Assembly (NCBI GenBank): GCA_964106645.2
Contig: OZ067052.1
DNA from: Podarcis pityusensis
Lineage: Eukaryota
Strand: one strand, 5' to 3'
DNA: 64,000 bases
Shown: positions 1-64,000 of the stretch, piece after piece
How the letters are laid out: each line of letters starts with the position of its first letter
Numbering within the stretch: the first letter of the stretch is position 1
Made by a program: the position numbers and the translations under genes
Notes under the pieces: model-generated
What the model was told of the DNA's origin: nothing
Seen by the model: the letters and a program-made list of their open reading frames with translations, nothing else
The model's database searches: none

Positions 1-1263
1 ACAGACTTTTAAACATGGAGCAACATCAGAATGCACAAGGCTGGCGTGATAGCGTGCATGTTGCCATCAGCACAGCAGGGAACCATCACCTCCCTCCCTA
101 CATGAAATTGATGATGTAATGATAGCTATTGGAACAAGCTGGTCAGGAGGAAAAGGATATGAAAACAAATATAGAACCAAAGGTCTAATGGGAGGCAGTC
201 TTGATGGCTACTCCAGTCTGGCTGGCATGAAGAAAACTGAAACAAGAGAGGGCTTCAAGTCCTTAATGAATCCTTGCTTAATTTCCTCTCTTAATTTCCA
301 ATTAAATAACATTAATGAAAAGCACCAGGTTTCTCAACCCTGATGGAAAATGAATTAAATGGTGAAATAGATGGGAGCGAGTGTGAATCGTCAACTTCTC
401 TGCAGCTTGTGCAACCAGTGGACACTATTCATGCAAGACAAGAGAGAGTTTTCTGCCAATTTTGACACTGCCACCTCTGATCTGGAAACAAAGGTGTTCC
501 CTGTGGATCAGGGAATGACTACAGCCACTATACCTTCTGTGGGGCATACACAAGCAAATTGCTGGACAAGGGCGTTTACGAGGACAGCCACTAAGCATCA
601 CATACATTAGAAGTTCTTTACTACACCAATACTTTATAATTAATCTTTGTACAGTGCTTAGAGTGCATGTAAATATGTCAGGTGGCATAACCACAAGTTA
701 AGATCTATAAACCCAGGTAGGATTTATAGTATATCAAATCTTGCCATATGAAGGGATCTCAGCAGCTTGTGCTGCTGTATAAACACTTCCAGCCATATTT
801 TCATTTTCATTTTGAAATTACATTCTATGAATAAGTTTCTGAAACAAGGTGTGCCCACAATACTTTTGTGAGGGTGATACCAATTGGTGCATACTTGTTG
901 AGAGGTGTAAAATTCCATTTGTTCATTAATGGTCATTCTGTGTCTACATAGTCCTTCTGATTCCTTATTCCCCTCCCTACTGTGCCATTATAAGATTTAA
1001 CAGCAAAACCCCCCACCACTCAACAACAGTAATTTTTAAAGGCTTCCTACAACTCTTCATTTTCCAGGTTTCTTTATGAGACAACACTATCCAAACCATG
1101 CTCCTTTTTTCACTGGCAACCCATTCCTTCTTACTGAAGCCTCGGAAAGCACACATTGATTTTCTGAATTTGCCCTAACACTTGCAAGCAGCAGAGCACC
1201 CAACATTCCAAAAATGCTATTTAGGGCTGGAGAGACCTGGGTTCAAATTCCCTCTTGGACATG

Positions 1264-2058
1264 TTTGAAAAATTGAAAATCAGAGTGCGAGATTGGCTCC
1301 ATTATTATCAAATAATGGAGGCATACAAGCTGGACAAAAAAGTTGGTTTCCAGGTGGAAAAATAAAAATTGGCAACAGAATTGTTAGATCCAAAAATCAA
1401 GAATTTGTCAAGAATGTATAGCTTGCTGTTGAAATGGAACACTCAGGATGAAATGGTGAAATCAGCTATGATTAAATGGGCACAAGATGTTGGACATAAC
1501 ATGATGATGGCTGACTGGGAACAGTTATGGACCACAGGTATAAAATTCACGGCATGTAATGTCCTAAGAGAAAATTTAATGAAAATGATTTATAGGTGGT
1601 ACATGACACCAGTCAAGCTTGCAAAAATTTATCATTTGCCCGACAATAAATGTTGGAAATGTAATGAGACTGAAGGTACATTCTTTCACCTTTGGTGGAC
1701 GTGCCCAAAGATTAAGACATTCTGGGAGATGATCTATAACGAAATGAAAAAGGTATTTAAATATACCTTTCTGAAGAAACCAGAGGCCTTTCTCCTGGGC
1801 ATGGTTGGCCAATTGGTGTCAAAGAAGGATAGAACTTTTTTTATGTATGCAACAACAGCAACAAGAATACTCATCGCGAAGTATTGGAAGACACAAGATT
1901 TACCCACCCGGGAAGAATGGCAGATGAAGTTGATGGACTATATGGAATTGGCGGAAATGACTGGCAGAATCCGAGACCAGGGAGAAGAGTTGGTGGAAGA
2001 AGACTGGAAGAAGTTTAAAGACTATTTACAGAAATACTGTAAAATTAATGAATGTTAG
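1264..2058 (+). pseudogene. L1 ORF2 C-terminal remnant (zf-RVT-type CCHC region)
   Basis: CWKCNETEGTFFHLWWTC = CX2CX8HX4C. The frame is open from 1264 apart from one TAA at 1363-1365. No endonuclease or RT domain remains. Confidence 0.88.
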
Positions 2059-2444
2059 GAAAATGTTGGAATGAAGTTATATGGCTTTAGTAGAAATGTT
2101 ATAAGGAATTAAGTATAAATAGATTAATAGAGTATTAAAGGGAAAAATAAGGTTAGAATGTGTTAAGATAATTAAAGGATAGAAAGCAGAGGAAGATGGA
2201 AAGGAATTGCTGAAACAATTAACAGAAGTGGAATACAAAAAGGGAGGTGTGAGGAGGTCATTGAAATAAGTGAATGAAAGATAAGATATTGAAACTGTTT
2301 GATGTGTTTTAAACTGTTTTTGTTTTGTTTTGTTAGTTTAATGTGTTAGTGTTATGTACTGTTTTTGTATTGTATTGTATTGTGTGTTTTTTTGTAGTGT
2401 TTAAATTGTTGGAAAAGTAATAAATATTATTTAAAAAACAAAAA
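1264..2444 (+). mobile_element. 5'-truncated L1-clade LINE with 19-20 bp TSD
   Basis: (C)AAATTCCCTCTTGGACATG is duplicated at 1244-1263 and 2445-2464. AATAAA at 2419-2424 precedes an A-rich tail. T-rich 3'UTR. Contains an ORF2 C-terminus. Confidence 0.92.
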
Positions 2445-3406
2445 CAAATTCCCTCTTGGACATGAAGCTTCCTGGATAGCCTCCGACAACAAGGCATGGT
2501 ACCTCAACCCAAGCTACTTCACAGGTTTGTTGCAAGAAGATCAGGAGGCTGGAAAGGGGGAATTGGGTGTAAAATATTTTTTAAAAAATAAATAAATGGA
2601 TTCTTTTGGTACATATTCTATAAATAGCTTGGTTTAATTTTAAAAATACTTATGATTTTTTTAAAAAAAAAATGATAGAAACAATGACCAATAATCCTGT
2701 GTATACCACATGTGCACAGCTCCTTGGAGGATGGTCAAGGTGGGAAAGCGTTAAATTTTCAGTGACTGTTAAATGGAACCAAGGGTCACTTGAAGGTATG
2801 TGCAAGACCTGTGATTTAGCAGCAGAATTTGGAAGGCAAGAAAGAACTCAGTCACAAGCAACTTAAGGCTACTGCTAAATTAGGCAGTGGAACTGCCTCT
2901 TCTAAATCCATTTGTTGGTAAACTTCTGCAGGATCTTTCTTTAATTTTTTTTAAAATGCATGACTTTGTTTTGCTTGAGCCAGACAGCAATAAACAAACA
3001 ACGGCAGCAATTCTTAATCATCTTTATATAGTGTAGATAAAAACGTCAATTAGAATTTCAGAGGTCGGCTACAGAAGTGAATTCCTGGCATCCGTACAGA
3101 ACAATGAAAGGCTATTTTTCTCCTTAGAAAAACATTATCCTGAGCCGGAGCTTAGACAATATCTCACCAACAACATCATTCCTGTCTCCTTCAATAAACA
3201 GAGTGATTACACCAACTGGCCATACCTAGACAATTACTTTTATTTATCAAGATTTGCTGGAAGCCAAATTCCTCGTCTTTCTTTAAAAGCAAAATCCAAA
3301 GGAAGGGAGGGAGGGTGGGTGGGTGATGATGTGGGGCAGAGAGAGATTGCTGAAGGGTTACACCACTAAACTAAGTTGAAATTCCCTTTTACGGTATCTG
3401 AGACAC

Positions 3407-3408
<2 letters not shown>

Positions 3409-3443
<35 letters not shown>
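3409..3443. repeat. (CA)n microsatellite
   Basis: Direct read. Confidence 0.98.
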
Positions 3444-3445
<2 letters not shown>

Positions 3446-3587
3446 ACCCAGTAGAATCAGGGCTTGTCTGAACAAGCGTTCCTAGTTTGCTTAAAGTGTA
3501 ACTGCTGAGAATGAGCAGAAAGTAGGTAGGAGATAGTCAATAATAAGTGCCTGGGTGAGAAACGAGTGCAGCAGGGTAGAAAGGGAG

Positions 3588-3813
3588 GGTTGTATCCAAT
3601 GCTGTGTGAGCAGTCTCGCTTGTGCAATGGCACTTCCTCTTCTGTCCCGGTGTGCCCCCAAAATCTGCTCCAGAGATTCTCCCAACTTTCCGGATCAGTT
3701 TTTGCCGGGAGTGGGGGCGGGGGGAGCTGCTGCATGGGAGAGCAGAGGAGGGGGAAGTTCTGTTGCAGAAGTGGAAGTCTGCTGTGTGAGTGGAACAGCA
3801 ACATTCCATACCA
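3588..3813. mobile_element. Decayed palindromic MITE (TGTATCCAA-terminus family)
   Basis: Starts GGTTGTATCCAA and has imperfect internal inverted arms. Same terminus as 15107-15433. Confidence 0.45.
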
Positions 3814-3936
3814 ATCTAGAATCTGGGACCACCAAACTTGCAAGGCTTTTTCCTCATGACCAGGACCCTGCTGCCTGATCCTCCCTGCATCCCTACAGCA
3901 TCAAGACCTCCACCTACCTTTCGCCTGACTATTCCT

Positions 3937-3997
3937 GGGGGTTGGACTAGATGACCCTCGTGGTCACCTCCCACTATGCAATTCTATAATTCTATGA
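3937..3997 (+). mobile_element. CR1-type 3' tail fragment
   Basis: GGGGTTGGACTAGATGACCCTC...ATTCTATAATTCTATG (CR1 terminal octamer repeats). Confidence 0.8.
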
Positions 3998-5126
3998 ATA
4001 ATAAAGTCCTTTGTGAGGACCTGATGAGACTTAAATTGAGAGGATTTCAATCTGTGTACAGCCACCCTGTATGGTGAACTACCACATGACATATGTTGCA
4101 GCATGTTTCTGGGCAGTGAAGCGCCACCACGGCCACTGGATCCTCCTGGAGAGAGATATAATAGGACTTCCTGTTCCAATCAATGAAATCTTTCCTGAGT
4201 CTGGTGTGGTTCTATGTTCTGTGACTGTCCTTCAGTCCTCACTTTGGGCTTAATCTATGATCCTGCCTCCTGGTTTGTCCGTCTGCTCCTTGAACCCGCA
4301 CCCTGGTTTTCACCCATCCTGATTACTGGGCCTCCCGATTCCTCACTCACCTCACAGCAAGAACCCCTTCACGCTGCCTCCCACCTTCTTAGATGCCCTG
4401 TGAAAAGCAAGAATGGCTCTTGGGGCAAACAGCCTTTCTGCCAGTGTATGGGCCTGGGCGAGAGCTGGACACTGCCAGCCTCCGAAGCCAGCCTGGCTCA
4501 CCTGCTCAGCAAGAGCCCTCGTGCCTTTTGGAGCTCTCTTACCTAATGAAGTTAGAAGGACATCATCTTGAGAGATCCTTTCCAGCCCGCAAGATCAATA
4601 ACTACTGCTGGGTTTAAGATCTTATCTAGGAGGCTGCAAGGATAACAAAATAAAACTTTCCCCCCATTCCAATTACTTAATCCTTTCAAGATTGATCCTG
4701 GTACTTTTAAAAGGGGCTCAATCAACTTTTTAGAGAGAGTCAAGAGAACTCTTTTAATACGCTATTTAACCCCACCCCAACTCTTTTTTGGGGTGGGGTG
4801 AGGGATTATAAACAGAAAAACAGCCTATGAACACTTTATCACAGTCTTGTACAGAATAACCAGCCTGCTTGCCTGCCTACACTCTCCTAGTTGTCAGATG
4901 GGTGTTTTGAGTGGTGGGCCTGACAAGTTCCTGACCCAGAAGGAATCATTATTTGCTCCAGGTGAGTGGGCAGCTGCTAGGCTAAACTATACTTATCAAC
5001 AGAGCTAAACTCTATCCTTAACTCCCAAATTACAGAGGAAACAATACCGCAGGCAGTTCTCCTGTCAACCACCAATGTACCAAACAAGCCTTGTGCAGGA
5101 AAACTGACTGGTGGATTGTGTCCCTT

Positions 5127-5220
5127 GTCTGAAATCCTGAAGAGCCATCATGCCTGTCAGTTCTGAGCTAGATGGACCAGTGATCTAGTTCAGCATAAAG
5201 CAGCTCCCTAGATTCCTATG
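5127..5220 (+). mobile_element. 3' part of SINE/CR1 element (gagctagatggacc...gcagctccctagattcctatg tail)
   Basis: Same tail type as the minus-strand element at ~27717-27900. Confidence 0.55.
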
Positions 5221-5469
5221 TATAACTTCAACAGAGCACTATTCATTCTGGTACATCAAATGGAGCACCGGGAACTTTCCCTTTCATAGGGATACCCCCT
5301 TCTTCCTTTTATATGAATGCAGTATGTAGAATTTCACATCTATACAAGCAGAAACAAGTTTTTGCATTCATTGGATCTATTCTTCCTTTGGCAAATGCTG
5401 CTCTGACTGAGAAAGCTATTGACAACCCACTGCAATCTACCACGTTAGACTGCTCTTTCTATAAAAAGC

Positions 5470-5635
5470 TCAGGGTGGCATGCATGAGCCCACCTTTAAT
5501 CCTCACAGCAGCCTGGTGAGGTAGGTCTGCCTGAGAATGTATGATTGACCTCAAATCACTGAATGAGCTTTGTGGGTTGGTAGGAATTTGAATTGGGGTC
5601 TCGCTAGTCTAAGTCCAACACTCCAACCACCACAT
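5470..5635 (-). mobile_element. Decayed Squam3/CORE-type tRNA SINE
   Basis: cctcacagcagcctggtgaggtagg core; reverse-complement A and B boxes near 5585-5635. Confidence 0.6.
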
Positions 5636-6030
5636 CAGAGGTGGGGAAACTGTTTTGGCCCAAGGGTTGCATGCCTCTGGTAGGCATGGCCAAGACAAAA
5701 ATGTGGGGTGGCCACAGACACACATACATCACACACCCACACACCCCTCCCTCTCTGACTGTGACGTTTACAGCAGGAGTGAGGACTGCAATTCACAGAG
5801 AGGGGTGGGTTAACTCTTCCTTCTCCAGCTGTGAGCCCCCCATCCCCCACCAAAACCCAGCTGAACACACTACAATTAAGCTGGGGAAAGCTTTAAACTG
5901 GCTACAATAGAAGGCTGATTTCCAAGCTCAACTGCATGGCGAGGGAGCAGGAAGGAGATGCTACAGGCCAGACTGGCATGCCCCTTGGGGGAGCACCCAG
6001 CCTGGTGACTGTCAGTTCTCTACCATGGTA
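5636..6030. mobile_element. Decayed non-autonomous hAT element
   Basis: CAGAGGTGGGGAAAC...GGCCC start and a degenerate GTTCTCTACCATGG end. Confidence 0.4.
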
Positions 6031-6312
6031 CTGCAACACACTAGTTCTCATTTAGATATGGGCAAGAGAGCGCAGCATGTTGTTTGCACGTGAGTGCACA
6101 ATTATGATTGGAGCGGTTGAAATATTGCCAATGGCAACATGGTGTTGGACTCTATCATTAATGGAGCTGGGGTGGAATCCGACCAGGATTAGAGCCCTGT
6201 CGATGGAAGGGCTTAATGCAGCTTCTGCCAACAAGCTGCCTATTGACAAAAACTGCATTAAGCCAGCTGAAGCTTGTTTGGAGAGCAGGCATGTAAAAAG
6301 CCTTAGGGAAGC

Positions 6313-7477
6313 TGTAACGGACAGCTGAGCTAGGCCAGAGTCTGTGGATGCAGTGCCTCAGGATTCCACCAGAGGGCTGGAGCCTCTCTCTGATTGGTAG
6401 AGTGGGGTGGAGTCAGCACTTTGGGAGTGGATATAAAAGGAGCCGTTCCCAAGATAGTTGGGAGATAGTTGAGAGAGAGCTTAGCAGAGAGTTTAAGGGA
6501 AAGAGCTGGAAGGAGAGTTAGAGAGTTGGTTCTGAGGTGCGTGTAACATCCACTCTCATCCACATCTACAGTCAAGAGAAAGGAGTTTCTGAGCTTAGAT
6601 AGAATGACAGTTTGTAGTGTCTTGTGAGAGCATTCAGACAAGAGTTAACAGACAAGAGGGCTGAGTTTGGGCAAGGAGAAGTAGAGCTGTGAGGATACAC
6701 TCTACTTTGGTCTCATTTTGGTCAGGAAGGGAGTGATCTTCTAAAAAGGGAAGAATCCCAAACCAGTTAAGAAGGGTTTGGTGATCCCCTGGATCTGTAA
6801 TACTGCGAGATGTACCTCAGGAGTGAGATTCATACCAGGCTGGGAAACTGACAGAAAGTACCACCTTGTTAAAAACCCAAGTAACAAGCTGTAACACCGC
6901 AACAATTAAGTCTAAGGAATTGAAGTGAAACAATGTGAAAGAACCTAAGCATTTACCATCTAGTGGTGTAGCGTGGGGGGTGCAGGGGGGGCCGGCCGCA
7001 ATGGGCGCAACATCGGGGGGGGCGCGCTCACACTTGCAGCTCTCTGCCCCCTGCTAAAATCCATGGGTTAGGGGGCTCAAATTACTTGCCTTGCCCCGGG
7101 TGCTGACAACCCACGCTACGCCACTGATCTAGTCTAGAAACCTGTAACATCTAACTGAAGAGTAATAATTGAAAATATGCAACTGAACTTTGAAAGAAGC
7201 TGTGTGTTTGCTAACTTTTCAGAAGCTTGTAACATCCACTAAAATTAATATAATTAGAATTGACTGTTTCCTGAAAGAGCTTTATCACCTGACGCATCAT
7301 TTGTTCTACCAGCTTTATTATGTAAAATAAATCTTTCTTATTTGTTCAACTTCTGCCTGAGTCTCCAAGTATTAAAGTTTTATCTCACACAAAACCACAA
7401 GTTAACCTATGGAGGTTATAGAATTGTATGGAGATGCGATCCGCTGTAACTGGTAACCAGTGCTGGGATCCGTTTCA
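6313..7477 (+). mobile_element. LTR (probably Gypsy/Ty3) followed by a PBS; internal coding region absent
   Basis: TG...CA termini with an 8/9 inverted repeat (TGTAACGGA / TCCGTTTCA). ATTGG at 6393, TATAAAA at 6432-6438, AATAAA at 7326-7331. TGG begins 2 nt after the terminal CA. Confidence 0.75.
6961..7126. mobile_element. hAT (Tip100-like) MITE nested in the LTR
   Basis: TIRs TAGTGGTGTAGCGTGGG / CCCACGCTACGCCACTG (15/17). GC- and CpG-rich, so probably young. Confidence 0.85.
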
Positions 7478-7479
7478 AT

Positions 7480-7497
7480 TGGTGATAGTGGTAGGAT
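7480..7497 (+). promoter_or_regulatory. Primer binding site, tRNA-Leu-like
   Basis: TGGTGATAGTGGTAGGAT versus TGGTGGCAGCGGTGGGAT (complement of the tRNA-Leu 3' end, recalled): 14/18, all differences are transitions. Confidence 0.65.
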
Positions 7498-10400
7498 TCA
7501 CATCAGTAGCCTACCGAAGCTGATAGGCTGAAGAAAAGTTATTCTTCCTGGTTTTCTGGGGGTTGGGGTTGGAGGGGACAGTGTAAAACAGCAGTCAAAG
7601 GTGCTGGTGTACTGAAGTATGACTCAATAACCCACAAGATGCGGTTGGTGCAGGGCAATGTGAATGTTAGGGAGGCAAAGCAAAGGAGCAGCTAGAATCC
7701 TGCTTCCCAAACACACACGTATCATAGCACATCACACCCAAAAAAACATGTTTTGTTAACAGTAGGGTTAAAAAAATAGCACTGAGGTATGTGGAAGAGG
7801 GAGACAGTGAAACTGAGTAACTGTATGCACCAAGGAGGGGATGATTCTGCCCCCAAATAGATGCTATGGATTGAAATTTAAAATGCGCCTCCTTTCCAAG
7901 CCCTGGACAAAAACGACAAGTCTGTGCCAAACATCCCCAAGGACCTGTCCTTTTCATATATCTTGACAAGGCCAGCATATTTGGCCCTGCTGGTAGGAAT
8001 GGATCCGAACTGGTTCCCCAGGCAACACTTTGATAAAGGCGCTGTGTCTCCACGGGTCTCTTGCAGAAGCTAGCAAGCGCACGCCTAACTTCTTCTTGCA
8101 GTCCTCAGAGGGATGAGCCTAGTCTAACCAGCAGGTCCTGTTGCGCAGACATGGCTAGGCCTGTTCCTTACGGACAGCTCCTGCCCCACTGAATTCTCCG
8201 TTTCTCCTGAATGAATTCCTTGTCCTTGTTTCTCTGAATCTTTCAAATGCAGCTCACATAACAATGCTAAACGTGCACAGAGACACTGCCGAGACCAGTC
8301 GTAAAGTGAGGCTATAAAACAAACCAGAGTCAATAAAAGTCCTCAAAATCCACACCTGCCTTGCTTCCAAGCAAAAGAGCTTTTGCCAGTTTACCTTAGA
8401 GGTCTCTGTTGATGTCAAAAGTGTCCTCTGTAGAAGCAGCCCTAATCGACAGTCGTTAACTCTGTGCTAGATAAGATAAACGGAAAGATGTTTTGACAGG
8501 AGAATCTGCCCTCGGATGGCTTGTCACTCATGTTTGCACCTGATAACACCAGGTTTCCCAAACACCTTTTTCTACTTCCCTCTGGATCCTGCATTTGTTG
8601 CAGTTCACTCTAAGAATTAAACAAAAAACATAACATTTACATGCTTCTCGTCGAAGATGTAGTGGCTTGGAGTGGTGTGACAGCAGCACTGGCAGAACGT
8701 GTCTGCCTCCGTGTGCACATGAAAAAGGGGACTTCATTAGGATCACATTGAAATAAATACAGAAATGGCAGTGATCAACTTGGTTGTGCAGGAGAAGAGA
8801 AGAGCCTGAATCTCAGGAACTGCATACTGCTAACAAGTCACTTTTGAACTTGTTGACCAGAAAAAGCCTGGCCTGGACTCCAACCCCTTATTCCAATCTC
8901 TTGGTGGGAACAAAGGAACTCAGAATGAGAAAAAGAAATTAGACAGCAAGCACAGGTATCCCTTTGGGTTGGGTTTTAACCTAGCGGTCCTGGGGATTGT
9001 GAGCCAAAGACAGGGAGAAAAGTAGTATTCTATCAGGCTGCCTAGGAAGAAAGAGGCTATGGAAGAAGCAGGGAGAACCAGAAGCAATAGCAAAGGCTGT
9101 GGCTCTTAGCTGTTAGCTATTCACCCCCTGCATTTCCAGTGTCTCTGAAAGGTACTGTGAACATGGGGGGAGCTAGATGCAATGATGCCAAAAATGCACA
9201 CAGAATCATGTAGCTGATAAGAGGGTAGGGTTGGTGTTCACAGCATGGGAAAGCAGCTAACTGGACATGCCCATGGTGTGCTTTCAAATTGGCTCCACCT
9301 TCATTTTCTAGCACACTGGTGGGAACTGCATTCTGATACGTAGAGAATACTATCACAATGTCCTGTTTCCGCACAAGTGCACAAATTAAGTAAATATCCC
9401 CACTATGGGCTGATGCCAGAACCTGCATTTGTCACAGAATATGCCTACTTCAGACCTTACCTATTCTCAGTGATCAGAACAGCAACACAATTGGCAGTAA
9501 TCACAGCATGACCATACTTTTATCGTTTGTTTTGTATCCAATTTACAATGTATTCGATAATCTTTATCTAGTTTCGTCCTTGTAGAATGCACACACAGGT
9601 ATTTAAATTCTACTCGCTCCATGAGACGAAGAGAAGCGATTCCAATTGACCCCAAACACCTCAATATAGTCTGGAATTAATTTATAAAATAATTTGCTGC
9701 CAACTATCTTTTATTATTACAATTCAGTTCTAAAACTTTGATATATACATCTCCTGTAGCGCACTCCCTAGTTCATATCAACCTTTTCTCCTCTACCAGC
9801 ATCAAGGCAGTTCAGCATCAAAAGAGATGAGACCCTCTTAAATCTAGTCCCACCCACCCCCTCTTTAAGTTAGGCGGCTAACATGCACAGTGCACAAACA
9901 TGTTTGCTTCCCCCCTCCCTCCCCTTCTCTCTCTGACACATCTTTAAAACATTTCCACATTCCTTTTTTCTTTCTTACATTTTACCTAGCAGAATAGAGC
10001 ATTACACTTACAGCAACCCTATGAGGTAGGTCACAATCGGTCTCATTTTATTGGGGATGGGGGGAAGGAGATGGGAGTTCTGGGAAGCATAATTTGAAAT
10101 GCAAACATTTAAGAGAATACTAAGCTAATCATTTTTACTCCAGTTTTCTGAGCTCCCAGTTCTGCCATGACAGTGGAAGGTGAGGTAAGGCTTTCCTCTC
10201 ACCAGCTGTTTGGCGTTGTAGGAAATGGGGTTTGGCTACTGTCCTCATGCGAAATTTCCTGGGCTTGTAACAGACCCTGATTTTACTCGAAGGCTCTAAA
10301 CTTTTGTTTGGCAGATTCCCTAAACAAATTCACTACACACATTACTCCAAGAAGCTGACACATTTGTGGCTTATAAGACAATCGGAACAGCCATTGGCGA

Positions 10401-10796
10401 AATGCCTTCCTCTTCTCAGAGTATAAACACTAAGCAATTCAGTGCTTGAGAAATCGATGGGACAACTCTCGGGAGCTCTGTTTCCAATTGGAAACAGAAA
10501 CCATAAACTATATCTGCCTCCGCCTCAGCCATCGGGTTTAGTGTTAAACATGGTGTGGGTGGGTGTGGCTTATATCGACATTATACCAAGAGTTTGGTAT
10601 TGAAACAATGGATTTTTTAGGCCTACTTCTCACTGAGTTGGAGAAAATCTAATGTATCTGCACTGTACTTCTCTAGGCCACATAATGAAATGCTCCTCCA
10701 AATTAGAAAATAAAGAGAGGGGGAATATTTGCACCTAGAAATATAGCAGGTCAGGGGGAAGACTGGCATTCCTACCATGTTAAATTTCTGAGTGCA

Positions 10797-10800
<4 letters not shown>

Positions 10801-10831
<31 letters not shown>
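10801..10831. repeat. (GT)n microsatellite
   Basis: Direct read. Confidence 0.98.
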
Positions 10832-10832
<1 letters not shown>

Positions 10833-11179
10833 TGCCACCATAATGAGAACAACTCTATTCTCCCCAGACAGCAGAACAGAGGTGACAGTCAGGTTACAAC
10901 ACAATCTGATCGCTGGGAGGCCTTGTGTAAACTGATGCTCCCTTGGTAAGGTAACTGACCTCCATGGGCTCTGGCTGATGTGTGCTGTATATGGAGCCAA
11001 ACAGAGGGAATGGTTGTGATATACTATGTGCAGGTCAGCCAAAGACCACATAGCTCAATTATCTTTTCCTTCTGGAAGTGCTTATATATGCTTCCTCTCC
11101 ACTTGCAGGCAAGTGAGTTGATCTGGGGGTATGATGAGTCCTTATGTAGATTCCTGAGATTCTGAACAAGGGCTTTGTC

Positions 11180-11405
11180 TGGAGTCTCTCATTTCCCACA
11201 CAGAACTACAATTCCCAGAGTGATTTAACAGTCCATCTCTCTTCCCAAGGAATAAGGATATCCTGGGGACTGTAGCTCTGTGAGATGACATGGGGTATCT
11301 CATAACTCTCAGCACCCTCAACAAGCTAGAGCTCCCAGGATTCTTTGGGAGAAGCCATAACTGTTGAAAGTGGTATGATACTGCTTCAAATGTGTGGTGC
11401 AGATG
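11180..11405. mobile_element. Decayed non-autonomous DNA-transposon-like repeat
   Basis: Repeated and inverted actacaattcccag / ctggggactgtag modules typical of squamate MITEs. Confidence 0.5.
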
Positions 11406-13757
11406 ATGCCACAGAGGGATAAGCTTGCTATGTTCTCTCGTTTCCTCAGCTTAGACGCAGACCAAAAGAAGGGAGGAAGGCGGGAAGGCGGAGAGAAATG
11501 TTGCCAACATTCATGCCCAATGCCACCAATCAGTAGGGACTTGGCCAATCTAGACAGATTCTGGGAGGCAGTTGGTGAGCAGCTCCCAAGGGAAGGCTGC
11601 CTCACACTTCCCTATCAACTAGGACAGCTGCTCTCAAGCAGGCTGCAGCTTGCCTGGAGCTCAGCTGCCAGGAAGTCCAGCACCAAGGAGCAACAGCCTA
11701 ATTTCACCCACAGCACCCTTCGCAGATCATTGCCAGAGGGCGAAATCTGAAAGAGGTGGGAAGGTGGGGAAGTTACTGATGGGAATTGGCTCTGCTCACA
11801 CTTCAGCAAAGCTACAGGTGAGAAAAAGTGCCAACAAGAAGTTACTGTAGTCTGCCTCAGGGACATTAATTAAATCCTTTTGGGAGGGGAAAATCTACTC
11901 CCTTAACAAGAAAAATCAAGCCCCAGAATTTGACACCAAAGCGCCTTTGCTATTTCCATTCTAAAACTTGCCACCTTTTATGCTGCCTGAGGGAAATGGC
12001 ACATGGAGACCACACCAGGGCTGTTTGGCTGCTTCCCTATTGAACATCTTCTCATTATGTCTTTGCAAGCTGTCAGGCTATCAGATTTCGGGGGGGGGGG
12101 GGGAATAAAGAACCCAAACTTTAACTGGATTCAAATGTGAGAAATGTTACACATGGTTACAGTCGGGGAGCAAGAACAGTGGATGCCATACCTGTTCAAG
12201 CACTGATAAGCCAATGCCACACAAGACAGATAGCATTGACTGTGCTCGTTCACCAAGGTCAACTGTAACCCCCAAAACTCCTCAGCTGCGCTTGGAAAGG
12301 ATATTTATTTTGAGTCAAGACAGTTAACTGGCAAATGCAAAACATGGGTGCCCTCACTTCAAAATGCTTTCATGCTGAAAATTCCAGGGAGAAACAAGTG
12401 GACAAACGGCAGAGGTGAACAGTCAAGCAGCGATTTGGAAAGAAAGCATTAGTAGTGAACCTGAGGGCCTTGAGGAGAGAAAAGCACACTACTCTCAATG
12501 CAAGAGAGACAAAGGTTTTAACTTTGCATCTATCAAGAGGGCACAGATGCAAATTGGCAGCTCTGTAGACAGGAGCCATTGTTCAAAAATCTCCTGCAAG
12601 ATGCTTGGCTGACACTCCACTGGTTTTATTCATGCAGTGTTACCCCACCTGCTTACATTTCACAGAAAAGCCTCCAAAGCCCAACGCTGACCATGATCCA
12701 GCCCCTAAAACATTAACCCCCCCAAGATGTTTCTCAGGATGTGTTTTAGTATCCACAGCCCAGTAAAAGACACATTCCAAGGTCCTATTGTAGCTGAGGA
12801 GGACTTCAGACTTCAAGGTCACTCAGTACTCCCCATCTGAATCCTCCACAGAGTTATAAACCACTACATATCTATCCACAGTCCAGTGTCTTTGCCAGTT
12901 GTGTGAAACCAACTGTAGAGGACATCCACGGCTTATTTGACCAGCCAACTATAATGCTGGGCCCTTTTGTATGGGCTCAGAAACTGGGATTAAATCATGT
13001 ATGCATAACGGAGGCCATCACAGACCAATTGCAGCGCAAATGTGTAGTGGAACTTCAGCTCACCATATAGAAAAACCACGACAACAGAGAGAACTAGACC
13101 TCTCTAAAATTCCTCTCTATGGGCATTTGCTTTCATTTGCAAAAACACAAAACCAAAGACCTACCTTGCTTCTTTTCAATGCCTTTGTGTGCACGAACGT
13201 TCAACATTTGGTGACACGTTTGCCAATGGGAAATGGCCAGGCTACAGCCTCCATTTCAAGCAAGCTTCCATGTATTTCCAGAAAGGGGATACAAGTGAAA
13301 AAAGAAGTCCCCAGTGTACATGAGGTCTAGCGGTACAATGAAGATTTGTCTTAAACAGTTTCCCCTTTTTCCACTAGGCTACTAGTGAGGACGATAAAGT
13401 TTACAGGTGGCGACAACCGGCAGCAAAAAACAGTGTGTGCAAACTCTCACCACTACATGAAGATTTTGTAGGCAGCTCATCCCTGCTATGAGTATGAATT
13501 TTCCCTCCTCTTTGCTCAAATTGTCAGTTCAAGGCTTTCATAGCTTCCATGATTTGTTTTGTAAAATCCACATTCTCATGTGGATACAGGATACAGAAGC
13601 CACAGCAATGTAGTTTACAACTCAATCTCTCACCCTTACCAGGGATCAAATGTGTCAGGGACTAGAGAAAGGTTTCACGTGCAAACACTTAGAGCACCTT
13701 TGGCTGTGGTTTCTTCCACATCAGGTAGAGTTGTAGTGGTAACCACGTAACCTAAGC

Positions 13758-13893
13758 CAGTGTTTCCCAACCTTGGGCCTCCAGCTGTTTTCGAACTACA
13801 GTTCCCATCATCCCTGACCACTGGTCTTGCTAGCTGAGGATTATGGGAGTTGTAGTCTAAAAACAGCTGGAGGCCCAAGGTTGGGAAATGCTG
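13758..13893. mobile_element. 136-bp palindromic hAT MITE with perfect 8-bp TSD
   Basis: TSD ACCTAAGC at 13750-13757 and 13894-13901. Arms CAGTGTTTCCCAACCTTGGGCCTCCAGCTGTTTT / AAAACAGCTGGAGGCCCAAGGTTGGGAAATGCTG. Confidence 0.95.
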
Positions 13894-13996
13894 ACCTAAG
13901 CAACTGTTCTGTCACTTTTCATACTTGCCCAGATCCCAAGTCTACCAACACAGAAACCAAGAGCAAAGCCTGAAAAGGGAACTTATCAAATATGAC

Positions 13997-14230
13997 ACAA
14001 TGGATTCAAGCTATAAGAAAGGAGATTCCAACTAAACATCAGAAAGAACATTTTGACAGGAAGAGCTGTTTGACAGCTGAATGGTCTCCCTTGGGAGGTG
14101 GTGGATTCTCGAGGTTTCTAAGCAGGGGCTGGAGGGCCATCTGTCACGCATGCTGAGTTGAGATTCCTGCACTGCAGGTGGCTGGACTAGATGATCCACA
14201 GGGTCCCTTCCAATTCTACGATTTTAGAAC
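13997..14230 (+). mobile_element. CR1 LINE 3' end
   Basis: Translates to NGFKL*ERRFQLNIRKNILTGRAV*QLNGLPWEVVDS (CR1 ORF2 C-terminus), followed by a ggactagatga...cccttccaattctacgatt tail. Confidence 0.9.
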
Positions 14231-14476
14231 TTCAAAAACCTCTTGAAACACCTGAAGCCAAATATTATCACTGCAGAATCTTGGTCACTGAGAGAGAAAG
14301 ATTCACAACTTCACAACTAGATTGGTGCTTCTCCAACTGAGGGGAACTCTTGTTGTATGGGGAATTAAACTATCCTTTGATCCAGAAAGCCATTCATAAC
14401 ACACTCATTTAAACACAAAATATCCAACCAATGTGAAAAAGTAGCATCAGACCTGGGGATTGTTTCCCCAACTTAC

Positions 14477-14525
14477 CTCTATGTCTGTTGGTAGTCTTGT
14501 CAAACATAAGCATGGCATCCTCTAC
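14477..14525 (-). CDS. MSI2: Musashi-2 internal coding exon (49 nt, RRM2; exon 7 in the human numbering as I recall it)
   Basis: Minus strand reads ccttgttgtgtcttgcag|GTA GAG GAT GCC ATG CTT ATG TTT GAC AAG ACT ACC AAC AGA CAT AGA G|gtaagt = VEDAMLMFDKTTNRHR(G), the Musashi RRM2 segment just before RNP1 (RGFGFVTF). VED matches MSI2 (MSI1 has VDD). Canonical AG/GT sites, phase 0 in and phase 1 out. Confidence 0.94.
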
Positions 14526-15106
14526 CTGCAAGACACAACAAGGAGTTTGGTTTAAAGGTATTCAAAAAAGTGCTTAAAGTTATACCAGAAAGCAGCTGAT
14601 GGTCCCCAAAGCCACTTTTCCTTTGTATGACATCAGAAACATATAAATATTTGCATACACGCATAAAATTGATTACAAAAAGAAAAGAGAGCATTTATAG
14701 ATGAGGACATAAGAAAGGAGTGCATAGTATTAAATCTTAATGTAGATAATACCAAATCCATTCTTATTATTAGCATACTTATGCGTGGTTTAACTTCAAA
14801 AGGGGCAACAGTTGTATCTGCAGTAATGGACTTTTGATAAATACTTTTGCATATTGTCCTACAAACATATGAATGTGCATTTTCATTGTTTTATTACATT
14901 GGTGTCTGAGATTCAAGGCAACAGCAGCAGAGGTGCATCCAAAAGAAGTGCATCCCAAGAGGTCCAGCATCACCATGGGTTTTCCCATTGGCCCCAGACA
15001 GTTCCTGTATCGTGGGTTATGTTGGATCCAACCCTGTGACAGCTTTATGAGTGGGATCCAAGTAGAGTTCCAGTTTTAAAAGAAGGCTACTGCTGAACCG
15101 GGGGCC

Positions 15107-15433
15107 TGTATCCAACCTGCTCTGTCTGCTAACGCATGAGCCCTTGCACTCGCAAATGGCAGGCTGCACAAGAAAGGACTCCAGCACAACAGGTGTGCTA
15201 GCGGAAGCTTGTTGTATAACAGCTGGTATTGTTTTTGTTATTATTATTACACAAGAACATGTAGACACCCCAAAAAAAGGTAACAGAGGAAAAAGTAGTG
15301 CAACAGCTTATTCTTGTTGTACAATACACTGTACCACAATCTTTGTAATGCTACTTGTGTTTTCCCTTGTGCAACAACATTCTGCCGGCGCAACAAATAA
15401 GTGACTTTAACTTAAAGGTAGACATTGGATACA
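15107..15433. mobile_element. MITE with TGTATCCAA/TTGGATACA termini
   Basis: 9-bp TIR plus internal gcacaa/ttgtgc inverted modules. Confidence 0.55.
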
Positions 15434-16530
15434 ACTCAAGATAGCTCCCTGCCAGCTCCCCCACCAACAGTCCCTACCTTCAGGGAAGCTGCAGGGAAGC
15501 AAATAAGTACAACCATTAGGAACTTACTCCCCCCCCCAAAAAAAAACCCCGTAATAAAACTGATACCACACACAGTATTGCCCAGCTCAAAAGCCTCTTT
15601 GTCCAAAAAACCCCTCCTGAAATTGAAGCCCCCCCCCCCCACTTCTCTCACCCCCTCACCAATCTACCACAGCAGCTGGGGGAACATAAGAGACACACCC
15701 ACAGACTCAGCTGAAAATATAAAGCCCTGACCTTCCTTGGGGAAAGCCACTGACCCTTAAGAGGTTCCAACAGGGTGTCCAAGGCAGAAACCTGATCAGC
15801 CACAAAGGTACTCAAAAGCCCTTTTGAAAAGCCACAGGAGATTGTGGGAAAGGGGGAGCGGGAGGCTACATTTGCATTGGTTCTGGCATTTCCACTTCAG
15901 AGAAGAGAAGGGTCTTGACTGACTAAATGTATCCAAGTGTGACAAAAAATGGCTTTCAAGTTCTGTCATTATTTGCATGATTTATTCCACCTACCTTTAA
16001 TCTGCACAGCCACACCTAGGTTCAACACTCTTTCTGAAAGTACTGCTTTCAGAAAGATAAAACAGTACTCTGAATTATTTTCAGCCACATCATTCATTCC
16101 CACCATCACCACGTGCTGTCCCTGTAGAGTTTTCAGGACGTTTCACTGGCATAATACTGTGCCCTTAAAAGAAATGTCCAAAAGAATTTGTCTGGAAGTG
16201 AAGCAAGTCAAAATAATAGTCTTAACCAAATGGAGATTTAATAAGGAATCTGATTTAAAAAACAAACAAACCAGGATGGCAATAAATAAAAGCCTCTTGA
16301 ATGGATGTCATGCTTTATTTAGCTCTGTAGATCAGGAACAACTTTGTTTGATCATCAACAGTGCTTGAAAGGCTCAGAAAGTTGTGAACTATGGGTCTAC
16401 AAAACATTTTATCATCTGCATTTAAAGCAGATGCAATTCGTAAAAATTATTGGTCGGGGGAGATCCTTTCCTGCCCCTCATTGTGTATAAAGGTACTCTT
16501 TGACTCACTGTTGTAAACGGAAGGATAGTA

Positions 16531-16756
16531 CAGTGGTATCTCGGGTTAAGTACTTAATTCGTTCTGGAGGTCTGTTCTTAACCTGAAACTGTTCTTAACC
16601 TGAAGCACCATTTTAGCTAATGGGGCCTCCCGCTGTCGCTGCGCTGCTGCTGCACGATTTCTGTTCTTATCCTGAAGCAAAGTTCTTAACCCGAGGTCCT
16701 ATTTCTGGGTTAGTGGAGTCTGTAACCTGAAGTGTATGTAACCCGAGGTACCACTG
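16531..16756. mobile_element. Tigger/pogo-type (Tc1-mariner) MITE
   Basis: TA|CAGTGGTATCTCGGGTTA ... TAACCCGAGGTACCACTG|TA. Confidence 0.93.
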
Positions 16757-16816
16757 TATGTAGTATCAGCACCATCCACTAACCAACTGAACCACTCAGG
16801 CTGCCTGTACCATTTA

Positions 16817-16947
16817 ATGGTGCTGACAACACCAAGGTTGCAGGTTTGATTCCCGCATGGGACAGCTGCATATTCCTGCATTGCCAAGGGTTGGACTAGA
16901 TGATCCTCAGGGTCCCTTCCAACTCTACAATTCTATAGTTCTATATA
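16817..16947 (+). mobile_element. SINE with tRNA-Ile-like head (5' truncated) and CR1 tail
   Basis: TGGTGCTGACAACACCAAGGTTGCAGGTTTGATTCCCG resembles the tRNA-Ile anticodon and T arms. Then cctgcattgc...ggttggactagatga...ttctatagttcta. Confidence 0.8.
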
Positions 16948-17744
16948 GCTTTATCACCTGCAGCAGGACTCTGCCACTTCATTCTGCTACAATGGACTGT
17001 GTGTTTTGGGAAGGAGGAGCCAGAGTCGGGCAGCCTCATCTCCCGCTGGCCCTGATAGCAGAGGGGTTCAGCCCTCTGGCCCCTACCCCGGAGTCAGTTT
17101 ATAGAATTATTAACTGATTTGAACCGGATGCAACTCATCGTGATGGCGAAAAGTTTCGGTGAGTTCCCAGGAGGCAGACACTCTGAAGTCCCTTTGTTCA
17201 CAGAGTTGCTTTAAGCTACTTTTGTCGCTAGGGTAACAAACAGCAAGGAACTCAGTCGACAAGGGAGCTGCTCTTTGTCCAAGGGGAGAGCACCACACAC
17301 AGTGACGCAGTCATCTCCGCATTAGCTGTAACCTAGGTGACGGTGCTGCAAGCCAGTTGGCACATGAATTCCCCCCTCACCAAACTTCAGCCTACCCGAG
17401 CAACAGGTTCATAAAAGTATTGCACATGTATTTGCAAGAGCAAGTTTGGGTGCAGGGAATTGTCCAATGCCTTCATTACTAACGTATTCCTCACTCTCAA
17501 CTGGAAAATTCATTCATCTAATTTTACTTGATGGACTTACGTCAGAGGTGGTTGTTGTTGTTGAATTCCAATTGGTTAACAATGGCAACAATAAAAAGGC
17601 TCTCTCCCCCTACCGAACCATAAATTAGATTCCTTACTACCTCAGATATTGATTTGTAACTGTATATGCAGGACATCCCAATGTATGGATTGTGGGGTGC
17701 AGTAAGCATTTTTTTAAAAAAATGTATCCCACCAGACAGTTCAT

Positions 17745-17880
17745 ATGGTGCCCCTCTCCTGTTTTATATTCACAACAACCTTATAAAGTACTGAGAAGTA
17801 TACGTTTATGGCCGAATAAGGATCCAAGCCCAGTTCTCTCTGGTTCTAGTGTGACATTGCAACCACTTCACCACACTGTT
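17745..17880 (-). mobile_element. Decayed Squam3-type SINE
   Basis: ttcacaacaacc core and reverse-complement A box (aaccacttcaccacactg). Confidence 0.5.
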
Positions 17881-18752
17881 CCATTAAAACGCCGTCATGC
17901 ATAACACCATCATGCCTTGCCATTCTTGGAAGACTAATACATGAACAATCTTGCCATGGGGAGTGGAATCTTGGCCCTGCCACCTACTGGCTCCTTCAGA
18001 GCTATGACCTGCTTTAGAGGGACAATTTTGATTCTCTTTCTTTCCCTACTGTAACACTTTTATCACTTTGTGGTGAACATTATCCCTTGTATGACTGGGG
18101 TGGGGTGGTGCCTGGACTCCCATGGGGTGCCCAGTGTGCAGTGCACAGCTATAAAGTGCTCAAATATGCCAGGGTGATGAGATGAAAGTTCGGGCATTCA
18201 TACTGAGGAGCAAACGGCAGGGTTATGACATTTCTGATTAACTCGGACTGATGATGGTGGGAAAATAAACAAGAATTTTGGATTAGGCTCTGAAAACAGC
18301 CCAGTAAAAAGGAAGGGGGGAAAGGTTTCAGCAGAGACAAAAAGAGACAGACAATGCTGGGAGTTATAATACTGGGTGGAGCTGGACGAAGTTCTCCCAA
18401 GCACCGCTTTTTGTTTGTACCTACCAGTGGGTGATACCCCTGGATGTTTTAAAGCCAGGATGCCCTTTCAAGCCAAGCCTAATTGGTTATCCTTTTTGTT
18501 GTGCTTCCTAAGGTCAGAACATTTTATCTCTGCCTCAGCCCTAAGTTTGCCCCACCCCACGTGATTTTTTTTTTTTTGTAGGGCACCCATTGTCACAGAA
18601 GAATAGCCTCTTTCCTCAGCAGCCAAGTGACACAATGGCACTACTCAATACCCCCTGAACAGATAAAGTGCAGCAAGGAAAGAGAAATTCTATAATCCCT
18701 CTACAAAATAAAACATGTAAGTTGACAGGAAAGGGGGGAGTTTAGGGATCAA

Positions 18753-18754
18753 CA

Positions 18755-18802
<48 letters not shown>
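18753..18802. repeat. Compound (CA)n(GA)n microsatellite
   Basis: Direct read. Confidence 0.97.
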
Positions 18803-18807
<5 letters not shown>

Positions 18808-19411
18808 AATATCATATCATTGCCAGGTAAAGGGGCTGAGAGTTAGAATGCGGTTATTCATTCAGTCAGTCCCATTAATGCCCCTGAAATCTAAGCACAA
18901 CAGCCTGAAGAGAAACCAGTAGGCATCTGAATATGCAAAAGCTAAAAAGAATAGACTTTCTCACGGGTGTCTTTTCCAACAGGACACAAGCTTCTTGTGC
19001 CTTCCCATCAAGGGAGGAAAGAAAAGTCAAGGTACCTGGCATGAAAACCAGAGGTTAAGAAAATTGATCTCTCTCATTCCCCCAGCCATATTGGCCCATG
19101 AAGCCCTAATGAAACTCTAGCAAGATTTGGAAGCAGTTTGCAAAATATAGTCCAGGAGTTAATCCCATTTGTCTTGGTTTTGATTCATTACAAGGAGTGT
19201 GTAACCAAGAGGAGTGTATGTATGCACGCACACCTTTAAAGAGAGATGTGAAATAAATGAAGTATCTTTTTTATTTATAGAAGTATTTATATACATTCCT
19301 CTTACAAAACATCGATCTTGTCCAGTACCCTGCCTCCCACAACAGCCACCATTTCCCTCCAGGAAGCCCACACAAAAGGACAGGACAAAGGAAAGGACAG
19401 CCTCCCTAGTA

Positions 19412-19653
19412 CAGTGGCACCTCTGGTTACAAACACTTCTGGTTACAAACGCTTCAGGTTACAAGCTCCGCTAACCCGAAGGGGCTGCTCCTGGTTGCGA
19501 ACTTTGCCCCAGGATGCGAACGGAAATTGTGTACCGGAGGCGCGTGCACAGAGGGAGGCCCTGTTAGTGAAAAGCGCGTCTCAGGATAAGAACGGTTTCA
19601 GCTTAAGAACGGACCTCCAGAACAAATTAAGTTCGTAACCAGAGGTATCGCTG
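19412..19653. mobile_element. Tigger/pogo-type MITE related to 16531-16756, opposite orientation
   Basis: TA|CAGTGGCACCTCTGGTTAC ... GTAACCAGAGGTATCGCTG|TA. Shares a ggacctccagaac-aattaag block in reverse with the other copy. Confidence 0.9.
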
Positions 19654-21285
19654 TAATGGTATTCAGCGGCATGCTGCCTCTGCCTCTAAATATGGAGTAC
19701 TGGAGTCAGAACTCAAGTCGCTGCAGTTTTCACATTTTCAAAAAGAAACCAGCCATTGCCTTTCTCTCAGTAACCTGTGGTTCAATTGTGTGTGTTTGTC
19801 TGTTTTATTAAGGCTGGCCAAAACCTAACTTCTTTTTTACTCCATGTTAAGGCTGTTACAAACTTCAGATGCGTAGGAAGATTAAGGTCCATCAAACACG
19901 TCCCCTCCCCACCCCTTTCTATCCCGTCCCCCCGCCATAGCCTGATGAAGAGTTTTGACACTTTCTTTATGGATGTGTCTTTATTCCATGTGCCTTTTTC
20001 GCTTGTCCCAAATAAAGGCACTCTCTTGTTACTCTGTGATTATGTCTCCCAACATGGCTACCTGCAATTTTTGCCAAGCAAGGAGAAGTCATGGGTGCTC
20101 CTCAGGGATGGCCCAGATGTTCTACAGGCAGGTCTCTCCACCCCAGCTCTTGAGCACTACAAAGAAGCTTTTCCGCTGAACAAAATAAAAGCATTTACCA
20201 GTGCAAAATGTTCCTTTGTAAAAGGCAAAGCACAACCACAAAAAACAGTTATCCCCACATGGCTCGATATGGCAGCTCACAAGAACTGATTAATCCAAAC
20301 TAATTAAGAGCATCAAATATCAGGGCATTACTAAATGCTCTCAAAAGTCTCAGCAGTTCGAAACTGTGGTGAGGGTAGACAGAAAAGTAGCATTTGCTGC
20401 AAAATTAAAAACAAAAACAAACTTAAGACTTAATAAATATGTCCCATTTCCTCTCTCTGATCAAACAAATATAATTTACTTTCTGGCAAAGTTCAAGTAA
20501 TGGGCTTTGGTTTATTTAATGTTTACTTCCTAAGGCAGTTTTTAAAAAGAAAGGGGGGGGTGCCACACTGTCTTTAATCAGTACTGCTCAGGGAGAAAAC
20601 AGGGATTTTATACTACCGGTGAATTCCTGCTCTTGAGTCAAGTCAAGCAGGGTGTCACTATCCTTTGGGATACCACTTCCATGAGCTACAAGGCAGAGCC
20701 CAGTGACTGAGTAACTCCTCCTTATGACAGGCCCTTCCACAATTTCTCCTGCCAAGAAGCAGAGCATCAGTCAGGCTCCCTAAAAGCCTGCTAGTCTTGG
20801 GTCAAAAGCAATTTTAAAAACAACCCTTTAAAAAAAGTTAAGTTGACATCTTTCAACCCCTCTCCCATGTATTCGGATGGGCCTTTCACTAAACTAGGGA
20901 GAGCAACTATCATTGCAGGAGTTTCCAAAGCACCAGCCCAACTGCTAACAACCTCAATTCCCCACATGAATTGTCCGGTGGGAAGGATCCTGATTACTTT
21001 TATATGCTTATATGACTTATTATGGTTTTTAATGTGTTTCTGGTGTCACTACAGAAAGGAAGGATTTGTGCTCTGAAAGGGAGGGTATAAAAAAACTGTA
21101 ATAAATAACTATTTGCAATGCTACTTGATATTAATAATTTTTGCCTGGTATAGAGAGAGCTCTTTCAGTTTACTAACTGGGAACAAAGGAATGATGTGGG
21201 GACATTGCCCAAGACTCTCCACAGGAACCCACAGCTAGAGCTGTGATTTGAGCAATTTCCCAGCCCCTGTTTGAATGCTATAAAC

Positions 21286-21401
21286 CAGGCATGGGGAACC
21301 TGTGGCTCTCAAGAAGTTGTTGGATTACATCTCCCCTTGCCTGTTAACCATTGGCCATGCTGACAGTGGCTTATAGGAGGGTAACAGAGTCACCATCCCT
21401 G
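21286..21401. mobile_element. Short hAT MITE
   Basis: CAGGCATGGGGAACC ... CACCATCCCTG, with a degenerate 8-bp TSD CTATAAAC/CTCTAAAA. Confidence 0.7.
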
Positions 21402-22840
21402 CTCTAAAATCTGGCTCACATCAAGCTCCCCAAAACTGCGCAGTTTAGAAATCTGGTACCAACTCCCAATCAAGTCCCATGACAGATAATCTTGCTTCTC
21501 TAATGCTGCACTGTCATCTGCCACTAAACCATATACTTTAAATAAGATGCAAGTAAATGCTGTCTCTCTGGTGTAGTCATTTAAAAGGATGCCAATGGCA
21601 TAAAAGCAGGAGAGCCTAGAGCACTTTGGTGTTTGCTATGTGTCTAAGTACATCAACTGAATTGGAGCAAGCAGACATGACTAGGCCCTTTATGCCCATA
21701 TCCTGGCCCAGGCAATGCGAGCAGAGAGTTGGGGCGGAGAAATTGTCATTGAGCACCTTCAGCAGGGATGGTTATGGGGGGAAAGGTGGTAGTTTAGTTA
21801 ATGGACAGAGAGAAAGAGCCGTGATGGGCAATTACTCAAGTAGAGAGACAAGAGCACCATCAGCCACTTATGGCTGGGGAAGAGGGGGAAGCAACAGTTT
21901 CTTCTGACAGATGTCATGCAGAAGCAGCATTTGATGTTGGCGCATTGATCTGTGCTCTCCTTGACTAGCAACTGCTGCTCTTAAAACCCCATATTACAAC
22001 TTGCTGTCACTTGCCACCTCAACAGATGGCTGAATCAGAAAGAACAGTTTCAACTCGATTCTGTAGGCTTTCCCCTCCCTCCGGTTATTTTAGAGCTAAT
22101 AGACTTATTGCAGGGGATCTGGATGTCTTAAAGATGTGGTAAAACCAGCTCTGATGTCCCCAAGTCCTACCTTCATGGAACCAATTCCCCACCACCACCC
22201 CTACATCAATGGATCAAGCAGCTAACTGCATTTTTTATTTTGCAGGTTACATGCAATATTATTCTTTACAGACAGGCCTATAAAGGCTTTGTGGAGTGTG
22301 TGTATGTGGAAGGGATTTGAAGCAAAACAGAAGGAAGCTAAGGTCCAAGTAACCAAAATTATCTTATGAAATATTTATACAAGTGTTTCATTAGTGAATG
22401 GCAGCTACCCAATAGACTTGAATTGTCTAGAATCATGGAAAATTAACTTCTTATTAAGTAAATGGTTATAGAATATTGCCTGCACAATTTTCCTTGTGTC
22501 TCCATGAACTCTCTTAATCATGGTGTATCTATCTCTGCATCTATATGACATCCTTCATTTTAAAAAGACAAGTATGGCATTTCTGCACTAAAATAAATCA
22601 AAACTGTACTCCAGTTTCTTCCTGGGAACTTTGTTCAACCACTCAACAATGGAAAGGCATATTCAGCTCAGAGAAGGAAGTGGGACCTATTGAGTTTCCA
22701 AAAACAAGTTAGGAAAGGATCAACAATGAGAGACTGTGGAATACAGAGTGGATAGCGACCTGTCCTTGCATGAGTATTATTAACTTGAAGAATCTCTAGA
22801 CTGACCTTTAATCAACATTACCAGGGTGGTTTACAGGAGA

Positions 22841-22845
22841 GCGCG

Positions 22846-22880
<35 letters not shown>
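22841..22880. repeat. (GC)n-(CA)n alternating purine-pyrimidine tract
   Basis: gcgcgtgcgcgc(ac)n. Confidence 0.95.
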
Positions 22881-34815: not shown

Positions 34816-37701
34816 TAAAAATCATAATTTGTTTTGAAGAAATGTGCATTTATCATGAAGGGAAAAACATACACATATACACACTTCTGAACAGGGACGC
34901 TATTAATTTCAGCTCTCCAGAAGGTACTTTGAACACAAGGACCTGCCTAGGGCAACGTTTTGCTTCAGTCAAAAGAGGAGATTAAAAGAACCAGCTCTTC
35001 CCTGTGTAAATTTATCCTGCTCTGGAGGATCGGGAACCAAGGGAAATGCTCAGGGCCTTGTGTTGTATAGATGGAAACAAGGTATGTTGCTGTTGTTGGT
35101 GTGAGTGTGAGGGAGCAAGAGGAGGATGCTGGGGGGGGGGGGACCACACACAAGTACCAATGGCCCGAAAAGTATCTCAACCCACCCCACATTGCTTCCC
35201 TAAGGTTTCTTAAATAAAGGTGTTTTTCATACACAGATTATAACTGACTCACAACCTGAAAGTTAAAATAAGCCTACAACTCTAAGTATATTTTCTTGAG
35301 AGGGGATTCCGTTAAGTCCTGTTGAACTTATTTCAGAGGAAATATGCTTAGGAAAAAATTAAATTAAAAAGTCAAATTACTGTTATTTCTCCTTCCAAAA
35401 TCTAACATGGGCAAACCTCACTACCTAAACTGCACTCTGCTCCCCAGCCACAAATTGTTTCTGGTCACTGGGAGAAAATAGGGGGGCTTTTAATTAAATC
35501 CACAGGTCCTCTAATTCTGCTCCCATTTTAGCCAAATCATTCCCAGCCCCAGTACTCTAAAAACAGATCACTTTATCAGTCGCTTGCCACCCTCTCCAAC
35601 ATCAACATGAACAAGCAAATCACCACAAAGACTCCAATGCCAGCAGTTCCCCACCCCAAAGGAACTGCAGCCCACTCTGCATACTTTATTTTACACTATT
35701 TAGCAGCGGCAAGAGCAACACATTAGCCTGGTTTCGGAGGCTTTGCCATCATTTATTAATGAACAAGCTCACCTGCCATATAAAGGTTGTTCGAGGTCAT
35801 GCAAAACCTGAAACATTTTGTGCAGTACTGCAGCATGCCAATCACACACCCCAGACCCGTGCCTCTCCAGATCATTATAAGGTTTTGCTGACCCTACTAG
35901 GTGAAAATAATTATAGCTTGAAGGTTTCGTGGTTCTGTGCTCTATGCATCCTAGCTAAATTGCCTGTGTTGTGTTTTTTCTAAAAAAAATTCCAGTCCAT
36001 GTTCATTGTACTGTGTGTGTGTTTTGTTATAGTTATAAAAATATAAAACGCTCAGCTAAGAGGGATGAAACAAAAGGTACAAGGTAAGGGCCCCTCACCG
36101 ATTAACCTGCAAGAGAACTTAAAAAGAAAGTGTTCTAAGTGGGTGTTTGAGTGGGTAGAAGGTGTAACCTGAATTTTGGCTCCCTGTGCAGTATGGGCAG
36201 AGGGAGTGGGAGCTGAGGCCCTCCAGCAGAGGTTGGGCATCTGGACAGGTGTGGTTTAAGGCAAAAGCTGCCCAACAAATGACGCATAACCAAGTTCCAC
36301 ATCCTGTAACACCCAAGCATGATTAGGCAAGCCGTTCAACGTTAATTGTCAGAGTGGCCTCTGCCCAGGTGTTACTTGCTTTTGAAAGAGACTTGGAGAT
36401 CTCTGATGTGCACTTATCGGTGAGTAAATTGAGTTTTTACACGTCAGCAACGAAGAGCTCATCATTTTGACAGATAATTTGCTATCCATTTTCAAAACGC
36501 ATTTGAAAAAGGCAACACACTTCGGCTAATTTTTAATTACGCTTCACTAGCACTGGAGTAACACAGAAAGTCCTCGTGGTATTTAGACTGCCCCATTCCC
36601 CACCCCACCCCCAGCCACGAATGGAAGGACTGTAGCCACAAGGAGTTATTTTTATTTGAAATCTGACGCCCTGAGTTTCCTGTAACCATTTACGTCAGTG
36701 ATGACCTTCGAAAGTCAGGGTCAGCAATTGTTATTACTTTTGGCATATCTCCACTAAGAGGCATTAGCTACACATGGTATTGTCAGGGGAAGACTCCTGA
36801 AAACTTAGGAAGGCTGTCAATGCTTTGGGGGAGACAGAGCAGGATATCCATGAAGCAGACACCAATCTATTTCCCCTCTGCATGCACGTGATTTCCCCCA
36901 AATAGATCCAGCTGTGCCGAAACACCAGAACGAGAACATATGTTTTGAGCAGTGCACTTTCCTGAAGCTGCTGCCAAACACGTGTTGATGCTCTTCCACT
37001 GAAAACTGCTAGCATTGCCGCATGCAGAAACAACAGCAACATGTAGCACAGAAATGGGAATAGGTGAGGATCTTTAGCTGGGTAGGGACTGAAACAACCG
37101 CCTTGGAGTTGAACTGCACATGAAAGCTGTTCTCACTACGCCATAAGTGGCACGAGCTGACGTCCTTTACTTGCTTTGCACGTGATGTGGCTGTTGTCAG
37201 TTTAGGGTGAAGACAGACGTAACATTTTTACAAGTGCAACAGAAGCTGACTGCAGACAGAGCCGACCGACTGGCGCCTGCAATGTCACCGACAAACCCTC
37301 CCAAGTGATCCCCAGGGCAGTTTTGCACTTTCAAGAAAGTAATGATTATGATTAAGGAGAAGCACGAGTGGATTACAGAGAAACAGAGACACAGTACTTT
37401 AAGAAATGGAAAGGTAAACACCCTACCTAAAGCACAGGTGTAATATTATGTCTGTCTTCTCTCTCAGGCTGCTTCAGAAATCCTTTAAAAATGCATCCAA
37501 CAAATCTAGCGCATCTATGATATCTCTCACATATGTAGCTCTTTAGCATGTGGAGAGGGCTTCAAATCAGAGTTATCCTTACGACAACTCTTTAAGGGAG
37601 GCAAGCATTATTGCCCTCATTTTCCATGCGCAGCTTACCAAAGGTCTCCTTGTGGTCTCATAGCTGAGCATGGATTTGAACTAGGGGCTTCCCAGTGTAT
37701 A

Positions 37702-38115
37702 CCGTATTTTTCGCCCTATAGGATGCACTTTTTCCCCTCCAAAAATGAAGGGGAAATGTGTGTGCGTCCTATGGGGCGAATGCAGGCTTTCGCTGAAGCC
37801 TGGAGAGCGACAGGGGTCGGTGCGCACCACGGTGCGCAAGCCGTGGGAGAGCTGCACGACTTCGCACAGCTCTCCCACGGCTTGCGGACAGCTGCCTGAA
37901 CCCCGAAGCCTGGGACGTGCTGAGCTCAGCACGCCCCAGGCTTCGGGCTTCGCGCAGCTCTCCCACAGCTTGCGGATAGCAGCCTGTTCTGGGGGCTGTG
38001 GTCGGGGGAAGCTCGGGCTTCCCCCGCCCCAGCCCCGCACCTGGGGGGGAAATAATTTTTTTTCTTTATTTCCCCCCAAAAAAACTAGGTGCGCCCTATG
38101 GGGCGAAAAATACGG
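37702..38115. mobile_element. Tc2/pogo-type MITE inserted at TA within a decayed minus-strand SINE (~37570-38140)
   Basis: TA|CCGTATTTTTCGCCCTATAGG ... CCTATGGGGCGAAAAATACGG|TA. CpG-rich. Confidence 0.93.
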
Positions 38116-38383
38116 TAGTTAATCCTTTCAGCCACAATGATGTAACATTGCACAACTTTACTATCCGAGTAGCTGAACTGCTTCACAACCCCACACTCAT
38201 TCACCCAGAGCACTGCTTCTTTTTAACCACAGCATCTGAGCAAAGGTCACAGATCAAGTTATTTTAACTTCACAGCTTGTCAAAGCAATTAAGCCATTCA
38301 GGAGGTTATGCCTCTATGTGTAAATTGAAACCTGACTGGAATGAGATGGTCTGTGCCAACGCTTACCTGCCTAACTCACTTAC

Positions 38384-38390
38384 CTGAGGT
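38384..38390 (-). other. Candidate 7-nt microexon or recursive splice site in MSI2 intron (alternative donor extends the exon to 38367)
   Basis: Minus strand: ...ctttgccctttgtttcttttgctttctctccatatatttcag|ACCTCAG|gtaagtgagttaggcag|gtaagc. Confidence 0.45.
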
Positions 38391-40090
38391 CTGAAATATA
38401 TGGAGAGAAAGCAAAAGAAACAAAGGGCAAAGTGACCAAGAAGCAAAAGGCGCCTTAGTGGCAGAGACCAAGGGCCACACTGCTCTGTGGACGATCTTCC
38501 ATTGGTGGGCAGGACCAAAGGCAACCGCAAACAGAGCAGTAGATGGGACATTAACTTTCTGCAGTATGTTACATTTCAGCAATGCAAAGGCAGAGGTTTC
38601 TAAACACACACATTTCCCCATTCCCTATCCAGGCAAGCAAGATGCATTATCACAGTTCAATGATGCATTCCAGCTTTGCAAAACCACTCAAAGATGGGTC
38701 AGAGCAAGAGCAGTTTGAAGGTCCAGTATGTAGACTCAAAGCATGTCTACAGCCTACTAACTTATACACTACTGCCCACAGAAGGTATACATCTCAGCTG
38801 GGATCCAAATAACAGCACTAGTTCTGGACACACAAAGGGGTATTCAGATCTGTTTCTCAAACAGCGAGCCCCCAGTGTCACACAGTAAGCTGTCAGAAAG
38901 CTAAGGGGAGCACCTCAGTGTTAAGGGATTGGAGAAAGGTCCAATCATCAATCTTCAAAGATTGACAAGCTGTCCACTTGCTTGGGGCAGGGTGGAGGGA
39001 GAGAAATTGTTCCCTTGACTTCACTTTATAATATTGAAGGAACACAAGATACAATAATTAAGCCCTGATCTCGGTCGATTGTTCACAATGATAATTCCAC
39101 CTTTGTAATGCAAGCTTCAAATAAACCCCCTTTGTTCTGTCTTAGAACGCAGATTCTAGTATCATTCAAGTATATTAACTGGAGCCTATTACTGTCACAT
39201 AGAAATGCTCCCTGAGCCATAGCAAAGAACTCCCCAGACAAAACTTTATGTCATGTTAATCCAAGCTTTAATAACTAGGAGAATATATAACTGTATTCTA
39301 ATTGCGCTTTGTGCTTCTGCATACAAAAACCCCCTCAAAGATATAAAAAATGACATACGCAGCTTTCTTCAAACAGAGCAGTTTAACACCCCAAATTTGG
39401 GTGTTTGGGAGTTTTCTTTTCCCCTTCCTCAAAAGGGCAGTTTAAAACAGACTAGCATTAAAAAGGTGGTTGACAGTTAACGCCAAATAAAAAGGATCAG
39501 GCAGACACTAAGAGGGAAAAGGGGAGGGAAGGGACTGGGCACAGCTGTGATTTTGGCAACAGAAATCAACACCCTCTAAGAGAGCACTTAAACAGGAATC
39601 ATCAGTATTATGGAAATCTTTCATATTTAATTCTAGAGTGCCAGCTATAAAACCTTACAGGATAAAAGGACCATAACAAGACAGACCATTTTGTTAACTT
39701 GATGCTTTGGAAAATAAAGAGCCTGGGCAATTAACATACTGTATTTCCATATGAATGGCACAAGGCCCAGAGAGTGGTAACAAAGGCCTTCTTGGGTCAT
39801 ACTTCCCTTATCCTTAAAATGTGTTGGGATTTAAAATCTCTTTGCTATTGCTATTGATCTCCCTTAAGTCAAGAGTATGGTACACACCTAATTTCCAGTG
39901 GCAGTGTTCCACAGAACTGGGAAGGACTGGGTTTGCAAAGCTTGCTGAGTAACCTGGGACAGTTCTAATCTCTCAAAACTAATGCACATCATAGGGTTGT
40001 AAAGGGAGAGGGGCCTCTGTATGCACCCCAAATGCCTTGTAGGAAGGATGGGGCATATATGAGGGTGAAGGATTCATCTGTTTGAGAACT

Positions 40091-40462
40091 GTTGGCATCC
40101 ATCTGTCTTGAGAGACAATGAAATGCGCCTCCGGGGTGAAGTCAAACCGCTGGAGAATCACAGCGCCTGCTGTGGCTGCAGGGACTGGTAACTCCTAACT
40201 GCTGCCTCCCGTGTTGTTTTTGCTGCATTAGCAGCACCCAAGTGACATCTCCGGGATGCAAGCCTGGGCAGTGTGTATGGAGGTCCTGGGCTGCCCAAAC
40301 AACAATACCACCCTCTCGGCTTTGCTGATGTGGTCCAAAGGAAAGGAAAGCAGTATGTGTGGCACCAGCTTGGCTGCAGGAGTTGCCAGAAGGAGGCATA
40401 CAATACACCATCCAACCATCTTAGGGACTCTACTCCGGATTTGTGTAGGGTTTACTCCTTAG
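40091..40462 (-). mobile_element. Non-autonomous RTE-derived retroposon
   Basis: Reverse complement ends ...cattgtctctcaagacagatggatgccaac (RTE-type 3' end). Colinear with the second copy at 54331-55009. Confidence 0.7.
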
Positions 40463-40851
40463 TTGGGGGTGTGAAAGTAGCAGCCTTATACACAGTCAGA
40501 CCATGTCCTAGTAAAGTTTGAGTTGACAGTGGCAGTACCCCAATGAAGAGATAGGAGAGTGATTTTGATGGTCCTTCCAGAGAGATCTGTGGAATCATAT
40601 GGATACCTGAATGCTCTGGGGATTTTCTGATTGAAATGTTTGGTGCTCCTATGGAGGCTCTAGTTCCACTATGGAATGGTGAGATGGGCAGGAGCGTTGC
40701 CACAATTGCCACCAAGTGTCCTCTCAGGAACTGTGGAGCATGAAGTGCTCCCTTGTTTTCCAGTGAGCTTTGGATGATGAAACAGGCAAGATAGCAGGTA
40801 GAGTGTAGACAGTGACTGTCTAGCAATGAATGTGCTATAGCACATAATTGT

Positions 40852-40869
40852 GCCCACCAGGTGGCGGCA
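40852..40869 (+). promoter_or_regulatory. CTCF core motif
   Basis: GCCCACCAGGTGGCGGCA matches CCASYAGRKGGCRS fully. Confidence 0.55.
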
Positions 40870-40911
40870 GTGAAGAAATACCACTTCTTCTGCACAACTG
40901 GGTCCTCTGGC

Positions 40912-41078
40912 GTAGTTGTAGAGTTGGAAGGAACCCCAAGGGACATCTTGTCCAACCCCTGCAGTGCAGAAACCACAACTAAAGCAAACATGATAAATGG
41001 CCATCCAACCTCTGTTTAAAAACCTCCAATGAAGGAAAGTCCACAACCTTCCAAAATAGCCCATCCTGCTGTTGAACA
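40912..41078 (-). mobile_element. CR1 3' end
   Basis: gtagagttggaagg...gtccaacccctgc...ggccatccaacctctgtttaaaaacctcc, the reverse of the 13997-type element. Confidence 0.85.
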
Positions 41079-41092
41079 TCAGGAAGTTCTAT

Positions 41093-41208
41093 CACAGAAC
41101 TGTAGAGTTGGAAAGGACCACGAGGGTCATCTAGTCCAACCCCCTGCAATGCATAATTCTTTAGCCCAATGCGATTACAAGTCTCACGCTCTGCTGACTG
41201 AGCTATCC
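41093..41208 (-). mobile_element. SINE with internally deleted tRNA-Lys-like head and CR1 tail
   Basis: Reverse complement GGATAGCTCAGTCAGCAGAGCGTGAGACT...TGCATTGCAGGGGGTTGGACTAG. Confidence 0.75.
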
Positions 41209-41727
41209 ACAGTCAATATTTGTTTATATTAAGAGCAGGGTCAGAATGAACAACATGATTTTCTTCCACTCAAAGATAGCTTCCTATGTAACCACGAACT
41301 GAATGGCAATGTGCTCTTTGGCTGTTTCCAAAGCCATCCACTGCGATGAGGTGAAATGCTTTACATATGAACACACTTTTCTATCCTCTCAGCCCCCAAG
41401 CCCGGAAGGCATTCCCAATGCATTAATGCCATTAAGCAAACAGCTAATGAAAATAAATATTTTACATTATTTACTCATTACTGATTTATGCCAGTTAATC
41501 ACAATAAAGGCTTGCTTTGAAATGACATTTAAAATGGTCTCCATATTTTAGCTAAAGAGCGCTGACAACTCAACTAACCCTTCTCATTCTTCCTTGTGAA
41601 ATGCTCTGCAGCAAGGCAAAGTACATGTTAAAGCAACTAAAATTCCTATCAGCATGAAAGACCCATTTCTGCCTCAATGTATGAGCTCAGTGTTCTTTAA
41701 ACCTACAAAGGTAATCTCTGTTTTATA

Positions 41728-41729
<2 letters not shown>

Positions 41730-41765
<36 letters not shown>
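41730..41765. repeat. (CA)n microsatellite
   Basis: Direct read. Confidence 0.98.
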
Positions 41766-41769
<4 letters not shown>

Positions 41770-44245
41770 ATTGAGTCAGTCACTCCAACAAATTGCCCCA
41801 TAAACACTGTTCTTGAGGGACAGTTATAGACACACAATTTATTTATGGATCAATCTCTGGGAGATGTTATTTGTTCAAAACAAAACAACTTGTTAGTTTT
41901 AAAGGGCTTGTGAAAAGCAGACCTGCCGCTTGAAGGGAAGCTTCTCAGCGCTGTTATATCCGATAGAAATGCCCCCAAACTGTTTCCATTTCGGACAGGC
42001 TACCCCTCTACCTAAGCAACCTGTCTTGTTTCATGATAAGAATCAAAAATGCTTTTGATATTCTCAGTGAGGGTTATTCAGAACAATCTGGTGTGGTGAT
42101 TAGAACGTCAATCCCACTCAATCACAACGGCTGCTGGGTAACAATGGACCACTCACCATTTCTCAGTCTAACCTACTTCGTAGGGTGAATAGAAAGTTGT
42201 AATAAAATTGTTAATGTATTTTCTTACCCTCATAAATGCCACCTACCCCCCCCCACAAAGAACACACATCAGGGAGGAACAAATGCAATGTATATACTGT
42301 TTTTTCCTTGTCAAATTAACAAAAATAATGATAACAATAGCAGCAAATGATCACCAGTAATTGAGAAGAAGTTAAGAACCATCTCTGTTCACAGAAGCTT
42401 AAAAATCCATGCTCATGAAGTCAGACAGGTAGGAAGCTTGCCTCTAAAGAAAAGTAAGAATCAACCAGGTGACTGCAGCCCACTTTGAGGAGAATGTGGA
42501 TATAAATAGTAATTACTTCAGGACAGAGATAAATGTTACAAGTGTTTAGCTCATATGCATTTAGCAAAGACAGCTGCCCCAGTCCATACTGAGGAAGAGT
42601 CACACAGAGACAGAACACTACATTCACATTTTGTTTCTGGCTTCCTTGTGTTTTATATAAGATACGCAGACATTATTGAGCTGCAAGCTAAGAAGGGGGG
42701 CGGGCGGCTATAAAGATCAAACACACATGCTCTGAGTGTCAGGAAATTTCAAAAACAGCTCCTTAAACCCTCCAGACTCTAATTACAGAGAATCTTCAGA
42801 ATACTTCCTGCAGTAAATCCAATCATCATAAAATAAGAACACATCTTACTGGGAATAGGTTTTGTTTATTGGCATGAACTAACTGTATACAAATGCAAAT
42901 TTCACCAGATTTGTTTAGACGCACGCGTGTGCAAACTCACACCAGACACAAACAGGAAAAAGCCAGGGAAAGAAAAGGGAGTTTCCTGCACCAGGAAGAC
43001 AAGGAGCCATGTTCTATGACATCAACAGCCAATTAAGACAGAAAGCATGGCCAAATCTGCTGGCCATGAGGTAATGGAAGCATTAAAGAATTACAAATAC
43101 TTGCTTTCTTCATGCTGGTGGGATGTGTGTAAAACGGAGGCTGCAATCAAAGGAACACAGGAATCGGCCTTATACCAGCCAAAATATATCTTCACCTAGT
43201 CAGTACTGCCTAGTAAGTAAATCTGTCCCTTTAGACTTTACTAATGTTGGTACCCATATAAAAAGTGTTATTAGAAGATCACTTCAGAGAAGATGTCTGA
43301 AAACTTACATGGCCTCCAGAATGAACTCTTGACTCCTGTAATCTGAAACCCACCCACATCAAATAACACGTAACTTTGGGACTTTTTTTTCTTTAGACTG
43401 TCATTTCTTTGTGTATGTGCCATACATTAAACTTCAGGAATCTTCATGAGAGTTGCCTATGTGCATGTCTGTTTATACTGCCCCCCACCCCAGTTTTCTT
43501 TTTTGCACTGACCATGCAGAACCCCAGTGCAACTTGGGACTTTAAGCAGCATTTTGGGGATTTGCTGCAAGCATCTACTAAGATGTTTGAATTTAACACT
43601 ATCAATTCCTGAGCAAAACATATATTGGTTGCACACTTCCGATTCTTGCCTTCCATCTTTCCTCTCCGCTTTCCTGTTTTCTGACAACCCACTTTTCTAT
43701 ATGAAAACTGGCAAACCTTCACTGTGCTTCCCATCTCTGTATGATCCACAGTGAGCTCTGGAGTGTCTCTGGAGTGTGCTTCTGCATTCCTTCAAAAGCT
43801 GTGTCGGGGCTTGCAGCTCATAATCCCTCCTCTTGCTTCCTTTGGAAGGAGAGGGGAAGTGCAGGCAGCCTACATCTTTCGGCTGGGATACTAGCACTTC
43901 CTGGCTATTTCAAGTTCCTATTTCAAGCCACCTGGGTTGAAAGAGGTTCCCCAGCCGTCCTCTAGGAGGAGAAGTCTGAGGTCTTTTTTACCACCAAGAA
44001 GTGCAAGGCTGCAGCCCCTGCTTTAAGAGGCTCAGCTGTACATTTTACACCAAGTCTCATGATGTGATTCAGTCTGTTGAACCTCACAGAGAGAGAGAGA
44101 CTTAGAATCACACCCGGGATTTCCCTGTAAGCTGCCTGTTGTGGCGTGGCATGGTGTTATGCCGAACAGTTGATCTTTCAGGGAAGTCTGGTCCATCGAG
44201 ACTATTTTTTCTTGCTCCCTCATTTGAGAGGAAGGGCAGGACAGT

Positions 44246-44290
44246 AAACAAACAAACAAACAAACAAACAAACAAACAAACAAACAAACA
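44246..44290. repeat. (AAAC)n microsatellite, probably seeded by an L2/SINE tail
   Basis: Direct read; preceded by gaggaagggcaggacagt. Confidence 0.95.
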
Positions 44291-47200
44291 TCAACTTCCA
44301 AAGGAATCCCAGATTTCAGCTTGAGAAATTAATGTACTAGTCATTTATGCTTTTGATTTTTAAACTGAAATTTCTGAATAAAATGACCTCCCTTGTGCTG
44401 CCCTTTCATTAAGGGTTGGTAATAAATGCATATTAATTAATTACAGCATAAATCAAAGACATTCACTGTCTTGAGGCTACAAGCCCACATATATCAGGGG
44501 TGAACAACTTGCTCAGAACTGACGTCTGCTTGAGAAACCAGAGGCAGGAGGGTCACACTAAACTTGAATGTTTTAATTGCACATACTTTGCATTTTATAT
44601 GTAGTTTCCACAGAACCCAGCAGATGCAAAACTACTGTTAGCAGATGTCCTGCACTTATTCTTACAATGCTCTGAAATTGTTTCCAACCCAAATGTGAAA
44701 AACATGAACTGAATAATACTGATACAGAGACATCTTCGCTCCTCTCTCAAACACTGTTGTTACGGAAGTTCTTCTATATACCAAACTGAACTATAAGAAA
44801 TAGAATGTTCTTTCCATGGAGTGCATTCAAGAAAAGGGAATTAAAAAAATACTAAGTAAGGAAAATTACTCATCATGGGGTGATGCCTGGATCAATTAAC
44901 AAGGAACATAATGAATCTGCCCTTCTGTTTGCTTAGCTCCTTGATTCCAATTCTTTTAGACTCTTACTGTCATAATGTTGAACCTGTGGCTACATTCATG
45001 AGTATTAAGCATAGTAAAAGAAAAGCTCAACATTTCAGGATTCAAGAACAGAAGAGATCATAGGTGGAAATAAAGAATTCTCTCTCATACATAAATATTC
45101 ACTTACTTCTTTTTTGTATAATATAGATAGTATGGTAAAGGTCCACATTAAGTATTGCACTTCAGTCTTGTGTCCACAACCCCTCCCCAATGTTTGACCC
45201 ATCTTCCCACCCATTTATAACTTGCATCCAAATCTAACTTGCAACACACCCTAAACTTGCAAAGTTAACAGCACTATGGAAACAACTAAAGCAGGAATAA
45301 GACAACAGGGAGAAGAGCCCTAGAACGTGCTGCAATAAACCAAATACAGGGCACACAAAATATAATAAAACAGAGTTCTCCAGAGTACCTAGTAAGATGA
45401 CAGTGTCGAAGTAGGACTGGGAAGACGCGGGTTCAAATTCCCACTGATCCATGTTAGGGATGTAAAAATGTAGGGAAAGAATCATCTGTGCTGTCCTGAG
45501 CTACTTTAGAGAAAGGATAGTATAGGATAAGAAAATAAAATATATAGTATCTTGCTTGTGGAAAACTTAAAGGATCATCTTCTCCCACCTGAATTTCAAC
45601 CTGCCCAAAGTTTAAAATTCATATCAGAGGCACTTCTGTACATCTCTGCCTCCAGGTGAACTCAGGCAGGTGGTAATTGGGAAATGAACTTTATTACACA
45701 GTGATGATGGTCCATTTGAGAAATGCTTCCTGCACCAGTAAAGGAAGCACCAAGCCTTGTATCATTCAAGAGACAAGTTCAAATGTATCTGTCTGACAGG
45801 GCTTTCAATGGATAGAAGAAGTTATACAAAACTTGACATTTTATGTCTCTCATTTTTGACAGATAGCTTACACTTGCCTTTAAGTTTTAGACTGAAGGTA
45901 ATAATTTATTGTTCCTGCACATTTATCTTTCACATTTTCATTGTTGTTGTAAGATACTTTGAATATGATTTTAATACAACAGCAACTAGTAAATGTTTTA
46001 AATAAAAGCATACATAATTATCTTCTCCTTCTAAAAAACCCAAAACCCAAAATAAGAATGCTTGTAGACAATTAATTATGTTTACACAAAGTGCTCAGAA
46101 ATAATAAAGCAATTCATTAACACAATGAGTTAAATTTTAAGGTGACTAATCTCTCTCCTTTTCCTCCCCCTCATTTGGCTTCAGTGAAGAAATACCACTA
46201 TAACACTGCACACACTTAAATATATTTCAAGTCTGAAGCGTGTGATTTTTGGTCCACTTCCAAAATAACGTTAGCTGGTGGTGTGAAACATCTCTTTCAA
46301 TTTTCTGCAGTGGATCTCCCTGGACAACACCAAATAAAGAGGCAATTTATCATTCAGCTGAAGGTTGTGCGTAATGCATTATCTGCCTTCCATGAGGATC
46401 GGCACATTTTGTGCAAGCCCTCTGTTTCTGCAGAATGACCTACAATCCTCCATTTTGAGACACCATGGCAACACCAAATTAACACAAGGAGAGGACTCTT
46501 AGGCAAACGCATTTATTGATTGCTCAAAATCTTGCCATTCATAATTCTATTATCTCCCATGTCCTCTCAACTTCTTTATACGTACAAGAAGGCAGCAATC
46601 AGAGGTCAACCCTGAGGGGAAAGCCCTGTGAGAATATAAAATAAAATATACTAATAAAGTACAGACTGAGGGGGTTGTAGTGTTCACCAAGCATCACTTT
46701 CCACCAGGGCCTCCTTTAAAAACAAAAAAAAAGGCCAATAGATTATGGGGAAATATATTTTATTATTAATTCTATACCGCTTTTCCACTTCCAGAGGGCC
46801 CTCCTAAAAGCTCATAAATGAACTGGTATTAGTGAATGGGTAAATGGCACAAATGGATGAAAGGATTCAAACTCCAGATTTATAGAATCCACCCTTTCCA
46901 GATTCCTTTTGGACTGGAGGTTGACCTCTCAGGAGTTCTGAGATGGTCCAGAAGAGATCTGATCACAGCAATTCCTAGGAGCACTCCCTGTTCTTTCCCT
47001 CCACCACTTCCATAACTTTAGCAAGGCAAGCAGGTGCTGCTTTTCAGGAAGGGCTCCCAGGGATTGCCATGAGGGGATCTCAGGTGCCTCCCAGAAGCTT
47101 AGGAGAGCCAGGGGTGGGGGACGTGTCACTGATTCAAAATGGAACCAGTTAAATATGGTTGATTTTGGATTTCTGCCAGTCATTCTCCAAATTAATCTGC

Positions 47201-47924
47201 TTTAAAAAGAGATCCAAATTGTTCCAAATTGTACCTTGGCGAGGGAGCACTCATCCCTAGTTAGTAGAAATTGCAATTAAAACAACCCAGAGTCTAGTCC
47301 ATCCATTGAGCTATTTGTACTGCCCTTAGACTGCTTGCTCTCACAGATCAATCAAAAATAGGGTATTTTTGTGGAAGAAATATCACCATCTTTGATCTGC
47401 CAATCATCACTTTGAAATCTCCAAAGAAATGTAGCACCAAATGAATGAGAAAAGGAGAGACGGGGGGACGGGAGGGACGGAGGGCGGGAAGCATGAGCTA
47501 AACATACTCTATACATTCAATGATAACTGTGAGTGTGAAATGCATTTCAACAGGCTTCTCCAATACCATCAACTTGCACACCACCATTCAGACTCAATTT
47601 AAAGGATATTTATAAAGACAATACATTGAAAGATTTCTTTTCAGACTTATTTATTTTTGTAGAATGGTTTAGATTACTTTTGTCATATGCTCTTCAGCAA
47701 AACGGATACTCTCCATTCCATATATATTGGAGGCTGCAGATTAGTTTTAGCAATGCCCATGCGTTACAGTTGCTCAAGGGAGAAAAGCAATGACAGCGAT
47801 AGCCTATCAGTGCTCAAATAATAATTTGGTTCAGTGTTTTTTAAAAGAAACTGACTTGGTTCCACTGGACCTGACTTCTCCCCCCCCCCCCCCGCAGTTA
47901 CTCTTATTTAACATCTGTATGGAG

Positions 47925-48103
47925 CATAGCTGTCAACCTTCCCTTTTTTTTGCGGGAAATTCCCTTATTCCAGTGCTGCTTCCCACAGCTATCCTGGATT
48001 GTTAGATATCCCATAGACTGTCCCCAGGACAGGTGAGGCTGCTGATCCCTTATTTTCGAGGCTGCTGATCCTTTATTTTCAAATTTGAAAGTTGACAGCT
48101 ATG
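47925..48103. mobile_element. hAT MITE
   Basis: 13-bp perfect TIR CATAGCTGTCAAC / GTTGACAGCTATG. TSD GTATGGAG / GTACGGAG. Internal 23-bp tandem duplication at 48035-48080. Confidence 0.93.
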
Positions 48104-48220
48104 GTACGGAGTACCATCTGAGGAATGGAACTTACACTTACACGCACACACACACACGCACAGAGGTAACTGGTAACTCCAGTCAAAGGTGAAACACAAA
48201 CACTATCTACCAGATCTACA

Positions 48221-48360
48221 TTCATAGAATCATGGAGTTGGGAGAGACCACGAGGGTCATCTAGTCCAACCCCCTGCAATGAAGGAATATTTTGCCCAGT
48301 GTGGGACTTAAACCCACAACCCTGAGATTAAGAGTCTCGTAATCTACCTGCTGAGCCATA
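48221..48360 (-). mobile_element. SINE with tRNA-Lys(CTT)-like head and CR1 tail
   Basis: Reverse complement TGGCTCAGCAGGTAGATTACGAGACTCTTAATCTCAGGGTTGTGGGTTTAAGTCCCACACTGGGC, then cattgcagggggttggactagatga...gattctatgaa. Confidence 0.88.
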
Positions 48361-48473
48361 TCCATCTTTTTTAATCCTGATAGCTGGTGTAAGCAGCATC
48401 TGAGGACTGCCAGTTCTTTGTCCTAGGGCCCAAACAAGACCTGGCCTCAGAAGAAGAATGAGGCCACCTTACT

Positions 48474-48571
48474 GAACCTATGTAAGTCTGGATGTGTGGA
48501 AGGGTGACTGCCTGGGAACTACAAATATGCCATATTGGAAAGAGATGTGTGATACAAAACTAAATTAAAAA
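48474..48571 (+). mobile_element. Degenerate 5S-derived SINE-like copy
   Basis: gaacctatg...tggaagggtgactgcctgggaact resembles the 5S box C region. Confidence 0.45.
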
Positions 48572-49955
48572 CATTTCCTAGACACATTTGTGACAAGCAC
48601 TCTCTATCAGATCCCAAGAAGCCACATCCTTGCAGAGCTCAGACAGATGGTTCCCAAAGAAGGAGAAGTGCTTGCTGGCCTGCCTGGGAACTGCCTCTTT
48701 AAGGGATGGAAATTAGTTAGGGATGGAAACCTGAAGTGATTTTTTAAAGAGCTGTCACCAATAAAGCATGCAGAGTTTTCCACCTGTCCCACTCATGCCC
48801 CATGCCAGACTCAGGAACAGCAATCCACAGAAGCCCATCAGCTAGGCTTCTCTGCAGAACTCCAGATATCTAGCCTTCTAGTTTACAGAGCAACATCAAG
48901 AATCAGCTTGCTCATCTCCTTGCCTTCAGGCTGGACAACCCCAGCTGGTCATGTATCCCTCAGAGTTTGAGGTTCCTGACAAGTCTCACATAGGAACCAG
49001 AGGAAGCCTTCTACACTTAGCTTCTAATTGTGCCTTGCACTCCCAAGCAGGACATATGGGACTTGACAGAATGACACAAAGGTCTTGAGCACTCAGAGCA
49101 CGAGAGATACAGATTTCAAAAGTATGGCCAAAAAAACCCCACTTCCAACAAGCTCCTCAGCATCAACAAGTTTTATGAACACATGCCGCTCATTTACACC
49201 GAGTCAAAGAGTCAAGTCTGGAAGTGCTTTGACAAAGCTATTGTTACCATCGCAATAGCAGGCTTTTCGGCACTGTTCAAAACTAACAGTTAAGAAGTAC
49301 AATTGGCAACTGACAACTTCAGGTTTCCCCTCTTTTCTTCTGCACTCACTTTTTTCCATAGAGACCCAATCTCTCTTCCCCTCTTTTTCTCCCCAAGATG
49401 TATGTTTTCAACTCAGATATAATGTCGAGGGTGTCAAGGTCACACTGAAAAGAGTGTTTTAAAGCTTTCACAGTAAATCCAGTGCAGCATGCAGCAGACA
49501 TTTTGTTTAGTATTACCTCCAGAATTACAGATGGCCACACAAAAAACAACCCGTAGCTCACAGAAGAAGAGTTTTTAACAGCACCAACTTTACTTCACTT
49601 TGTCACTTTCCCTAAACCAGCGAAGTTTGTCAGACTCTGAAGGCTGAGCCGAAAGAATTGCATACAATACATTCCATCATTCACTGTGCACAGCCTCCAC
49701 TGCCCTTTCCCTAGCGCCCCCCTGGCAACATCATGGCCAGGCAAGGAGTCAACTTTGTCCTCCAGACTAATTTCCTGATGCTCAGAAAGGAAATCAACTC
49801 TACATAGTCATGACTTTGGCTGGCTTCAATCAATAATCTCCATAACTTACCAGTGCAAGTTTTCAATGGTTTCAAACTACATTTGCCCTTTACAGGGAGA
49901 TAAAATAAACACAGAAAAAAGGTGGTCCTAATCCAGGGCTGCTGAGTAAGATAAA

Positions 49956-50002
49956 GAAGGAAGGAAGGAAGGAAGGAAGGAAGGAAGGAAGGAAGGAAGG
50001 AA
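49956..50002. repeat. (GGAA)n microsatellite
   Basis: Direct read. Confidence 0.98.
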
Positions 50003-52279
50003 AAAGCGAGAACTGATTCCAGTTTAACTGCTTGTGCATTTGATCAACACTGCTCTCAAAGCAGAGAGACACAAAGCAACAGATACATTAAAAGGAAACT
50101 CATTTCTGATCAGCAGTGTCAAGTACTCAAGAGCAGACTGTCTTGTTTGCAGTCAGTTTTTCTACCAGCCTGCCAGACTTTTAATCCATTAACCATCAGT
50201 TGTGTCTGTGGGAAGATACACATCAGTGGTAAAAGAGGAGAGCGAGAAAGAAAATAGTTTAAGGCCAAATGCATGTTATCTTTGAGACTGGAATTCTATA
50301 TTTACATGTCAAGAATAAAAATAAACACTTGCTGGTGAGCCTCTTTTTTGAGGTGGGGAGGAACACTATATTAGAATACATTTTTAAACGACTGGTTACC
50401 TTTATATCCCACCCTTTCCCCCAGGCATCTCGGAATGGCAGTTTTGCTTCACACAGTGAGTTTCATGGCTAAGCTGGAATGTGAACCAAAGGTTTCCTGT
50501 ACACAAAAGCCTAGCCCTCTGGACCAGGGAAATCAAACTGGCTATCCCTGGAACTAATATGAAACACAAAGCAATTATTATTGTTGTTACTATACCTATA
50601 TTAAGCTGTCTCATAACACTGTTCTGAGGGCAACTCACAGATATTTTATAGTCACACTTCTAAATGTTTATTCAGAATAAACATGAGTTGGACAAAAGAA
50701 AAAAGAAAAAGGTGAACCAAACCATCAGCGCTCTCCAGGGCTTCAGACAAGAGCATCCCACTCACCATGAGTTAGACTTCTGGATCTCACAGAAACTACC
50801 ACCATGAAGAATGGGTTATACGATGTTGCCCCTAGTGGGGCAGCACAGTATTCTTAATAGTGGTAGTTTCTACACTGAGATCCAGAGAAAGGAGAGTTCG
50901 TTCTGAAAGCAAAGCATGTGCTCTAGGCTTGGTGCAAAGACTTTCCTTTCTTATTTTCCTTCTGACAGTGGCCTCATTCACACATAACAACAAGCCTTGG
51001 TTAATGGCTTAATGGGATGAAGTAGCATGCTAGTGCCTGCTGCCCAATCACTCTCTCTTTCCTCCTCCCCAGATGCACTGGCTTGCAGAGGAGCCCCCAG
51101 GGCAAGGCAGGTCGCTCACCAAGGATTACTCCTAGTAACAACTTGCTCTGACAAAGGTTGGAAGCAAACACAGGCACTTGGAGGCTCTGCTTCCCAGTTC
51201 ACCTCTCCTAGGCTCCACCCCTTTGTGGAAAACAGGGCTCTCTTATTAAAGGGCCAACATTTTAAGGCCTCCTACCTAGTGCATTCTCTGCGCTGTTGGA
51301 TTGGCCAGGTACTGTGGACAGTATTCTGTTCCTCAAGTCCGAGGAAGACACTGTGAATATTCTACCCTTGGTTTCACAGACCCTGGTGCTGTGGGATCTG
51401 GTTCAGCAAGCTCCTGCCTTCCCAACCTCAAGGTTCAGCTGGCCTCTCAACAACATGAGGCTCAGAGCAAGGAACCCGGTCTGGCTCCTTAGCTGGTAGC
51501 ACTGTAGCCTCAGACTTTGTGTCCTGATCACGGATGGACTCTGGAGTCATGACAAAGATTGTTATCTCTCTTGAAGAAATTCTGGTCATGGTTTGCTAGC
51601 AAGGAGGGGGGAAACCCAAATTCCCAGGTCCAGGGGTAACATCAAGCCAAGGATTCATGATTTGTACTTCTGCTTGCACCAAGAGAAAAGTGAAGTAGGA
51701 GTGATAAGATGCACTAGAATGGCTTATCCGTGTGTGGACTAGTCTTCATTTACTCCTGATTTCTAGTACAAAATGAGAGACCTGAATGAATCCTGGCCGG
51801 GTTTCATACTCATACAAAGTTACTTCAAGGTACTTGGCATTCCCTTTAGGGAACTTTGTTTACTTCACACCTTTGAGACCAAAATAACCTACCTGGTCTG
51901 GAGCAAAGACCTTGTTTCTAATCTTAGCTCTATCTCCCACCTCCAAAAGCTTCCCATCACCTTTCTTCTTAAATAAGTCACTTTGACTTCCTTCCCCTCC
52001 ACCTTGTCTTGTATATTTAGGTGTTAACCCTGTTCAAGCAGACACCATGTCTGCTTCTCGACAGTGCCTTTTTCATGGGGCCTGTTTCTGTCTAACTTTG
52101 AGCATTTTTAAAAATAGGGTTAGCAGACTTTCTGTGAGTTCATGGAGCCTCTTAGGAGGAAAGAAACTTATTAGGCCATAGGCCTATTGGCCTTTTTATG
52201 CTAAACTGTTTTTGTGAGTTTGTCACTACCATATTGTTATTTATTCTACTAAAACAAATGATTGATCTGGTCTATGATC

Positions 52280-52341
52280 TAGTTGAGCTTCCTGCATTGC
52301 AGGGGGTTTGACTAGATGACCCTCACAGGCCTGTCCAACTC
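52280..52341 (+). mobile_element. CR1 3' tail (a second short tail at ~52597-52646)
   Basis: cctgcattgcagggggtttgactagatgacc...attctatgattctatg. Confidence 0.85.
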
Positions 52342-53874
52342 TACAATTCTATGATTCTATGTTAGGAATTGAGCATTATTGTATTAACTACTGAAATTAA
52401 TAAAACCACTGAATACTCAGCTAGATTCCTTTTTCATTTTTGTACTGTTATGGGGCGGAAGTTGGGAGTGATGTTATTGTTAATACATTTACATCTGCTG
52501 TGAAGCACCTTGAGTGCAGTAACTGTGGGAAAGGAGTATAAAGACAAAAACATGTCATGACTCAAGTATGCTGCCAGATGTGAGCATCAATGAAACTGGT
52601 GGACTGGATGACCTGTGAGGTACCTTCCAACTCTATAGTTCTATGAAGCTGTTCAGGTGTTCAAATCTTTGTTTGAGGTCTGTTCTTCTTTGTTTGATGG
52701 GAACTGTAGTCTAAGGACTCATGGAAGGAGACAGTCTCTCCATCTGTGATTTACAATGACTGATACAGCGGTCGGCTTGAAGAACAGAAGGCTTTAGAGA
52801 AATCTAAGAGTGGCTGGTTGGCTGGGCATGGGTTGCTGTTGTCCACCCACAGAAGAACACAGACAAGGTACCACTGCCTCACAATTCTGTAGGGCACTGA
52901 ACTCTGGTTCAAGAAGCATCCTTGAGTACTTTAATCCAGCTTTTCTCAGATAACACGTCAGTAGCCTCTACTGGTTGTGAGTTATAACTAGCAAACGACA
53001 GTGTTTTTCTCATGTTTCTGGTTAATACCATGTAACTGGAGCCACAACAGTAAAACACAGACATCATTAAACAAAGGGGAGAGGGAGGTAAACCTCCCCA
53101 CCCCAGACAAGCTCAAAAAGCAGATCACTGTGAAAGACAGAAACAATCCTGCTGAAGCAGTGCCTCCACACAGGGGTCCTTAGATGCAGCCAGTATAAAG
53201 CGCCTTTGACTTTGACGCGCTTCGCAATGGAGACACAGATGAAGTGGAAGATACTGTTTGCTGGGAGCATGTAGATACAATCCCCTACACCTACTTTTAT
53301 TCTTTTTAATCATTTCATACGGTTAATGTACAACATTCAAAGGGGCTGAGAAAGCACAAACAGTCTGCTCCAAGAAAATGCATTGTTTTTCTTTAACAAC
53401 ATTAGTTAAAAAAAAGAAGGATGAAGCAGCAGCAGCTCAAGAGCTAATCAGGACTCTTAAGGCATGATGCTCTCTGCCATCTCTCTAACATCATTTTCTC
53501 TTCATTACTGCCTAATACGGTTTCCAATTGTTGTATTATAATATGTTGGTACCTGGGGCTAGGGTTCTGGGGGCAGAACTCAGGGATTTTGGAAGGGGCT
53601 GAGAATGCCTATTATCCTAAGAACATGTTTAATCTGTGTTTCCAGTAACTAACACTGGGTTCAGTTCATGTGCAGAACTAATTGTGATAAAATGAGGGCA
53701 GAGAGAGAGGTATTCTCGGTGGCTCCCCCTGAAACTATGTCCAACAACCATGGTATCCTTCTGGATTGTTTGCTGGGATTGGGGGCTTGGTGCAGCTGTT
53801 TTGGGTGGCTCCAATCTTTCTTGAAGGAAGATCTGGTGCTGGAGGCTTGATGCCTTGGCCTATGGCATGAAAAA

Positions 53875-53990
53875 ACAACATGGCAGCCCCCAGCTGTTGT
53901 GGACTACAACTTCCATCATTCCTTTCCACTGGGCTAGCTGATTGGATTTGATGGAAGCTGCACACAACATCTAGAGGGCACCATGCTGCT
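53875..53990. mobile_element. Decayed hAT MITE
   Basis: ggactacaacttccatca ... tgatggaagctg...caacatctagagggcacca, same family type as 13758. Confidence 0.6.
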
Positions 53991-54330
53991 TGCTTTCTGA
54001 GATAATCTATGAAGGTTGGTCCCAATGTGCAAAAAGGACATTTTCTGTAGTGATACCTGCTATGTGTCCCTTGAAATTAAATTATCTCCTCCTTTGCTGG
54101 CATTCTGTTATGATTTCAAAACTTTTCCTCCAGCAAGCAGTTAAAGTTAGCACTCTTCACAGAAGAGGCATCCTCCTACCCCAGGTGTAAAGAGACGGGG
54201 AAGAATGTTTATTTTCACTAGACACCTCCAGCTGGCTCATTTCCCCCCCCCCCCCAATTTTTTTTCGTTATTCCAATTCATTTTATTTTTATCAACCAGC
54301 CATCATGCAATTTCAGTGAAAAGTCATCCA

Positions 54331-55009
54331 GTTATTGGCATCAGTCTTTCTCGAAAGACAATGGAGTGTGCTTCAAAGGGTGAAGTCAAACCGCTGCGTT
54401 AGCAGCATCAAAGTGACCTCTCTGGAGTGCAAGTTTGGGCACTGTGTATGGGAGTCCATGGCTGCCAAGATGACAACATTCAGTAACATGGTCCAAAGGA
54501 AAGCAGAGCAATGTGCCTGGCATCAGCATGGCTGCAGGAGTTGCCAGAAGGAGGCAACTGAGAGCCAATGTGGTGTAGTGGTTAAGAGCGATAGACTCGT
54601 AATCTGGGGAACCGGGTTTGCGTCTCCGCTCCTCTACATGCAGCTGCTGCTGGGTGACCTTGGGCCAGTCACACTTCTTTGAAGTCTCTCAGCCCCACTC
54701 ACCTCACAGAGTGTTTGTTGTGGTGGAGGAAGGGAAAGGAGAATGTTAGCCGCTTTGAGACTCCTTATGATAGTGATAAAGCGGGATATCAAATCCAAAC
54801 TCTTCAAACTCTTCACACAAGGCACCATCCAACTGTCTTAGGGACTCCACTCTGGATTTGGGTACGTTTTACTCCTTAGCCTTTTCTTCTCCCAAAGATA
54901 TTCCTTCCACAAGACAGCGGAGGTTTAGGATCAGAGTTTTCCTTCTCGTAGACTGGCTACCTTCCCAGGTTTCTGAGCCCCATCTGCCTCTCACTTCCCT
55001 CTACAGCAT
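54331..55009 (-). mobile_element. Non-autonomous RTE-derived retroposon interrupted by a SINE
   Basis: Colinear with 40091-40462. The extension contains the reverse complement of an RTE 5'UTR-like ccagtctacgagaaggaaaactctga. Confidence 0.7.
54560..54814 (+). mobile_element. Near-intact Squam3-type tRNA SINE
   Basis: GAGAGCCAATGTGGTGTAGTGGTTAAGAGC (A box), ctgggtgaccttgggc and cctcacagagtg core, L2-type aaagcgggatatcaaat end with a (caaactctt)x2 tail. Confidence 0.88.
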
Positions 55010-56157
55010 TTAGATTCATATTGGACAGGACTCCACATAATTATGATCATACACACTAAAAGATACAGGCTTCTGAGGGGGAAAGTAAAATACAAATGAA
55101 ATGTCTATTAAAAAAAAAGATGAAACACAAAAGTTATGAAACTCATTTCCTGACCTTTGCATGACATAAGCATTGAGACAAATTCCTTTATATAATCCTT
55201 TTGGAAATAAATATATTGTATGTATGTAGGATCTATTTTAGGAATCCCACTGTATCATCCAACAATTAAATTGTTTCAATATTTACAGTGCCTTAGGCTG
55301 CCAAGTTTGAAGTTAGAGTAATGCAATAGTTATTTAAAAGAAAAAACTAGAAACAAGGAGGTAAAAGAGCTCCCAGAGGCCCCTGGGCGGAAGTACCCAA
55401 TGTCAGGAAGCATTTGTTTTTATTTCCTCTGCGCCAAATGAATTTTACTCGTGGCGGTGGTTTAAAGCTGGACCGAATCCATACAGAAGCTAACCAGAAG
55501 CATTTGTTTCTTAAATAAATGCCTCTGCTGGGAACAAGCTATATATAAAGAGGAAACCTCTTTTCTTAACAGCCATATGCTACACAGCCAGCATGCTATT
55601 TACTGCTTTAAAAATAAAATAAAAAGTGAGAGAGGTGAGTAGCTTTAGGTTCCCAACAAAAAGCATTCAACGCATACACAAACACCCCCATGCACATTTC
55701 TGCATTTGGATATTTCAATCGAGATACTAAAAATTCAAGCCAGGATCACGACTCCCCTCAGAGTTTGAATGTGAGCTTTACACACCACACATTCAGGAAA
55801 GGGATAGGAGAGTGACGCATGCCTAGAATGGCATTTCTGCTTTTCCTGAGTGAATAGTTTGATGCCACCCCAGCTCCCTTTCCCCACTGTAACAAAGTAC
55901 ATGTAACTGCAATAATCACGTATTCTCCCCATTTACCCCTACACCTTTTACAGCTAAAAGCAATAATTGACATCACTGTCTCCGATACCATGTTCACTAA
56001 AGTATGCCAAAAGCCACTTATTATGTCAAGAATGCAGGTTGGGAAGAACAACATGAAATGTGGCCCTTCCTAGACTATACTTGTGAAATGCTCACATGGT
56101 GTGACATGCCATCTTAAGTTCCCCAACAAATAAAATATGATTTGCTTTTTCAAAGTA

Positions 56158-56430
56158 CCGTATTTTTCGCCCTATAGGACGCAGAGAGCTCAGCGCGCCC
56201 AGGCTTCAGCATGCAGGCAACTCTCCGCAAGCCGCAGGAGCCCAGCGCCGGGCTCCCGCGCCTTGCGGAGAGCTGCGCAAAGCCTGGAGAGCGAGAGGGG
56301 TCGGTGCGCACCGACCCCTCTCGCTCTCCAGGCTTCAGCGAAAGCCTGCATTCGCCCCATAGGACACACACACATTTCCCCTTCATTTTTGGAGGGGGAA
56401 AAGTGCGTCCTATAGGGCAAAAAAATACGG
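56158..56430. mobile_element. Tc2/pogo-type MITE, same family as 37702-38115, inverted
   Basis: TA|CCGTATTTTTCGCCCTATAGGACGCA ... TGCGTCCTATAGGGCAAAAAAATACGG|TA. Confidence 0.93.
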
Positions 56431-58452
56431 TAACTTAATTTTGGTTTGCCAATACATTAGAGGTGCATTCTGAGAAGAAGTTCTGTGCTTCAGACTAAAA
56501 TGTGCAAGTTCCTGATTATAATTCACTTTTTGGAATGGCTGTGTTAAATGGTTCGGCTTCAGATATCATGCAGGAAGGGGTTAAATTAAGAGATTACTAA
56601 TCTGGCCATCAAGTGAACAAGACCTTGCATAAGATTATCAGGGCAGCCAGACAGAGGCAGCTGCCTCCATCAACAGCACAGAACCAGCTCATGCCAAGGC
56701 TTTAACCCTTTCCTTGCACAATTATTTATGCGAGTGTGAACAAATGAAATGGCAGGGCCCACAGTATGCTCATTCACACCCTTTGTTATCTGCAGCTAAA
56801 CGTAATGGAAAAAATTGACTGTTTGCTTGACGCAATAGGGCATGACTCTGTTTACACAGAAATAATAGCTAAACACTGATGGATTCTAAATCTCCATTAC
56901 GGCAAAAGATTTGAAAGAGTAAAGCGGTTAGGGAAAATAATTAGCTCTCCCGTTTGGATTTTTAAAGAGCTTTTCACACATTTGATGGAACGACGTGGCC
57001 CTCTTCACTACTGGTTGGCTCTGCAGGGATAGTCAGTTTTAAATGCACAACCAAAGGAACCCTTCAGCTCACATAAGGATAAGTGAAGCAGGGCCATTCT
57101 TTGCCATTAATCCTGAAGGCCTGGAAAGCCCCAGGAGATGTCCGATCTATGCTTCCTAAATGCTGTTGGACTACCTCATAACAGAAATAATAAATTCTGA
57201 TATAAAGCCAGGCTTCAATGAGATAAATATATAAGCTCTACATGTCACTGCTTGGATTTGCAGGGCTGAAAAGCACTGTTTCCTCAGTGCTGCACACCTA
57301 CAGACAGATGGCAACAACTAAGGCTGTGCTGAATTTCCACCCATTTTTTTTTTCCTCCCAGCAAAAGGGTATGGAGGAGTTTCACAATGCTAACACCCAC
57401 CTGCTTGTTAATGTACCACTTGACACCTGCTCACAGAGGCTTAGGCACTGGGTTTGCTTCTGTTCAATACACAAAGCCTTCTTACTGAGGAAATCCCAGC
57501 CACTCAAGAATCACATGATCAGAGTGATGACATCACATTATGACAGAGCCTTGGCTACATGATACCGTAGGGAGATTAAAGTTTCTTGCATTTGCTGTGC
57601 ATGGGGGGATGTTTGCAACCCAAACCATTGTGAATATGGGAGGAGGTGTCATTTTTGCACTGTGTGAGAGCGATATTTTAATAAAACATCTCCTCCCACA
57701 CACCACGTTTTCTTCTCCACCCTATCAGCAGGTATCAATGTCATTAATTTACAGGTGAAAATATCTGATGGAGAAAGGCATTCCCATGAGATTATATGGA
57801 ATGCCAGGAGGGGGAAAAACCTAGGGGTTGGCAAGGATGGCCCCTGCCAAGGGCGCAGGCCCAGGGGGGGCACAAAACTCACACTTCTCCACTCTGGCTC
57901 AAAGTAATTGCCCATTTGCCTGCTCCCTGGGCAACTCCTGTGCTGCTCAGGGTTTTCCAGGAGGAAGGCAGGAATAGCTCCTTGCCAAGGGTGCAAGGGA
58001 GTCTAAGTATGCCTCTGAATGGCAGTAGAAAGACAGATGATCAGTTTTTTCTTGCTTGCACTTCCTCACTTCTGCCCTGCCCATGCAAACATACGAATTA
58101 GGTTTTTTTTAACTCAGAAGGAACCAGATCAGGGTTGTTATTGTTCACTGAGTTCACTCCTAGTATTCCTGTTTGCTGAGTTTCCTATATTATCAAAATA
58201 CAATAAAAGCATAGAAGCATGTGAGCACTATAGAAAAAAAGTAATGACTTGTATATTGAAGAACATTTAAAACTACAATTACAAATCCATTTGAATCAAG
58301 AACAACTGATCAGAGGAATGAACTCAACCACCTGATACAGCACTTTTAACAAGTTTCTAATTATCAAATGCCTGGCGCATTTTGTAGAAATGTGTAAAAG
58401 GATTATGTAAAAATGCCATAAATGCTTCTGATATACCCCAAAAACCCAGCTA

Positions 58453-58652
58453 NNNNNNNNNNNNNNNNNNNNNNNNNNNNNNNNNNNNNNNNNNNNNNNN
58501 NNNNNNNNNNNNNNNNNNNNNNNNNNNNNNNNNNNNNNNNNNNNNNNNNNNNNNNNNNNNNNNNNNNNNNNNNNNNNNNNNNNNNNNNNNNNNNNNNNNN
58601 NNNNNNNNNNNNNNNNNNNNNNNNNNNNNNNNNNNNNNNNNNNNNNNNNNNN
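58453..58652. other. Assembly gap (200 N)
   Basis: Direct read. The round size suggests an unsized scaffold join. Confidence 0.99.
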
Positions 58653-59754
58653 AAGAAGCCTGCTGGTGACATTTGCGCTATCTCTGCGGCACACTCTGAA
58701 AAGCCCCGAGTGCGCCTATTTGAAAATCGTACCATCACTGGCAACAATGGACCACCGGCTCCCCACATTGCTTTAGGTCATATTTACATACAAAAGCACA
58801 GCCACTGTGCAGCTATTGTGCTACAAAGTTTCCATTTGTGACCCATGGTGGGCTTGGGAGAGGAGAGGTCACTGGCAAGTGTATGGAACCTACTGAGACC
58901 CCATTAATTTTTCAGGATTTCTCAGACTTTGGCCTTTTCAAACTTGGCAGGAGGAGAGAAAAAAAGAAGGGGAGGGAATCTAGTTATGAGTCTCTCTCTT
59001 CTCTCTCTCTCTCCTACCCCCCCCCCAGTAGCTCGCTCCCCTTTCAAACTGTTTTTTGTCACAACACAGAAATGAATAGAGCTTGCTCTGAACTTAACCA
59101 TGTTCCCTAATTAGAAAAAAAAAAATGGATTGCAGAGTGAAATAAGCGGCACCTTTCTAGAGGGGGGAAGTGAACAGGCTCCAGACACACTGGCGTTGCT
59201 CTGAAGTTTCTCTCTGTGGCCCAATTTCTCGAAATTTATTCCAGTTGTAAACCATTAGATGCCAATTTTGTAAATCAATCTTACGATTCAAAAGAACCGA
59301 GAGCATTTTCTGCCTAATAGACTCTGAAAATCTTTTGCCAATGCACAGCTGAGCAAATGTTATCTAAAAACATCTTTATAAATCTCCAGCTATTCTTTCA
59401 CCTCACTGCTTTTAAAAGGAGTCCAGCCAAAGGGAACGTAACCCAGGTGTTGAAGAAAGGAGAGGTAACCATTCAGAATGGAGCAATCCTCCCCTCAAAT
59501 TAACGTGCTGTGGGGTGCCTTAGGGTTCCCATGTTGGCTGGAGTAGATATATATATTTATAATCTCCAAGAGCACTTATCAGTTGTTGTTGCTGCTGCTG
59601 GAGTTTCACACTGCCTCCTTCCCGTCTGGAACAGAACAGCCCTGAAAACTATGCCCACTGGCAAAGCCTGACAATGGACGACAAGGGGCGGATAACTCAT
59701 TTGTCCTGTGACTTTTTATGAAGCATCTGGGAGATGCAGATTAAGTGAAGATCA

Positions 59755-59835
59755 TTTCCTTTTTATTGGGCCAACTCTAGCTGTTTAAAGATGTTCAGCA
59801 AGCTTCAGAGCCGCAGATGGCTCTTCATCCGGCCT
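59755..59835 (-). mobile_element. Penelope-like element pLTR fragment with degenerate minimal hammerhead
   Basis: Reverse complement: cggatga-agagcc-atctgc-ggctct-gaagcttg ... gttggcccaataaaaagg. Confidence 0.6.
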
Positions 59836-62822
59836 AGGGGTTACGAGCACGAGAACAATAAAATCAGATTTCATTTGTTATACACAGGCTATAATTGAGT
59901 AACAGCAAAAAGTTTTTGGAGCAGCCAAGGAAGATGCCAACAAGCAAACATAACTCTGTCTTGAAGCTTTGCTTGGAAAATATGCGGGCACAGGTATGTG
60001 ATCTTGCAGAAGCTGTTTAAATTTAAACCCATCCACCCAGTATCCAAACCTCCCCAGTATTCTGCAAGAGGAAAGGCTGGCTCATTCACTTCAGTGTTGC
60101 ACAAGGCTTTGTATACATCATACTTGCAAAGCATTTCCATCACCTTGAGATCAACAGGGCAATTGCTGAACACATGGCATCGTGGCCATGCATCAGTCCT
60201 CACGCATACGAAGGAGACGCTGGATGGGGGTGTAATAGATACAGACATACACATTATCCTGCTCTTATGTGGGACTTGCAGCAGGCTCCCATCTGAAGAA
60301 CTGATCAGGCAAACTCCAGTGCCAACTAGACCATTCACTTGAGCACATTTGCCACTTGAAGTCAAACTAACGCCAATACTTTTCAAGCAAAGACCATTCA
60401 TACATTTAGCTAAGAGCCATTGCAAGGAGCATCCAAGATATGAGATCTACTGGTTTGTGGCACCTATTCTGGAGTAACTGCTATGTCTCTCCCAAGACAA
60501 CAGGCTCTTCCCTTTCTACAGAATGGTCTTGCATATTTTAGTGCACCTGTGCTTACAGATCAGTCAAGTGTAGCAATTTCCTTTTGATATTACAGTCAGG
60601 GGTACAAAGTAGTGTGTGAATGGCCCCAGATTCCCGTGTGACCTTGAGTAGGTCATTTTGTTCTATTCTGTTCCTACAAAAGGCAGAGAGGTGCCCAGTC
60701 TCACAGGGCAGTGAGAAAGAACTAAATGCTGCTGGAGAGGCTGTTCAAATGCTATGGAAATGGGGGCCAGATGAAACTCTAAAGGAAGAGAGATAACAAA
60801 TGAAGTCTTTTCTCTGCCACTCACACCTTTTTGTTGGCTCCTTGCTTTAAAATTGCACCTCAAGGCAATAGAGTGCGCGCATCGGAGAGCAATTTGGGCT
60901 TCTTTTGTCAAGTTAAGCCACTGTGGTTTTTATCGGAAGGCGCGAAAGGAACGTGCAGCCATAAGTTCTTACATTTGCTCTTGTGCAAATGAAAGGGTTG
61001 AATGCTTTTGTGAAGAAAGCTCCAAGTGGAGAGGCTGAAAGCTCTAAAACCAAGTTTCATAAATGGAGGGCTAAACTCTCAGGATGGAGAGAGGGGAGAA
61101 ATATTTGAGGTTATGTTAATGCTGACAAATTCACTGTATGTTTTAACACAACTTTTCTGTTGTTCCGAAAAATCCTGCACTCTCTCTTCTGAAGTCTCAC
61201 ACAACAGCTGCTTCATTCCTCATCCTCAGACTCCACTCATGAGGAGCTTTCAGAAATAGCCAAGCCATCAGGCAAAGCAGAGATTACAGGCAGGGAGCCG
61301 CTCTCTGTCTTCCTGTGTAAACAAGGGCCAACCTCCATTAACTAGAACTTCATGCTGCCCTAGAAACAGCCACCCCTGGGATCATCAATGCCTCTGGGGC
61401 CTCCCCATAGGGGTCGGGGTGGGGGTTTGGTACTAAAGTTTTTTCAACACCTAAAAAGGCTTACTACTCTCGTTAGCAAAATAAATTTTTCATCAGTCAG
61501 CACTTTGGGGTTTTTTTATGTACTTATTAAAATTTAAGAAACTGAGCCACTGACCCCTATAATTTTTCAATTGTTCACACCACAAAGACTGGCTTGGCTA
61601 ATTACGACAGAACAGCTGTTGGAAGCGACCTTGCGATCAGCAAGAAAAATAGTGATGAAACGCTGCCTATCTACCAAGATCTGAAGAGTGCATTCCCCTC
61701 TCCCCCCACCTTATTCAAAATAAGTTCAGAAGTTAATTACACACAATATCTCAGAGGGTTATATATGAGCAAACAATTTTGAGAGCCAAATGAACGACAG
61801 ACCCGAGGAACACTTGCAGAAAACTTTGGACAATTTCTCTTTCTCTAGAACTGCGGTCACTGCTGTCATCTCAACTTGGGACAAGTATATTGCCTCATGC
61901 TCCGTAAGGAAGAAATTAAACAGAGCAGGTGGAAAAACCTAGTATGATACCCATGCAAACAGGCCCCAAAGAAAGACGGTCCACGTGATCAGCTAGTGCC
62001 CATTCCATTTCACATTGTAGTTTTTGTGGCAAAATAAAGGAAATAAAAATTGGGTCTTTAGGAAAAACAAATGGAAGCAAAACACTCCTCTTTGCCTGCC
62101 TTTATACCAAACACTGTTAGCAGGTATGCAATCTAAAGGCCTCTCTGGTCTCAAGATAGGATCTTAGAATGGGACCCTCTTGGCTCCACATTGTACAAAA
62201 GGTGCGAAACTTATAGCCCCAAACTCAGCATTACATATTTTGGGCTTCTTCTTTTTTCTACATAATTCTTTAAGCTCAAATTAATCAAGGCTTCTATCCT
62301 ATGCATACTTGCTTGAGAGCAAGCCCCACTGAAATCAGCAGCACTGTAAGAAACTGAAGAAGGCCTACCCCTTATTTGACAGTAGTGATCAATCTAGACT
62401 TCGTCCCATGCTGCACAGTACTTTTAATGTGGGGACCGGGAGTCGAACATTCCTTCCTGGGTCCCCCCCTTTTATCCCTCCCTTTGCTTTTTCTCTTCTA
62501 AAAGAGCAGAGACTCACCTGCCCAAGGCTTTATGTTGCCACAGTATTTTGCTGGAACGTAACACCAGCCACTTATTACTTCAGCATAATTTAAGTCAAAA
62601 CAGGAGCCTGGGTGAAGTGCATCTACTTGATAACCCTTCCAAAAGTATGCTCACGGTATCAGGATGCAAAAGCCAACCTGATGCTGTTTTCAATTTGATC
62701 CTTAGACGTTAGCAACAAATAAATGTGTCAAAATGGTAACTGCTGATTGCTGCATCAGAACAAATTTGCAAGTCCTGGTTCCAAGATTTGGTCTGAAAGG
62801 CCAGGAAGCCGCAGCCTTGCTC

Positions 62823-62924
62823 AAACTAAGGTCTGGTCAGTGCCTAGACGGGAGACTGCCTGGAAGCCACAACTATGCCGCGTTGAATTCTATGAGGGAA
62901 GGAAGGCAGGATAAATAAATAAAT
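62823..62924 (+). mobile_element. 5S-derived SINE-like copy with L2-type tail
   Basis: aaactaag-gtctggtcagtgcctagacgggagactgcctggaa ... gaaggcaggataaataaataaat. Confidence 0.7.
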
Positions 62925-63871
62925 GATGATGTAATGCAAGTGACATCTACTGAATCGCTTGAAAGTTCTCACCATTTTCAACTTTCCCTAAATCACATTA
63001 GTAAAAGGGGAATGTCAAAATCCCACTGGCTTATATAAGGAAAACTGCCAGTGCTACCGAAAACCTAAACAAGTGCACTCTGCTTCCTGGGCAACTAGGT
63101 TGCAACAAAAGGAGTTCTCTGGGGTGCACAATTACCCCCATGACAAAATTACTCTGCCTAACCAAAACAGATGCCTCGCTCTTTCAAGGAAAACAGCATA
63201 GGAGACAATTTGTTGGAAATATAGATGGCCACAACTCTCACGAAATGTCATCCATTTCAAAACTGGAGAGAGATAAAAAGAATCCACATGGTTTCTTGAA
63301 TATTCAAACAACAGTAGGGAATAAAACTTTTATTTCCACAGGGAATCAGCAACGAGCAATCCTTCTATACAAATTATTACATTTATATTCCACCTTTTTC
63401 CATCATGGAATTCAAGGCAGTGTACCCAGACAGTCTCCCAAGCAGACACTGGCCAGACTCAAACCTGCTTTGCTCCAGCAATACGGTTGCCCCCAGTTCT
63501 TTCAGACCCTGTCCTGTAATTGATATACTATGTCATTGTAGGGTACCATCTGAAAACCTTTGGGCAAGCCCAATGAATACACAGCTCTTCAATATATCTG
63601 CCTGTGAGAAGCAAAGCTGCAGGTTTATTCTTCAATAGGCAGTATGCAACTTCTTTGGCATGGCAAACTTCATCAGGGATTTTTGCCAGTACACAAACAA
63701 ATTTAATTCCAGCTGGGTCAACTAAGGTAGTTTTTATCTGAAATGAACGTCAATATATTTAACAATAAAGCTCAAGAAGGCTACAATGTGCCCTCCTGTT
63801 AAGTATTTGCCAAATGCACCTGTGGATGTGCATACTGTGGAACCAGTGAGAATGTGACAACATTGCTTTGC

Positions 63872-64000
63872 TAATAATAATAATAATAATAATAATAATG
63901 ATAATAATAATATTTATATCCCGCCCTCCCCAGCCGAAGCCGGGCTCAGGGCGGCTAACAACACTAAAATAGTGCAACATTCTAAAAACATTATAAAAAT
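63872..64000 (-). mobile_element. L2-type 3' end with (TAA)n tail, truncated by the window edge
   Basis: (taa)n followed by atttatatcccgccct...ctcagggcggctaaca. Confidence 0.75.

What the first reader, a model, noticed from the sequence alone, without database searches (positions are those of the whole stretch)
38361..38460. Deep-intronic splice module in MSI2: poison microexon or recursive-splicing (ratchet) site
Seen, on the MSI2 sense strand ~24 kb upstream of the 49-nt exon: a branch-like CACTAAG (38460-38454), a ~60-nt AG-free pyrimidine tract with several UGC, then CAG|ACCTCAG|GTAAGT (perfect donor) and, 17 nt later, a second CAG|GTAAGC. The intron is phase 0, so every exonic reading is non-productive. 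The 7-nt form shifts frame to a TGA inside the coding exon (14502-14500). The 24-nt form has an in-frame TGA (38378-38376). If the second AG is the acceptor, AG|GTAAGT is a zero-length recursive site followed by a 17-nt RS-exon. Established: UGC near the 3'ss marks SRRM3/4-dependent neural microexons; RBP genes often autoregulate through poison exons; Musashi binds (G/A)U1-3AG and promotes microexon inclusion in photoreceptors. A GUUAG lies between the two donors. Inference: an NMD-coupled or recursive-splicing switch, possibly Musashi-autoregulated.
Basis: partly seen in the sequence, partly recalled or inferred. Interest (0 to 1): 0.8.

Follow-up and report, generated by a model that had tools for sequence, protein, structure and literature searches.

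The report
Unproven exon-like module in MSI2 intron
Deep inside a long intron of the Musashi-2 gene sits a very strong but untested look-alike of a tiny exon that would wreck the reading frame if used; I could get no evidence that cells use it or that evolution keeps it, so it most likely is a silent or rarely used pseudo-exon.

Summary

What stands out:
- The core module is rare. It is a strong acceptor after a 61-nt AG-free, 80% pyrimidine tract, followed by two near-consensus donors 7 and 24 nt downstream.
- I expect about 0.01-0.09 single-donor modules per 128 kb, and about 1e-4 or fewer with two donors. These odds are post hoc.

What does not stand out:
- UGC, the single GUUAG, UAG/Musashi, RBFOX and YCAY motifs are at background frequency.
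- RNA folding is no better than shuffled sequence (z = -0.06).
- As a zero-length AG|GT ratchet the site is unexceptional. The acceptor at the second AG scores 4.9 against 11.6 for the first, and the antisense strand yields equally good AGGT sites.

What could not be tested: use and conservation.
- No vertebrate genomes are within reach.
- The ORF search and the metagenome scan gave nothing relevant.

Supplementary tables of a 2018 paper list two conserved candidate recursive sites in a 128-kb human MSI2 intron. Orthology to this site is unknown.

Verdict: the sequence feature is real and its function is unshown. It is most likely a silent or noise-level pseudo-exon. A regulated poison microexon remains a live minority reading.

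The parts
38454..38460 (-). Branch-point-like CACTAAG (5 of 7 matches to UACUAAC). The branch A at 38455 is 64 nt from the acceptor G.
   Evidence: It is the only such motif in the 100 nt upstream. No strict yUnAy motif is present.
38393..38453 (-). 61-nt AG-free tract, 80% pyrimidine, with three TGC and UCUU/CUCUC stretches. It ends in the C of the acceptor CAG.
   Evidence: There are 8 such tracts on the two strands of the window.
38391..38393 (-). First acceptor CAG. The exon would start at 38390.
   Evidence: Weight-matrix score 11.6, against 12.1 for the real MSI2 exon acceptor.
38384..38390 (-). Possible 7-nt exon ACCTCAG. Its last AG (38385-38384) followed by GT is the proposed zero-length recursive site.
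   Evidence: The acceptor score at this second AG is only 4.9.
38378..38383 (-). Donor 1: CAG|GTAAGT, fully complementary to the U1 5' end.
   Evidence: Score 12.7, the best of 6,718 GT sites on both strands.
38376..38378 (-). In-frame TGA of the 24-nt form.
   Evidence: Read in phase 0.
38371..38375 (-). GTTAG, a single Musashi-type motif between the donors.
   Evidence: 37 GTTAG on this strand of the window. Not enriched.
38367..38390 (-). Possible 24-nt exon. Its last 17 nt (38383-38367) form the proposed RS-exon.
38361..38366 (-). Donor 2: CAG|GTAAGC.
   Evidence: Score 11.2. No tandem-duplication signal beyond the shared 8-mer.
14477..14525 (-). The only MSI2 coding exon in the window: 49 nt, encoding VEDAMLMFDKTTNRHR plus the first base of the next codon. 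It is the downstream partner of any splice from the module.
14500..14502 (-). TGA reached in the shifted frame if the 7-nt form is included.
   Evidence: Read, exon by exon.

Best explanation
This is an exon-like module (pseudo-exon) in a long MSI2 intron. The intron is at least 49.5 kb long.

The sequence shows a strong 3' splice site followed at 7 and 24 nt by two near-consensus 5' splice sites. The rest is inference.
- On the pre-mRNA the donors probably bind U1, and the tract probably binds U2AF and/or PTB.
- The sites are too close together for ordinary exon definition.
- The module is therefore skipped by default.
- At most it is spliced in at a low, unregulated level, giving 7- or 24-nt insertions that end in a premature stop and are removed by NMD.

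I see no sign that it is a dedicated, Musashi-controlled switch.
For: - Motifs and frames are exact.
- Only the core splice signals stand out.
- Every proposed regulatory add-on is at background: UAG/Musashi, RBFOX, YCAY and UGC.
- There is no special RNA structure (z = -0.06).
- The window holds other exon-like modules at slightly lower thresholds: 30660 on the minus strand and 9990 on the plus strand.
- A MITE sits 250 nt downstream, so the neighbourhood tolerates insertions.
- Published work stresses that real recursive sites and neural microexons are highly conserved, and that efficient intronic recursive sites are few. The cited figures are about 10 in human in early work and 20 in mouse brain. 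The prior for any one unvalidated site is therefore low.
Against: - The joint module is rarer than simple chance predicts: about 1e-4 per 128 kb with both donors. The second donor is not explained by a tandem duplication.
- The architecture matches what is described for SRRM3/4-type microexons: a 64-nt branch-to-AG distance, a strong donor, and UGC between branch point and AG.
- Human MSI2 does carry conserved candidate recursive sites in a 128-kb intron.
- Absence of use was not shown, because no RNA data could be laid.
Confidence: 0.5

Rival explanations
1. This is a regulated poison microexon. In cells with SRRM3/4 (or low PTBP1) the 7- or 24-nt exon is included. Both forms give a premature stop, so MSI2 mRNA is lowered by NMD. 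The second donor serves as an alternative donor or as a U1-binding enhancer.
For: - Length is 27 nt or less, the donor is consensus, the branch-to-AG distance is 64 nt, the tract is 61 nt and AG-free, and there are three UGC plus UCUU/CUCUC stretches.
- This fits the published core architecture.
- Both forms are non-productive.
- The module is rare.
- An NMD-sensitive microexon has a precedent in BAK1.
Against: - The UGC count is reached in 10% of background windows, and the nearest UGC is 23 nt from the AG, inside rather than after the pyrimidine tract.
- No conservation or RNA evidence could be obtained.
- Neural microexons are as a rule frame-preserving and deeply conserved.
- No paper in the library links MSI2 to a poison exon in this intron.
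Confidence: 0.22
2. This is a recursive-splicing ratchet. The upstream exon is first joined at the AG at 38385-38384, which rebuilds a donor with GTAAGT. The rest of the intron (23.9 kb) is then removed. The 17-nt stretch up to the second donor acts as the RS-exon.
For: - AGGTAAGT lies in an intron of at least 49.5 kb, more than 2 kb from any exon, with a downstream donor.
- AGGTAAGT is the motif enriched at mouse recursive sites.
- Human MSI2 has two conserved candidate recursive sites with junction reads, one with a program-detected sawtooth, in a 128-kb intron.
Against: - A CAG 7 nt upstream, directly after the tract, should be chosen first. The acceptor score at the AGGT is 4.9 against 11.6.
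- The site ranks 4th of 243 sense AGGT sites, and the antisense strand gives equal scores.
- A 17-nt RS-exon is very short for the exon definition that vertebrate recursive splicing relies on.
- Mouse recursive sites prefer the first two introns. This intron precedes an exon encoding RRM2.
- The human sites lie 3.2 and 18.9 kb from the intron's 5' end, whereas this site is at least 25.5 kb from its own.
Confidence: 0.08
3. Musashi autoregulation: MSI1/2 bind the GUUAG between the donors and promote inclusion of the poison form, giving negative feedback.
For: One GTTAG lies at 38375-38371. Musashi promotes exon inclusion from UAG sites in the proximal downstream intron.
Against: - There is a single motif, and 37 GTTAG on this strand of the window.
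- (G/A)U1-3AG counts downstream of either donor are at background: 1 to 2 against a mean of 0.77 per 100 nt, with 17-55% of windows equal or higher.
- No paper found reports splicing autoregulation of MSI2.
Confidence: 0.03
4. The tandem donors act without being spliced. They could be U1 landing sites that protect the long intron from premature cleavage and polyadenylation (telescripting). An AATAAA lies about 320 nt downstream, inside the MITE. Alternatively they could be part of a decoy exon that slows intron removal.
For: Two donors scoring 12.7 and 11.2 lie 17 nt apart. An AATAAA lies downstream, near 38068. Decoy and poison exons are named among conserved exon-like intron elements.
Against: Nothing distinguishes it from chance donors. 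The acceptor and long tract would have no explanation.
Confidence: 0.08

Closest known systems
Candidate recursive splice sites of human MSI2 (Zhang et al. 2018, PLoS Genet, PMC6110456, S2 and S3 Tables): hg19 chr17:55,482,060 and 55,497,715 in the 128,204-nt intron 55,478,832-55,607,036
   Same: Same gene. AGGT sites deep in a very long intron. The second human site also has a weak acceptor score (5.26).
   Different: - The human sites have phastCons 1 and junction reads. The first also has a program-detected sawtooth in two cell types. Neither is known for this site.
- Whether the human intron is the orthologous one is unknown.
- The distances to the intron's 5' end do not match: 3.2 and 18.9 kb against at least 25.5 kb.
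Cryptic RS-exons of long vertebrate genes such as CADM2 (Sibley 2015, as described in Blazquez 2018, PMC6224609)
   Same: A pyrimidine tract followed by AG|GTAAGT with a competing downstream donor. Inclusion would be non-productive.
   Different: Here an extra CAG sits between the tract and the AGGT. The RS-exon would be only 17 nt. There are no conservation or junction data.
SRRM3/4-dependent neural microexons
   Same: Length of 27 nt or less, strong donor, extended branch-to-AG region, and UGC between branch point and AG.
   Different: - Those microexons are typically frame-preserving and deeply conserved.
- This one shifts the frame (7 nt) or carries a stop (24 nt).
- The UGC sits within the tract at -23, not after it.
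- Neural inclusion is untested.
NMD-coupled microexon of BAK1 and poison exons of RNA-binding-protein genes
   Same: A short exon whose inclusion gives a premature stop in a regulator gene.
   Different: Those are shown in RNA and are conserved. For MSI2 no such exon in this intron is reported in the library searched.
Intronic pseudo-exons and EJC-repressed cryptic microexons (PMC8819188, PMC6224609)
   Same: Consensus-like sites in a deep intron. A donor within 15 nt of a would-be exon start is the setting in which a microexon arises by re-splicing.
   Different: Pseudo-exons are defined by non-use in normal cells, which was not shown here.

Membership tests
Vertebrate recursive splice site with RS-exon | Juxtaposed AG|GT, preferably AGGTAAGT | tested here: met
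   AG at 38385-38384 followed by GTAAGT at 38383-38378. Motif definition.
Vertebrate recursive splice site with RS-exon | Strong 3' splice site at that AG, with a pyrimidine-rich 20 nt upstream | tested here: inconclusive
   The approximate matrix gives 4.9, against 11.6 for the CAG 7 nt upstream. MaxEntScan was not available. The 20 nt upstream are 70% pyrimidine but contain an AG.
Vertebrate recursive splice site with RS-exon | Long intron, far from annotated splice sites | tested here: met
   No other MSI2 exon lies between 14525 and 64000, so the intron is at least 49.5 kb. The site is 23.9 kb from the exon.
Vertebrate recursive splice site with RS-exon | Downstream donor that defines an RS-exon | tested here: inconclusive
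   A donor is present at +17, but 17 nt is far shorter than an exon-definition unit. The papers searched for RS-exons up to 350-500 nt.
Vertebrate recursive splice site with RS-exon | High evolutionary conservation | not testable with these tools
   No vertebrate genome collection is available. The ORF search gave nothing, and all metagenome matches were unrelated.
Vertebrate recursive splice site with RS-exon | Recursive junction reads or sawtooth in nascent or total RNA | not testable with these tools
SRRM3/4-dependent neural microexon | Exon of 3-27 nt with a strong 5' splice site | tested here: met
   7 or 24 nt. Donors score 12.7 and 11.2 against 11.8 for the real exon.
SRRM3/4-dependent neural microexon | Extended branch-point-to-AG region | tested here: met
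   Branch-like A 64 nt from the AG, with a 61-nt AG-free tract. Published medians are 45-47 nt against 34 nt.
SRRM3/4-dependent neural microexon | UGC between branch point and AG at a position that matters | tested here: inconclusive
   Three UGC, the nearest at -23. About 10% of background windows have as many. The functional UGC usually lies between the end of the tract and the AG.
SRRM3/4-dependent neural microexon | Frame-preserving coding insert, conserved in vertebrates, neural inclusion | tested here: not met
   The frame part is not met: 7 nt shifts the frame and 24 nt holds a TGA. Conservation and inclusion could not be tested.
Autoregulatory poison exon of an RNA-binding-protein gene | Inclusion gives a premature stop upstream of further exon junctions | tested here: met
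   TGA at 38378-38376 (24-nt form) or at 14502-14500 (7-nt form). The 49-nt exon has its own donor, so at least one junction follows.
Autoregulatory poison exon of an RNA-binding-protein gene | Binding sites of the gene's own protein enriched at the exon | tested here: not met
   UAG and (G/A)U1-3AG are at background in all flanks.
Autoregulatory poison exon of an RNA-binding-protein gene | Included isoform seen in RNA and stabilised when NMD is blocked | not testable with these tools
   No reads could be laid.
Intronic pseudo-exon | Consensus-like acceptor and donor at exon-like spacing in an intron | tested here: met
Intronic pseudo-exon | Not included in mature mRNA of normal cells | not testable with these tools
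   No RNA data.

The most novel reading that the evidence does not exclude
The module is a conserved neural-type poison microexon with tandem donors. On that reading, SRRM3/4 or loss of PTBP1 includes it, which switches MSI2 off through NMD as progenitors become neurons. The same site could double as a stepping stone for stepwise removal of the long intron.
Probability: 0.12. Interest if true: 0.6.

Novelty: new member of a known kind. Interest (0 to 1): 0.3.

Why it matters
Musashi-2 is a dosage-sensitive regulator of stem-cell and neural fate, and of leukaemia. A splice-coupled off-switch inside the gene would be a new control point and a possible target for antisense oligonucleotides. A frame-breaking microexon of the neural type would add a rare kind of event; I found only BAK1 named this way in the library searched. 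As it stands the site is only a strong sequence prediction. Its main value is as a precise, cheap target for a junction-read or RT-PCR test.

Tried and rejected
1. Reads. The look-up of sequencing runs listed no holder on record as RNA, plus three bulk RNA raw-read runs of a close relative.
   - The Rfam call stopped at 39145. I only read those places in the window.
   - The small 'RNA?' runs hold 5-8% of the words. This may simply be the high-copy MITE, which makes up 8% of the stretch. That is an inference, not a test.
2. The 81-aa ORF across the module found no homologue. This is uninformative, because the collection does not seem to hold such ORFs of this genome.
3. The metagenome pattern scan gave 9 loci, all unrelated in their flanks. 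None was taken for human and none was pursued.
4. Rfam on 30000-39145 gave only sub-threshold hairpin matches in the MITE and at 31976-32040.
5. Repeat origin was rejected within the window: the module has no second copy there.
6. Tandem duplication as the source of the second donor was rejected.
7. A special RNA structure was rejected.
8. A U1 snRNA gene on the plus strand was rejected: the similarity is only the 9-mer complement, and there was no Rfam hit.
9. An alternative promoter or alternative last exon was considered and not favoured. There is a CCAAT and a TATA-like run upstream and an AATAAA about 320 nt downstream, but two strong donors lie in between.
10. The order-5 Markov run is void because of an integer overflow. 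Only orders 1 and 3 are used.
11. I built and searched no joined (spliced) model. Frames were read exon by exon.
12. Papers: no hit for MSI2 with 'recursive splicing' in main texts. The MSI2 entries were found only in supplementary tables.

Full report
**The observation**

- CACTAAG at 38460-38454.
- A tract from 38453 to 38393 with no AG.
- CAG at 38393-38391, ACCTCAG at 38390-38384, and GTAAGT at 38383-38378.
- A second CAG|GTAAGC whose GT (38366-38365) lies 17 nt after the first.

One search measures the tract at 61 nt and 80% pyrimidine, with three TGC. The only MSI2 coding exon in the window is the 49-nt exon at 14525-14477. It begins on a full codon, so the intron is phase 0. No other MSI2 exon lies between it and position 64000, so the intron is at least 49.5 kb.

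Read exon by exon, the 24-nt form meets the TGA at 38378-38376. The 7-nt form shifts the frame to the TGA at 14502-14500. Both stops lie upstream of at least one further junction. I built and searched no joined model.

**Is it more than chance?**

I scored all AG and GT sites on both strands with approximate weight matrices written from general knowledge. These are not MaxEntScan scores.
- The acceptor at 38390 scores 11.6, against 12.1 for the real exon.
- The donors score 12.7 and 11.2, against 11.8 for the real donor.
- 42 acceptors and 10 donors in 128 kb reach those levels, and donor 1 is the best of 6,718 GT sites.

Independence gives about 0.09 microexon-sized acceptor-donor pairs per 128 kb, and about 1e-4 with two donors. 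Order-1 and order-3 Markov simulations of 12 Mb each gave one single-donor pair (0.011 per 128 kb) and no double. The order-5 run is void.

With looser thresholds the window has two further modules, at 30660 on the minus strand and 9990 on the plus strand. The literal pattern appeared in none of 100 shuffles. The second donor is not the trace of a tandem duplication, and the module is not a repeat within the window.

The core is therefore truly unusual. The pattern was, however, chosen after seeing it, and donor-like motifs do cluster elsewhere in the window (a GTAAGTAAGT run with GTAAGT starting at 48141 and 48135).

**The proposed regulatory trimmings**

None of them stands out.
- (G/A)U1-3AG and UAG downstream of either donor are at the window's background level.
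- The single GTTAG is one of 37 on this strand.
- There is no (U)GCAUG, and YCAY is at background.
- Three UGC in the tract are matched or exceeded in 10% of background windows.
- Folding gives z = -0.06.

Musashi activates exons from UAG sites in the proximal downstream intron. The autoregulation idea therefore has no support in the sequence, though one site cannot be excluded.

**Which splice reading fits best**

As a zero-length ratchet the site is ordinary.
- The AG of the AGGT lies 7 nt after another CAG that directly follows the tract, and its acceptor score is 4.9.
- It ranks 4th of 243 sense AGGT sites, and the antisense strand gives equally good ones.
- The RS-exon would be 17 nt. Vertebrate recursive splicing starts by defining the RS-exon.

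As a microexon the module matches the published core architecture: a long branch-to-AG distance (64 nt, against medians of 45-47), a strong donor, and UGC between branch point and AG. It breaks the rule that such exons preserve the frame.

A donor within 15 nt of a would-be exon start is also the setting in which re-splicing yields cryptic microexons, normally repressed by the exon junction complex.

**Use and conservation**

These could not be tested.
- The look-up of sequencing runs listed no RNA holder, plus raw RNA runs of a close relative.
- An ORF across the module found no relatives, which is uninformative.
- A degenerate pattern scan of metagenome contigs gave nine unrelated loci.
- Rfam found nothing relevant.

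**Literature**

No main text links MSI2 to recursive splicing or to a poison exon in this intron. The supplementary tables of Zhang et al. 2018 do list two candidate recursive sites in a 128,204-nt human MSI2 intron.
- Both have phastCons 1.
- One has acceptor strength 9.47 and a program-detected sawtooth in two cell types.
- The other has acceptor strength 5.26.

I cannot tell whether that is the orthologous intron. The distances from the intron's 5' end (3.2 and 18.9 kb) do not match this site, which is at least 25.5 kb from its own. Efficient recursive sites are few and highly conserved. I did not test it.

**Verdict**

The sequence feature is real and rare, but its function is unshown.
- Most likely (about 0.5): a pseudo-exon that is skipped by default or used at noise level, giving NMD substrates.
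- About 0.22: a regulated poison microexon.
- About 0.08: a ratchet.
- About 0.08: a non-spliced U1 or decoy role.
- About 0.03: Musashi feedback.

Junction reads and a multi-species alignment would settle it.

Noticed in passing
window 37700-38117 and 56153-56432: A 418-bp element with roughly 29-nt terminal inverted repeats (arms 37700-37728 and 38089-38117, about 90% matched) and GC-rich internal palindromes lies 250 nt downstream of the module. It looks like a MITE. A second, partial copy (95% identical over 130 nt) is at 56153-56432. Its hairpins give sub-threshold miRNA-family matches in Rfam.
   Followed up: partly
window 14525-14518 (minus strand): The real 49-nt MSI2 exon itself starts with GT after its acceptor AG (AG|GTAGAG). 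That makes it a 'putative RS-exon' in the sense of Blazquez et al. 2018. The donor score of the start, taken with the three intron bases before it, is low (5.4).
   Followed up: no
window 39146-39199: The reads tool would not lay these 54 places; its message says the filter also trips by chance. They lie about 750 nt upstream of the module in the sense direction and hold no AGGT. I read them in the window only and sent them to no search.
   Followed up: no
window 30660 (minus strand) and 9990 (plus strand): Two further exon-like modules at looser thresholds. The first would be a 39-nt exon ending in CAG|GTGTGT on the sense strand. The second would be a 36-nt exon ending in GAG|GTAGGT on the antisense strand.
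   Followed up: no
window 31976-32040 (plus strand): A hairpin with a weak match to a miRNA family (mir-H20, 37 bits, E = 4e-4). This is far below the gathering score of 99 and probably chance.
   Followed up: no
window 58453-58652: A run of 200 N (assembly gap or mask) inside the same intron. I left it as it is.
   Followed up: no
stretch 36000-41000: One DNA run (organism C) holds 93% of the sampled words. Runs of organisms A, D and E hold about 50%, which suggests close relatives about 2% apart. The available RNA runs are of organism A, not of the best holder.
   Followed up: no
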